A stretch of DNA of 63,496 nucleotides, filler included, from Trichosphaerium sp. ATCC 40318 (taxonomy: Eukaryota > Protista > Tubulinea): the NCBI GenBank assembly GCA_038496445.1. It is 3 parts of 3 records of this genome, joined end to end, with 100 filler letters (N's around TTAATTAATTAA, not from the genome) between each part and the next. Parts side by side here need not be neighbours in the genome. Positions count along the whole stretch, not along the records: positions 27,441 to 52,699 come from JALMLS010000284.1; 2 more parts are not named here. One strand, given 5' to 3'. Below the pieces are notes generated by a model. That model did not search any database. It was not told where the DNA came from and saw only the letters and a list, made by a program, of their open reading frames with translations. The position numbers were made by a program, and so were the translations under genes. This document shows positions 1 through 63,496 of the stretch, piece by piece (within the stretch, counting starts at the first letter, position 1; every line of letters starts with the position of its first letter).

Positions 1-273
1 AAAGACAAATAAAGGTCACTTGCTGCTTTTTGTTCAAAACACGTGTGGTTTTACCTGTGCATTCCATCGCTTACAACGCTCCTGAAACGCAGCATCGTAC
101 AAAAACGAAAGGTTAAGTGGAAGTCGAGGTCAACGTTCTTTATTAGTTGTTATGCGATAGATTAATGACTGCAGTATGAGTGACGTTTGCGAAGATGTTG
201 ACCATCCATTGTTTGAAGCGCATTGACACTCAAATAAATTATTGAACAAAACAATCTTTAGAGAGTGTACGAT

Positions 274-2002
274 ATGAGTTCTAGTCCTTCTGGTCCATGT
301 GTTGTATGTCGTAGACCCATTACATCAGGAGCATGGCTTCAATTGCAACGGTACACTTTGTCTTCGCTTCAAACTGCGTCAATATGCAAAATGCAGCTAC
401 AAAAGGCGTTTTAGGCCTACTGGATTTGCAATTGCAATTGTTAACCCAAAGCACCTTTCTAGTGATCGTTTTGCAGTTTCTACGCTACCTCTAACGTCTG
501 TACGTAGGTATTGTTACCATGGAAGTTGTTTTAGATGTGTATCATGTCAAACAGAACTGTAAGTACTGTCAGCCATTAATTCAAGCCTATAGCGGCCTAA
601 GCGCTAGTTGACATGTCCATATTTGGTAACCAGTATTCACGAAAACTGACAGTCCTTTTCTAGATACGGAAAATCATTTACACCCGTGCGCAGTACGGTT
701 TTTTTTGAGAAATTCTTCGTTGCTAAGAAATGACTATCATATTTAGACCAGAATAGTGCTCCTACGATATATTGTAAGAGCTGTAAGACATCATCAAATG
801 GTACGCTGTGTTGATTACGTAGGTTCACTGAAATGCAGTACATCAAACACTACGTTGTGGCCTAAGCATAAATTTCTTTCTTTTTTTGTCTGGCATCTTT
901 TTCGAAAAGTTTAAAACACGTGCTTTGTGATATCCTCTTAACTAGTTGAATTAACGTTATGTGTAGTTACAGTAAAAATACAGGATAATAGAACACCAGG
1001 AGGTGGGAACAATTCTGGTCCGTATGGATGCAAACCTGCGCCACGAGTACAACCACAAAGTATGTTGATTTGTTTCTCCAAGCTGGTTGTTAACATGATT
1101 GCTTTTCAGATTACAATCTAAATCAAAACCATTACCAAGTCCAGAGAGAACAACAAGAAAGAAAAAGGCTTGCTGAAGAAAGGTGGGAGCAAGATAAACT
1201 GGAAAGGCAAAGAAAAGCGAGAAATCAAGCCATATTGCTTGAAGAAAGGAGACAGCTAGAAGAAGAAGCGAGGCAGAGGAGATTACAAGAACAACAAAGA
1301 CTCAGAGAGGAAGAACAACAAAGAACTGAAAGAAAACGAAGAGAAAGCATGGAACAAGATAGATTGGAGAGAGCGAGGAAAGCTTCAATGCCAACACAAC
1401 CACGGACTCAGGTACAATATTATGATAAAACGTTTTTCAACAATAGTAGGGATATAAGCAACAGCCAAGGCAAACACAATACAGTACTTCACAACGACCT
1501 ATAGCTCCAACACGGCACAGACCACCTCCAGTTGTACAGTCATTTCGTCCACAACATCCAGTATCTTCATTTCCGGCTTCTGCATCACCACCTCCGCCGC
1601 CTATGAATAGTGGTCCACCCCCTCCACTTCCACCTATGAGTATTGCTTCACCATCAACTGGACCTGCACGTCCAAAGTTGTACGTAATATAGTTTCAAGT
1701 TTCGTATTTATGATGAAAGGGGTGGACTTCTTGGAGCTATTGAAGGGTTCAGCAAGAATAATCTAAAAAAGTCTAGTACAAATAATTCTTCAAACAGAGG
1801 TATAGGGAGAGTAACGAATGGTACTTCAACCAACCAAATATTCCACAAGATTTTGCACAACAAAGATACTAACTTCTTTTTTTCCTTAGTACCAACTGGG
1901 AGTTCTTCATCGCGTGGACCAATGTCACAGAGACCAAAGATGGGTTTTGGGTCTATAGCAGAAGAAGCAATTTTAAAGCGTAATAATTTAAGAAAAGTTT
2001 AA
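274..2002 (+). CDS. Multi-exon LIM-domain / coiled-coil / proline-rich / WH2 actin-regulatory protein
   Basis: Spliced exons read MSSSPSGPCVVCRRPI...YHGSCFRCVSC...IYCKSC (LIM zinc ligands), then an E/R/Q coiled coil (ORF 1235-1504), PPPP tracts (~1590-1635), GGLLGAIEGFSKNNLKKS (~1720-1775) and C-terminal ...KRNNLRKV* (WH2-like LKK/LRK). GT-AG introns, e.g. 1060-1109. Confidence 0.7.
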
Positions 2003-2079
2003 ATAAAACAAGTGTTGATTAAGAGTCCAAGCTAGGGATTTTGACGTATGATATCTCCAGTTGAAGTACATTAGAACAG

Positions 2080-3386
2080 CCTATTTTCAGAACTTTGATA
2101 AACCAGGCAATTCAAACACTGGTTTTTATTTCACTTTTGCGTCACTTTACTCATTTTTTGGTACAAGTGTTGAAATGCAGCAGTTGATCGAGACATTCTT
2201 GAGTAATTGACGTGTCAGTAATATTAATTTTGTGAACCCCAGTTAGTGATTTAATGGCTTCATTTGTTATCTGTTTACAACCTCTAAGATTAATAAAATA
2301 TGCTCCAGAAAGTGCCTGGACGCCTTTGTCTGTAATGTGTTTGCACCCACCAAGATCTATAATGTGTACACCTGACAGTGCTTCGATACCTTTATCTGTA
2401 ATAGACGTTACTCAGAAAAATGGTATGTACACCAGCGAGTGCTTTTATCCCTTCATCTGTAATAGATGTGTTACTCAAATAAATGGTATGTACACCAGCG
2501 AGTGACTTTATCCCTTCATCTGTGACTGAGGTTCTGCGCAGATCAATGGTGTGAACACCAGATCTGTAGGCAACTTACACAGATAAATTTTGTGTACACC
2601 AGCAAAGTGCTTTATCCCTTCATTTAATACATTTGCAACCAATGAGGTTTATTGAGTTAACACCAGCAAGTGACTTTATCCCTTCATCTGTAATACATTT
2701 GCAACCAATGAGGTTTATTGTATTAACACCAGCAAGTGACTTTATCCTTCATCTGTGACTGAGGTTCTGCACAGATCAATGGTATGTACACCAGAAAGAT
2801 ATTTTAACCCTTCATCTGTAATAGATGTGTTATTAAGATTAATTTTATGTGCACCAAAGATTTTATCCCTTCATCTGTTACTGCGGTTCTAGATAGATGA
2901 ATGGTATGTACACCAGCAAGTGCTTTTAACCCTTCATCTGTTACTGAAGTATGGCTAAGGTCAATGGCATGTACACCAGCAAGTGCTTTGACACCTTCAT
3001 CAGTTACAGTATTACTACATTCACAAAGATCAATGGAATGAACACCAGCAAATGTCTTGATAACATCATCAGAAATGGCTTTGCCAACAAGTTTGATGTT
3101 TGTGTGCTGGAGAGTACTTGAGTATTTTAAAATTGCTGAAGCTTGGTCAACACGTGAAATCTGAACGCTACAGTATCCGATAATATCGTGAACAATAGAA
3201 GCAAGGTGATGACAGGTTTGAGAAGCAGCAAAGCGTGATTTTGTTGTTGTTACGCAAAATAAGCGCTAAAACCTCTGTGGGAAGGTCTAAAATGCTTATT
3301 TGCGCCCTATTATATGTTAGAATAGGAAAATAGAACAAGTTACGTCGGAACCTTTCATCTTTAATATTTATCTTTTGTACGAGCAT
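2080..3386 (-). pseudogene. F-box/LRR gene, frameshifted (pseudogene or sequencing errors)
   Basis: F-box ILDLPTEVLALIL in ORF 3168-3386, followed by ~75-bp LRR units (LAGVHTIDL..TDEGIKAL type) with several indels between ~2400 and 2870. Left boundary approximate. Confidence 0.75.
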
Positions 3387-3450
3387 ATCGAGTGTATCGT
3401 AAACCGTTGGGAACTCACAGCTTTTCGGAATGACTTAAATACGATGTTAA

Positions 3451-4243
3451 GTGACCGTCCATTGCGATGCCGTTTACATACCAAAGGGCTACCGAATGAT
3501 AAGAAAGCAGCCTTACTCTTTTTCAATACCATACTTCGCAAATAGACAAAAACGGATCGTTAATGACTACACAACGCCCACTTGGGGTTTTATGACGCCG
3601 GAGCTTGTTTGTGAAGTGGCTGATTGGCTTTGTAATGATTGGCGTGGTATTATTTGCTTCTCAAGAACATGTAAATACCTCAACGACGTACTAACCCACC
3701 ACGAGAAGCGTGTATGGAGGATGCCATGTAAATTATTAAACATAGACACTAGAAAGGTAGATAACCCTCGCACAAGGTACGTAACGCGTAGTATACGCTA
3801 TCAACATTGTTTCAAGCTGATTTCAACTTAGATTTGGCTTGGAGATTCTAGAACGCCGTTTAGACGCTAAGATCATTACAGCAGCCTCTAACATAATCAA
3901 ACTACAAGGAACACAAGCAGTCAGATGCTTCACAGTTAGTATACAACGTCCACCACAAAATCCAAAAACTTGGACTCAAATCTCGTCAACGGAGTTCCTT
4001 AGCCGCTTTTCATCGATTTATGTTGATCTACTTAACGAAGATATTGGTACAATTGAGCATAACTTACCTTGTTCTCGAAATATTATGTCACGTGCTTTAA
4101 GAAACTTTCAAAAATTATGGCCTTCGTCAACTATCGATGCACAGTATTATATTAATCACGTGATGCGTTCTTTACGTGTTTCTAATGAAGAAAGAGCTCT
4201 TGTGATTCATCCAGGTTATACACCTAAAAGTCAAGTTTTTTAG
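3451..4243 (+). CDS. F-box-like protein (2+ exons)
   Basis: MTPELVCEVADWL...FSRTCKYLNDVL is F-box-like. An intron (~3777-3831, GTACGT...TTAG) joins ORF 3451-3831 in frame to ORF 3839-4243. Start codon uncertain. Confidence 0.6.
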
Positions 4244-4569
4244 TTGATTGTACACAATATTCCTTCACAAGTTGTAATAAAATCTCGTTTGTACATTATT
4301 TTACTCTGCAATTCGAAAAAAATACAATTGGTTTAGATTGATCCTACGTTTTTACCATACAGTTTTTTTGGGTATTTACAATTCTTATGAGTTAATATTA
4401 GCATTGTTTTTTTGTTTAGTCTTGTTGTTTCAAGAAAAAGAGGAATTGTCATAATAGGCTATCAAGGAGAAGGTAAGAAGGAACTATTTATAACTTTTGT
4501 GTATTCAATTGCTGCCTTCTATTCCCACATTGGGTTACTTTGAAAATGTTGAGCTGAGCCATTTAATAC

Positions 4570-5394
4570 CTAATGCTTCGACACTTTCTTTGAAATCTGA
4601 CAACTTCCATTGATTGTAGCTGATTTAAGTGATTTTAAGTGCTTCAAACATGAGTTTGTTACCTTGTCACAATTGAAGAGGTTAAGGCGTTCAAGATTGA
4701 CCAATGGCTTCAAACCTGCGTCTGTAATCGCGCAACCACAAACAAACAAACTTTTGAGATTTGTCAGTACTTTGATTGCATCATCTGTTATCACTGATGT
4801 GCCTCGGGTAGACTCAACAATATTTAATGTGTGTACATTGCCGAGATATTTAGAATAAGAAGCTTGTATGTTTGAGAGTGATATTTCATGGACATTCTTC
4901 AATGCCTTTATACCTTCAGCAGTAATATTCGTACAACCTAATAAGTTTATACAATGAACTCCTTTCAGAGCTTTTAGAGAAATATCTGTTATCTCTGTAT
5001 TGTTCAATGTAATCGTGTGAATGTTATGTTTTTCTCCAACTAGTGCAAGGATACCTTCATCTGTAATGGTCATTTCTGACAGATATATTGTATGAACGCC
5101 AACAAAACAAGCCAAGTCATGCACAGAGAGTATGATCCTGACAGACTGAAAATATATTGCAGTGTGTTTAAGCAAAGGACTGCCTTTGAGAAAAGAGCAA
5201 TCTGATGCCTTTAATAGCAAAATTTTAAACCCAACATTATGTCGAATAATGTCATTAAACTGAGAAGAAACTACAGAAGCTCTAATACGTTCTTTTTTGT
5301 CTAAATATTGTAGAATATGCGTTAGTGTCTCTGGAGGAAGCTCTTGGAGGAGTATAAATTGGTTTACTACTTCTTGGCTACGCTTTGCTGCCAT
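4570..5394 (-). CDS. Intronless F-box/LRR protein (274 aa)
   Basis: LQELPPETLTHILQYL...RASVVSSQFNDII F-box followed by ITDEGI/ITDAGLKPL LRRs. Confidence 0.9.
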   Translation of the reverse strand: MAAKRSQEVVNQFILLQELPPETLTHILQYLDKKERIRASVVSSQFNDIIRHNVGFKILLLKASDCSFLKGSPLLKHTAIYFQSVRIILSVHDLACFVGVHTIYLSEMTITDEGILALVGEKHNIHTITLNNTEITDISLKALKGVHCINLLGCTNITAEGIKALKNVHEISLSNIQASYSKYLGNVHTLNIVESTRGTSVITDDAIKVLTNLKSLFVCGCAITDAGLKPLVNLERLNLFNCDKVTNSCLKHLKSLKSATINGSCQISKKVSKH

Positions 5395-5938
5395 TGAAGA
5401 TAACGAGGATAACGAAACATATTTTTAAGTCACCAACAACTTAAGTGCAACTGAATTACATTGACTAATAGAATGTGCGTGAGGGAAGACAGGGAGGTAG
5501 GTCACAGAGGGAAAAACGTATTGGAAAGACACGGGAGATTTTTAGGCAGGTATTAACGCCAAGGGGCTTTTCCGGCAAGGGAAGGTTTTAATTAAAATAT
5601 TTTTCCGCCAACCTTTTTTCTTTTCTTTTTTCTACATTATTGTATTAGGCGGGAAAGCCATGTCGGGAGGTGTGCCGACTATCTCCAAGTAGGTTTATCT
5701 GCGCCCGGATAAGTCAACCCCAAAAAATAAACAAACAAACAAGTACGTTGAGTATAATCTGGTTGTGTTCGGAGTTCTAGTAAGAGCGAAACTGTTGCTT
5801 ATTAGAATGGATTTATTGCACACAATCATAGAGCCTACAAGGTGTATTGCTATACGTAGCTAAGTTTCAGAGTGCAAAGCTATTGCTTGTTCTGATGTTA
5901 AGTGTATCTGCAGCGTTACATAACTATTGTATATGATA

Positions 5939-7292
5939 CTATTGTAGTAGATTAAAGGTTGTATGCAATCCGAAATGATCTAGGGTAACCTTGTTAGTTT
6001 TGTCATTGATTTTGTGAAAAAAGTTGAGGAATTTAAAGGTTGTCTTACCTGATATCATAGGCGGTTTATCTTCCTTTCCAATGATCTTAATTTGGTCCGC
6101 CTTCCAATACTTACATTTTGTAAATATTCGATCTAACCTGCTTTTCCCCATGTGGCACCCTTAAATTAACAAAACATAAGCAGGATGGAAACAAAACACA
6201 GTTTCAAAGGTTTTTATCACCAAATATACTAGTTTAGCAAAATACAGTGCGCTTTACATATTCAATTTTCGAAAAGACTTAAACGAATCTGGTCTGGAGG
6301 AAAAATGCAAGATGTGTGACTGATTTCGAAATGGAAAAAAAAAGTTTAAAACCAAAACTTGAATTCTCGGAGTGCTGTACCTTATCGTTTTTGTGAATGT
6401 CAACCCACGTATCTCTAAAACCCTTTTTAGGCATAAAAGCTTCTTCTTCTGGCCATGCATAGTTATAATCGCCCAAAACAATCTGATCAGCTTCTGGATT
6501 TAAGTTCTTCAAAATCCATGATAATTGGCCTTCTCGAACTCTATGAAATTGACCTGCGCTTTCAAGATGTACAGTTGATAAAGCCAAAGTATGATCATCA
6601 AATGTAAGTTCACATACTATCTGTGATTTAGAGGAAACGAGGTGAAAACAAATCGAACCTATTGATTTCCTTGGCGCAGCTTTGAAAGGCAAATCATATC
6701 GTTCAAGTTTCGAAAATGGATACTTTGAAAAAATGGCTAACTTGTACTTCGAAAACTGTGTAATTCAATGAGCAAAATAGCACGTGTCAAACTTATTTTT
6801 AGGTACCTGTCCAGAAAGTGGTGAAACGTAGAAGTGTTTTCTAATGTAAGGATGCTTTAAAAGGCATTCATGAGCCAGTTCTGTTGTTTCTTGAACACAT
6901 ATGATGTCTGCATTGCATTCTTCAAACAATTTAACAAGTTTTGCAGTTCTTTCGGTTCTGTCTTCTTCAAATACCTTATAAATTGTTACCAGCGCGTGGT
7001 GAATACCTTTAGAGTACCCAAATGTTGTACGTGATGATATTGAGCTGTTTGACGCCAATTTTGTTTTTTTCTGTATTTACCTAAGCGTTGACGTTAGTAC
7101 AAGCGTATTTGCGTACTGTCGTACAGGTTTCCATTGAGATTTCGTTGTATCCCATTTAGAGCATACTAGAGACGCTATTACGCACTTATCTTCCGTTAGA
7201 CCCTCAAACGGTTTTATTACAGGCTTTTGTTTAATTTTAGGCCCGTCAGTCTTTTTAAGCTTTGTACGTTGTGCCTTTAGTTCTGCAAACAT
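5939..7292 (-). CDS. Multi-exon endonuclease/exonuclease/phosphatase (TDP2-like) protein
   Basis: EEP motifs in order across ORFs: ADIICVQE, TVHLES, IVLGDYN, GFRDTWVD, RLDRIF, SDHFGL (the last after splicing). Confidence 0.8.
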
Positions 7293-9008
7293 GTTGTTAT
7301 GTGTTGTGTTATAGAATCAACTATTAATAGAAGCTTAACGTACCTTAGGTGTACATTTCTTTCGACAATTTTCGTTGAAACATAGAAATGACATATTTCG
7401 CGCCATCAAAGCACAGTAGAGTAAAGCTTATAATAACCTCATAAGTTACTACTGGTTGTGAACAAATTATTCTGTAGTTTACATCGTTTGTTTTGGCTTT
7501 TTTCGTGCAACGTAAATTCAGTGAATGTTGACTTGAGGTTAAAAAATTCTTTACAAAATCATACAAGTTAAACACTCTACATAGACCACGTTGCTTACTT
7601 ACACTTTGTACATATAACGTCAAACAAGCATGGAAGGAGAAATATTAGCCGGTTGAACCAAGTTCGAATATACCCAATGAGCTGTGGTTTAACCAAAGCA
7701 GCAAACGTGTGGCGTTCTTGGGATGCTACCATAGTACTTGCGAACTAACCCATCACTAGGAGGTTCCTGATACCTGTATACGCGATATAGCATGTGTTTG
7801 CTTCTTTATAACTTAATAGTTGATAGAGCCAATACTACATCATTCGTGATTTTGAATGACACTTAACAACAGTATTTGTTTGAGCTTTTAAGTTGTTCAT
7901 AAAGTACTTAGGTCAGAGTTCCACTCGTGTTTCTTATCCAGAAATGAGCTCTCAGAAGAGCACATTGAGTGTCTTTTTACACATAATACTACTTTTGTAT
8001 CCTAGCGTTGCTAAAGTGCCGTAAACTATGCACTTGAAGTAGGGGTTAAGTTAGTTATTCGTCTAGTCACCTGTTTAAGGTATACTACGCATAAAGGATT
8101 ACCATTGATTGTACTTGTGACAACAGCAACACGAGGAAGGTGAGTAATCCAAGGATTCGATATCTAAATAACATGATTGTTAAGGAAGCAAATGAACGTG
8201 AAGATGGAAGAGCTTGTTTCCCTTTTGTCTTGAATAATTTTTACTGGCATCGTATCATCCTTGATGAAGGGTATAGTACTTGAGAAACAAGACCATTTCT
8301 ATTTTAAGGAATTGTGTTCGTTTGAAGCTAGATCAATGTGGGTTGTAAAACACCGTTTACTATGGTACACTAATAACTTTTTCTTATAATAGCCTATGTA
8401 GGCTTAAAATAGATGACTATAAAGTTTCTTAGGATCAAATATAGCGACCCAGAGTTCAACTTCTCCACAAGATAAACGTCCGTCTTTTTCTTACAATTTT
8501 CGCTTTAGTATTACTATCTTTCGTACTAAAGGTAAAATCTAGCTGGGACACACAGACTAAATCATACACAAAGTGCAATTGGGAACAAGAACAAGCATAC
8601 CTATTTTTCGGTCCCCTCTGTGTACTAGAGATGTTGCCAAAACGGATGTTAAAACTGTCTTTGAAAAAAATTGTGACTGAAGTCGAAGTCGTTTTTGAGC
8701 CGGTACAGATTTGTAACATAAAAGGGCTGTTTGTTTCATTTATTGTATCACATAGTCCGAGCCAGCTATTAGTTCTGGTGCCACCAGTATTTATTTAGAT
8801 TTTATTGTAACAAAACACAACCAAATGACTACAATTAAGACGTGAGCTCCATTACACGTGTAAGTGAGAGACTTTGAAATAGAACAAATACTGTGCAAGA
8901 AGCAACTTATTTTATTCCTTGTAAAAAAGAGGTTGTAAATAACCAACTACATATCTATTTTAGATTTTAACTTCAAAGTTCTAAATGGCAGTACCACATC
9001 GTTGACAG

Positions 9009-9991
9009 ATGACAAACAAAACATCAAACAATATTTTCTGGTGTAGAAGTCAACAGGGTTCTCTTGTACATAGTAAATCCTTTTCTCGAGATTTTTGTCC
9101 GTTTACCAAAATAATGGCACAAAGCACGAATAAAGGTAAAACGCCCAACGCTGGTCTTTTAACCGTATGTGACGATGTCTTAAACGAAATATCAATGAGA
9201 ACGCTTTATCACGACTTTAGAGGCTTAGTACGTCTAGAAAGAGTCTGTAAAACGTTGAGGCAACGTATAAAGGCTTGCGATGTAACAAAAATATTTAAGC
9301 TCGATGTAGCGATCTTACAGGTGTTCAGTACATCAGACGAGCTTAAAGTAAAGCTTATCAATCACTTACGCAATGATTCAGTGCTGTGTGGGGTACTAAA
9401 ACAAGATTTGTGCGAGACATACATTTATAATTGTATGTGGAGTGGTTTTGTAGACCAATTTTGCTCAAGTACTAATGATCTGGATGACGTGGTTAAGTGT
9501 CACTTTGAGAATCAAGGATATTGTTGTTCAGTTTATAACGATTTAAAGGTTGAAGATTATTTAAATATCTTCTCATGCGTAAGCTGTGCTTCTAAATACG
9601 CACCACATATCAATCTTAAGCCTATTACTTGTGACAAGTGTCGTAACTGCATAGATGCTAGGCATTACATTGTGTTACGGCGTCCAAATGGCGAAATATT
9701 GTGCGAAGATTGCTTTGGCTGTACAAAAGATGTGTTACGCTATATCAAACAATGTGGATCAAAGATGTTATTATCTGCAGCAAAAGCTGTGAGCGTTCGA
9801 CCATAGATAGTAACTTTGCAAGGTTAGCTTCACCAGTGGAGATAGAGAAGATTTTAGAAACATTGGATGAAGACGATGATGAAGAAATGGAGGAAAAGAT
9901 TTGCAACAGCACAGTTTATACTATTGCTAGTTGTAGCTACAATGAAAATGAATTGGGTGATACATATTACATGATTGTACTCAAAAAATAA
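9009..9991 (+). CDS. F-box-like, Cys-rich hypothetical protein (frameshift or intron near 9750-9800)
   Basis: LLTVCDDVLNEI...LVRLERVCKTLR is F-box-like. CxxC pairs follow, with an acidic tail in overlapping ORF 9701-9991. Confidence 0.55.
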
Positions 9992-10084
9992 CAAAATAAC
10001 AAAATAATAAAATGGTGTAAAAATACAATTGTTTGTCTTTACAACCAAACAATGACTTGGACTGGAATGGTACTGTTGCATCTC

Positions 10085-10546
10085 AACAGTGAGATAAATA
10101 TTGCTATTGCCAGGTGTTCTGTACAACGTTGAGACAACGTATAAAGGCTTGCGATGTAACAAAAACACATAATGGAGATGTAGCAATCTTACAGGTTCTG
10201 TACCTCAGATGACCTTAAAGTAAAGCTTTATCAATCATTTACGCAATGATTCAGTGCTGTATGGGGTACTAAAACGAGACGTTTATATCAGTACATGTGG
10301 AGAGCTTTGGAACCAATTTTTATCAATGCTCATTTTCTGGATAAAGTGTTTCAGTGTCACTTCTTTACAGATTTTCACGATTCCTGTTCTATTGACACCG
10401 ACTTATCGGTTGATGACTTTTTAAATATCTTTTCATACCCAAGCTATGATTCTCAATACGCACCCACCTCAATTTCAACCCTGTTACTTGTAAAGAATGT
10501 TGCAAGTGCGCAACTTCTGATCACAATATTGTGTTACAATGTTTAA
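10085..10546 (+). pseudogene. Degenerate tandem duplicate of the 9009 gene
   Basis: Near-identical blocks (ataaaggcttgcgatgtaacaaaaa; ttacgcaatgattcagtgctgt; ttaaatatctt) match 9250-9640, with indels. Confidence 0.75.
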
Positions 10547-11438
10547 CAAATACATACGAATCAGTGGTACCTTGTTGTTACTCAGATATTGGTAGCTGCC
10601 TTTATGTGTTAAGGGTTACTCACCTGGTATCAATAGCATCAATGCAAGGTAAGATTAGAAAGTGTTTTTTGAGGATGCACTAGTCACGTGCTCACGATCT
10701 CTTTGGTTACTTGAATACTATACGGTAGCTGGTGGAACAATACTACAGTAAAATAATTATCATAATGTGGCCGCACTACATACAACCCTAGATATCTAGT
10801 TGTAACAAGCTTCTATGATGACAGAATAAAAAAACTAAGCTCCGTTTGTTGTACTTGCTTTACCACTAAATTTATTATACCTATTGTATTCAATAGGCAT
10901 ACCTTAACACTAACTGGTTCATCTTTGTCACGAGTAGAAACGTCGTATAGTGATAAAAAGCTAAACAATATTTTTTTCAAAGTAAATCTAATAAGGTTAG
11001 ATAAATCCATCGTCCATTGGCTCCTACACAACTACACAGATTGGAGGAGAACCTATCTCTTGGCTTGACGGTTTGGTATTTATTCAAAGTCAAATACAAT
11101 AAAACTACAACCGATACCAAAAAACTGTCCAGTAATATTTCCTCTAGCCGTTCCCTTACATTGTTGACTTGTACGTTAGTAGCCCAACCTCCATTAGTCT
11201 CAAAGTCCATAAACCCGGGTTTGTACAGCCATTAAATACGCTTTCGGACAGGGTTTTCGCTTTGCTCAGTACCCGACTTTCACGCATATTATCAAGGGAA
11301 CTAAATATTTAGTAGTGTAACTTAACCGCGGACAGACTTAGAACAGACACTGCCTACAACTTATTCCGGAATTCTGTAGAAACAACTACAAATATATTGC
11401 GTTCGACATTAAAAGCAACAAGCAAAGCATAACTTGCA

Positions 11439-14024
11439 ATGAATTACAGTGGATATGCATTTGTTCTCGTTGCCATCATTATCGGGTTGGCCGCAACACA
11501 AACCCCTAACGCCTTTATAAGTTCTGGAACCAGTGGATTCCAAATACGCATGATTGCAAGCGATAACATAGTTGTACACTGTACGTATCACAAAAAGTAG
11601 TGTTTTTTTTTAAATAACTGTATCGTAGCATGCTCAACCCCTTCAGGGATAAGAGCAATGACATACTTGCCTTCCAAAAACTTGCTTTTTGTTGCAACAC
11701 TTGCAAGTTCACCAACCCCAACCTTCCTTATTATGGATCCTTATACATGTCAAATACAGGTACACAGCCGCCAAGAAAATAGTCTACCTTCAAAAAACTC
11801 AATTTTCGCCTTCGTTTTTTGTTATTTTCAAAATCTACGCGTACCTGGTGGCCCTGGTATATGTAACCTTTGTTTCGAGCGAAATAAAGTGTATTAATAT
11901 TGTTTACAGAAGGAATGCTTTTTAAGCAGCGATATACGATCAATAAGCGTAGATCCAAACACTGAGATACTTTACGGCATTACTAGTGGAAATGAAATCG
12001 GAACTACGTTTTTTGGAAATAGACTACTCAACTTCTGATATGACTTTTAAACTTGCTTGTGAAGCTAATTTAACTGTTTCAAGGACAGAGCGTACGTCTA
12101 GACTTCATTTTCTAAATGACAAAACGAGAACTACGCTGGAATTTCTTTTCGCTTAAAAGTTGATATTTCCGACATCAATGTTGTTGCGAAAGCTATTTAC
12201 TTGCGGAGTAACGAAAGCGTTTACTACATTGGGACTAATTGCTTCTATCAATAGTTGCGTTTAGCGACTCAACACTGGTAGTAGGTGGCAACCAAAAAAT
12301 GTCAGCTATTCCTTCTTTTAATGCGCCAAATTGCACTGCATCTACAACAGGCACTAGCCCAGATGGAGGCATGTTTATTGTCCAACTTTCTTTTTTTTCT
12401 GATATTCTTTTCCCTTACTGGTATGTGTTTGTAATGTCTTAAGTTCCTTTTTTTTTTCTGATTTACTCTTCTTAGCAATCGCTTTTATTTCAGATGATGA
12501 AGTGGTTACATCGTCTTTTTCAGGCTTCAATAAATTTAATATCAACACAGGAGCAATATCAGACTACTCCACAAGTATATCAAATGGACGTGTAATCACA
12601 TCAATGTTCTATGATGTGTCAACAACAATCGCTCCTTTTACTACTGCATCACCTAGTACTGAAGCACCCACTCTACAACCTACAATAGCTCCAGATGGAG
12701 GTGTAATAGATGTGTTTATCATGGGAAAGTCAGGAACAGTAGGATTTGATTATCGGATGATTTCAAATACTAGTGATATTGTTGGTTGTAAGTATTGATC
12801 TTTTGACAACGCTCGTGTTTTGACCTTTTTATTAGCTTGTTCTACACCGGCTCTAGAAAACATTCCTTTTGCACAAGAATATAGCAGTGCTATCGATAAA
12901 GTCATATACATCAATGCCAATAAGAGGATTTTCACGGTTGATCCCTACACATGTGAAATAGTACGTTGCTGTTTTCGTTTTATTGTGACAAGTTGTTTAT
13001 GTATTAAAGTGGTTTTGAATATGATAAGAGTTGCACTATTCCCGCTAATACATTCGGTTTGATTGTAGACAAAGAAAGCGGACGTATTTTTGGTGAGAGT
13101 TTTGGCGATACTGTCCTGGAAATTGATATGGATACGTGTTCATTTTCTCATCATTGCAGCGACCAAACATTTTTAGCATCTGCAGGTACAATACTAAAAT
13201 ATTTACTTTTGATCTGGGTGTAATTAACCCTGCGTTAGGTACACTTATTGATGGTGTTCTGTATATTGCTGGTGATATCGGAATAAGTAAATCGTTTAAT
13301 TTTATGGAGGGATCATGTGCTCCAAACATAACAGCTGGAGGCCTTTGTGACATTGCTGGTATGTCCATTAATCATTCACTCATTATTTTACTTCTCAAAC
13401 TGACAAATGCGCACAGGTCTGACTGCAATATCGAGTGAAGTTCTTGTTGGCTCTTGTAGAAATGGCAACTTAGTACACATCAATGCAACAACTCTTTCTC
13501 TTATAAAAACAGATGTGAATGTTGGTGTCAGTTTGGGAATCTCTTCTTTCAAATACAACCCTCCTCCACCACCTACAACTTTGCCTCCAACGACATTACC
13601 CCCAACTGCACTTCCTACAACTCTACCCCCAGCTACACTTCCTACAACTCTACCTCCAACGACATTACCCCCAACTACACTTCCTACAACAACTTTGCCT
13701 CCAACGACATTATCCCCAACTGCACTTCCTACAACAACTTTGCCTCCAACGACATTACCCCCAACTACACTTCCTACAACAACTCTACCTCCAACGACAT
13801 TACCCCCAACTACACTTTCTCCAACAACGGCGTCACCTACCACAGAGGCACCAACAACCCTGCCGCCAATTACTATAACACCTACAGCTGGAATACCAAC
13901 ACAACCTTCAAACCCTACAACAACCCCAACATTCGTGTCAGTAACATCAAGTTCTACAACAACAAAACTCTACATACTGTTCAATATGTTAATTCTTCTT
14001 GGTTTGTTCTGTTTTCTCCAATAA
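11439..14024 (+). CDS. Multi-exon secreted, probably GPI-anchored surface protein with mucin-like stalk
   Basis: Signal peptide MNYSGYAFVLVAIIIGLAA, an internally duplicated module (DPYTCQI / DPYTCEI), TTLPP repeats, and hydrophobic C-terminus LYILFNMLILLGLFCFLQ*. Confidence 0.75.
13570..13830 (+). repeat. Coding tandem repeat (TTLPP/TTLPT, ~15-bp units)
   Basis: Repeated ccaacgacattacccccaactacacttcctacaac blocks. Confidence 0.9.
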
Positions 14025-14323
14025 ATATTGTCGGTATTCTTATTACGTATTTTGTAGCTTACTTAACTGGCTCTTATTTGTTAGTAAGACATACCCACCT
14101 TTAAGGAAAAGATACAGCTAAGGATAATGTGTAAGCTCATCTTTGAAATTAAAAACAACATCCCTATTGTTACCGCCATCTCTCGTTGGTTCAAACCTCA
14201 ATATCTCTGTTCCTACCTACCACCAATACTTGAATCTAATAAAAATCGAATAATTTTAGAACAAATATTTGAACAATCGTAGGGCAAAATTCAAAATACA
14301 CAAAAAGAGTAACAAAACAAACT

Positions 14324-16223
14324 TTATTCATTTCCAATAACTACTTTTCTATTGTTGATCTTAATTCCAAAGTTCTGCGTCGCTTGTCAGAGTTAAATGG
14401 TTGTACTACATCTTTTACACTCTACATACAACATCAAAATCATGATAGTGATAAATATCTTAAAATATTCTCACAAAATCGACAAGAACGTACTGGTACA
14501 TAATACACGAGTATTGCTATAACAGCAACAGCGATAACGATGATAATGACAATAGCGATTAGCAAATATGCCCACCACTTGAGACATGTGTCTTTGATTG
14601 TTAAAGCAACTGAAAATTGAGATTGTTTCCATTGTTCTTCAAACTCTGCTTTCTTGCAGTTATCAGAGTGTATAACTTGTATCTCTGAGAAACGTTCGGT
14701 ATCATTCATACAGTTAAACGTCAACAAAGTTCTTTCACTATCATTTGTATCATCAGTAACAATAATGAGCTTCCCTGATGGATTAAAACATCCTGACACA
14801 ATATTAAAGGTTGATGCTGGATTAGTTACAATTACCTGTAATATTTAAGCTACCACCGTTGCTAAATCGAAGTGTTTGATTGCTTTGAAGATTATAGTCA
14901 CCGGAAAAGATAACGTTTGTATCTATCAAGGCATTGTCAGGTAATTCTGTAACAATCACAATAGAAGAAGATGGCGCATTTGTTTGTGGTGCTATCGGTG
15001 ATGGCTCAATTATTCGCCTTGTTACAAATTAGCATTGCTTTCTCTTGTTTGTATTCCTTACCCATCCAACAACAATTGAGGAGGTCGTGTCCCTATAAGA
15101 TCTACTGTAACATCCTTGGCTTTCACAACTGGATCAAAAGTGTTTTCGAAATTAAAGTAGTAAAGTAAGCTTGGATCATTGACGTTAACATTGTTTGCAA
15201 GTTGAGCTACTTCAGCTCGGCTTAACGTCCTAGCTGAAAATAAGAAAAAAAAACTAGAAGAGATTCTTCGCCATCACCTGTTCCATATTGTGTATTCATC
15301 TATTTCGCCCTTGATAGACATTATTGAAGGTATTGTGGTATTATGTCTATGAAACTTACTCGGAATCCATATTGAGCAATTTCTTCGTCGTTTGATGGAT
15401 ACGAGTATCCAATACTAAAAAAATTCTGACAAAGTTAGTTTTTGGGTAGTAATTTGGTATTGTACCTGCTCGGAGCTCTGTATTGGACAACTTACTCCGC
15501 TTTGTAGATGGTGTGACTGATCACCATCGATAGTTTCCAAAGTTACCGAGTTGTCACTTACCCGGTAAGAGAAGAAAACAAAACTCTAAAAAAACCAGTA
15601 AGTGATATTTGTTAAAGCCATTCATGTATTACCCAGTTTCCACTCTTTACAGCTGGGTGTGCATTGGGCAAAAAATGGATGGGTATTTTCGTAAAACAAG
15701 GTCCCCTAGGCCCTCTCTCAAACGTTAGTTGCCTCTTTGAAAGGCTCCTGTCGTAATCACCAACACCGAAGAAAAAGCCCCAAGGTATTTCAAGTCCAGG
15801 AGGAGAATTAGCGAATACCATAAAGAGACGACAATAATTATTGTCGTCACATTCCCTTATGATAGGTCAGTACCATTTTAACCACAGCTGAATACCAAAA
15901 ACAAAAGTAAATCTAGCAGCTTACTTGTCAGTGTCGTTAAGCTTCACCCATGCTCCAACAGATATCTCGTCGTAATCACGAAAGTTTTCATTGTTAATGC
16001 GTATCCCACCATTATTTATAGATTCATCTGCTCTACCATTAAACAATACAGACATTCCTGAAGGACGACCTTGGTGATAATTTAGTTTTTGTTTAGACGG
16101 AATTAAATCAAAAATAACAGCTATCAAATACACCAGAAAGAATGTCAATGATGTGAGGTACGTGCATAAACCGGGTAGGATCAAACAAATAAATACAAAG
16201 GCAATTAGTGTAGAGGTCAGCAT
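14324..16223 (-). CDS. Multi-exon type I membrane protein with LamG/concanavalin-A-like domain
   Basis: Signal peptide MLTSTLIAFVFICLILPGLC, ISVGAWVKL, spliced GEIDEYTIWNR-TLSRAEVAQL, TM segment WWAYLLIAIVIIIVIAVAVIAILVYY, and a short tail exon ending ...VIGNE*. Confidence 0.75.
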
Positions 16224-16876
16224 GGCTTTTGATCAGCGACAGTGGTATAGCCGTTAATTTTAACAACGCTAGTATGCTTTTTAATTGATCAAGTGTTGTT
16301 CACTTTGTCGTTAATCTTAAGGCAACAAAGTCAGTTATTTGTGAACTTTTGATCAAGTGGTATTTAACATAGGAACTTGATCTTTGGCCTTGTTTTAGCG
16401 TCTCCTTCTTTAAACTTAACTCGTAATAGGAATTTTTCGGGATTTTTTATGATTACGCAAAGGAGTTTGATTCGCAATACGCACAGCACGTATTAGTACC
16501 TTTATAAACACTAATAAGAGCAAATCTTAAAATCTATGCAGTAGCATTTACATGTAAATGTTGTCTATGAAAAGATGCTGCAAGGAATAATTTAGGAGTC
16601 TTTTTCTCATATCGGCGAGCGACAACCTAGTGAAAAGCTTGCTTAGTGATTATAGCAAAAAATAAAGATGGTTCCTATTCAGGAACCTGCCGAAATTTAA
16701 ATGTAAAATCCATCGTTCCAAACAAAAACTAAAAATATCACGTGATTTTAACCACAAAACCTATAACTCTGGACATTCGTGTAAGAAGGTTCAATGAGAA
16801 ATATATGATACTAAACAAATCGTTTTTAACCGTTTGATTACAACTGACCGGCGTAAGCAAGTACGTTACATGTACA

Positions 16877-17704
16877 ATGTCATCTAAACAGCTATCATCA
16901 ATAAAACAAATCCTGGGTCTCCAATGGATACCACCAGAGGTATTAACGCTTATTTTGCGGTATTTACAAAGGAAAGAGCGTATTAGAGCGTCTGCAGTAT
17001 CTCACTTGTTTAACGACATCATTCGGAACAATATTGGGTTTGATCGCATTTTTTTGAAACAAGCATCAGATTGTTGCGTTCTCAGGAGCAGTCCGTTGCT
17101 TAAAAACACTTTAATTGATTGTAGTTATTTGGAAATATCTGCTGGCAACATGGCTTGCCTGTACGGTGTTCGCAAAATAGATCTACGACAAGCCAAAGTA
17201 AGTGATAAAGCTATACTTGCTTTGCAAACAAATCAAGTTCATACGATAAACCTGTCAAATACAACTGTAACAGATATTTCTTTAAAAGCTCTTGGTGCTG
17301 GTGTACATACTATTGACGTTTTTCGTTGTCCAAACATTACTGTTGAAGGAGTAGAAGCACTTAAGAATGTTCACAAAATCGTTCTTAGTAATCCACAAGA
17401 CTCATGGCTCGAACATCTTATTAATGTTCATACTGTTGATATTTATGAAGGACAAGTGACTACTGATGATGGAATTAAAGCCTTGAGTAATGTCAAACAT
17501 CTAACACTTTGTTTTTGTGACACCATAACAGATGGAGGTTTACAGCATTTGGTTAATCTAGAGCGTCTTAATATAGTGCATTCCAGAAATATCACAAACT
17601 CATGTTTAAAACACATGAAATCTCTTAGATCCGTTACAACCAGTAAAAGCTGTCATATCACAAGAGAAGCAGTTGAGGCGCTGGGTATAAAGTGGCTTAA
17701 ATAA
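16877..17704 (+). CDS. Intronless F-box/LRR protein (275 aa)
   Basis: LQWIPPEVLTLILRYL F-box plus LRRs. Clear paralog of the 4570 and 24498 genes. Confidence 0.9.
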   Translation: MSSKQLSSIKQILGLQWIPPEVLTLILRYLQRKERIRASAVSHLFNDIIRNNIGFDRIFLKQASDCCVLRSSPLLKNTLIDCSYLEISAGNMACLYGVRKIDLRQAKVSDKAILALQTNQVHTINLSNTTVTDISLKALGAGVHTIDVFRCPNITVEGVEALKNVHKIVLSNPQDSWLEHLINVHTVDIYEGQVTTDDGIKALSNVKHLTLCFCDTITDGGLQHLVNLERLNIVHSRNITNSCLKHMKSLRSVTTSKSCHITREAVEALGIKWLK

Positions 17705-18153
17705 TCCAACACCCCTCAATTCTAAGAAAAGGAAGTTCAATTATTTTTCCTTGTACACCACAATTTCAATACACCATTTACAATATTTATGCTGTTGAGT
17801 TGTTGTCAAATTTTCAAGTGCATACTGAGTATTTGAATGCTAGTTCAAATATTATACTTATACCACGTTGCTCTCTTAAAATAGATACCTTGCGTTTACT
17901 GTTTTGCAGGCAACAACTTTCAACATTGAAATCCAAAACCAACATAGCGAGAGTGACCCACTGTGGTATAGCTGCCGGACATTCGGCGTTATAATTTCTC
18001 CATTAGCAACAAGTTGCTCTATTATGTATCTCAAGCGTATACACTGTTTTACCTAGTACTAGGTAGGACTCTTGTACACAGTGGAAAACAACAGCACGCG
18101 AAGCAATGGTTCACTTAAACATACTGATTTTTTCGCACCCAGTATCGATCATA

Positions 18154-20023
18154 ATGAACACTAAGCACCTTGTGTTTGTTGTTGTATTGCTGTCATTTAG
18201 AAGTATGTTACCTTCAACTATAAATACGGTATAGCCAGCTAATAAATGTACACAGTAGCATCTGGTTTGGAGTTGAATGAGTGGGGTGATTTGCGTGCTC
18301 TAGGCTTTGAAGGTGTGCTTGAGGATACTGATCAAGACATACGTGATCCAGTTATCGCAACTGGTTCATTACCAGATAAAGGGGATGTTGTATGCATAGC
18401 AGTGCGTATCGCTAGTACTGTAGATGGATCTCTGGCAATTTCTGGGTTCGCTGTAATGATGGGAACAAGACAAGGCAAGAACACGTGTTTTATTTGCTTT
18501 TTCTCGCTCTTTGGGCTATTATTAAACAAATAGTTTGTAGAAATATCTGGTGGAACAGCAAGTGTGGTTAGAATAACAGCGAGATCAGCTTTTGTACAAG
18601 TTATTTATGGCAAGGATGAATTTGCAATTTTGAGTCGAGATACAGTTGCAACTTCAAGGTATACAATGTTTCTCCGCTTTGTTAGTTATACTGGAGGAGT
18701 ACGTGCTGAAGAGCTTCCATAGTGTTAATTTTGCATAGGATTTGACGGTGTCGGATCCTCTTGAACTACATACTGGGACAACAGTGTATGATGCACAGTT
18801 AGGCTTTACATTTGCAAGACGTAAGTGACTTAACTTGTTAAGTTATCAGTACTAAACACGTGCGCTTTAGCTACGAGTACTTACTTGATTGTGAGAGAAT
18901 CATATTTTCCTATTTTTGTAAATGCGGACAAGCGAGTTAAAAAACTGAACACTAACTGTACATACAACAACTGATTAAGGTACTTTTAACTAATCAACAC
19001 TTAGTTATTCCCTCCATGACTTTACCAGTCAGAGACACAACAGCTGTTGCTATGGATGAGTGCTTCCTTTTCTTATTTCACAGGGGTAGTAACATCGAAA
19101 CAAGGACAATCACTTCTCCATACACAGAGGTAAATAACAAAAAAGCTCTTTTGTTTACATGTCTTTAACTTGTGATTAGATGATGGACCTTACATCTAAT
19201 AGAGGTGTCACAACTCACTTCTTTCGTGATGTCGCTTATGAACCTGTTTCAAAACAAGCTGCTGTGTTGTCATTTTTATTTTTAGATACAGTGCGACTGA
19301 CACAGCTTACGCTAGACTGCTTTGATTCGCGACAAGTCCCTAAAAAAGTTCACGAAGATGTTATTGCAACAGACATAGAAATTGATTCAAAATCTAACAA
19401 CGTAGTCATAGCTCCGGCTGCAAATGATAGTAAAGCATTTATAGCTTCTGTTATAAGAACAAGTGGGCGTAGACAGACACTTCTGTTCTCCATCACAAGT
19501 GAAAACAATCACATTACAAAAATCTTACCAAATGAACCTTATCAACCTGTAACTCAGGACGTAGCTTGGATAGCCGAGAGTGGAACTAGATGCGGTTTAG
19601 GTGTGGTACGTGTTATCCATACTCATATTAATTCTAATAATAAATAAGGTTGTAACCCAAGGATCAACGACTGTGTCAATTTTTTTTGCGGATGAAACTT
19701 ACTTATGCCCACCTCCACCCACAGCGCCACCACCATCAGATCCACCCACTACAATTCCCCCTTCTACACGACCGCCAACGAAAACATCTATTGCTAATCC
19801 AGTGACGACGCCATCACCAAATCCAATACATACTCCGTCAACTGCAGGACCCAGTAGTTCGAACTCACCTGCTCAAGCAGGTGTTCCTATTGAAGAGCCA
19901 ACAACCAGTAGCCCTGATTCATTCACACCTCCGTACAATAGTACTCAACTATCTAGTGCAGTTGTATTAGAAAGTAGCATTGGTCTGCTTTGTGGATACT
20001 TGTTAGTCTGCCTTATCATATAA
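18154..20023 (+). CDS. Multi-exon secreted, probably GPI-anchored protein with Pro/Thr/Ser stalk
   Basis: Signal-like MNTKHLVFVVVLLSF, exons in ORFs 18246, 19180 and 19601, a PPPTAPPPSDPPTT stalk and a hydrophobic end. Confidence 0.65.
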
Positions 20024-20087
20024 ACAATATTGAAGTAAAGTACCTAAAAAGTCTTTGTTTGGTCAAAAATAAAAAAATAAGTTGAAA

Positions 20088-21157
20088 ATGAAAATGAAAG
20101 TTCAAGCCGCTTTTCTTCTCTTCTCCTCTTTCATCGTTTTATCTGCATCTCAATGCGCTTGGCAAACACAACCAACAGTATGGAACACTGTTGGTAAATT
20201 CGTTCTTTACAAAATAGATCAACCAAACACGCACGTGATCCTCTGTTACCACCTGTTCACTCTTTGTGTCTAATGCTTGTTTTTCTCCTTTTTTAAACAA
20301 CTTGTTTACATTTCTGTAGTCCTACTCTTCTCTCAACACAGTTGAGTCCTCCAGCAACACCAACATCATACAATAACTGGAAGAGTTGGGTACTGAAGAC
20401 TTTTTCATCTGCAGTTGACCTCTTGACCAACGAGCACTTCTCGAAGTACGTAAACGCACCAAACGTACAAAGAAAGTAAAACACTAACTTGAAAAAAAAG
20501 AGACAACGTAAAATCTTCGCTGGTGCTGGATTGTCAACCAAAAATTGGGATGTTATGTTGGACGGAAAAGTAGGAACAATATCAAACATCACATGCCTGG
20601 AATATCTGTTGTACAACCTCCAAAATGAAAGATTTCCATTAGATAAGAATCCGTCTGAGTTTGGCACATGGGTTCTTCAAAAGGCACGTGACAAAATAAA
20701 AAAGTGCCTGGAAAACGTAGCACAATTTGACTTGCGTAATGTTTAGGGGAATGATTGGCGCCTTTATGTACAACTAGGACCTGATGCCAGCGTTTCTCCA
20801 ACATCACAAATCACAAGTGCTGTAAGCGCAGATATCAGATCAGGATACACTTTTGTTTCATTCCTTCACCTTCACCCTTTCTTTCCAAATTTACCAGGTG
20901 ACATCGCTGGAACATGTGTGCCAAGCGATCCTGACTTGAATACATTCAAGTACTTCATGCAAAACGAGAACATGAAAAACGCATGGATCTGTAACGGCGT
21001 TTCAAGCTTCAAGTTTCCAATGACTCAATTGAATGTCTTCCTATCCGGTTCTTTGACGGGAGTAAAGAATACCACCAATGGATGTCTTGATTGTTTTCCA
21101 GACGATCAAAACATTGTAGATCTCACAGCAAGTAACGGCCATGTAGACCTATTGTAA
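20088..21157 (+). CDS. Secreted protein with JAB/MPN+ (JAMM)-like motif
   Basis: Signal peptide MKVQAAFLLFSSFIVLSAS. Spliced product reads ..NPSEFGTWVLQK|GNDWRL...SFLHLHPFF...VPSDPDL, which needs a GC-AG intron at ~20684-20746. Confidence 0.6.
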
Positions 21158-21557
21158 TAAACAAATACTCGTTGCTGGCACTTTTTTTCTTATTTTGAAC
21201 CTTGACATGATGTCTGCGTCTGACAGACCAAGTACCACCTTTGGGAATGTAACTTACATATGTTGACTATGGCCTGACATAGTTTCAAGCTGAAATACAC
21301 ACGATACTGTTTCAGGCAAGTCAACATAATATCTAGTACATTTATGGTTCTGAATCGGAAGAATCAATCGACAGACTGCTTTCAATTCGAAAGTAGCTAC
21401 ATTGATATTGCCCTTGTATGAGATGAGGTGGTGTTTTTAATAATTATTTATTGAAATACATGTTCCTTTTGCGATTAGAGTACTCTCGCAAGGAAATCTT
21501 TTTTTGAAAAAACTAAAGTCTAAACAACTTGATTACATCAAGATGGTTACCAACATT

Positions 21558-22922
21558 TTATGACCTTCCTGTTGTGATAACACAAGGTGAATTTTTCACG
21601 TGTTCTCCACCTATCATAATACGTATTTCGTATTCAGAATTTTGTTCTGTAGGTGTGAAAGAAACTGAGCAATTGCCTTGTTTGTAAGGATTAACATTAC
21701 TGCTTGGGTCAACTTCATTCTATCGTACCATCTTGATGATCTCTCAGTTTAACACCTTTGAGTTTATTTCCTTGGCCATCAACATCAAGACTAGCACCAC
21801 CTGAGGTTAAACAAATTGTGAGCTATTGCATAGATTGTTGTGTAATTTGTTCCAAACTGTACCATTCAATACAGAAGCTCCGTTCATATCCTTTACTTGG
21901 ATAGTTATAGTTACTTGTTCATTTGCTTTTGCGTGCTTAGAATAGAAAGCTTCGGAATGTGTAGCATGTGCATGTTTAACTGAATTCATGTCAGCAAATT
22001 GTTGTACATTTTTTCTCAATAGAAGTAACGTACTCTCGGAGCAGCTGACCTCAACATTTTGAAAATATGTATCTGTACCAACAAGCAAAGAGAATATGTG
22101 CTTTACCGGCTTTGTTGGCATAAATTCAAAAGAGTAAGAACAATCCTACACAGGAATAAGAATATCTTAGAGCAAAAAACAGTTGTTGGATAAAGCGGAC
22201 GGCCGTACTCTATTATCTGAAGGTGTTATACGCATACGTGATGGTTCACTAAAAATCCAATTTATTTCATCTACTGGTAGCCTTCGAGACCTTCCCTATC
22301 AGTGGTTCAGTTTTCAGCAGAAAAAGTTGCTTTGATTTTAAACCGTTTTTTTTTTGGGATATCTTACCGTCTCATCCTTTGACAGTACAACCCATCTTGC
22401 TTTTTGACCAACGAACATCTCAGTAGGTCCCATTAAGGACAAATGACGTTCCTTTATAGACTTTAGACGATAGAAATAGAGAAACAATTGCCGTTTCTTA
22501 AAAAACCAGTAAAACCAAAAGCGTACGCCTCTAAAATCGCTGAGAGGCGATTCAATACGGTATTTTGCCATTTCTTCTTCGTCTCTGGCGCTAAGAGCTC
22601 CAGATATATCGGATAGAAGCTTAGATAGATCATTTCCTACACTGGCGCTATCACCTGTACTTTTGGGTACTAAACGAGGCACAATAGGTGTAACAACGCG
22701 TGGAGATGCCTGTGGAGTGATACTACCACCATAAGTACTTATTTCTGCAACGAGTTGCGCTAGTTCGTTTTCTATCATGTCGCTATCATCTTAGGCGCAT
22801 GATTAGAACTAGAAAGCAAAAGTATAATAAACCGAACCAGCTTTTACAACAGGAGCAGCCTTTTCTTGCTTCTCTACGCGAGGAGATTCCAATTGTGATA
22901 TTAGTGAGTCAATATCGTCCAT
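21558..22922 (-). CDS. Multi-exon protein with LD-like motifs and filamin-type Ig repeat(s)
   Basis: N-terminal MDDIDSLISQL, ELAQLVAEI, DLSKLLSDI. C-terminal VTITIQVKDMNG...SVSFTPTE..YEIRIMIGGEHVKNSP fits the filamin repeat consensus. Confidence 0.65.
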
Positions 22923-23136
22923 TTCAGTTTGTTCTAAATGCAAAAATAAGAATGCAGTGAGGCTGCGAATAAAAAAAGTCCAACGAAGTCCACACAAGAC
23001 CCTAGCACAAAAACACCACAAAACGATTCACTTTTTGGCACTTGTTGTTAGCGAGTCTACACAGCAAAGTACATTAAACGACGCAATAGTATAAGGCTTA
23101 ATTATAAAAGTTGCACACGTGCTTTGTTTTTAGTTT

Positions 23137-23915
23137 TTAGTATCTAATGCCTTGTCCATCCCAAAACCTGTGCTCACCTGCTTGTACACCTTGTATATAA
23201 TAACAGCGCTGCCAGATTTGTCCATTAGTATGCCAATATCTTAGTACACCGTGAACTCTACCGTTAACGTAGTTGCATTGTTCTTTTAATTTACCATTTT
23301 CATGCCAATGTTTGTATTCTCCTTCAGTCTTACCATTTATTAGACAATACTTCTTTGCCAAGTTGCCATTTTCATGCCATTGCTTGTATTCACCTTCTAT
23401 TTTACCCTCTACATAATGATATAGGGCTGCTATTTTACCGTTTTCATGCCACTCCTTGTACTCTCCTTCTCTTTTATCATTTGCAAACTCACACTTCACC
23501 CTTACTTTGCCATCAATGTACCACCTCTTGTATTCTCCATGTAGTTTACCCTCTTTGTATTTGCACTGCATCTTCAGTTTCTCGGAATAAGTACCAGTAT
23601 GCCACTCCTTGCTTGTTCCGTGCAGTAGACCATGATTGAAGTACTGTTGACAAGCCAGTACTCCGTCTATTCTCTTCAACCACTTACCATTTTTGTTCAA
23701 GTCCTTATCAAACCTTGTTGTAGACGCCGCATATTTTGACATTAGAGGCCATTTAAGATATATCTCATTGTCCAAATCAATAATATCAAGTTGCAGCTCC
23801 ACAGGAAGGTGTAAAACGCTGTAGTGCTCAGCAAGCTTGACGGTACTAGTCTATTTGAGGTGATTTAGTTACGTAAAGTTAGCTAGTAATGCAGTACCTT
23901 TTTATAGTGTGCCAT
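23137..23915 (-). CDS. MORN-variant (YwqK-like) repeat protein with F-box-like N-terminus
   Basis: Repeats of EGEYKEWHENGK in ORF 23137-23802, upstream HLPVELQLDII, and a short first exon MAHYKK with a GT-AG intron at ~23850-23897. Confidence 0.8.
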
Positions 23916-24497
23916 CCTTTATTTATGATGGACACAGCCGTTGTGAAACGATAGTGTGCCATAGTGGTGAACTAACCAAAACCCTTTAACACAACAATCA
24001 AGTCCCTTTCTTTTTTAAATATATTAAGGCTCCTGTGTAGGAAATACCATTAAAAGAATATCCAATACCTAGAATGTATTAGTAAAATTTTCTTAGAATT
24101 GTTAATGTCTAGATTTCGTTGCATAAACCTCAAGCATCTAAAATATAGCGCAGGTACACTTTGGTTGTAACCAAAACATCCAATTTAACAAAAACAATAC
24201 AACCACCCAAACAATCAATCCTACACTGAAAGCCAAAGGATAATACTTGAAACGTGTGACAAAGACAACTGTTGCTCGATTATGTCATGGTAAAGGAGGC
24301 CGATGCTATTCACAATGTGATGAGCACTTAAAGCGTACACGAAAGTATCGTAAACAGTTGTGTAGAAGTGAAGGTATCCAAGCACTCAAGGGCGTTTATA
24401 GTATTTATCTCAAAGAGTGTAAGAACCGTGGTACAACAAAACTGGGGTCAGACAACACAATGTCACTAGCATCTTTAGTTAACTTGCAATTTGTACT

Positions 24498-25340
24498 TTA
24501 TTTAGGATTCCATGTAATGCCTAACGCTTCAACAGCTTCCTTTGTAATTGCTGTGTTTTCTCCATTGATGTGTATTGATTTGAGAAACTTCAAGTGTGGA
24601 AGACAATCACTTGTTATTCCTGGACAATTGAAAAGTGTAAGATGCTCCAGATGTACTAACTGCTTTAACCCTTCGTCTGTTATAAAAGAAAAACTTATAT
24701 CAAGATGTTTGACCTTAGTCAAACATTTAATACCATCATCTGTAACAGAGGCACCCACATAAATATGAACTATAGGTACATTACCAAGATGTCTAAGCCA
24801 TGCGTCATATGTTCGACCAAGCACTATTGTATGTACATCTTTAAGAGCTTTTATCCCTTCAACAGTAATGTTATCACAGTTGTAAACATCTATTGTGTGT
24901 ACACCACTGAGCGCTTTCAATGAAGTGTCTGTTACATTTGTTGAGCTCAAGCTAATACTATGAATATTATGCTTTCCTCCTTGTGTCAGTAAGACGATAT
25001 CTCTATCTGTAACCTTTGTATACCCAAAATCTATGGTATGAACGCCAAAAAGGCATGATATGTCACTTTTTGATAGCTTCAAACCCCAAACAACATTAAT
25101 TTTAGTGTTTTTAAGTAAAGGACTGCCTTTGAGAACAGAGAAATCAGGTATCCATTTCAATTTAATACTTTTGAAGCCGATATTGTAGCGGATGATGTTA
25201 TTGAATAGATGAGAGACTATAGAAGCTCTAATACGCTGTTTTTTATCCAAGTAGGTTAAAATATGTGTTAACGTCTCTGGCGGAAGCTGTTGAAGCGGCT
25301 TGATTTGTTTTATTTCATGTAAGTGACGTTTTGATGACAT
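24498..25340 (-). CDS. Intronless F-box/LRR protein
   Basis: LQQLPPETLTHILTYL F-box plus LRRs. ATG at 25340 (MSSKRH) matches the paralog start MSSKQL. Confidence 0.9.
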   Translation of the reverse strand: MSSKRHLHEIKQIKPLQQLPPETLTHILTYLDKKQRIRASIVSHLFNNIIRYNIGFKSIKLKWIPDFSVLKGSPLLKNTKINVVWGLKLSKSDISCLFGVHTIDFGYTKVTDRDIVLLTQGGKHNIHSISLSSTNVTDTSLKALSGVHTIDVYNCDNITVEGIKALKDVHTIVLGRTYDAWLRHLGNVPIVHIYVGASVTDDGIKCLTKVKHLDISFSFITDEGLKQLVHLEHLTLFNCPGITSDCLPHLKFLKSIHINGENTAITKEAVEALGITWNPK

Positions 25341-25385
25341 AAGGTCACTATTTCGTTTTTTACTAGATTGACCCACGTTGAGCAC

Positions 25386-25858
25386 TTTTCATGTTCTCGT
25401 TTTGCATGAAGTTCTTGAATGTATTCAAGTCAGGATCGCTTGGCACACATGTTCCAGCGATGTCACCTGGTAAATTTGGAAAGAAAGGATGAAGGTGAAG
25501 GAATGAAACAAAAGTGTATCCTGATCTGATATCTGCGCTTACAGCACTTGTGATTTGTGATGTTGGAGAAACGCTGGCATCAGGTCCTAGTTGTACATAA
25601 AGGCGCCAATCATTCCCCTAAACATTACGCAAGTTAGACCAATCATCAGTACGCAAACTTTAATGCCCAAAAGGTTAGAAATTTAATAGTAACACATTTT
25701 AATTGTGCACGTGACAAATTAAAAAAGTAAGTAAGATCTAATATGTCAACCAGACTTTCTCTTTCGAAACTGTTACAGAAGCACGTGCTGCGTCAAATTG
25801 TGCTACGTTTTCCAAACACTGTATTTACGTTTTTACACGTGCCTTTTGAAGACCCATG
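25386..25858 (-). pseudogene. Inverted partial copy of the JAB-like gene (20668-20978) with a ~157-bp extra segment
   Basis: 25386-25634 is a near-identical reverse complement of 20730-20978. 25792-25858 matches 20668-20731 less exactly. Confidence 0.85.
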
Positions 25859-26350
25859 GCTTAAATGTCATATAAGGTTCCACCATACTCCAGAGTGAGC
25901 GCTAATACGTTTGGTATAGCATAGTGGTTAGTACGCAACACAAACAGACGGAATCTTATTTTCCGGAATTGTTTCATTTCACTACCTTGTTATTCATATG
26001 AAATCTCTTTGTCGCTGTTGTCATTGATGTGTTAAGGGAGCAACTCGTGTAAGAAGTTATAAAATCTCCTTTCTGGTAAAACTCCACAAACGACCTTGTA
26101 CATACTCTAGGTCCGCTATTCTACGCGTAAATAAGCGTATGAGGCCTAGCCACTTTTATCCAAGAAAGTTTGTTGTCAAATTGATGATTGATGCTGTGCC
26201 GGATATCAGATGATAACTAAATGCAAAAAAACGCAAGTGGAATTTTTTTCTGAATAATAGAATAATTAGGAACACACTCTATTTTTGGACCAGGTTTTAG
26301 CTAACCAAAAACAAAATTGTACCAACATAACAAGCAAAGCATAACTTGCA

Positions 26351-27340
26351 ATGAATTACAGTGGACATGCATTTGTTCTCGTTGCCATCATTATCGGGTT
26401 GGCCGCAACACAAACCCCTAACGCCTTTATAAATTCTGATCCCAGTGGAATCCAAATACGCATGATTGCAAACGATAACATAGTTGTACACTGTACGTAT
26501 CACAAAAAAAGTATTTATATTTTTTTAACAAATTATCGTAGCATGCTCAATCCCAGGGGTAAGAACAATGACATACTTGCCTTCTAAAAACTTGCTTTTT
26601 GTTGCAACACCTCAACAAAACCCAATAGCCTCAACCCTCCTTATTATGGACCCTTATACATGTCAAATACAAGTACGCACGTCTTTCAAGAGAATTGCAA
26701 CGTTCAAATACTCAAAGTCGGCAATCGCTCCTACATTTGTGTTTTATTTTCTAATTCTACCCGAGAGCGATAGCCTTGGTCTATGTAACCTCAGTTTCAA
26801 GCAAACACAATACTAAAACTAACTATAGGAGGAATGCAATTTAAGCTTCGGGTTCTCTTCAATAAGCGTAGATCCAAACACTGAGATACTTTACGCCATT
26901 AGTAGTGCAGCAAATGAAATCGGAACTACGTTTTTTACCGAAATAGACTACTCAACCTGCAATACGACTGATATCACTTTTTCCCTTGCCTGTGAAGCTA
27001 ATTTAACCGCCTCAGGATCAGCGCGTGCGTCTCGATTACATTTGCTACGTTACAAAACGAGTATTTCGCAAAACAATATTTTTTATTTTCTGAAATTCCT
27101 CATCTCCTTTTTTGGAAAGACTACAGGTTGGAAAACTGCCGGCTACGTTTTTTTCGTTTCGTTTATTTTCGTACTTTACAAAAGAGTTAAACGTATTTGT
27201 ACTTTTTAATGTTCCACTACTAATTGCTTTCAATCTATAGTCGTGTTTAGCGATTCAACACTGGTAGCAAGTAGTATTAATGGATTAATATCAGATTATT
27301 CCTTCTTTTTAATGCACCAAATTGTATTGATCTTCTACAA
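26351..27340 (+). CDS. Paralog of the 11439 surface protein, truncated by a gap
   Basis: MNYSGHAFVLVAIIIGLAATQTPNAF with the same intron positions as the 11439 gene. Confidence 0.8.
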
Positions 27341-27440
27341 NNNNNNNNNNNNNNNNNNNNNNNNNNNNNNNNNNNNNNNNNNNNTTAATTAATTAANNNN
27401 NNNNNNNNNNNNNNNNNNNNNNNNNNNNNNNNNNNNNNNN
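27341..27440. other. Scaffold gap with artificial TTAATTAATTAA linker
   Basis: N runs flanking a linker with stops in all frames. Confidence 0.95.
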
Positions 27441-28207
27441 AAATGTCAATGGATCAAAATATCATACTTGTAATGGTACAAACGCAGAAGTTGGTGAACT
27501 ATGTCACAAGCAACTTTCTATCAACGGACGTTCGCTAAACGTCCAATTCTTCCCTTCAGAGTGCGCAGCAGCTGCAGCTAGGGATCCTGAATGTGCAGGC
27601 CATGTATCAATATACGGAGGTAGTCTATATGTTGGCTCTAAACGAAGTGGAAAATGCTACTGCCAAAAAGGTAGAGTGTTGTAATGGGTGTCATCGCATA
27701 TCTAGAAATGAACGTTGGACATTATTCGATGTTGAATACTTGTAAACCTATAACAATAAAACCATCCTTGTGAATTAAGAGTACACTAAATCGTTGAGTC
27801 TTGTGATCTGTGACAAACATTACTTTTATTGGAAAAAACCAAGAATCAAACAAATGACGCTGATTCAATTTTTTCCTACGCCTAGGACGCACTTGGATAA
27901 CTCTCAAGTATTGGTGTATAATTAATTGTTTAGTTTGTCATATATGAAGACGTATGCTTCTTAAAATAGTGAGGAACTATCAATGCACAACAACTAGTTG
28001 TTTATTACAAATCCGAGCTAGTAGTTCTTGAACGATTGCTAGTATAGATCAACCAATACACTAATCAAAGATGCTGTCATTAACGTATTACAGCGGGCGA
28101 AAACTCCTAACGTTTTCCCATCATACAGCCTTGAAATTTCTATTAATAAGCTACAAAAGACATATGAGTTTGTTTTTGTGAAATGGTCGAGCACTTTATT
28201 TGATGTT

Positions 28208-29760
28208 TTACAAAATAGTTACAATGTTAGTAAATGTTTGTTCTTGTGTTGCATCATTATCGAATATATTATCATCATAAAGAACTGCTTGCTGGTCAAT
28301 AACAGTATTAATATGAGGAGTGAAAGTATCACCAAAATCAAGACCAACAAGAACACCATAACGACTAACAAGAAGGTTTGTTAAAACAGTTTCCAATGTA
28401 ACTTCATCAACAATAACACCTTGAGCATGTACAGAAAGTCTTTGTAACCTTGGTACCATACTACTATTAGCTAGAGACTCAAAGAAGTTTACTTTATCAG
28501 AAATTGATGCATCAGCATAACCAAGAGTAGTAATAGAAGAATTTGGGTTGTTAAGAGCATCTAAGAAAAGCTTGTTGTAACTTTCTTCGAATCCAGGAAT
28601 TTCATGGCTAAATCACGTGTAAGTGTCAAATGTCAAACACCAAAAAAAATCAAAAATTCGAGAAAACTACGATCACGTGTGTTTTGTGAAACGTCGGGTT
28701 TTATCCTCAAGGCATGTAAAACTAATTTACATCATAATATAACGTAAATGATGTTGTAACGAAGCTGTAGCGTCAGCAGAATAAAAACTTCTTTTCAAAA
28801 AAAAAAAAAAAGAATTTCACGACAGGTTTGGAAGCGCTTGACAACAAACATATCCAAATATCTAAACGACTGTGTTACGTACTTATTACAGAACCTTATG
28901 AGAAGAGTCTTCAATGATGAATTATACTTTATAGACTTCATCAATACATAGAAAGTCTCCTTCTGAAAACAACACCATCCAAACATAAATACGTTAAAAC
29001 ATTTCTTTCAAGCCTATAAGTCATAGCTTTTGTTATAGCCATATCGATAACATATCCATTATTACTCAACCTTGTAGCTTTTGTAATATTCCTACAAAGT
29101 ATCTTCTTTATAAGGTCAAAAGAGAGGAACTGAAAGAGACCATCTTGCTTGTATTTCGAGATAAGGATCAATCTAACTTCTGACCATGTGAAATCACTTG
29201 ATACCTTATTTATAGTAGATACACGCCAACCAGATGCTTGTTCCGAGTTTACGAAAACGTTTATAGCGTTTATAGTAATATTGCCGTTATACCTTTTAAT
29301 AAATACGTTAATGAATGCGCTATACGATAAACAGCGGAACAATGGCATCGTTGTGGTTTATTTGCTAAAAACCGACAACTTTTTATTAAAATCATAATTT
29401 GAAGCCTTTTTCTAGTCTGCGATGGTGTGTAGTATAAAATAGCGAATGTTTGACGCCGACGTACAAATCTGGATGATAATCAACTTGATACGGCGTTAAA
29501 CGCCCTAAACGCTTTGTGAACTCCGCAACCACCTCTTTTAACTTGTGTACACGCGTCTTCGGTATTAGATAATTTAGAACATTCTTGCGATCCCATACTG
29601 ACATACAAAAGCACTCTGGTTTGGATCCAGAGTCACGAAATATGAATGTTTTGCCTTTTGCTTTTTTACCATGTACAAGAAGGCTTTGCGCATCTTCTTC
29701 CCTTAGTATTGGAAGGTAGAAACCCATAATGCCACCCCAGAGTTGTTTACGCAACCGCAA
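28208..29760 (-). CDS. SH2-LRR gene, left-arm copy (contains indels)
   Basis: Inverted copy of 37187-38734, with frame breaks near 28960 and 29340 relative to the right-arm copy. Confidence 0.6.
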
Positions 29761-30023
29761 CTGTAGGCTGAAGAAAATACAAGACTTCCATTGTGACTTT
29801 TCAAAGTTATTTTTTTTTATTGAGATGACTTCTAACCTTCGAATACCTCTTCAGCAGAATAACAAAATGAGTCAGCTCAGTAACTTCGGACTTGAGTCAA
29901 ACTACAAGGACTAAGACAGCAACATAACACGTGCTATGTTTGTATCAAGTAGAAATACTGCTGTGATTTGAACTATTTATTTAACTACAATTTGCCATTC
30001 ATGTTTCTCAACTAATGAGTTGT

Positions 30024-30839
30024 TTATTTGACTGAAAAAGTCCACTGTGTACTTCCTATGGTTTCAGGCATATTACCAGTGTGCTTTAGTGATGAATCAT
30101 TAAAAACAACAGAGTACATTCCGGCAAGAATATTATCAGAAACCCAAACAATCGTTGGGCGTTTTTGTTTAGTCCACTTTCCTTTACGACTCTCAATACA
30201 TCCTGGAACGATTTCTCCTTGTTCATTCTTTACTATAAAGTCAGTACCAGATACTATCTTGTCCAACAAGATGGTAAAAAAGTCATCTCCACCAGGGTAC
30301 GAGAAACGTTTGAATTGCAAAGATATCTCCACTTGTGACTCATAAGGACAATCAGGTATCTCGTGATGCTGTAGTACAGCCTTGCAGTATGGTAGCCTAC
30401 CGCAGTGCTTACAAACATCCTCAGATCTCTTGTCGTGTCTTGTTGTAGGGCACTTTTGTTCAAACTTGAAACGTTCGCTGTGAGTATGTATCTTATCCCC
30501 GGATGCTCTTGTTTCGTATTTCACTCGCGTGAGGAGTGTAGTAGGAGGTGCTAGGCCTGCTCCAAGAGCGAAGACGATGAAAACCTCATTCTTCTCACCT
30601 GGAACGAAACCAAGCTCTGATACTCTTGCGAGAGGACAAAGCAGTTGTCTTTTGAATACACAACGGTCCAATGAGGCAACGCTAACAGTTTCTATTGTGT
30701 TGCCGCTGTAAGAAGGGTTTTTAACCAAAATAAGGCGTTTTGCGTATTCCCAGAGCATTTCAGGTTGTTTGCTCAACTCCAGGGTTACTTTGTAGCTAGA
30801 ACCGCTTAAAGCCTTTATAGTGATTGTAATATCAGTCAT
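30024..30839 (-). CDS. Ubiquitin-like / Ig-like protein, left-arm copy (271 aa)
   Basis: Intact ORF nearly identical to 36107-36922. Confidence 0.8.
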   Translation of the reverse strand: MTDITITIKALSGSSYKVTLELSKQPEMLWEYAKRLILVKNPSYSGNTIETVSVASLDRCVFKRQLLCPLARVSELGFVPGEKNEVFIVFALGAGLAPPTTLLTRVKYETRASGDKIHTHSERFKFEQKCPTTRHDKRSEDVCKHCGRLPYCKAVLQHHEIPDCPYESQVEISLQFKRFSYPGGDDFFTILLDKIVSGTDFIVKNEQGEIVPGCIESRKGKWTKQKRPTIVWVSDNILAGMYSVVFNDSSLKHTGNMPETIGSTQWTFSVK

Positions 30840-31029
30840 TGCTTGTGTTGTATTGCTTTATTAGTTTGTTTCGAAGGTTAAAAGGAAATCATGAGAACTT
30901 TTCGTAGTATTCAACTTTTCTAGAAATGACGGTTGGTTTTCTTACATTAGAAGTATGTGAGCGAAGATACCCATGTATTCTAAGTAGGCGTTGATAACAA
31001 AGTTCAAGAACACATGAAACATTTTCAAA

Positions 31030-31979
31030 TAAACCCGTATGTGTATTGTATATTCACGTGAAGTTGTGCATTCTTCAAAACATCCTGAGCTTTGTTTGTG
31101 ATAAAAACCTTCTTGTATTTTTTTTTCAAGTAAGCTACCTTTCCTGTATCTCCTACCAAAGGTTATTTATAAAACCCAAAACAACATGATCAAATAATTA
31201 TAAACCACATACTGCAATAAACAAGAATAGGTGTTTTAGCACATGTTTTAATCTTTCTTATACTTTTCACTAACTTTTCTGCTGCAAGCTCATCTCCATC
31301 ACCCTTACGATAACTGTTTGTGATAATACGTAACCTGTTGTTACAAAACCCTTTAAACTTTTGAATCCATGCCAAAATCTCAGATGATGACTTCATGCTC
31401 AATACCTTTTTTTGAAGTGTTTTTGTTAAACAGAGCCACATGTCTCAGTTATTTTGTTGAAGTACCTCTGTTTTCTTCTGTCGTTTTCTTAATAGCTCCA
31501 CTATCTTCATATTTTCATTTGATAGATTGTTGTCAACCCATAATACAAGGCACTTTGCATCTCTGTACTTGAGTTTATATGCCTTCATATTAGCACTGTC
31601 TATTGCTTTATAATACACAAGATATCGTGGGAGAATCTACTGCCAGTAAACAAGTACTCAATGAGTGTCGATTTGCAGGTACTTGGTTTTTTGAAAAGAC
31701 GACAATCTCATTTTGGTCTATTTTGTCATCATAACCGCATGGGAATCCATTTGATTTAGTGATAACATAGTGAGAATCGTATCCTTTCTAGAAAATGTTC
31801 AGTAGTGAACCATCAATCTACAAGCTGAAGTCTACCAGCAGTGCTTCTATAGTACCTTGCATTTCTTTCCTAAAAGGCTTTTGGGATCATTCACTACAGG
31901 TTTCTCTGTTGCAGGGTATGGGTTTCCCATCATTACCCATGATATTAACATGCACGGGTTCGTACTTTGACCCCATTCA
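31030..31979 (-). pseudogene. Inverted 3' fragment of the ROCO-PARP gene (C-terminal half of PARP plus receiver-like domain)
   Basis: Reverse complement of 35052-35990. Lacks the HGT and GIYF motifs. Confidence 0.8.
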
Positions 31980-31994
31980 AAATGAATGAATTAG

Positions 31995-34900
31995 CAGTTA
32001 AACATTTCCAAACAACGTATTGGATGGCCTTAACAAACCTGCCGTCAACACACACATATTGTTGAAGGAGCAAATTATACCAACTATACATTTATTGACC
32101 AATTTGAAGCAAAAATAATGATTGTGGGTCATGAAGGTTCAGGTGACCACATACTCTATTGGATGTTACTAAATTCTATTGATTTACTAGGAAAGACAAC
32201 ATTGGTGAGGAAATTGGCAAAAGAAACAGATACAATAGCTGATTCTACAATTGGGTTTGATACCTCCAATCTCAAGTTAGCTTTTTTGTGCTGGCGTTGG
32301 TTTAACATGATTTAGATTCAATGGCATATCATTCACAGTATTGACTTTGCGGCCAGATAGAATATAAAGGTTACATAAGTATTTTTTCACAAAACAACTT
32401 GCCATTTACATTATTGTTGTACGTCAATGGTGTCATCACAGTCGTTCAATTAATACTATTTATAGATTGACTTATCTTACCAATTAAAACACAGCAAGCA
32501 CACCTCAAGTACTGGTGTCATACTCTATCTAAGGTTCTGCATGAAAAAGATTCAAAATTGTATTCAGTCATTGTATTTGGATCCAAACTGGACATCTGCT
32601 CAGGCGATCTAGAAACTAGTAAAAAAGTCCTACAGTATACTGGAATATCACTTGTACAATATCAATGCTTGGACGGTATTGCCCACACATTTGGAAATTT
32701 TCGCTAAGCTAGATTTTCTTAGGTGTTAAAGCTCTTGTCAAAATACTAGAGAATCAAGCAAAGTTTATGAAGTCTTATTATCCACGAGTATTATTGATGA
32801 ACGTTGATATAAAAACAGCACTGAAGAATAGTATCACCAACAAAGATAGCCTAAAAGGTAACATCTTATCAATGTATGTTCTTATTTACTAGCATGCCAA
32901 TTCATTCTGAAAAAACTTTACACAGCAAGCAAGTGATGAAGTTGCTACCTCCAAGTTGCGTAATGGCTCCTATAGAGTTGGTTGCCGCTTTGAATTACCT
33001 TCATTCTATTGGTAGTATCATGTTTGATGAGGTACATTTCTTCTCACAAACATCAAAGTAATTTCTTTCTTTAGTCATCTTATATGGTGTGTTTACATCC
33101 TCCTATTCTATCTAGCATCATGAGCGCTTTTTTAGCACCGAGAGAACATTTGAATAGATTAATGGAAAGCAACAGTCATAGTCATTGTGCTGTATTCACC
33201 AATTCAGAGGTTAAATCCCGAATCTCTAAGCTGTATCCAAACTGCACTTCACGTCAAGTAAAACAAGTGATGAACTTCTTAGTGCAGATGTTGTTTTGTG
33301 TTTGCTTGACAAAAGAAGAGAAGGTAACTGTTTTTTGTGGCCAGCATAACAACATATAGGCAATTTACGGTACCGGTGGATACATCATAATCTCATTATT
33401 GCCTAAAGTGGATATGCTTTACTTGCCTCCATTGACCAACAAGGAGCAAAAAATCATGTTAGTTCAGACTAAAGAGAACAAAAAACCATCTGTGTCGCCT
33501 CAAGTATTTTGTTTGTCCAAGTCACCAAAAGAGTGGAAGATATTATCATATGTACCTACAACAGACAGCAAAGTCATACAAAAGGTGATCAAGACAGTCG
33601 CCATAAACAAGAAGCATAAACAAATAGTACGTCGATTATTAAGACAAGCATTAATGAATCCTAAGGCGCTTCCTACTAACTATGAGCACGTGCCACACAA
33701 TTCAAAGTTCTTGGCGTTCGAATTCAAATCACAAGATCTATCAGTAGATGTCTTTAATGATTTGCAAAGAAGATTGCGAAGTATGTCATCAACCGTACCA
33801 CCAAAAACTAACACTTAAAATAGAGTTCCAAAACAAAGAGTTCCGCTTATTTTCAAACTTGATCATACTATCTGATTTTTATGGCAATCTTATCGTTTTG
33901 TATTACATTGATAATACAATCAAAGTTGTTATTAGAGGCATAGCACCGTGGTTATGGACGGTACAACAATAGAAAAAGAAAGAACATTTATTAACAGCTT
34001 ATTTGTTAGGAATGTCTTGACCCTTACTTAAACCCATTAAATATAGTACCATCTCAACTATGTCCGGTTAGAATACAAAGTGGACAGTTTTTGAAGGTTA
34101 TGAAATGCCCATATCAGTGCAAGAAAACAAGTAAGTGTCACCATAGTAAAACACAACACATATAACCTGACGTGTATAGAACATATTATCACTACATCTC
34201 ATTTGAAACAAGGTTATCCCATGCTGAAAGATGGGAGGCATCACCTCTGGAGTAGCTTGCATGGTGAAGATTTCTTAAAAGCAGGCGACTGGAGTACACC
34301 TAAGAATTGTCCTGGGTTACGGATTACCTTTCTTACAAAAAATGAAAAGAACAAGGTATAACCCCTATATATATCTTTGCTTTCTCACTGAAAATATTGA
34401 CAAAAGGAACGTTATGATGAATACCTGAGGGCTTGTAATATTTTTTATAAGTTTATGGGAACAGAAAGCGAATCTTTCTATAAATTGGAAAAGATTGCAT
34501 TCTTGGACAATCCGAAACTTGAAGCCAACTTTAAAAAACAGTACCAAGTTTTTGTGAAAAAAGTGCTTCAATCAGATCGATCAAGTGAGCCAGATAAACA
34601 ATATGTTCATTTGTTATTTGGATTTCTTGTTTAATTGCTTTAGGTTCAAAGGACAGTGTCACAGTGGATAGTATAAGTAAATCACAAGAAAGAACTCTTA
34701 ACATTTGAAGAATTATGTGATGCACGTTTCTGGAAATGAGCAAATCAACCTTATACCTGGATTACATGGCACATCAGAGGCATGCAATAAATCAATCCGG
34801 AAGTAGCGTTGTACTAACTTATGCTTGAGTAGGAAACTAGCTATAAGATTGCATGTAGTAACTTTAGAGAACCACATGAAAACTCAAACAAGAAAGATCC

Positions 34901-35967
34901 AGGGTATTATGGTAAGGACAGGATGTTGAATGAAAATATATTAGCTAAAATTGACATAGGAGACGGCATTTACTTTACTCAATACCCTGATTGTGGTATA
35001 TAGAAATTTTTTTGATAAATGTGTAACAACTGGTATAGGGAGGAAATATGCTGAATGGGGTCAAAGTAGTACAAACCCGTGCATGTTAATATCATGGGTA
35101 ATGATGGGAAACCCATACCCTGCAACAGAGAAACCTGTATTGAATGATCCCAAAAGCCTTTTAGGAAAGAAATGCAAGGTACTATAGAAGCACTGCTGGT
35201 AGACTTCAGCTTGTAGATTGATGGTTCACTACTGAGCATTTTCTAGAAAGGATACGATTCTCACTATGTTATCACTAAATCAAATGGATTCCCATGCGGT
35301 TATGATGACAAAATAGACCAAAATGAGATTGTTGTCTTTTCAAAAAACCAAGTACCTGCAAATCGACACTCTTTGAGTACTTGTTTACTGGCAGTAGATT
35401 CTTCCACGATATCTTGTGTATTATAAAGCAATAGACAGTGCTAATATAAAGGCATATAAACTCAAGTACAGAGATGCAAAGTGCCTTGTATTATGGGTTG
35501 ACAACAATCTATCAAATGAAAATATGAAGATAGTGGAGCTATTAAGAAAACGACAGAAGAAAACAGAGGTACTTAACAAAAAAAACTGAGCCACGTGGCT
35601 CTGTTTAACAATAACACTTCAAAAAAAGGTATTGAGCATGAAGTCATCATCTGAGATTTTGGCATGGATTCAAAAGTTTAAAGGGTTTTGTAACAACAGG
35701 TTACGTATAATCACAAACAGTTATCGTAAGGGTGATGGAGATGAGCTTGCAGCAGAAAAGTTAGTGAAAAGTATAAGAAAGATAAAAACATGTGCTAAAA
35801 CACCTATTCTTGTTTATTGCAGTACGTGGTTTATAATTATTTGATCATGTTGTTTTGGGTTTTATAAATAACCTTTGGTAGGAGATACAGCAAAGGTAGC
35901 TTACTTGAAAAAAAAATACAAGAAGGTTTTTATCACAAACAAAGCTCAGGATGTTTTGAAGATTTAA
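31995..35967 (+). CDS. Multi-exon Roc GTPase-COR-PARP-like ADP-ribosyltransferase-receiver-like fusion; 5'-truncated, several indels
   Basis: KIMIVGHEGSG|KTTL (intron 32143-32190), STIGFD, VFDFA(G)Q, GSKLD. COR-like ALNYLHSIGSI..LHPPILSSIM. PARP LHGTS (34765), YG|DGIYFTQ, GYDSH, NEIVVF..|ILPRYLVYY. Then VLWVDNN..RIITNSYR..PILVYC. Confidence 0.75.
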
Positions 35968-36106
35968 GAGAATGCACAACTTCACGTGAGTAAGAAAACC
36001 AAGCGTCATTTCTAGAAAAGTTGTTTTTTCATTGAATACTACGAAAAGTTCTCATGATTTCCTTTTAACCTTCGAAACAAACTAATAAAGCAATACAACA
36101 GAAGCA

Positions 36107-36922
36107 ATGACTGATATTACAATCACTATAAAGGCTTTAAGCGGTTCTAGCTACAAAGTAACCCTGGAGTTGAGCAAACAACCTGAAATGCTCTGGGAAT
36201 ACGCAAAACGCCTTATTTTGGTTAAAAACCCTTCTTACAGCGGCAATACAATAGAAACTGTTAACGTTTCCTCATTGGACCGTTGTGTATTCAAAAGACA
36301 ACTGCTTTGTCCTCTCGCAAGAGTATCAGAGCTTGGTTTCGTTCCAGGTGAGAAGAATGAGGTTTTCATCGTCTTCGCTCTTGGAGCAGGCCTAGCACCT
36401 CCTACAACACTCCTCACGCGAGTGAAATACGAAACAAGAGCATCCGGGGATAAGATTCATACTCACAGCGAACGTTTCAAGTTTGAACAAAAGTGCCCTA
36501 CAACAAGACACGACAAGAGATCTGAGGATGTTTGTAAGCACTGCGGTAGGCTACCATACTGCAAGGCTGTACTACAGCATCACGAGATACCTGATTGTCC
36601 TTATGAATCACACTTGGAGATATCTTTGCAATTCAAACGTTTCTCGTACCCTGGTGGAGATGACTTTTTTACGATCTTGTTGGACAAGATAGTATCTGGT
36701 ACTGACTTTATAGTAAAGAATGAACATGGAGAAATCGTTCCAGGATGTATTGAGAGTCGTAAAGGAAAGTGGACTAAACAAAAACGCCCAACGATTGTGT
36801 GGGTTTCTGATAATATTCTTGCCGGAATGTACTCTGTTGTTTTTAATGATTCATCACTAAAGCACACTGGTAATATGCCTGAAACCATAGGAAGTACACA
36901 GTGGACTTTTTCAGTCAAATAA
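36107..36922 (+). CDS. Intronless ubiquitin-like N-terminus plus C-terminal Ig-like (Big_5/SbsA-like) protein
   Basis: MTDITITIKALSGSSYKVTL...VFIVFALGAG resembles a beta-grasp Ubl, then CKHC..C, and ISLQF..FIVKNEHGEIVPG..GMYSVVF..WTFSVK. Confidence 0.6.
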   Translation: MTDITITIKALSGSSYKVTLELSKQPEMLWEYAKRLILVKNPSYSGNTIETVNVSSLDRCVFKRQLLCPLARVSELGFVPGEKNEVFIVFALGAGLAPPTTLLTRVKYETRASGDKIHTHSERFKFEQKCPTTRHDKRSEDVCKHCGRLPYCKAVLQHHEIPDCPYESHLEISLQFKRFSYPGGDDFFTILLDKIVSGTDFIVKNEHGEIVPGCIESRKGKWTKQKRPTIVWVSDNILAGMYSVVFNDSSLKHTGNMPETIGSTQWTFSVK

Positions 36923-37186
36923 ACAACTCATTAGTTGAGAAACATGAATGGCAAATTGTAGTTAAATAAATAGTTCAAATCACAGTATTTCTACTTGATA
37001 CAAACACAGCACGTGTTATGTTGCTGCTATCTTAGTCCTTGTAGTTTGACTCAAGTCCGTAGTAACTGAGCTGACTCATTTTGTTATTCTGTTGAAGAGG
37101 TATTCGAAGGTTAAAAGTCAGCTCAATAAAAAAAAATAACTTTGAAAAGTCATAACGGAAGTCTTGTATTTTCTTCAGCCGTACAG

Positions 37187-38734
37187 CTGCGGTTGCGTAA
37201 ACAACTCTGGGGTGGCATTATGGGTTTCTACCTTCCAATACTAAGGGAAGAAGATGCGCAAAGCCTTCTTGTACATGGTAAAAAAGCAAAAGGCAAAACA
37301 TTCATATTTCGTGACTCTGGATCCAAACCAGAGTGCTTTTGTATGTCAGTATGGGATCGCAAGAATGTTCTAAATTATCTTATACCGAAGACGCGTGTAC
37401 ACAAGTTAAAAGAGGTGGTTGCAGAGTTCACAAAGCGTTTAGGGCGTTTAACGCCGTATCAAGTTGATTATCATCCAGATTTGTACGTCGGCGTCAAACA
37501 TTCGCTATTTTATACTACACACCATCACAGACTAGAAAAAGGCTTCAAATTATGATTTTAATAAAAAGTTGTCGGTTTTTAGCAAATAAACCACAACGAC
37601 GCCATTTTCGCTGTTTATCGTGTAGCGCATTAATTAACGTATTTATTAAAAGGTATAACGGCAATATTACTATAAACGCTATAAACGTTTTCGTAAACTC
37701 GGAACAAGCATCTGGTTGGCGTGTATCTACTATAAATAAGGTATCAAGTGATTTCACATGGTCAGAAGTTAGATTGATCCTTATCTCGAAATACAAGCAA
37801 GATGGTCTCTTTCAGTTCCTCTCTTTTGACCTTATAAAGAAGATACTTTGTAGGAATATTACAAAAGCTACAAGGTTGAGTAATAATGGATATGTTATCG
37901 ATATGGCTATAACAAAAGCTATGACTTATAGGCTTGAAAGAAATGTTTTAACGTATTTATGTTTGGATGGTGTTGTTTTCAGAAAGGAGACTTTCTATGT
38001 ATTGATGAAGTCTATAAAGTATAATTCATCATTGAAGACTCTTCTCATAAGGTTCTGTAATAAGTACGTAACGCAGTCGTTAGATATTTGGATAAATTTG
38101 TTGTCAAGCGCTTCCAAACCTGTCGTGAAATTCTTTTTTTTTTTTTTTGAAAAGAAATTTTATTCTGCTGACGCTACAGCTTCGTTACAACATCATTTAC
38201 GTTATATTATGATATAAATTAGTTTTACATAAAACCCGACGTTTCACAAAACACACGTGATAAATGTGATCGTAGTTTTCTCGAATTTTTGATTTTTTTT
38301 GGTGTTTGACATTTGACACTTACACGTGATTTAGCCATGAAATTCCTGGATTCGAAGAAAGTTACAACAAGCTTTTCTTAGATGCTCTTAACAACCCTAA
38401 TTCTTCTATTACTACTCTTGGTTATGCTGATGCATCAATATCTGATAAAGTAAACTTCTTTGAGTCTCTAGCTAATAGTAGTATGGTACCAAGGTTACAA
38501 AGACTTTCTGTACATGCTCAAGGTGTTATTGTTGATGAACTTACATTGGAAACTGTTTTAACAAACCTTCTTGTTAGTCGTTATGGTGTTCTTGTTGGTC
38601 TTGATTTTGGTGATACTTTCACTCCTCATATTAATACTGTTATTGACCAGCAAGCAGTTCTTTATGATGATAATATATTCGATAATGATGCAACACAAGA
38701 ACAAACATTTACTAACATTGTAACTATTTTGTAA
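37187..38734 (+). CDS. Multi-exon SH2 + LRR-like protein
   Basis: SH2 signature REEDAQSLL..KTFIFRDS..FCMSV..NYLI. A GTACGT intron (~37482-37535) joins in frame to ORF 37552 (RNI-like SIKYNSSLKTLLI). A second intron ends at ~38334 before the HEIPGF...VTIL* exon. 5' end uncertain. Confidence 0.65.
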
Positions 38735-40044
38735 AACATCAAATAAAGTGCTCGACCATTTCACAAAAACAAACTCATATGTCTTTTGTAGCTTATTAAT
38801 AGAAATTTCGAGGCTGTATGATGGGAAAACGTTAGGAGTTTTCGCCCCGCTGTAATACGTTAATGACAGCATCTTTGATTAGTGTATTGGTTGATCTATA
38901 CTAGCAATCGTTCAAGAACTACTAGCTCGGATTTGTAATAAACAACTAGTTGTTGTGCATTGATAGTTCCTCACTATTTTAAGAAGCATACGTCTTCATA
39001 TATGACAAACTAAACAATTAATTATACACCAATACTTGAGAGTTATCCAAGTGCGTCCTAGGCGTAGGAAAAAATTGAATCAGCGTCATTTGTTTGATTC
39101 TTGGTTTTTTCCAATAAAAGTAATGTTTGTCACAGATCACAAGACTCAACGATTTAGTGTACTCTTAATTCACAAGGATGGTTTTATTGTTATAGGTTTA
39201 CAAGTATTCAACATCGAATAATGTCCAACGTTCATTTCTAGATATGCGATGACACCCATTACAACACTCTACCTTTGTTTGGCAGTAGCATTTTCCACTT
39301 CGTTTAGAGCCAACATATAGACTACCTCCGTATATTGATACATGGCCTGCACATTCAGGATCCCTAGCTGCAGCTGCTGCGCACTCTGAAGGGAAGAATT
39401 GGACGTTTAGCGAACGTCCGTTGATAGAAAGTTGCTTGTGACATAGTTCACCAACTTCTGCGTTTGTACCACTACAAGTATGATATTTTGATCCATTGAC
39501 ATTTCTCCAGAGGCCGTTTGCTCCATTACAGGTAGAGTTTACCCTTTCATTTGTAAGTGTAGGTACCTTGGGTAGTTCAATTGTGCTCGGCTCGCGGTCA
39601 CAATTAACACAATCGTCAGAAAGAGGCCATTTTGGGATTACTGATAAAACACTATTCAATTTAACAGTGTCACAATCAATGCATTTGTCTCCGTGTTTCC
39701 ATGGAATGTGTTTTGTCGTTGGTGGTACGTACCCAGGGAATATACGCCCTGGGGTTTTCATGAAGCAAGTTGCTTGATATGCTGGGTCATCTGGGTATAC
39801 AATTTCGTTGACACCAAAAGTATCAGAAGGCAGTCTAGCTCTAACATAAAAGCAAACATTAATATCCTCTGGTGCTTCAGTTTCTATTGTCATATTGAAT
39901 AGGTTCATGCACGAAGGGTCAACAAGACCAGCTTCTTCGCTGTAGAAATTTGCTACTGATAAAGGCATAACAGCCACACCAGCACAGTTGGTTGTACACC
40001 TTCTTTGGCAGTATGCCAAATCGTTAGAGACTACTCGACTGCAA

Positions 40045-42020
40045 CAGGTCTAAAATTCTCAAGCTGTTTTTATGGTAGATACCATGAATTTGTGGTATAA
40101 TTATACCATTGATTCCAATTTTATACCACAAATTCCAGTATAATATACCATAAATCAAAGGATTTATACCATGAAACAGCCAAATTATACCATAAATATA
40201 CAGTAGAAAGTGCGAATTTATACCATATTTTTTCACCTGAAAAAATGCATTATATGGTATAATTCTACCATAAAACATGGTATAAAACACAGTATAATAC
40301 CATAAAGCCTGGTATATTATACCTTAAAACTTGGTATATTATACCACAAAACCAGGTGTATTATACCGTGTAAAAACTGTTCTAAAAATAAAAACACATT
40401 TATTAATACATCTTTTTTTTGTTTACATCCGTGACCTTTAGTTTTGCCCATGTCCTTTTTTGCAGTGATCAAATAACCTTAAAAGAACAGATCGTACTTG
40501 CTGTAAGTGCATTGAATGGATATAGCATGAAACCTAAAAGAAGAGTTAGCGCCGGCTTGGTTTCTTGTACACAAAATAAATAGTCGTACAAAAATTGCTG
40601 TTTTGTTGTGATGGCAGCACTGAGAGTAACAAATGACCTGCACGGTGAAGCCAAACTTGACTAAAACAAAGAAATGAAAATAGCTACCAACCTCATCGGA
40701 AACGAGTTCTAGCGGAATAGTACCTGGTTGGGCGGCTAACATGTTTTGTTTTTTTTATATCACCTATTAAGCCTGTAAAACCTATGGCAAACAGCTTTAA
40801 AACAACTACTTTCTAGCATACCTTGTGTTGTGTGGGCGATAAACTGGTCAAGACTTAGTTTTATGCCCTGGCTTAGCCAATTAGTTTACAATATCACTCG
40901 TAAGGTCAACGCATGGGTGCAGAGCCTAAATGCTATCTGTTCCGGCAAATGCGGGCATTTAGTAGGAAAAAAACCAAAAAAATCCAAAAAAATCCAAAAA
41001 AAACCAAAAAACTCGAAAAATGGGTAAGCTCTGAAACAACTTTGCCTTATAACACTACTTGCGCGGTTTAACACACATTGGGGCATATATCAAGAATGTC
41101 AAAAAAAAATAAATAATTTTGCTCCTGATTTGGTAAATGAGGCTGTATGGCGTTGATTGAGTGTAAAAATGCCTATGGAGGGGAGAAAAAAATGAGAGCC
41201 GGAGAAAAAAACCTCCAATTGGAGGTTTTTTGCGAATGGGCATTTTTTGAGCGCTAAACGCGTTTTTGGTGTGTCTACCACTGTAGCGTTCTAACATGGG
41301 GTACGTGGAGTGGTTTCTTCCTCAAATACCATTAATCAGAGAAAGTTGGCCAATTTATCCCTAAAACGCCTGTAATTGGGGCGCGTTACCAGATTTCTCT
41401 CTTAAAACTGTTTTTCACACATTTATGTGCCAATTATGTTCAATAACGGCTACTGTCAAAGCATTGTGTGGTATGGCATTTGCGTAGGTCCATATGCTAT
41501 TAAATCAAGTGCAGACCAAGTGAGCTTTGACTAACTTATACTTATACAGTATAATACCACGGTATAATACCACATTTTATGGTATAATTATATGGTATAA
41601 TGCACGGTATACAATACTTTAAAATACAGTATAATACCATGGTATAATACTGTGTTTTATGGTATAATTATATGGTATAATGCATGGTATAATATACTTT
41701 AAAATGCAGTATAATACCATGGTATAGTACCATGTTTTATGGTATAATTATATGGTATAATGCATGGTATAATATACTGTAAAATGTGGTATAATACCAT
41801 GGTATAATACCATGTTTTATGGTATAATTATATTCTATAAATTGAGATATGGTATAAACATGGTATAATGGCTGTTATACCATTTGTCCAAAAAACATGG
41901 TATTATACCATATTTTATGGTATAATTATATGGTATAATTATGGATTATACTGAGCTTGTACCATAAAAGGTGATTATACCATAAAATATGGTATTATAC
42001 CATGATAATTTTCAGACCTG
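40045..42020. mobile_element. Non-autonomous TIR element A (~1.98 kb), 2-bp TSD AA
   Basis: Ends CAGGTCTAAAATT / AATTTTCAGACCTG, flanked aa|...|aa, with many GGTATAAT/ATTATACC subterminal motifs. Excising the element plus 2 bp restores DCSRVVSNDLAYC. Confidence 0.9.
41547..41832. repeat. 80-bp tandem repeat (~3.6 copies) inside element A
   Basis: Units start at 41547, 41627, 41707 and 41787 (cagtataataccatggtataat...). Confidence 0.85.
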
Positions 42021-42924
42021 AATCTACAAAAAGGTGTCAACAAAGATTCGTTTGTATTAATCATATACGCTTACCTCCTGCCGAACGGTATTCTGGGAAA
42101 TAACAATGATCTATGCGTCTAAAATAAAATAAGTTTTCGAACACTACAATCACGTGATTCAAGTCTAAACCAGTAGATTTACATAAAATGAGGTCACGAA
42201 AACGACCAAAACTAGTCAAAAAAAAAAGGCACTATAACGTATGGTATCGTACGCGTAAGATTCTGATTCGTCTGCAACACCATAGATCTCTTCAACATTT
42301 TCTTCAACGTAATCAACATCAATACAATCCCTGTAACCTCTCCATAGCCAATGAACGATGTATCTACCTGTACCAGCTCGGCCAGGTATAGTAAATTTAG
42401 CCATATCAGCATCTCTAGGTTGTCCTGTGAGATGTTCTGCTTTAAAGATGGCTTCAACCCAAGGCATATCTGGATGTTCATATTCAGCGTAGTTATTCTC
42501 GTGAAGGTTTTCCTTGTATTTGAATAACGTTGCGTTAACACCCCAACCACCAAAAGCTTCTGGTCTAGGAATAAAGTCTCCATCTGTGCTTAAGATCTCG
42601 TCACCAAGTGGAGCGTCTTTTACTGCATTAGGTTCACGATAAGCGAAACGTCTGTGAAGGACTTCAAGTGTCTTTACAGCTCCGGCAGGTGCGTCATTAA
42701 AGTACTTTGCAAATAGAGCTTAGTTGTTTAGCTTCAACTTGTCCTCGTACTTCTGGTGCATGATAATGAAGTAAGATGTACTGCTGTGGCCTTGAGCCCA
42801 CTCCATCTCGAACTCTTGATTTGGTCCAACTTGAACATGAGGATATTCTTGATTTACCGGAGGACAAGGTGTTTCTGTACTTGCGTATGGACGTCTACTA
42901 AGACTGAACATCCAGTTATGTCCT

Positions 42925-43983
42925 CAGGTCTAAAAATTAAAGTGGTATATACCAGTTTTTTTATGGTATATACCACTTTTTTCAACAAAATGGTATATGA
43001 ACTGGTATATACCATTTTGAAATACCACTTTTTTTAAAAATTAAGTGAATAAAAAAGTGGTATATAGAAGTGGTATATACCACTTTTCATTCACATAATG
43101 AGACCTTCTAAAAATGGTATATAAAGTGGTATATACCACTTTTTTATGGTATGTGGTATATACCACCTTTTTATTGGTATATACCACTTTTATGGTATGC
43201 TTCAAGAAGGTCATTAAGGCGCTTTTTGGTAATGGGTTTTCTTGTTGAACGATCATAGACGTCATACATTGAACGGTGCGTAGAGACCTTAGTATATCAT
43301 AGAATCTAACCATACCAGGCTCATTCGAACCGCAGGACCTGATTCCAGTACCTACAGTAAGGAAACTATATTGCAGGTATTATACAGACGTTCGTGGGTA
43401 CCAGACAAAGTTTTATTTTATTTTCGTTTGATATACATTAACCGACCTCCGTAGGCCTTAGTAATTGATGGATTCAGGTGGAACCACTTTCATTAGGTGC
43501 GCAGCATGTTTTTACAGTAGGTACAGCAAGCTCATGGAGATGGACGAATTTTCCAGACGCCCATAGTAATGTAACTGTAGTGGACATTGTCCAAAACTTG
43601 TAACTCACAAACTGTGTATTAAATAAAGTGTATTTTCTGGAATTGCAGGTGTACCATAAGTAGGCATAAAGTGGTATATAAGAGTGGTATATACCATGAA
43701 AAACTGGTATAAAAAAGTGGTATATAAGTGGTATATACCTAAAAAAAGTGGTATAAAAAAGTGGTATATTTTTTTTTTTCTGGTGAAAAAAAGTGGTATA
43801 TTTTCTGTTTTTATACCTCTTTTTTTTGTATATTGTTGGTATATTTGGTCAATATACCACTTTTTTTGGTATATTTCAGTCAAAATATACCACTTTTTTG
43901 GTATATACCATAAAAAACTGGTATAAAAAAGTGGTATAAAAGTGGTATATACCAAAAAAACTGGTATATTTTTTTTAGACCTG
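42925..43983. mobile_element. Non-autonomous TIR element B (~1.06 kb)
   Basis: Ends CAGGTCTAAAAA / TTTTTAGACCTG, with arrays of the palindromic GTGGTATATACCAC near both ends. Confidence 0.9.
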
Positions 43984-44002
43984 ATATATTGTTCTGGTAC
44001 TA

Positions 44003-45033
44003 CAGTAGTAAAATAGAAATGGAAATTTTTAAGTAATCCACCCTGTTTTCCTATGGGAAAAGTAGACGGAAAAACTCTTCCTTAATTCCCATTGAATTTA
44101 TATGAAATTCCGTAAGTATTACTCATAGAATTCTTAGAGTATTACTTTTGGAATTGTGTATGTATTTTATATAGAATTCTCTATGTATTCTTTATAGCAT
44201 TTCTTAATGTATTTTTTGTAGATTTCAATAAAAAATACTTTATAAATTACACAAAATATTATTCGATACTTTGGTTCAGATTTAATGCAAAGTCATTTTA
44301 TTTATTGATCATTACAAAATACAAACATCCTAAATAATACGTACAAGTTAATACATCGTGTCTTCATAAACGAAAGAAGTAATTTGATCGCATTTGGTTT
44401 TGAGAGCCTGAACAATAATTAATGCGTTTGTAAATGCTAAATTAAGAACACATAGGGTTTTTTGATAAATTAAGTGGAAATAAGCTTTAAAAACAACGTA
44501 CTTGGAGTTAATGCTTTAAATACATTCTTTAATGGTGTAATAAGGCTGTTGCAATGCTTTAATCATCCTAAAACAGATAAGTAAGAGATATTTATGTTTA
44601 AGTGATTTTCCAAACCACCTAAAACATGTTCTCCGTTACTTTTTGGATTAACGCACTTTAACCTGTACCATTGGTTTTTTCACCTTTAATAATAGCATGT
44701 GGATATTGTTCGCTAGAAAAACCTATGTACCTAAGGTGTCGATGGTTTTTTGCAAATATAAAACTAAACCCTAACCCTAACTTAATTTGTACTTTCATAA
44801 ACCTCAACCCTAGCCCTAACCCTAACCCTAACTAAATTAGTACATTATTTGGTGGATTTTGTACAATAATTCTGAAAATTCCATATTTAAGGGAATATTA
44901 TGGTAATTCTATCAAAAATCCTGCCATAAAAAAAAATAAAAATAAGAATTCTTCATAAATTACCTTAAAAATCCCTAAAACAAAGGAATTTAGTGGGATT
45001 TATATCCAAAATCCCGTTTTCATTTTACCACTG
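44003..45033. mobile_element. Non-autonomous TIR element C, copy 1 (~1.03 kb)
   Basis: Ends CAGTAGTAAAAT / ATTTTACCACTG. Near-identical copy at 58571-59602. Confidence 0.9.
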
Positions 45034-45523
45034 CTGTTGTACATTTCAATCAGTTTGGAACCATAATGAATGTGTCGTCATCTAATTTTTGTCATTTTAG
45101 AGTCCAGTCTTCCAGTGCACATCCCCATTTTGTTGAGGTCGCGTTACATAAGAAAACAGTACTTGGACTAGCGTTTGAAGCGCAGTTCGAGCGAGTTACG
45201 AGAACGATAAGGAAGAACGCGAGACCACAAACCGCAGAGTTCATTTTGAGCCTGAAAGTAGTTGTTAGATGTGTTAAATGACAGTAGTGTTTGTTTTTTC
45301 TTATACGAAAGCGTATACAGCGAGTTTGACTGTAGAACTGCATACGTTTTGATAGAAAGATACACGTGTACGTACAATATTTGTTCAAAAAACCTACAAA
45401 ATCGAAGAGGTGGCAGTTTTGTGTTGTGAGTTCGAAATTAGTAAGTTTCCCAATTTGAAAGCAAGATTGCCTTATTTGAGTATAAGGCTTCTAGTGTCCA
45501 GCCAAAGGAACTATGCTAGGATC

Positions 45524-46453
45524 CAGGGCTGAAACTAAATAAGGCTTTTTTTGCAAAAGCCATTTTTTTGCCACCAAATACAGCCTTATTTTTCACCAAA
45601 TTGCCTTGTTTTTGCCAAAAAAAATGGGCAAATATGAGGCATTGCCTTGTAATTTTGGGCTTTAAAGCCTCATATTTGGGCCAAATAGCAAGCAACTGGT
45701 TCACTAATTAGCCTTAAAATAGCCTGCATTGTTGGTCCAATAATGCCTCATTTTTTGTGCAACAATAAGGCATTTTTGCCCTCAATTTTTGGGCATAACC
45801 CAGGCACCATATACTCATAAAACAAGGCTTTATATAGGCATACAATAGTGATTCATTTATTAAAGTACAGTACACAAAACACAAAAAACTTCAATGTCCT
45901 CCATGTGAAAAAAAACCTTTAGTTAAAAAAAAAAATTAACAAATTATTGGTATAATTTTCGCGGACTGGAAAAATGGTTTAAAGTACCTATAATCCTATT
46001 GTAGCTGGATTTGGGTGCTGTGGTTCGAATGGCGGTGGTTTCGTTAGAATCCATAAAATACTAAGTGCGTGGTGACGGCGTCTATATAAAACGTCAGTAG
46101 TAAATGAAAAAAAAATGTTTAGGAAGTGTTGGTGTGGTGGAGACTTACCTTAAACCAATGTATCCTTAATGTACAATGTGTACACAACCAATGCCTAATT
46201 GGTGCCTATAAATTTAAGGCTGGCAATGCATAAAAAAACTAGGGCAGGCATTGCCTAAAAAAAACAAGGCATTGCAACAATTAAGGCATTGCCCAACAAA
46301 GCCTTATTTCAATGCCTGATTTTTGCCTTTTTTGCCATTGCCTTTGCAAAATCAGGCATTGCCATTTTTGCATGCCTGATTTTTGCCATCAATGCCTGAT
46401 TTTAAAAAAATGCCTTCATATTTAAGACAAAGCCTTGTTTAGTTTCAGCCCTG
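45524..46453. mobile_element. Non-autonomous TIR element D (~0.93 kb)
   Basis: ~23-bp TIR CAGGGCTGAAACTAAA(T/C)AAGGC and repeated AGGCATT/AATGCCT subterminal motifs. Confidence 0.88.
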
Positions 46454-46619
46454 GAGAAGAATTATAAGTTATTGTAAGACAGTCTAGCGCAGAGCTAGCG
46501 TTTGTGAGTTATTACATTGTGAATACAATTGATACTCATTTTTTGGATTGTCTTTCATTTGCATTGCAACAAACTTGTCAAATTTGGTTATCTGACTTCT
46601 ATCCTTGTAATCTATTGAC

Positions 46620-48422
46620 TCAAATAAGGATTAAACAATAGCAAAGGTGGAGTACTACAAGAGTTCGAATGCCAACAGTATTAAAGTAATAGACAAAATA
46701 CTCCCAATGACAGGAAATTCGCACAATTTTAGGCTTCGTAGTCGAAAAGCGGAAACATTCAAGTGGATGAATACATGGCAAACCGACTGGAGCGTACAAG
46801 AGTGGCACGGAAATAGTTAGCAAGAAGGTGAATAAGTGGTATAAAAGCGGCACATCAAAGATCATAAAATAATAAGAAGATAGTACATCCAATAAATATC
46901 GATGTAGCATGAAAACATCGATTGTTTGGTAAGCAAATACACCTACTTGCATGAGAATGGATTACTTAGTGCCCAAACAATGAGACATAGGCGTATCCCA
47001 AAACAAAGTTTAACTTGTGCTCCACATGCTCACAAACCGAGTAGAGATGTCACAAAAACGGTTTCGACTTGTCAACTTTTTTCCAAACAAAATGGTTTTT
47101 TTCGGTTTAATGAGTTTTTGGAAATCTTCTCTAGAAATTTCGGTTTCAGAATGTTGTTCTTGATTTGAATTACTACTTGTGTCTAATCTTTTAAGCACTA
47201 TTTTATGGGTGCAAGGGAAAATTTTAACATGATGAGATTTTAATTTACTAACACGTGTTTATAGAACGTTATTTTCATTGCTAACAAAATAACAGCAGTT
47301 TTTTTTATCTTCAAAGTTCATTCCTTAGCAATCCCATATGGATCTATGGTATTCACATTCATCGCTTTCACATCTGGTTGCTACTCTAAGCGTAGGTCTA
47401 TGATATTCCTAAAAACAAACGCATAAGCAGTGAATCAAAGAAGAATAAAAATAAAAATACCTTCATGTAATAAGAAGAGTAAATCAACTTTTCGCGACCA
47501 GTACTACTTGCAGCGGCACAACTATTTTGACTTAGAAACACTCATGAGTACATAACTGTATTAACGTACTTTTCTGCTCTTGTACTCCACCTATTATTAT
47601 ACCAGCGCATTTGCAAAGCGCTGCAAGCCTGTTAAGAGTTAATAACGAGAAAACATTATATATTTTTTTTGAAAGCATACATGACCCTCAACAACCATAG
47701 TAAGTTGGTTAACAAATCTCGCTCTCATGCTTCTATAAAATACACGTGTTAATTCACCACGGAAAAATACGGAGCTGAGCTAACTTACGGACTAGCTGTT
47801 AAACTTGATCTACAGTAATCACTGTAAAGGTAGTTATAGTAATCAATAGGCTAAGCCAAATAATTAACAACCGAAGAAGAAATCGAAAAAAAAAAAGAAA
47901 AAGGCAAACGTATCACGTTCATGATTATAATGTACCTTCACGAATTCTTCGATATAATCCCATGCCTTGTTACATACAATGTTTCTCTTACCAATAACCT
48001 CCGCCTAGAAAAACCTTAAAATCGATTTTAAGAACACGTTTGTTTACAAAAAACACGTGTCCGTTTTTTGTTGTGCTTACCTGTTTTGAGTCCTGGAACT
48101 CTGGTTTATGATGGCTGAGTAGCTTAGGCGCTTTTTCACCTGTTAATGATCTGAATATCTCGGCGTGGCTTTTATCTGGACTCCTACGATAGTTTTAACG
48201 CCGTTTAGTCTATTCGTACGTGAAATAAGGAGTTTTTTTGAAAAAGATTAATAAAACGTACACTGGCATACCGTTTCCTTTCTCAAATACAAATGATACT
48301 GAAGATACCTTGCTATTAGCGAAAAATCTAACTGTAGCGTTCTCTGTTTTATGTTCTCTCTCAAACTCCTGACAGTATACAACTGCGATAGCTATTAACA
48401 CGATGACGAGGTGTTTATTCAT
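46620..48422 (-). CDS. Multi-exon hypothetical secreted/membrane protein
   Basis: Signal peptide MNKHLVIVLIAIAVVYC, several short intron-like segments and a hydrophobic 3' ORF. Exon structure unresolved. Confidence 0.4.
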
Positions 48423-49692
48423 ATTGAGTGTACGCCAATGAATTTATAACGACCGAAAAAAATCGGCCGAGATCAGATTGTGATTGTAACAAACAGTCAC
48501 TGTGCAAGGCCTTTATACTTTATAAACGTAGCACTTTCGGATCTTTTACGAAGAACAAGCGCAATCCCACTTACATCTCCTATTAATCACGTTTTTTTTC
48601 TCCACGTGAGTTTCTGTAAGAGAGTATCTTGTGACATCGTCAACTGAATCCTTAAACCGGATGGATTCAGCCTCCTAAGAATCCAAATTAAATATAATGA
48701 CACGGTAAAGGGAAGTTCACTGTTTTCGTAACTTTGTATCCAGAGAAGTAGTATACATGTTTCTACTTGTGTAATGCGTAAGTTATGTGTTAGCTAAGAA
48801 TGTTTAAACGCTCAACAAACTAATTTGTGGCAGTGCCTGGCACTTAGTATTAAAAGCCTACGCGATTTCTACTGCGAAATGCTCATTACAAGGCACCTAT
48901 GTAATTCTAGCTGTTGGAAAAAAACCAGATTCAACAAAGAAAAGACTACAAGCAAGAGGACTTTCAAGTGCTACGCTGCACTTTACTCTTGCACGGGTTC
49001 TTTCCGAAAATGCTTTGTTTGGTCGCTTGATCTCATATTTGTCCAGTAGGGGTGGTTTAAACATGCAAATAATTAGCAGGTGTAATACTACAAAATAAAG
49101 AACGTTGCTAAATTGCCGTTGTCACCAACTCGGTTTTTTTGGTGCTTTCCTTTCTTTCTATAAATTTTCGACATGCAATCTATCGTATTAATTACAACAG
49201 CGCAGCCACTATCCGACCAGAGTGAGGTTTTTTTAATTACACTAAAGTATGGCATCCTTTCGGCATTTGTGGGAATGCCTATTCAACCAAAAATGTGTAC
49301 TTGTAATAGTCATATTCATCGAATGTAGGCGGTTCGCGTGGCATAATTATGCTTTACGTTTACCCGCTCGTTATACCAAAAAGGACCAAGCCTTTATTTT
49401 ATCTGAACCATTCTTAGTGCTACTACCGCCAATAGGGTATAATCATTGTAGATATCTACTGCTGTTTGTGTGTTAAATTACCGACCAGTATAGCTTTACA
49501 AAGTCTAGGTTATACGATTAAAGAGCGTGTAGTTCTAAAGGAGCAGAATACCTCCGTAAAGTAGCAAAGCTCGGCTACATAATTCGGCCGGTTTTGTGAT
49601 CTCGCATAATTTCACGTTAGAAATATCCGACTCGGGTTTTTATGTTGACTTAAGCACGTGACTTTTTCATATTGCTAAACAAATAACAAACA

Positions 49693-51424
49693 ATGCATCA
49701 ACAGCTTTTAATCTCAGTAGTAATACTCTTTTCGCTGTCTATCATAGATTCCAAAGAGTTTTCTCTACCCGGCGATGATCTATGGCCGACCACGACTGAC
49801 GTGGAGTTATTCAAGTCAACCATCAAAGGTGAAGTATTCGAAAAAGGAGATGATCTTTACAAATATTCTATTTTTACGTATAATCTTCGTACTGGTCCTC
49901 CACAACCTCTTCTTGTTGTTATACCCGAGAACGATGACGATATTATAAGCACTTTGGCATTTGCTGTTAAGCACAATATCAGAATTGCTGTAAAGAGCAC
50001 AGGACATCATCAAGATGTTAGGTATAATCTATATTATTTAAGGAAATAACGTTCTTACATTACCCTTAGAAGCTCTGTTGACGATGCTATTCTTATATTC
50101 ATGAAGAAATATAACGACAAGGAGTTATTCGAGGAAGCAAAACAAATAAAAGTTGGACCAGGTACGCTAGCAATGGACCGATTGTTTGTCAATTGCTAAT
50201 AATTGTTAGGACAAACATGGGGCGAAATACAAAACTGGCTTGGTGAAGAAAGTGGCAATACCTTAGTAGCTTCAACCGGTGCTGATCCAACTGTTGGACC
50301 TGCTGGATGGGCTCTTGGCGGTGGTCATGGACGTTTGACACGAATGGTTGGCTTAGGAGCGGATTTGATTGTATCCATCGATTTAATCCTCGCTGATGGC
50401 ACACCAATAACCGCTTCAGCTGATAGCCATCCAGAGCTATTCAGAGCGCTGAGAGGGAGTTCGGGAAATCCGTTCGGAATCGTCACTTCCCTTACGTTCA
50501 AGGTATTTGAAGATCCTGGAGTTGTAACAGAGTTCAACGGAGGATTCCTCATTACTGACGAACGCTTATCAAGACTGGATGCGTGATGCTCCGAACAATG
50601 CTGGTGCTTATTTCATCGCTGTTATAGACCCTGAAACAGGTGCTCCTGTTGTGACCATAGATGCGTATTGTATAGGTGATCCAAAAGAGTGTACAACTGC
50701 ATTGGAGCCGCTGTCGAAAATACCTGGTTGTGCCTTTCTTACATGCAAAGTTCAGCAAACACATGACTCATACTCCGACTTTATGAAGGCTAATAACTAT
50801 AGCGATGTCGGAGGAGCTGTTAGTATGTATATGATGTCAACAGCTGTCGACTTAAAAACAGATGGTCAGATGGAGAAGATTTCGAAATGGTTAAACGACT
50901 ATTCAGATACAGAATGGCCTGGCGCTTTAATTGGTTGCTACTGTAATTCTGTTGTTGGAGGTTATAGCGGTACGCTTGATCCTCTTGGTAAAGAAACAGC
51001 AGTAAATCTAGCTTTAAGAAAAGCGTCAATCGCTATCACGTGTTATGTAGGATGGGATGTCGATAAAGGAAAACCTCGTCCTGACTTAATAGAAAAGGCT
51101 GATAAATGGGCAGACACTGTATTGAAACCAACAGGCATAAACAACTTTGTATATTGGAATGAACCACAACATAACTTTGTATCTGATGAGGATTGGCAAA
51201 TAAGTTACTATGGCTCAATCGAAGCCTACAACCAACTACTATCTGTCAAGAAAAAATATGATCCTGACTATGTCCTTACTTGTTATCATTGCGTAGGATG
51301 GGAGGATGTTGAAAACGTTGATCCTGCTGTATGTCCTGATGGATGTTCTTGTTCCAACCAGAAGAAAAACGGTGTTTGTGCTCATAAAATACCATACAAC
51401 AAAGTTGTAACCAACGAGAATTAA
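49693..51424 (+). CDS. Secreted FAD-linked oxidoreductase (berberine-bridge-enzyme-like)
   Basis: Signal peptide, AVKSTGH, TVGPAGWALGGGHG, ELFRALRGS..FGIVTS, YWNE..YYG..LLSVKKKYDP. Two introns near 50020-50210 and one apparent 1-bp frameshift at ~50560. Confidence 0.88.
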
Positions 51425-51559
51425 TAAACTTGCTATTTTGTGCTTCACATATGGAACTATTTCAATTTATGCTAGATCCTACCTTAGTAGTAACTATCTC
51501 AACTTGGATGAAGCTTTTTGCTAAATATTTTCCAATATAGCAGCATCTTTTTTTTCTTG

Positions 51560-53590
51560 TTTTTTTGTAAATCATACAGTTGACGTGGCACTATCAGAGA
51601 CCTTAATTGTTGTAATTCGGCAAGAAAATTACGAGAAATATGCAACAGAAGAGGAAGTACTATAAGGCTTGCTTCTGAGCGGTACTTTCACCACAGAGTA
51701 TTTGTTTACTTGAAATTCGTTGACAAAGTATTCAATGAATGGGAAAGGCCTTTACGCATACTTTGCTGCATAATTTACAAACACTTATATGAGCAACACG
51801 GTATCAGTATTAACACCTTCAAAGACAGTTTTATATGTACTTTCGTGCGCTGGGCTAGGTAATATTGTAAAGCATCTAAAAATACGTCTCATACTGATTA
51901 ATACGCATAGGAACTCGGTTAGGAAAGAGCAAACCGAAAGTTATTGTAGAATTAAACAATAAACCTGAAACATGCACTTCAATGAGCTATCACATGCGGT
52001 TAATGCCAGTGGGCACTCGGATTGCGCTAAGCGCAGGTACAAAACATTTAAAAAATCGTAAACTAAGCTCCTCGTTTAGGAAGAAACAAACATGCCATAC
52101 TGGCGTATTTAAAGGAGCACAACGGATTCGGGCACGACATAGACAAAATAGTGTGGATCCCAAGCGTTTACAAAAAGCCTCGGTGTGCTAGTACGTCGCC
52201 TGATCTACCAGAATACCCTTCCGGTGCAGCTTCCTGGCTCTTTGAAGAGAAAACGATCACAAATCGCTTAATCGCCGAAGGCGTTGAGTATATCATACTT
52301 ACAGATGGCACCAAGGTACTTACGGAACCATAGCATGTAAAACTCAACTCAATCAAAAATATTCCGTCAACTGTTTTTTTCTGAATTTTTTGAAGTTTAC
52401 ACTCGTAACAGGTCGGCCATACACTAGAAAAAGTACAGAGCTTACTAGATACAGTAACAAATGATCCTGCGGAATGTGGGTTGGCTGTTTACAACGACCT
52501 TGACTTATCCACAGAAGTGAGCTGTAATCGATTTGATGTTCTTGCAAATAAGCGTCGTGGTGTACCTAAGGGTTATTACCGTCAGACTAAAATTAATACA
52601 TCTGATTTCTTATGTCTGTCTGGTATATCTGGATGGTATGTACTTAAATCAAAAAGTATTAAAAAGCTATGGGGACTTGAAAAAGAAATTATGGAGATTN
52701 NNNNNNNNNNNNNNNNNNNNNNNNNNNNNNNNNNNNNNNNNNNTTAATTAATTAANNNNNNNNNNNNNNNNNNNNNNNNNNNNNNNNNNNNNNNNNNNNA
52801 GGCACTGAAGCGTACACTAAATCAACCATTGCAGCTAAAATGCCAAAGCTTAAACAGTTTCTGTACCGAGAAAAACAAAGATTCTCAGCCACAGTACGCG
52901 CCGTTTATTTATAGTGCTATGTCGCCAAAAGTTAGTCTATATTGATAGCTTATTATTAACAGGATCTTGCTGTACTTGATGAAGCTAAGAAAGATTTTAT
53001 TGACATGATAAAAGACGTTAAGATTTTCAAAAAAGATAATTACAATATGTTCTATTTACAGCGTACATAGACCACTTGCACTTGTATTTGTTCTCACTAA
53101 TAATTCTTTAGCAAGTTATGATATTAAAACACCAAATCATTTCTTATTCCAGTGTGGTGCTTGTATTGTAGACATGCAAGCAGAACGGCTTGTACAAACT
53201 ATTATTTCCTTCGTATTTTTTTCTTACTATTCTTTGAAGGCATACTATGGCTTAGATGCAGTTCAACCACAGAGTAGAGATATAAAACCTTCTTGGACTA
53301 TTTTAGATCTAACTGGGCATGAAAAGGTAGTAAAATACACGCGAGACGGATCAGTTGTGGGATTGTTCAAAAATTCTAAAACAACCTTTTATGTCTTAAA
53401 CAAAAGTGTTAAGCAAGCTGGTCGCGGTAAACGAAATAAACCTCCAAGAGGATTGATAGGTTTAAATAGTATAGATACAGATAGATATTGGTATATTTAC
53501 CATGAGAATGACGGGTTAAGTATGTTATGCACCTTTTTTCATTTTTCAAAACGATGTTTTTTCTGCTTGTAACACGCGTGTTTAGTTGGT
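51560..53590 (+). CDS. Probable multi-exon hypothetical protein spanning a gap
   Basis: Coding-like ORFs 52151, 52481 and 53174 with GT/AG boundaries. No motif recognised; boundaries approximate. Confidence 0.3.
52700..52799. other. Scaffold gap with TTAATTAATTAA linker
   Basis: N runs plus linker. Confidence 0.95.
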
Positions 53591-54406
53591 GTTCGCGATA
53601 GACATGACTTAACGTTGGCCACTGATTCATCTATTGTAAACATCGAAAAAAGTATAAGCCAGAGTCATTGACTACGCAAAAATACCTAGTAGTGCAAGAC
53701 TCTTGCTTCTTTATGTTTTGCAGGAACTGTTTGCAGCTGAACCAAGAGGCTTGGCAGTTCTCCGTTTGTAAAAACTTTACATAAACAAACTCACTCAATA
53801 CTAGTATTCAAATATGGTATTCGTATTTCTCCATTCACATTCATTTTATTTTTTATTTATTAATTTTTCGTCAACAAAAGTCCTTCGGGCCCAGTTGGGC
53901 GCTGGAGATTATTAATCTGAACCATGAGACGCAGCCAGTGTTTCGTGATCGACCGTTTAATAAAAGTATTTTTCCGAACCAAGCGACCTGATCTTAGCGA
54001 ACAAATAACCAATATAAAGTGTTTGATAGTGAACCGGCCGGCGGAAAAGAGGTAGCAAAAGAGAGAAAAAAAAAGAGAGAAACGAAGAAAAGATAAAGCG
54101 GGAACTATGTTTAGAAAGAAAAGGGGCGTGAACCAGAAAGGGAATAGGAAAAAGGAGGGAACATTGAGAGCACGGGTTGAAAATGGAGAGAAAGAGAGGA
54201 AAATAGAAGAGAGAGGTAAATCTTTAGGCCCTTTCAAGGAGGAGATTTTGAACGAGAGACCGGATTCCATCAATTTGGATAGAGTCTGGTAGAGCAGAGG
54301 GAAGTGAAAAGAAAAGAAAAAAAAAAAAAAAAGAAGCTGAAATAGTAAGGAAAGAGAAGAAAAGAGAAGAACAAAAGGAAAAGCGAAACGGATTATGAAA
54401 AAGCGG

Positions 54407-57400
54407 TCACGGGACGACTCCCAAGATTTTGCGAATATCATCGTCCATTAACGCAAAAATTCTAGGGCCTAAGTATGTTCCCAAGTTTGATTTGTGCGCG
54501 ATATCTAGTCTACATCTGGTAATATAGCGTTTGTACAGAAGAGCAATATAAACAGTGTTTAATCTTGACGCCATACTCAGAGCTTTCCGTTTGTCCAGTA
54601 AGAATAACTTCATGATACTTGAAATTGTCTCTTGTGTAACCCACCCTTGTGCTGTTCTGAAGGAAGTATCTATCGTAATAGTGCCAAGGAATCCATAACT
54701 GTTTAGAAATTGTTCCACCACTTCCCCAAGTAACGTATCGGCGATGTATACTTCTAACCAAGACGTATCTTCCATTAGTGACTCTATACTTCTACCCGCT
54801 TGCAGCTTAGTAAATAGTGGAAGTTTGACCTTATAAGGGAGTTTAAAAGAATTTGAAACGAAGAAATTATTTTTCCAGTTTTTACGTATAAATTTATAGA
54901 AATTAAATTTTTTTAGATCAAAAGGTGTCGTAGGTATGGTTCCTTCCGAGATTTCACCATAGATGCGAAGAGTGTGGTAAAACATGTGTGACCTAATATC
55001 AAAAGGGTTAAAATCACATTTAACAAAGTGTTGGAACGATTCTTTAGTTTGTTCTTCGCAAAGGGAGCAGTAGGGATTAGGGTAGTTGATACGGTTTCGG
55101 CGATCCCAAATAGATTTGCAAGTTTTAGGTTGTCTATGGTACCTAGTACTATTGAGAAAAAGGGCATGTCTTTTTACTCTAAAAGCGAAATCTGTGATGT
55201 AGTTAGACGCTATGACTTTAGTGGTGATCTTTGAAGTTTCTATCAGGAGGTTGGTTCTAGTTCTGCCTAGATTATGTGAAATATTGTTAATAAACGAAAT
55301 TTTCTTTTGTTCTGCGTTTTCTTTAAGAATTTTCCAAGGGTCATGATATGTGGATACTTTAGTTGTTCTATGTACCAGACAGTACCCATCGGAACCCACT
55401 GGGTGAATATCTTTCCCCATAAAGCTATTACCGGATGGTTTGTAATAGTTACTGGACGCTATTTTATCTGCAAATGCGTTGAGTGAGATGACTAGAGGCA
55501 TGATTTCTATTGAAAATTTCTTAGCAATATTTAAACCCGTTGCAATCGCTATTTTCTTTTTTGACTTATCTTCTAGGGTATGACTTGGGTACCAGATGAT
55601 GTCCGTTGTGGAAGTTCTTTTCTTGATTGTTTGTGTTATTCTAAAGAGAGTGTGCGAGTAAGGACTTTTAAACCGTTTAATCGGGAGCCACTTCGAGTAT
55701 GATTCTATCCAATTTTTAGAATTAAGGGAGTCAGTTACAATGATTATTGGGGATGATATGGGCGTAGCTTTAAGTGCAATTTCTATGGCTTCTAATTCCG
55801 CTCCATTAGAGTCGTTGTGATATCTTGTTTTAAATTTGAGCCATTTTTTTTTAGCCAGTGAAAAGGCAACGCTACTGTAAGCTATTTGGTTCTTTACACT
55901 TCCATCTGTTGCTATTACCGCTGTATCATTAATTTTATCGACTATTCCATTAAATTTATCTATTGGAAAAGGTTCCATCCTGAATTCCGTTTTACGTTGT
56001 GATCCAATGTATTTGATAAAGTAGTTAGTATTGCTTAAAAGTTTTTGACAGGTATGGAAATCAAACGCTACCGCTTCCATGCTGATTGCTCCTTCTTTAT
56101 TATTTAAGTTATCTTTGAGAGCTGACTTGACGTAGGCTTGAATTTGAGTATCCTTCAAAGAGAGAAGGCCAAAGCCGACTGTTTTTGATTGTATTCTCTC
56201 ATTATATGCGTTAGGTTGTATTTTGACTTTTCTTTTGATTATTTTCGTTGTCATATCATCCCATTTTTCTAGAATCTTCGTGGGGATATTGATGACATTC
56301 TGTGTAAATCTGATTCTGGCTATTGCTACCTGGTTAATAATTCTAACTTTCTGTTCTGTGGTAAAATAATTAGTATTGACTAAATTGATCGTAGAAGCTA
56401 ATGAGTTGTTTAGTCTATTAAAATGTTTTGTAAAGTCTAGATTCATATTAAGTAAAATTCCTAAGTATTTGTAAGGTTCGTCCGGTTCCATTATCGGAAT
56501 ATTTATTCCTTTCCAACTGATTGGGTTATTGCGTGCTTCTATCGATAGATTAAGGTTGTTAGTAAGTAAAGCCGACTTTTCTGTATTGATATCGATTTTG
56601 TAAAAAACACAAAAAGTTGTTAAAAAGGAGAAAAGGGTTTTAAGGTTTTCTAGGTTTTCCGCCAAAATGACAAGGTCATCTGCATATGCTATTACGGTAA
56701 TTCTATTTCCGTCCTGAAGCTTATATCCTAGGTTAGATGATTCCATTTTGACAAGAAGGGAATTAACAAAGAAGTCCCAGATTAGCGGCGAAATTATATC
56801 TCCTTGTCTAGTTCCTCTATTGATTTTGATGTCTGCTTCTCCTACTTGAGAACGTATAGTAGTTGAAACATTTTTAAAGAGGGATAAAATGGACTTACGT
56901 ATGTTTATATTGAATCCGTGCCATTTCAGAACATTGTCGATTGCCCAGTGGGGTATTGAATCATAAGCTTTCCTTAGATCTATAAAAAGAGCAAACAGAT
57001 TTTTTCCGTCTTTTTTGGCTTCTCTGATAACAGAAATTAGTTTTTTGTGTGCCGAGTGAATCGATTTTCCTTTAACGAATCCGAATTGATTATTACTAAG
57101 TAACTTATCAGATTTGTTAGCATTTTCTAGAATATCAGTTAAAATTCTAGAGTAAATTTTATATAGTGAGTTAAGAAGAGAGATAGGTCTAAAATTTAGT
57201 GCGTCTCTGTCATTTCCTGATTTTGGTAACAAGATAGTGATACTGTATTCCCAATCTTTTGGAACAAAGTTCATCTTATAGCAGAACTTAAAAAGGTTGG
57301 TTAGCATCATAATAGCTTCGGAGGGTAGCAGTTTATAAATTTTTGGGTCAATTTTTGAGGTGCCTGGTGCTTTGAAAGACGCAATTCTTCTTGCTGCTTC

Positions 57401-60192
57401 TTTAAAGGTCTCCTCGTTGATGTCATCAGCTTCAAAAGTTTCGTTGTTCGTTTTTTCATTAAGATCAAAAGGTATTATCTTATCTTCATCATTTTCATTT
57501 TTTGATTCTTCAAAAAGTTTACCCCATTTTGTTTTGATTTCGTTATTCATTTCTTCGTTAGATGATACTTGTTCATCCTCTGTGGTGTTGAAAGCCATGG
57601 GAAAGTTATCTTCTTTCATATCTCTTAGTTGTCTATATCTACGAAAAAGGGATTTAGATTTACTGTTAACAATTTTTTCAGTTAGGTTATTGATATGTTT
57701 TCTTCTTAGTTCGGAACGTATCTGATCCTTTAATATCTTTATTTTTTTTATAGCATCATTTGCGAATTCTTTGTATTCTTCTATTTCGTATAATATGCAT
57801 TCATCATACCCTGTGAGGTATTTTTTTATTTTGGTTCTAAGCGCGTTATCTAGAATTTGTTTTCCTTGTTCTATGTTGATTTTAGACGTTATTAGATATC
57901 TTCCGTGTTTAATAACGTTGAAAAGATCTTTGATTTTGTTAAGCGAAAAGTTGTTAATAATTTTTTCTGTTAGCGAAATTCTAATTTTGGATTTATGTCC
58001 TAACTTATTATCTAGGTAGATGTAAAGTTGTTTAGTAAAGCTAGAAATAAAGACATTCCATTTTTGCTTAGCTGAATCTTTGTATCCTTCTTTGATTGCT
58101 TCCTCATAACTCGCTAAGGTATTCTCATCTAAATGTTCTTTAAGATTATTCCATTTTAGTAATTTTTTTAGGTATTTTGTATTGACTGAGTTGAGGAGGA
58201 GACGTTCGATATTGACTTCGCATCTCTTGGAAACATCGAATTTCTTGATAGGAAGTGTTATATTGAGCGAGATTCTTTTGTGATCTGATGAGAAAGGTTC
58301 TTGGGATAAGGTTCTTTCGACTACTGTTCCTAGTTCGATTTCTTTACCTATTAAAAAATAGTCAATTCTTGCTTGATTTTTCGTTGCGGAATTGGTGTGA
58401 GTAAAGTCATAATCATTTGGGCTCCTAGGATCAAAAAGGTTGAGTTCATCCATAAATTCGCTGAGCATTTTCGTAGATAGAGGAACGATACCTTCCATGT
58501 CAAGTTCACATTGTGGTGTATTCCAGTCTCCACCTATAATTATATTGTTTAAGGGAATGTTATATTTATTCAGTAGTAAAATAGAAATGGGAATTTTTAA
58601 GTAATCCACCCTGTTTTCCTATGGGAAAAGTAGACGGAAAAACTCTTCCTTAATTCCCATTGAATTTATATGAAATTCCGTAAGTATTACTCATAGAATT
58701 CTTAGAGTATTACTTTTGGAATTGCGTATGTATTTTATATAGAATTCTCTATGTATTCTTTATACCATTTCTTAATGTATTTTTTGTAGATTTCAATAAA
58801 AAATACTTTATAAATTACACAAAATATTATTCGATACTTTGGTTCAGATTTAATGCAAAGTCATTTTATTTATTGATCATTACAAAATACAAACATCCTA
58901 AATAATACGTACAAGTTAAATACATCATGTCTTCATAAACGAAAGAAGTAATTTGATCGCATTTGGTTTTGAGAGCCTGAACAATAATTAATGCGTTTGT
59001 AAACGCTAAATTAAGAACGCGTAGGGTTTTTTGATAAATTAAGTGGAAATAAGCTTTAAAAACAATGTACTTGGAGTTAATGCTTTAAATACATTCTTTA
59101 ATGGTGTAATAAGGCTGTTGCAATGCTTTAATCATCTTAAAACAGATAAGTAAGAGATATTTATGTTTAAGTGATTTTCCAAACCACCTAAAACGCGTTC
59201 TCCGTTACTTTTTGGATTAACGCACTTTAACCTGTACCATTGGTTTTTTCACCTTTAATAATAGCATGTGGATATTGTTCGCTAGAAAAACCTATGTACC
59301 TAAGGTGTCGATGGTTTTTTGCAAATATAAAACTAAACCCTAACCCTAACTTAATTTGTACTTTCATAAACCTCAACCCTAGCCCTAACCCTAACCCTAA
59401 CTAAATTAGTACATTATTTGGTGGATTTTGTACAATAATTCTGAAAATTCCATATTTAAGGGAATATTATGGTAATTCTATCAAAAATCCTGCCATAAAA
59501 AAAAATAAAAATAAGAATTCTTCACAAATTACCTTAAAAATCCCTAAAACAAAGGAATTTAGTGGGATTTATATCCAAAATCCCGGTTTCATTTTACCAC
59601 TGTTGCACCAGTCAGGAATTTTTGTTGCGAGATGTTCGAAATGAGCTTTCCTAGCTTTACCGTCTCTAGGACTAATGTGTACATTGATAACTAGGTATCT
59701 GTTTTCAGCCTGAGAGTCAGTACCTATAACTAGAGGAAGTGCTGAACGGTTAGGACAAGATAGGTTTAAAATTTTTTGTGAGATGTTTTTTTTGACAAAC
59801 GTAATTAGACCACCCATTGGTGCTGTCTTCTTAGATATTTTTTTCCAAGTTTCTGCTAATTCTATATCATCCATATTTAAAAGATCAGAGGCAAAAGAAA
59901 AGTCGTCACCTTTTGTTTTTTTGTAGGATGCTTCGTTCCTCATAATAGAAGATAGAAGTACTTCTTTGTTAGTAGGGAGGTTTGAAAAGATATTATAATT
60001 TGGGAGGATTTTTTTAAGGTCTTTTTCAACGTACTTGAATTCTTCTTTAGAAATGTGTGCTTCTTGTAGGAGGAAAAATGCTGGTTCTTTATCTTGAATG
60101 ACTTCTACAATTTCTCTCGTTTTAGTTGTAAGGTTACCGACATAAAGATTTTGCGATAGAAATGAAATGAGTGTTTTATTTGTGTTATTCAT
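54407..60192 (-). CDS. LINE ORF2: APE endonuclease-reverse transcriptase-RNase H-zinc knuckle (interrupted by element C)
   Basis: LLQEAH, GGDWN, ARIDYF, SDH; FRPISLL, DLRKAYDSI, GTRQGDIISP, YADD; ATDGS, AELEAI, TDSL, ADKIA; CSLC..ESFQHFVKC. Removing 58571-59602 plus the 2-bp TSD gives one 1583-aa frame. Confidence 0.93.
58571..59602. mobile_element. Non-autonomous TIR element C, copy 2, inserted in LINE ORF2, 2-bp TSD TT
   Basis: Flanked tt|CAG...CTG|tt. Excision restores KIPDWC-NKYNIPLNNIIIGGDWN. Confidence 0.93.
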
Positions 60193-60889
60193 CTTTCCTC
60201 GAAACGAAGGAAAAGATCAGTAAACAGCATAATAACACCCATTTCTAATGCTCTATTCTTATCCTCGATCGTTAAAAAGGTAACAAAAGCGAGGTTGCCA
60301 TATTTTCCTGAATATTTATCACGCTGTTTTTCGATTGATACGACTTGAATGAAGGCTCTTTTTCGCATAAACTTCTTGAAATGAGGGAATTTGAGATTGC
60401 TTAGTTGGCTACCTATGAAACCTTTAAGAACACATGAGAAATCTTCGTCTTTAATCCTTTTCAAGGTAAGTTGGATATCATAACACCAAATAAAACCGTT
60501 AGTAACACAGCTTTCGAAAGCAGAGCTTGCTTGGTAATTTGGCGCAACTAATTTTCCATAGAGTGGTTTCGCGTCACTTCCGTGAGATTCATAAAGCGCG
60601 TCCATGTATAGAGGGGAGGCTTTTGGATAACATAGGCGGATTCCTTCGATGATTTCCTTTAATGTCGCTGATCTTTCTATTTGACCGACCCAGAATTTGC
60701 AGTGGGTATCTACTAGCGCATCGTAATTTTCTAATAGTTCCATAGCTTCGACCGTCGTTCTTTTAAGGTTGTCTTCATCGATAACTATAGAGACTATATA
60801 GTTAAAGTTTTCTTGATTCTCCACCGCAAAGTATAAATCATCTTCGATCCATTTGACTGATCCTGGAATTACTTTCTTTACGAACCAAA
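60189..60889 (-). CDS. LINE ORF1, 3' part (RRM-like)
   Basis: KYGNLAFVTFLTIEDKNRAL is RNP1-like. The stop overlaps the ORF2 start as ATGA. Confidence 0.75.
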
Positions 60890-61323
60890 TAGATCTCACG
60901 AAAAACCAAAACAATGAGTACGAGGAAGAAACTTTTTCTTTTACAAATTCAAAAATTTCTTCAAAACCCATATCAAAAAAACCCTTTTTAAAACAACAAA
61001 TATCTTTATCGAGTTTAAAAAAAACAAACAACTCCATGCCCAATTTTTTTTATCTTACCAAATCACAATCTCTAAAACACAAAAAAATTATTTCCCGTTA
61101 CTATTCTAAAATCATTAAACATCCTTATGAAGAAATTTTACCACAACACCAAATCAAAACTTACAAAAATTTTCTAATCCCAGTTTCCTTCGCGCAAACC
61201 CTTAAACACCTACATAATAATACCTTCTCTCTATTCCTACTCTCAAACTCTAAAAACCCAAAAAAATGTTCTTACTGTTTTCACCACATTAAACGTCTTG
61301 ATGACCAAATTTTTATGAACGCT

Positions 61324-61679
61324 CGAAAAGCTCTGCTGACTGGTTAGCTGGCGTGTGGACAACAAGACGAGATTGGCCTGAAAAGGTACAAGGCCTAAGA
61401 CTTGCGCCGATGTGCTAATACCCCCCTAGGTCTCAAAGAAGGAGATGGGGAGCGTAGCGGTGGTTGGCGGGTCTCAGGATTTGACGTTTATTCGGGAAGT
61501 ACAAGGAGTTGCAACAGCAAAGGAGAGAAGGGGAAGTGATAGTCCAGTCCAGTCTAGTCCTTGAGATTTTCCCTGGCGTAAAACGCTTGCAGCGTTTTCC
61601 TCTGACGAAAAGCTCTGCTGACTGGTTAGCTGGCGTGTGGACAACAAGACGAGATTGGCCTGAAAAGGTACAAGGCCTA
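61324..61679 (+). repeat. 74-bp direct repeat pair (61324-61397, 61606-61679) in the LINE 5' region
   Basis: cgaaaagctctgctgactggttagc...ggtacaaggccta occurs twice. Confidence 0.9.
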
Positions 61680-61759
61680 GCCGCGTTTTTCTCTGACTTA
61701 AGAAAACTTTACCTAATTACATTCTTACCTCGATTTTATATAGTAGTGATAAAGAATTA

Positions 61760-63063
61760 TTGGTCGACGACGTAGACTTCGAACAACTGGACAGTGGCAC
61801 TTTGTTCCCCAATCTACATCAGAAACAATCCAATAAGGAACAAAAAGAAGAAGAAAGCGAAAAAGAAGAAAATTCAAATGAAGAAGAACTTTTAGAAGAT
61901 GACGGCGAAGACTTCGAACCGAAAAATAAGGACGATACTCAAATGAGTACTTACAGAGCTTTACCAAAAATAAGTAACGTAAGAAACCCTTGGGAGTCAG
62001 ATCTGCTCGGCCTTCTAGAAGTATATGACGACAAAGTTGCAGACGGCGATATGTCAATTGAATTATCTGAAGAAGTTATTGAAAAAAGACGAGTCAAATC
62101 AATTGCAATAAGGAAAATTAGAAAAGACCCTAAATTCAAAGAAATCATGAAAAAAGCAAAATTTACCAAAGAGGGGAAAAAAATGCTTACTCCTGAAAAC
62201 CCAAACAGTATTTGGATAAAATATGAAAGAATTCCTCACGACCTCGACAGAGCTAAATGGGCTAGTGTGCTGTTTGACCCTTGTATTGGAACAGACATAG
62301 GAAATGACCACGAAGGACCTTCAACGAAAATTGAAAGAAGAATGCTTCCCCTCGATCAACAACTTTGGTTCGTAAAGAAAGTAATTCCAGGATCAGTCAA
62401 ATGGATCGAAGATGATTTATACTTTGCGGTGGAGAATCAAGAAAACTTTAACTATATAGTCTCTATAGTTATCGATGAAGACAACCTTAAAAGAACGACG
62501 GTCGAAGCTATGGAACTATTAGAAAATTACGATGCGCTAGTAGATACCCACTGCAAATTCTGGGTCGGTCAAATAGAAAGATCAGCGACATTAAAGGAAA
62601 TCATCGAAGGAATCCGCCTATGTTATCCAAAAGCCTCCCTCTATACATGGACGCGCTTTATGAATCTCACGGAAGTGACGCGAAACCACTCTATGGAAAA
62701 TTAGTTGCGCCAAATTACCAAGCAAGCTCTGCTTTCGAAAGCTGTGTTACTAACGGTTTTATTTGGTGTTATGATATCCAACTTACCTTGAAAAGGATTA
62801 AAGACGAAGATTTCTCATGTGTTCTTAAAGGTTTCATAGGTAGCCAACTAAGCAATCTCAAATTCCCTCATTTCAAGAAGTTTATGCGAAAAAGAGCCTT
62901 CATTCAAGTCGTATCAATCGAAAAACAGCGTGATAAATATTCAGGAAAATATGGCAACCTCGCTTTTGTTACCTTTTTAACGATCGAGGATAAGAATAGA
63001 GCATTAGAAATGGGTGTTATTATGCTGTTTACTGATCTTTTCCTTCGTTTCGAGGAAAGATGA
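61760..63063 (+). CDS. LINE ORF1 (acidic N-terminus, RRM-like C-terminus; 1-bp frameshift at ~62637)
   Basis: ORFs 61760-62704 and 62620-63063 join if the C run matches copy 1 (cccc versus ccc). ATGA overlap with ORF2 at 63060. Confidence 0.8.
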
Positions 63064-63496
63064 ATAACACAAATAAAACACTCATTTCATTTCTATCGCA
63101 AAATCTTTATGTCGGTAACCTTACAACTAAAACGAGAGAAATTGTAGAAGTCATTCAAGATAAAGAACCAGCATTTTTCCTCCTACAAGAAGCACACATT
63201 TCTAAAGAAGAATTCAAGTACGTTGAAAAAGACCTTAAAAAAATCCTCCCAAATTATAATATCTTTTCAAACCTCCCTACTAACAAAGAAGTACTTCTAT
63301 CTTCTATTATGAGGAACGAAGCATCCTACAAAAAAACAAAAGGTGACGACTTTTCTTTTGCCTCTGATCTTTTAAATATGGATGATATAGAATTAGCAGA
63401 AACTTGGAAAAAAATATCTAAGAAGACAGCACCAATGGGTGGTCTAATTACGTTTGTCAAAAAAAACATCTCACAAAAAATTTTAAACCTATCGTA

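Follow-up and report, generated by a model that had tools for sequence, protein, structure and literature searches.

Gene structure and neighbours

The window, by which we mean the whole 63,496-nucleotide stretch of Trichosphaerium sp. ATCC 40318 DNA analysed here (filler included), carries a gene of 21 predicted exons whose product joins a Roc GTPase, COR-A and COR-B subdomains, a PARP-family ADP-ribosyltransferase (ART) and a C-terminal pseudo-receiver (Table 1). The predicted product has 993 residues, including five X, and contains no stop codons. Splice sites were intact in all 20 introns, which measure 36 to 68 nt and are of the GT-AG type in 19 cases and GC-AG in one (34780); introns 32874-32925 and 34585-34643 were included in the final model, in which five frame breaks remain. 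A preliminary description of this DNA had proposed one collinear gene from Roc to ART and had named 33800-34300 as the region where two genes might part. A 594-codon spliced frame, open throughout 32489-34699, crosses this region and spans the COR-to-ART junction, so the reading as separate Roc-COR and ART genes fails; it is also ruled out by homologues with a single ORF and by ordered HMM matches. In the unspliced window, the homologue HMM matched 12 pieces of exon, all collinear, and the model aligned with homologue L020 at 34.6% identity over 712 aa (E 7e-129). When parts of the model were compared with L007, the scores exceeded the maxima of 200 shuffles for Roc (140 versus 53), COR-A (138 versus 52), COR-B (90 versus 43) and the linker (108 versus 49). 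Taken singly, the window exons gave weak but ordered matches and were too short for Pfam, and exon-level searches of Pfam, PDB and Atlas were mostly blank, the exons being short. The Pfam scores quoted below for Roc, COR and PARP are those of homologues, and the joined window model was compared with fetched homologue sequences only.

Table 1. Coordinates of features at the locus, counted along the window
Feature	Position	Strand	Basis or remark
Roc-COR-ART-pseudo-receiver spliced gene	31997..35967	+	21 exons, 5' end missing; X at 5 breaks
Roc GTPase	32106..32760	+	motif alignment and shuffle test vs L007/L003
Roc introns	32143-32190, 32276-32315, 32419-32465, 32676-32722	+	splice model
COR-A subdomain	32761..33420	+	homologue HMM match 33084-33332, 44 bits
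COR-B subdomain	33720..34130	+	homologue HMM match 33823-33960, 33.8 bits
COR-to-ART linker	34180..34406	+	conserved; two invariant Trp motifs
PARP-family ART	34407..35424	+	homologues P0001/P0022 Pfam PARP 38 and 55 bits; GC-AG intron 34780-34832
Pseudo-receiver, (beta-alpha)5	35476..35964	+	AF2 of homologue P0022, structure matches, alignment
Three frame breaks, one base missing at each	32341..32370	+	splice model
Frame break, one base short	32487..32488	+	splice model
Frame break, one base short	34700..34701	+	splice model
Intronless 271-aa ORF (earlier called Ubl)	36107..36922	+	copy at 30024-30839 (-)
SH2 domain exon, downstream gene	37130..37555	+	Pfam SH2 25.2 bits, cut-off 21
Left arm of inverted duplication	27441..31979	-	copy of 35052-39504; cut by piece edge
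Right arm of inverted duplication	35052..39504	+	arm alignment

The gene had been described as clustered with Ubl and SH2-LRR genes. The SH2 assignment stood, but neither LRR nor Ubl had Pfam support, the 271-aa ORF giving no Pfam match at all; its exact protein is present in MMETSP transcriptomes. Nor did the cluster hold: it is one neighbourhood doubled by an inverted repeat, and these neighbours are not conserved around the loci of relatives.

Domain architecture and family

The motifs reported earlier (Roc G-motifs, H-Y-E and the VLWVD..IIT..PILVY module) were all recovered at or near their positions. In the Roc domain, G1 (GHEGSG^KTT, 32127-32199) is interrupted by the intron at 32143-32190 and is followed by G2 (STIG, 32244, with Thr at about 32247), G3 (DFA, 32343), G4 (GSKLD, 32579) and G5 (about 32666); G1 to G4 are intact. 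The Roc-type DF(A/G)GQ and h-x-FF motifs are present, and the window motifs align with those of L007, L003 and L018. An intron in the G1 loop common to the window gene and L005 was considered and rejected, because its phase differs. COR-A and COR-B follow directly after Roc on the same chain, and the motif that closes COR-B is CP-x-x, which reads CPxC...CxxH in relatives. Pfam identified Roc in homologues at 39.2 and 49.9 bits, above the cut-off, with the higher score in L018 (PARP, 27.1 bits), as well as COR-A (L007, E 1.3e-6) and COR-B (L007, 31.1 bits; L001, E 7.7e-4), which bears out the Roc-COR core that had been claimed. The AF2 model of L018 best matched LRRK1, LRRK2 and the C. tepidum Roc-COR (E 2.5e-11 to 4e-10). 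No homologue had a Pfam kinase match, and a PARP-family ART fills the place after COR.

The H-Y-E triad of the ART is encoded at 34765 (His), 34971 (Tyr, in GIYF) and 35325 (Glu). Its PF00644 match and H-Y-x triad place the domain in the PARP family (ARTD), and PARP2 was the best match of the family ART profile among solved structures (E 1.5e-9). Thus, of the earlier proposal of a PARP1-type H-Y-E enzyme, the fold and triad were retained but not a PARP1-like output: the residue equivalent to K903 is Cys in the window ART and Tyr or Cys across the family (K903/K469 site). The M890 loop of the family is one residue shorter than that of PARP1/2. The K903A substitution turns PARP1 into a mono-transferase (PMC10711553), and loss of the K903 equivalent makes mono- likelier than poly-ADP-ribosylation; judging from these residues, the window ART is probably mono-ADP-ribosylating. 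Pfam detected no BRCT, WGR or helical domain in the single-ORF homologues, and the sequence gives no sign of a helical autoinhibitory domain, a short linker running straight into the catalytic strands. The ART portion was of low confidence in both AF2 models (P0022 and L018), so no domain contacts could be read from them, and, since the ART tree was not resolved, we claim no origin or donor. The delivery domains and bacterial or viral origin of secreted or injected toxins were not found; the gene is spliced, eukaryotic and PARP-like.

The C-terminal domain (LWVDN at 35491, IITN at 35707, ILVYC at 35806) was modelled by AF2 in homologue P0022 with a pLDDT of about 95 across residues 170-300. 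Foldseek and VIA matches of that model were receiver domains (Z 11.6, rmsd 2.5 A, 113 residues), and the acidic pair after beta1 is kept. However, the phospho-Asp site in beta3 is Asn, a single one of 19 alignment rows having Asp there, the beta4 Ser/Thr is Cys and the beta5 Lys is absent, positions being taken from the AF2 secondary structure. With these residues missing, we classed the domain as a non-phosphorylatable pseudo-receiver. The receiver-like fold that had been suggested was therefore upheld, although Pfam Response_reg matched none of 23 family members. The family has its own motif, N-x-Y-R-x-x-D-G, in which the R-x-x-D-G loop is invariant. The nearest Atlas clusters were rotifer proteins (TM 0.77 for a 146-aa cluster match), and another of these clusters carries a PF01129 ART.

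Roc-COR-ART was found in five divergent public loci, in three of them (L018, L019 and L020) as one unbroken ORF. As N-terminal sensors, LRRs lie ahead of Roc in two relatives (L003 and L005/L009-14); the N-termini of the remaining relatives are cut by contig ends, and that of the window copy is lost by truncation. The ART is only 35-53% identical between loci, indicating that the family is old and conserved, and the domain order is fixed across very divergent organisms. H, Y and E are retained in 9 of the 10 members covering those sites; in L003, His is replaced by Arg. In the Trichosphaerium-like lineage there are three or more paralogues that resemble one another at about 63-72%, but only a single member was detected in each metagenome organism, which falls short of demonstrating a large expansion. 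Scans of GTDB and viral contigs, sensitive to close patterns only, gave no relatives, length-limited searches with COR-B and the linker gave nothing new, and no contig was found for P0001, P0002 or the 271-aa ORF. Overall, the window gene belongs to a real, conserved eukaryotic family, probably amoebozoan, whose proteins are arranged as LRR-Roc-COR-ART-pseudo-receiver. The family is apparently undescribed: in agreement with the earlier statement that no characterised example was known, our literature search, which did not extend to the 2015 review of ART natural history, found no Roc-COR-ART protein.

Inverted duplication and status of the copy

[quoted passage not shown] It ends at 31979, inside an intron, and thereby truncates the gene at its 5' end. 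The truncation had been noted before, and the inverted duplication behind it had not. The arms are 98.8% identical, with 54 substitutions in 4412 nt and indels of up to 108 nt. The indels reported at about 32350-32380 and 34700 were confirmed, the former as three breaks, and one more was found at about 32487.

The preliminary description had suggested that this copy may be dead. We consider it probable instead that the truncation and frameshifts are artefacts of amplification and long-read sequencing, because most differences between the arms are silent, and each of the five breaks lacks a single base while nonsense codons are absent. In the ART-receiver exons, pN/pS between the arms was 0.15 (13 silent versus 9 replacement changes, p 1e-4). 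That the copy is a true pseudogene of recent origin, produced by a real fold-back inversion followed by five deletions, seems unlikely. This would fit with arms that differ by 1.2% plus indels, unlike a simple single-molecule chimera, with an assembly polished three times with Illumina reads and with the failure to find a transcript identical to the window ART-receiver; moreover, five indels with zero stops are just mildly unlikely under decay (P 0.05-0.34). However, a loss of one base in five of five breaks has a chance of 1 in 32, three breaks lie within 30 nt, each adjoins a run of identical bases, and splice sites are kept in all introns. The purifying selection seen in the left-arm copy, which lacks the front of the gene, could not have been acquired by a fragment, and the likely source DNA was MDA-amplified, MDA being a known source of palindromes.

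Proposed function and comparison with known systems

We propose, with about an even chance of being right, that the protein is a one-chain sensor, switch and effector in which an NLR-like LRR-Roc-COR switch gates a mono-ART for cell-autonomous defence. The LRRs would bind a ligand, for example, a microbial or damage cue, and Roc-COR would shift its nucleotide and dimer state, as it does in C. tepidum Roco and LRRK2. The ART, with its H-Y-E triad in the position of the LRRK2 kinase, would then be freed to move ADP-ribose from NAD+ onto itself or a partner, as single units if the lost K903 site is a guide. The pseudo-receiver, which cannot take phosphate, given its missing phosphate-accepting residues, may use its conserved N-x-Y-R-x-x-D-G loop to clamp the ART or to serve it as an adaptor. 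GTP gating and a role in immunity or cell death are what we infer for the family, the likely purpose being such defence in a phagotroph. The paralogues and the His-to-Arg member L003 were counted for defence, since defence families often comprise several paralogues with a catalytically altered member. In bacterial LRR-AP-GTPase-COR proteins the effector is interchangeable, with at least 24 kinds described (PMC8195603), and the LRR-ROCOs of brown algae and Acanthamoeba have been put forward as immune receptors (PMC11378527, PMC4053784).

Dictyostelium Roco proteins, in contrast, act in chemotaxis and cell division (cytokinesis) and not in defence (PMC4104024). They count against our reading and favour housekeeping signalling, in which the switch-controlled mono-ART would modify cytoskeletal or trafficking proteins, ADP-ribosylation replacing phosphorylation by the Dictyostelium Roco or LRRK kinases. 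Strong purifying selection and the fixed domain order also suit this explanation, which we nevertheless hold to be doubtful: the range is patchy, with no report from Acanthamoeba, Dictyostelium or a PARP survey, and the paralogues, the altered L003 triad and the rotifer neighbours of the pseudo-receiver, one of them ART-fused, are at odds with it. It is improbable that activation simply drains NAD+ or yields free ADP-ribose with no protein target, as in LRR-Roc-COR-TIR; the ART does sit in the slot that TIR takes in some 580 of the bacterial Roc-COR entries listed, and its acceptor site is degenerate, but the catalytic Glu and PARP-like fold are retained, and PARP4, an H-Y-E enzyme without the acceptor site, still transfers to proteins (PMC10711553). 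Most improbable is a true polymerase that, in the manner of PARP1/2 or tankyrase, makes poly(ADP-ribose) scaffolds; the complete triad and the closeness to PARP2 would allow it, but the Tyr or Cys at the K903/K469 site, the shorter M890 loop and the effect of K903A in PARP1 argue otherwise. Returning to the gated mono-ART, we tentatively extend it to a hitherto undescribed amoebal class of NLR-like immune receptors, in which LRR-Roc-COR would directly arm a PARP-type ART and the pseudo-receiver may be a new regulatory domain that senses nucleotides or ADP-ribose and also occurs in other NAD-using conflict enzymes of rotifers and protists.

For LRRK2, the way in which Roc-COR governs the enzyme attached to it has yet to be settled. 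The natural exchange of kinase for ART offers an independent test of this coupling through an easily assayed, NAD+-using enzyme, and PARP-family enzymes would gain a mode of activation linked to a GTPase; if true, this would be the first GTPase-gated PARP. With this family, the LRR-Roc-COR-effector scheme reaches beyond bacteria into phagotrophic eukaryotes, and its pseudo-receivers make up a domain family that is not annotated and lacks a Pfam model. The locus also illustrates how assembly of amplified DNA can hide genes through palindromes and one-base losses.

The bacterial LRR-AP-GTPase(Roc)-COR systems (Kaur et al. 2021, PMC8195603) have an LRR sensor, a Roc-COR switch and a C-terminal enzyme in common with the window family, and their TIR members consume NAD+ too. 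The window family, however, is eukaryotic and intron-rich, with a PARP-family ART plus pseudo-receiver as effector, and among about 2,700 AP-GTPase+COR entries none had a COR+ART, COR+PARP or COR+REC string (PMC8195603 source data). LRRK1/LRRK2 and Dictyostelium Roco1-11 share the Roc-COR fold and the order LRR-Roc-COR, protein-modifying enzyme and C-terminal accessory domain, whereas the window family has an ART for the kinase and a pseudo-receiver for WD40. The brown algal LRR-ROCO candidate immune receptors, likewise from non-animal eukaryotes, have the LRR-Roc-COR core too; some add a C-terminal peptidase or DUF900, and an ART is unreported among them (PMC11378527). With PARP1/2 and the H-Y-E mono-enzymes PARP3 and PARP4 the window ART shares the PF00644 fold and the triad; the family is without BRCT, WGR and zinc fingers and has lost the K903 site, and any control of the enzyme would come from a GTPase. 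Similarly, the pseudo-receiver shares the (beta-alpha)5 fold and acidic pair of response-regulator receivers but, in place of the phospho-Asp, beta4 Ser/Thr and beta5 Lys machinery, has an R-x-x-D-G loop of its own.

Gene structure and relatives

The analysis was confined to the part of the window from 27441 to 52699; database searches used single exons of the gene, and the joined spliced model, with an X at every frame break, was compared by script with the retrieved sequences. Splicing generated a 993-residue model with five breaks and no stop codons. The 20 introns were 36 to 68 nt long (median, 48.5 nt), and all were GT-AG except for one GC-AG intron at 34780-34832 (19 versus 1). Three-frame translation recovered every motif named in the preliminary description. 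An open spliced frame of 594 codons (32489-34699) covered the second half of Roc, COR-A, COR-B, the linker, and the first strands of the ADP-ribosyltransferase (ART), while another of 295 codons (34702-35964) covered the ART core and the C-terminal domain. The COR-to-ART junction, where that description had placed the possible boundary between two genes, therefore lies inside a single frame, and the sequence represents one gene.

Because the single exons were too short to score in Pfam, domain support was taken from relatives. A homologue HMM matched 12 pieces of the unspliced window, all in order, and Roc, COR-A, COR-B, and the linker of the model each scored far above 200 shuffles against locus L007; the Roc exons of the window alone gave weak but collinear matches. 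The C-terminal exon retrieved 21 proteins, and the best matches (P0001 and P0002, both MMETSP transcripts) were 68 to 72% identical there, with P0001 originating from Trichosphaerium sp. ATCC 40318 (taxid 498012). The contigs of further matches showed the whole domain layout. Locus L018 is a single 1015-codon frame in which both domains exceeded the Pfam cut-off, Roc at 49.9 bits and PARP at 27.1 bits. In L019, 788 codons connect Roc with the ART's first half, and 879 codons of L020 run from the G4 motif through COR and the ART (45.9 bits) into the first part of the C-terminal domain. L020 was 34.6% identical to the gene model over 712 residues and, because it lacks the introns of the window gene except for one that matches intron 35569 in site and phase, it is probably the mRNA of a near relative. 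L007 (equivalent to L005 and L009-L014) carries LRRs, Roc (39.2 bits), COR-A, COR-B (31.1 bits), PARP (E 1.2e-5), and the C-terminal domain. L003 has LRR_6, Roc, and COR followed by an ART (5974-6867) that retains Tyr and Glu and has Arg in place of His, and this domain may be inactive or altered. The intronless contig L001 covers COR-B through the gene end. Because ART identity between loci was 35 to 53% and their GC content 34 to 58%, the family is carried by several distant organisms. A tree of the ART sequences did not resolve the branching among loci, and scans that detect close patterns found no relative in viral or prokaryotic contigs.

The best structural matches of the AF2 model of L018 were LRRK1, LRRK2, and C. 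tepidum Roc-COR. Between COR-A and COR-B, L018 has a Cys-rich, zinc-ribbon-like insertion (residues about 380 to 470); the window gene and L007 carry unrelated insertions at this site, which is a variable loop in the family. Another locus, L008 (11-3106; 1032 aa), encodes a secreted-type receptor with a signal, LRR, EGF, and transmembrane helix; the ART that comes next belongs to the same broad subfamily (about 32% identity), and the pseudo-receiver is absent. By its layout, it would be a receptor-ART with the ART where receptor kinases have the kinase.

ADP-ribosyltransferase and C-terminal domain

PARP2 gave the best match to the family ART profile (E 1.5e-9), and His, Tyr, and Glu stayed in register. 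In the same alignment, the position of PARP1 K903/PARP2 K469 was Tyr in the profile and Cys in the window, and the M890 loop was one residue shorter. PARP3 and PARP4 are mono-enzymes that carry H-Y-E, and K903A turns PARP1 mono (PMC10711553); with this site lost, we infer that the gene encodes a mono-ART. Only a short Trp-motif linker separates COR-B from the catalytic strands, and no PARP1-type helical domain was seen between them, as judged from sequence, the ART being low-confidence in AF2 models.

The C-terminal domain of the homologue P0022 was predicted as a (beta-alpha)5 fold (pLDDT about 95). Its top structural matches were nearly all receiver domains (Foldseek E 6e-4), with a Z of 11.6 and an rmsd of 2.5 A over 113 residues. 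The acidic pair after beta1 is retained, Asn occupies the phospho-Asp site (only 1 of 19 alignment rows has Asp), Cys stands at the end of beta4, and Lys is missing from beta5. Pfam Response_reg matched no family member, and the domain has no Pfam model. These residues make the domain a pseudo-receiver, which also has an R-x-x-D-G loop of its own. The nearest Atlas clusters were rotifer proteins, one of them fused to a PF01129 ART. Pseudo-receivers also occur without an ART (P0006, P0003, P0004, P0013, and L017:935-1450); a Clydonella protein carries two tandem copies, and the domain also follows low-complexity regions.

State of this copy and its surroundings

The 5' truncation proposed earlier was borne out: the gene begins inside an intron, 17 nt past position 31979. 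Up to that position runs an inverted copy of 35052-39504, which is 98.8% identical to it and differs by 54 substitutions and by indels of at most 108 nt. The left arm consequently includes just the ART's second half together with the pseudo-receiver, a 271-aa ORF, and the SH2 gene. Coding differences between the arms were 13 silent and 9 replacement (pN/pS 0.14-0.24, p 1e-4), and this purifying pattern also held on the headless ART fragment. Because the differences are mostly silent even there, each arm derives from a working gene, be it an allele or a paralogue, and their junction is very recent or artificial. At the 3' end of the gene, 9-nt and 108-nt indels between the arms (35960-35990 versus 30940-31070) alter its final residues as well as the 3' region.

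The indels suspected in the gene were also present; with a further one at about 32487, they make five frame breaks. All five are one base short and lie beside identical-base runs, and three fall within 30 nt; the chance of all five sharing one sign is 1 in 32. The gene has no nonsense codon, which is weak evidence by itself. The GC content and intron size of the window agree with the published Trichosphaerium draft (GC 37.7%; introns averaging 75 nt), which was obtained from REPLI-g amplified DNA with Nanopore/PacBio reads (PMC10521059), and amplification of this type creates artificial palindromes (PMC6218980). The 271-aa ORF has an exact copy in MMETSP. Together with the closest relatives of the gene, these agreements make Trichosphaerium the very probable source. 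Thus, of the suggestion that this copy may be dead, the truncation and indels stand, but we consider them likely to be an artefact, and a recent pseudogene rather unlikely. The conclusion on the Roc-COR-ART family is independent of this choice.

Features in the analyzed part of the window
Feature	Position	Strand	Basis or remark
Roc-COR-A-COR-B-ART-pseudo-receiver gene	31997-35967	+	21 exons
SH2 domain, divergent core, then open frames	37130-38731	+	Pfam SH2
Cys-rich ORF, partly within inverted arm	39201-40049	-	no Pfam match
TGGTATA-rich satellite patches	40080-40370, 41540-42010, 42940-43200, 43660-43960		flank small genes; include 80-nt unit, 3.7 copies
Spliced gene with terminal WRGYRDC motif	42219-42923	-	no Pfam match
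CCCTAA short interstitial runs, telomere-like	44765-44835
FAD-binding/BBE oxidase, secreted	49693-51424	+	Pfam

The oxidase changes frame near 50560, where no convincing intron was found; another assembly indel is possible. For the neighbor previously read as SH2-LRR, the SH2 assignment held, whereas Pfam did not confirm the LRR; the open frames may be LRR-like.

Function and comparison with known systems

The observation in the preliminary description was confirmed, and its interpretation as a GTPase-switched effector was supported in part. The family shows the domain order, intact G motifs, intact H-Y-E, loss of the elongation site, a pseudo-receiver, LRRs in two relatives, and purifying selection. 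Ligand binding by the LRRs would shift the nucleotide/dimer cycle of Roc-COR, as knowledge of the Roco family suggests (PMC4104024); that shift would free the ART to carry out mono-ADP-ribosylation, and the pseudo-receiver would serve as a clamp or adaptor. A role in defence has about an even chance, because bacterial LRR-Roc-COR proteins offer a precedent (at least 24 swappable effectors; PMC8195603), ROCOs of algae and Acanthamoeba have been proposed as immune (PMC11378527, PMC4053784), and the family has paralogues and a His-less member. The fuller proposal, in which a PARP-type immune receptor is gated by GTP and carries a new ligand-sensing domain, is tentative. Housekeeping signalling is a rather unlikely alternative role for the same parts, a drain on NAD+ is improbable, and a polymerase, which H-Y-E would allow but the lost elongation site opposes, is more improbable still.

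No Roc-COR protein with an ART was found in the freely accessible literature that was searched; the bacterial Roc-COR source data list no ART-bearing entry (PMC8195603), and the Atlas neighbors of L007 include no PARP. The parts and logic are already known, and the combination of Roc-COR with an ART and the pseudo-receiver family appear to be undescribed. The bacterial LRR-Roc-COR systems share Roc-COR with this family and the LRRs with two of its members, and it is their effectors that vary.
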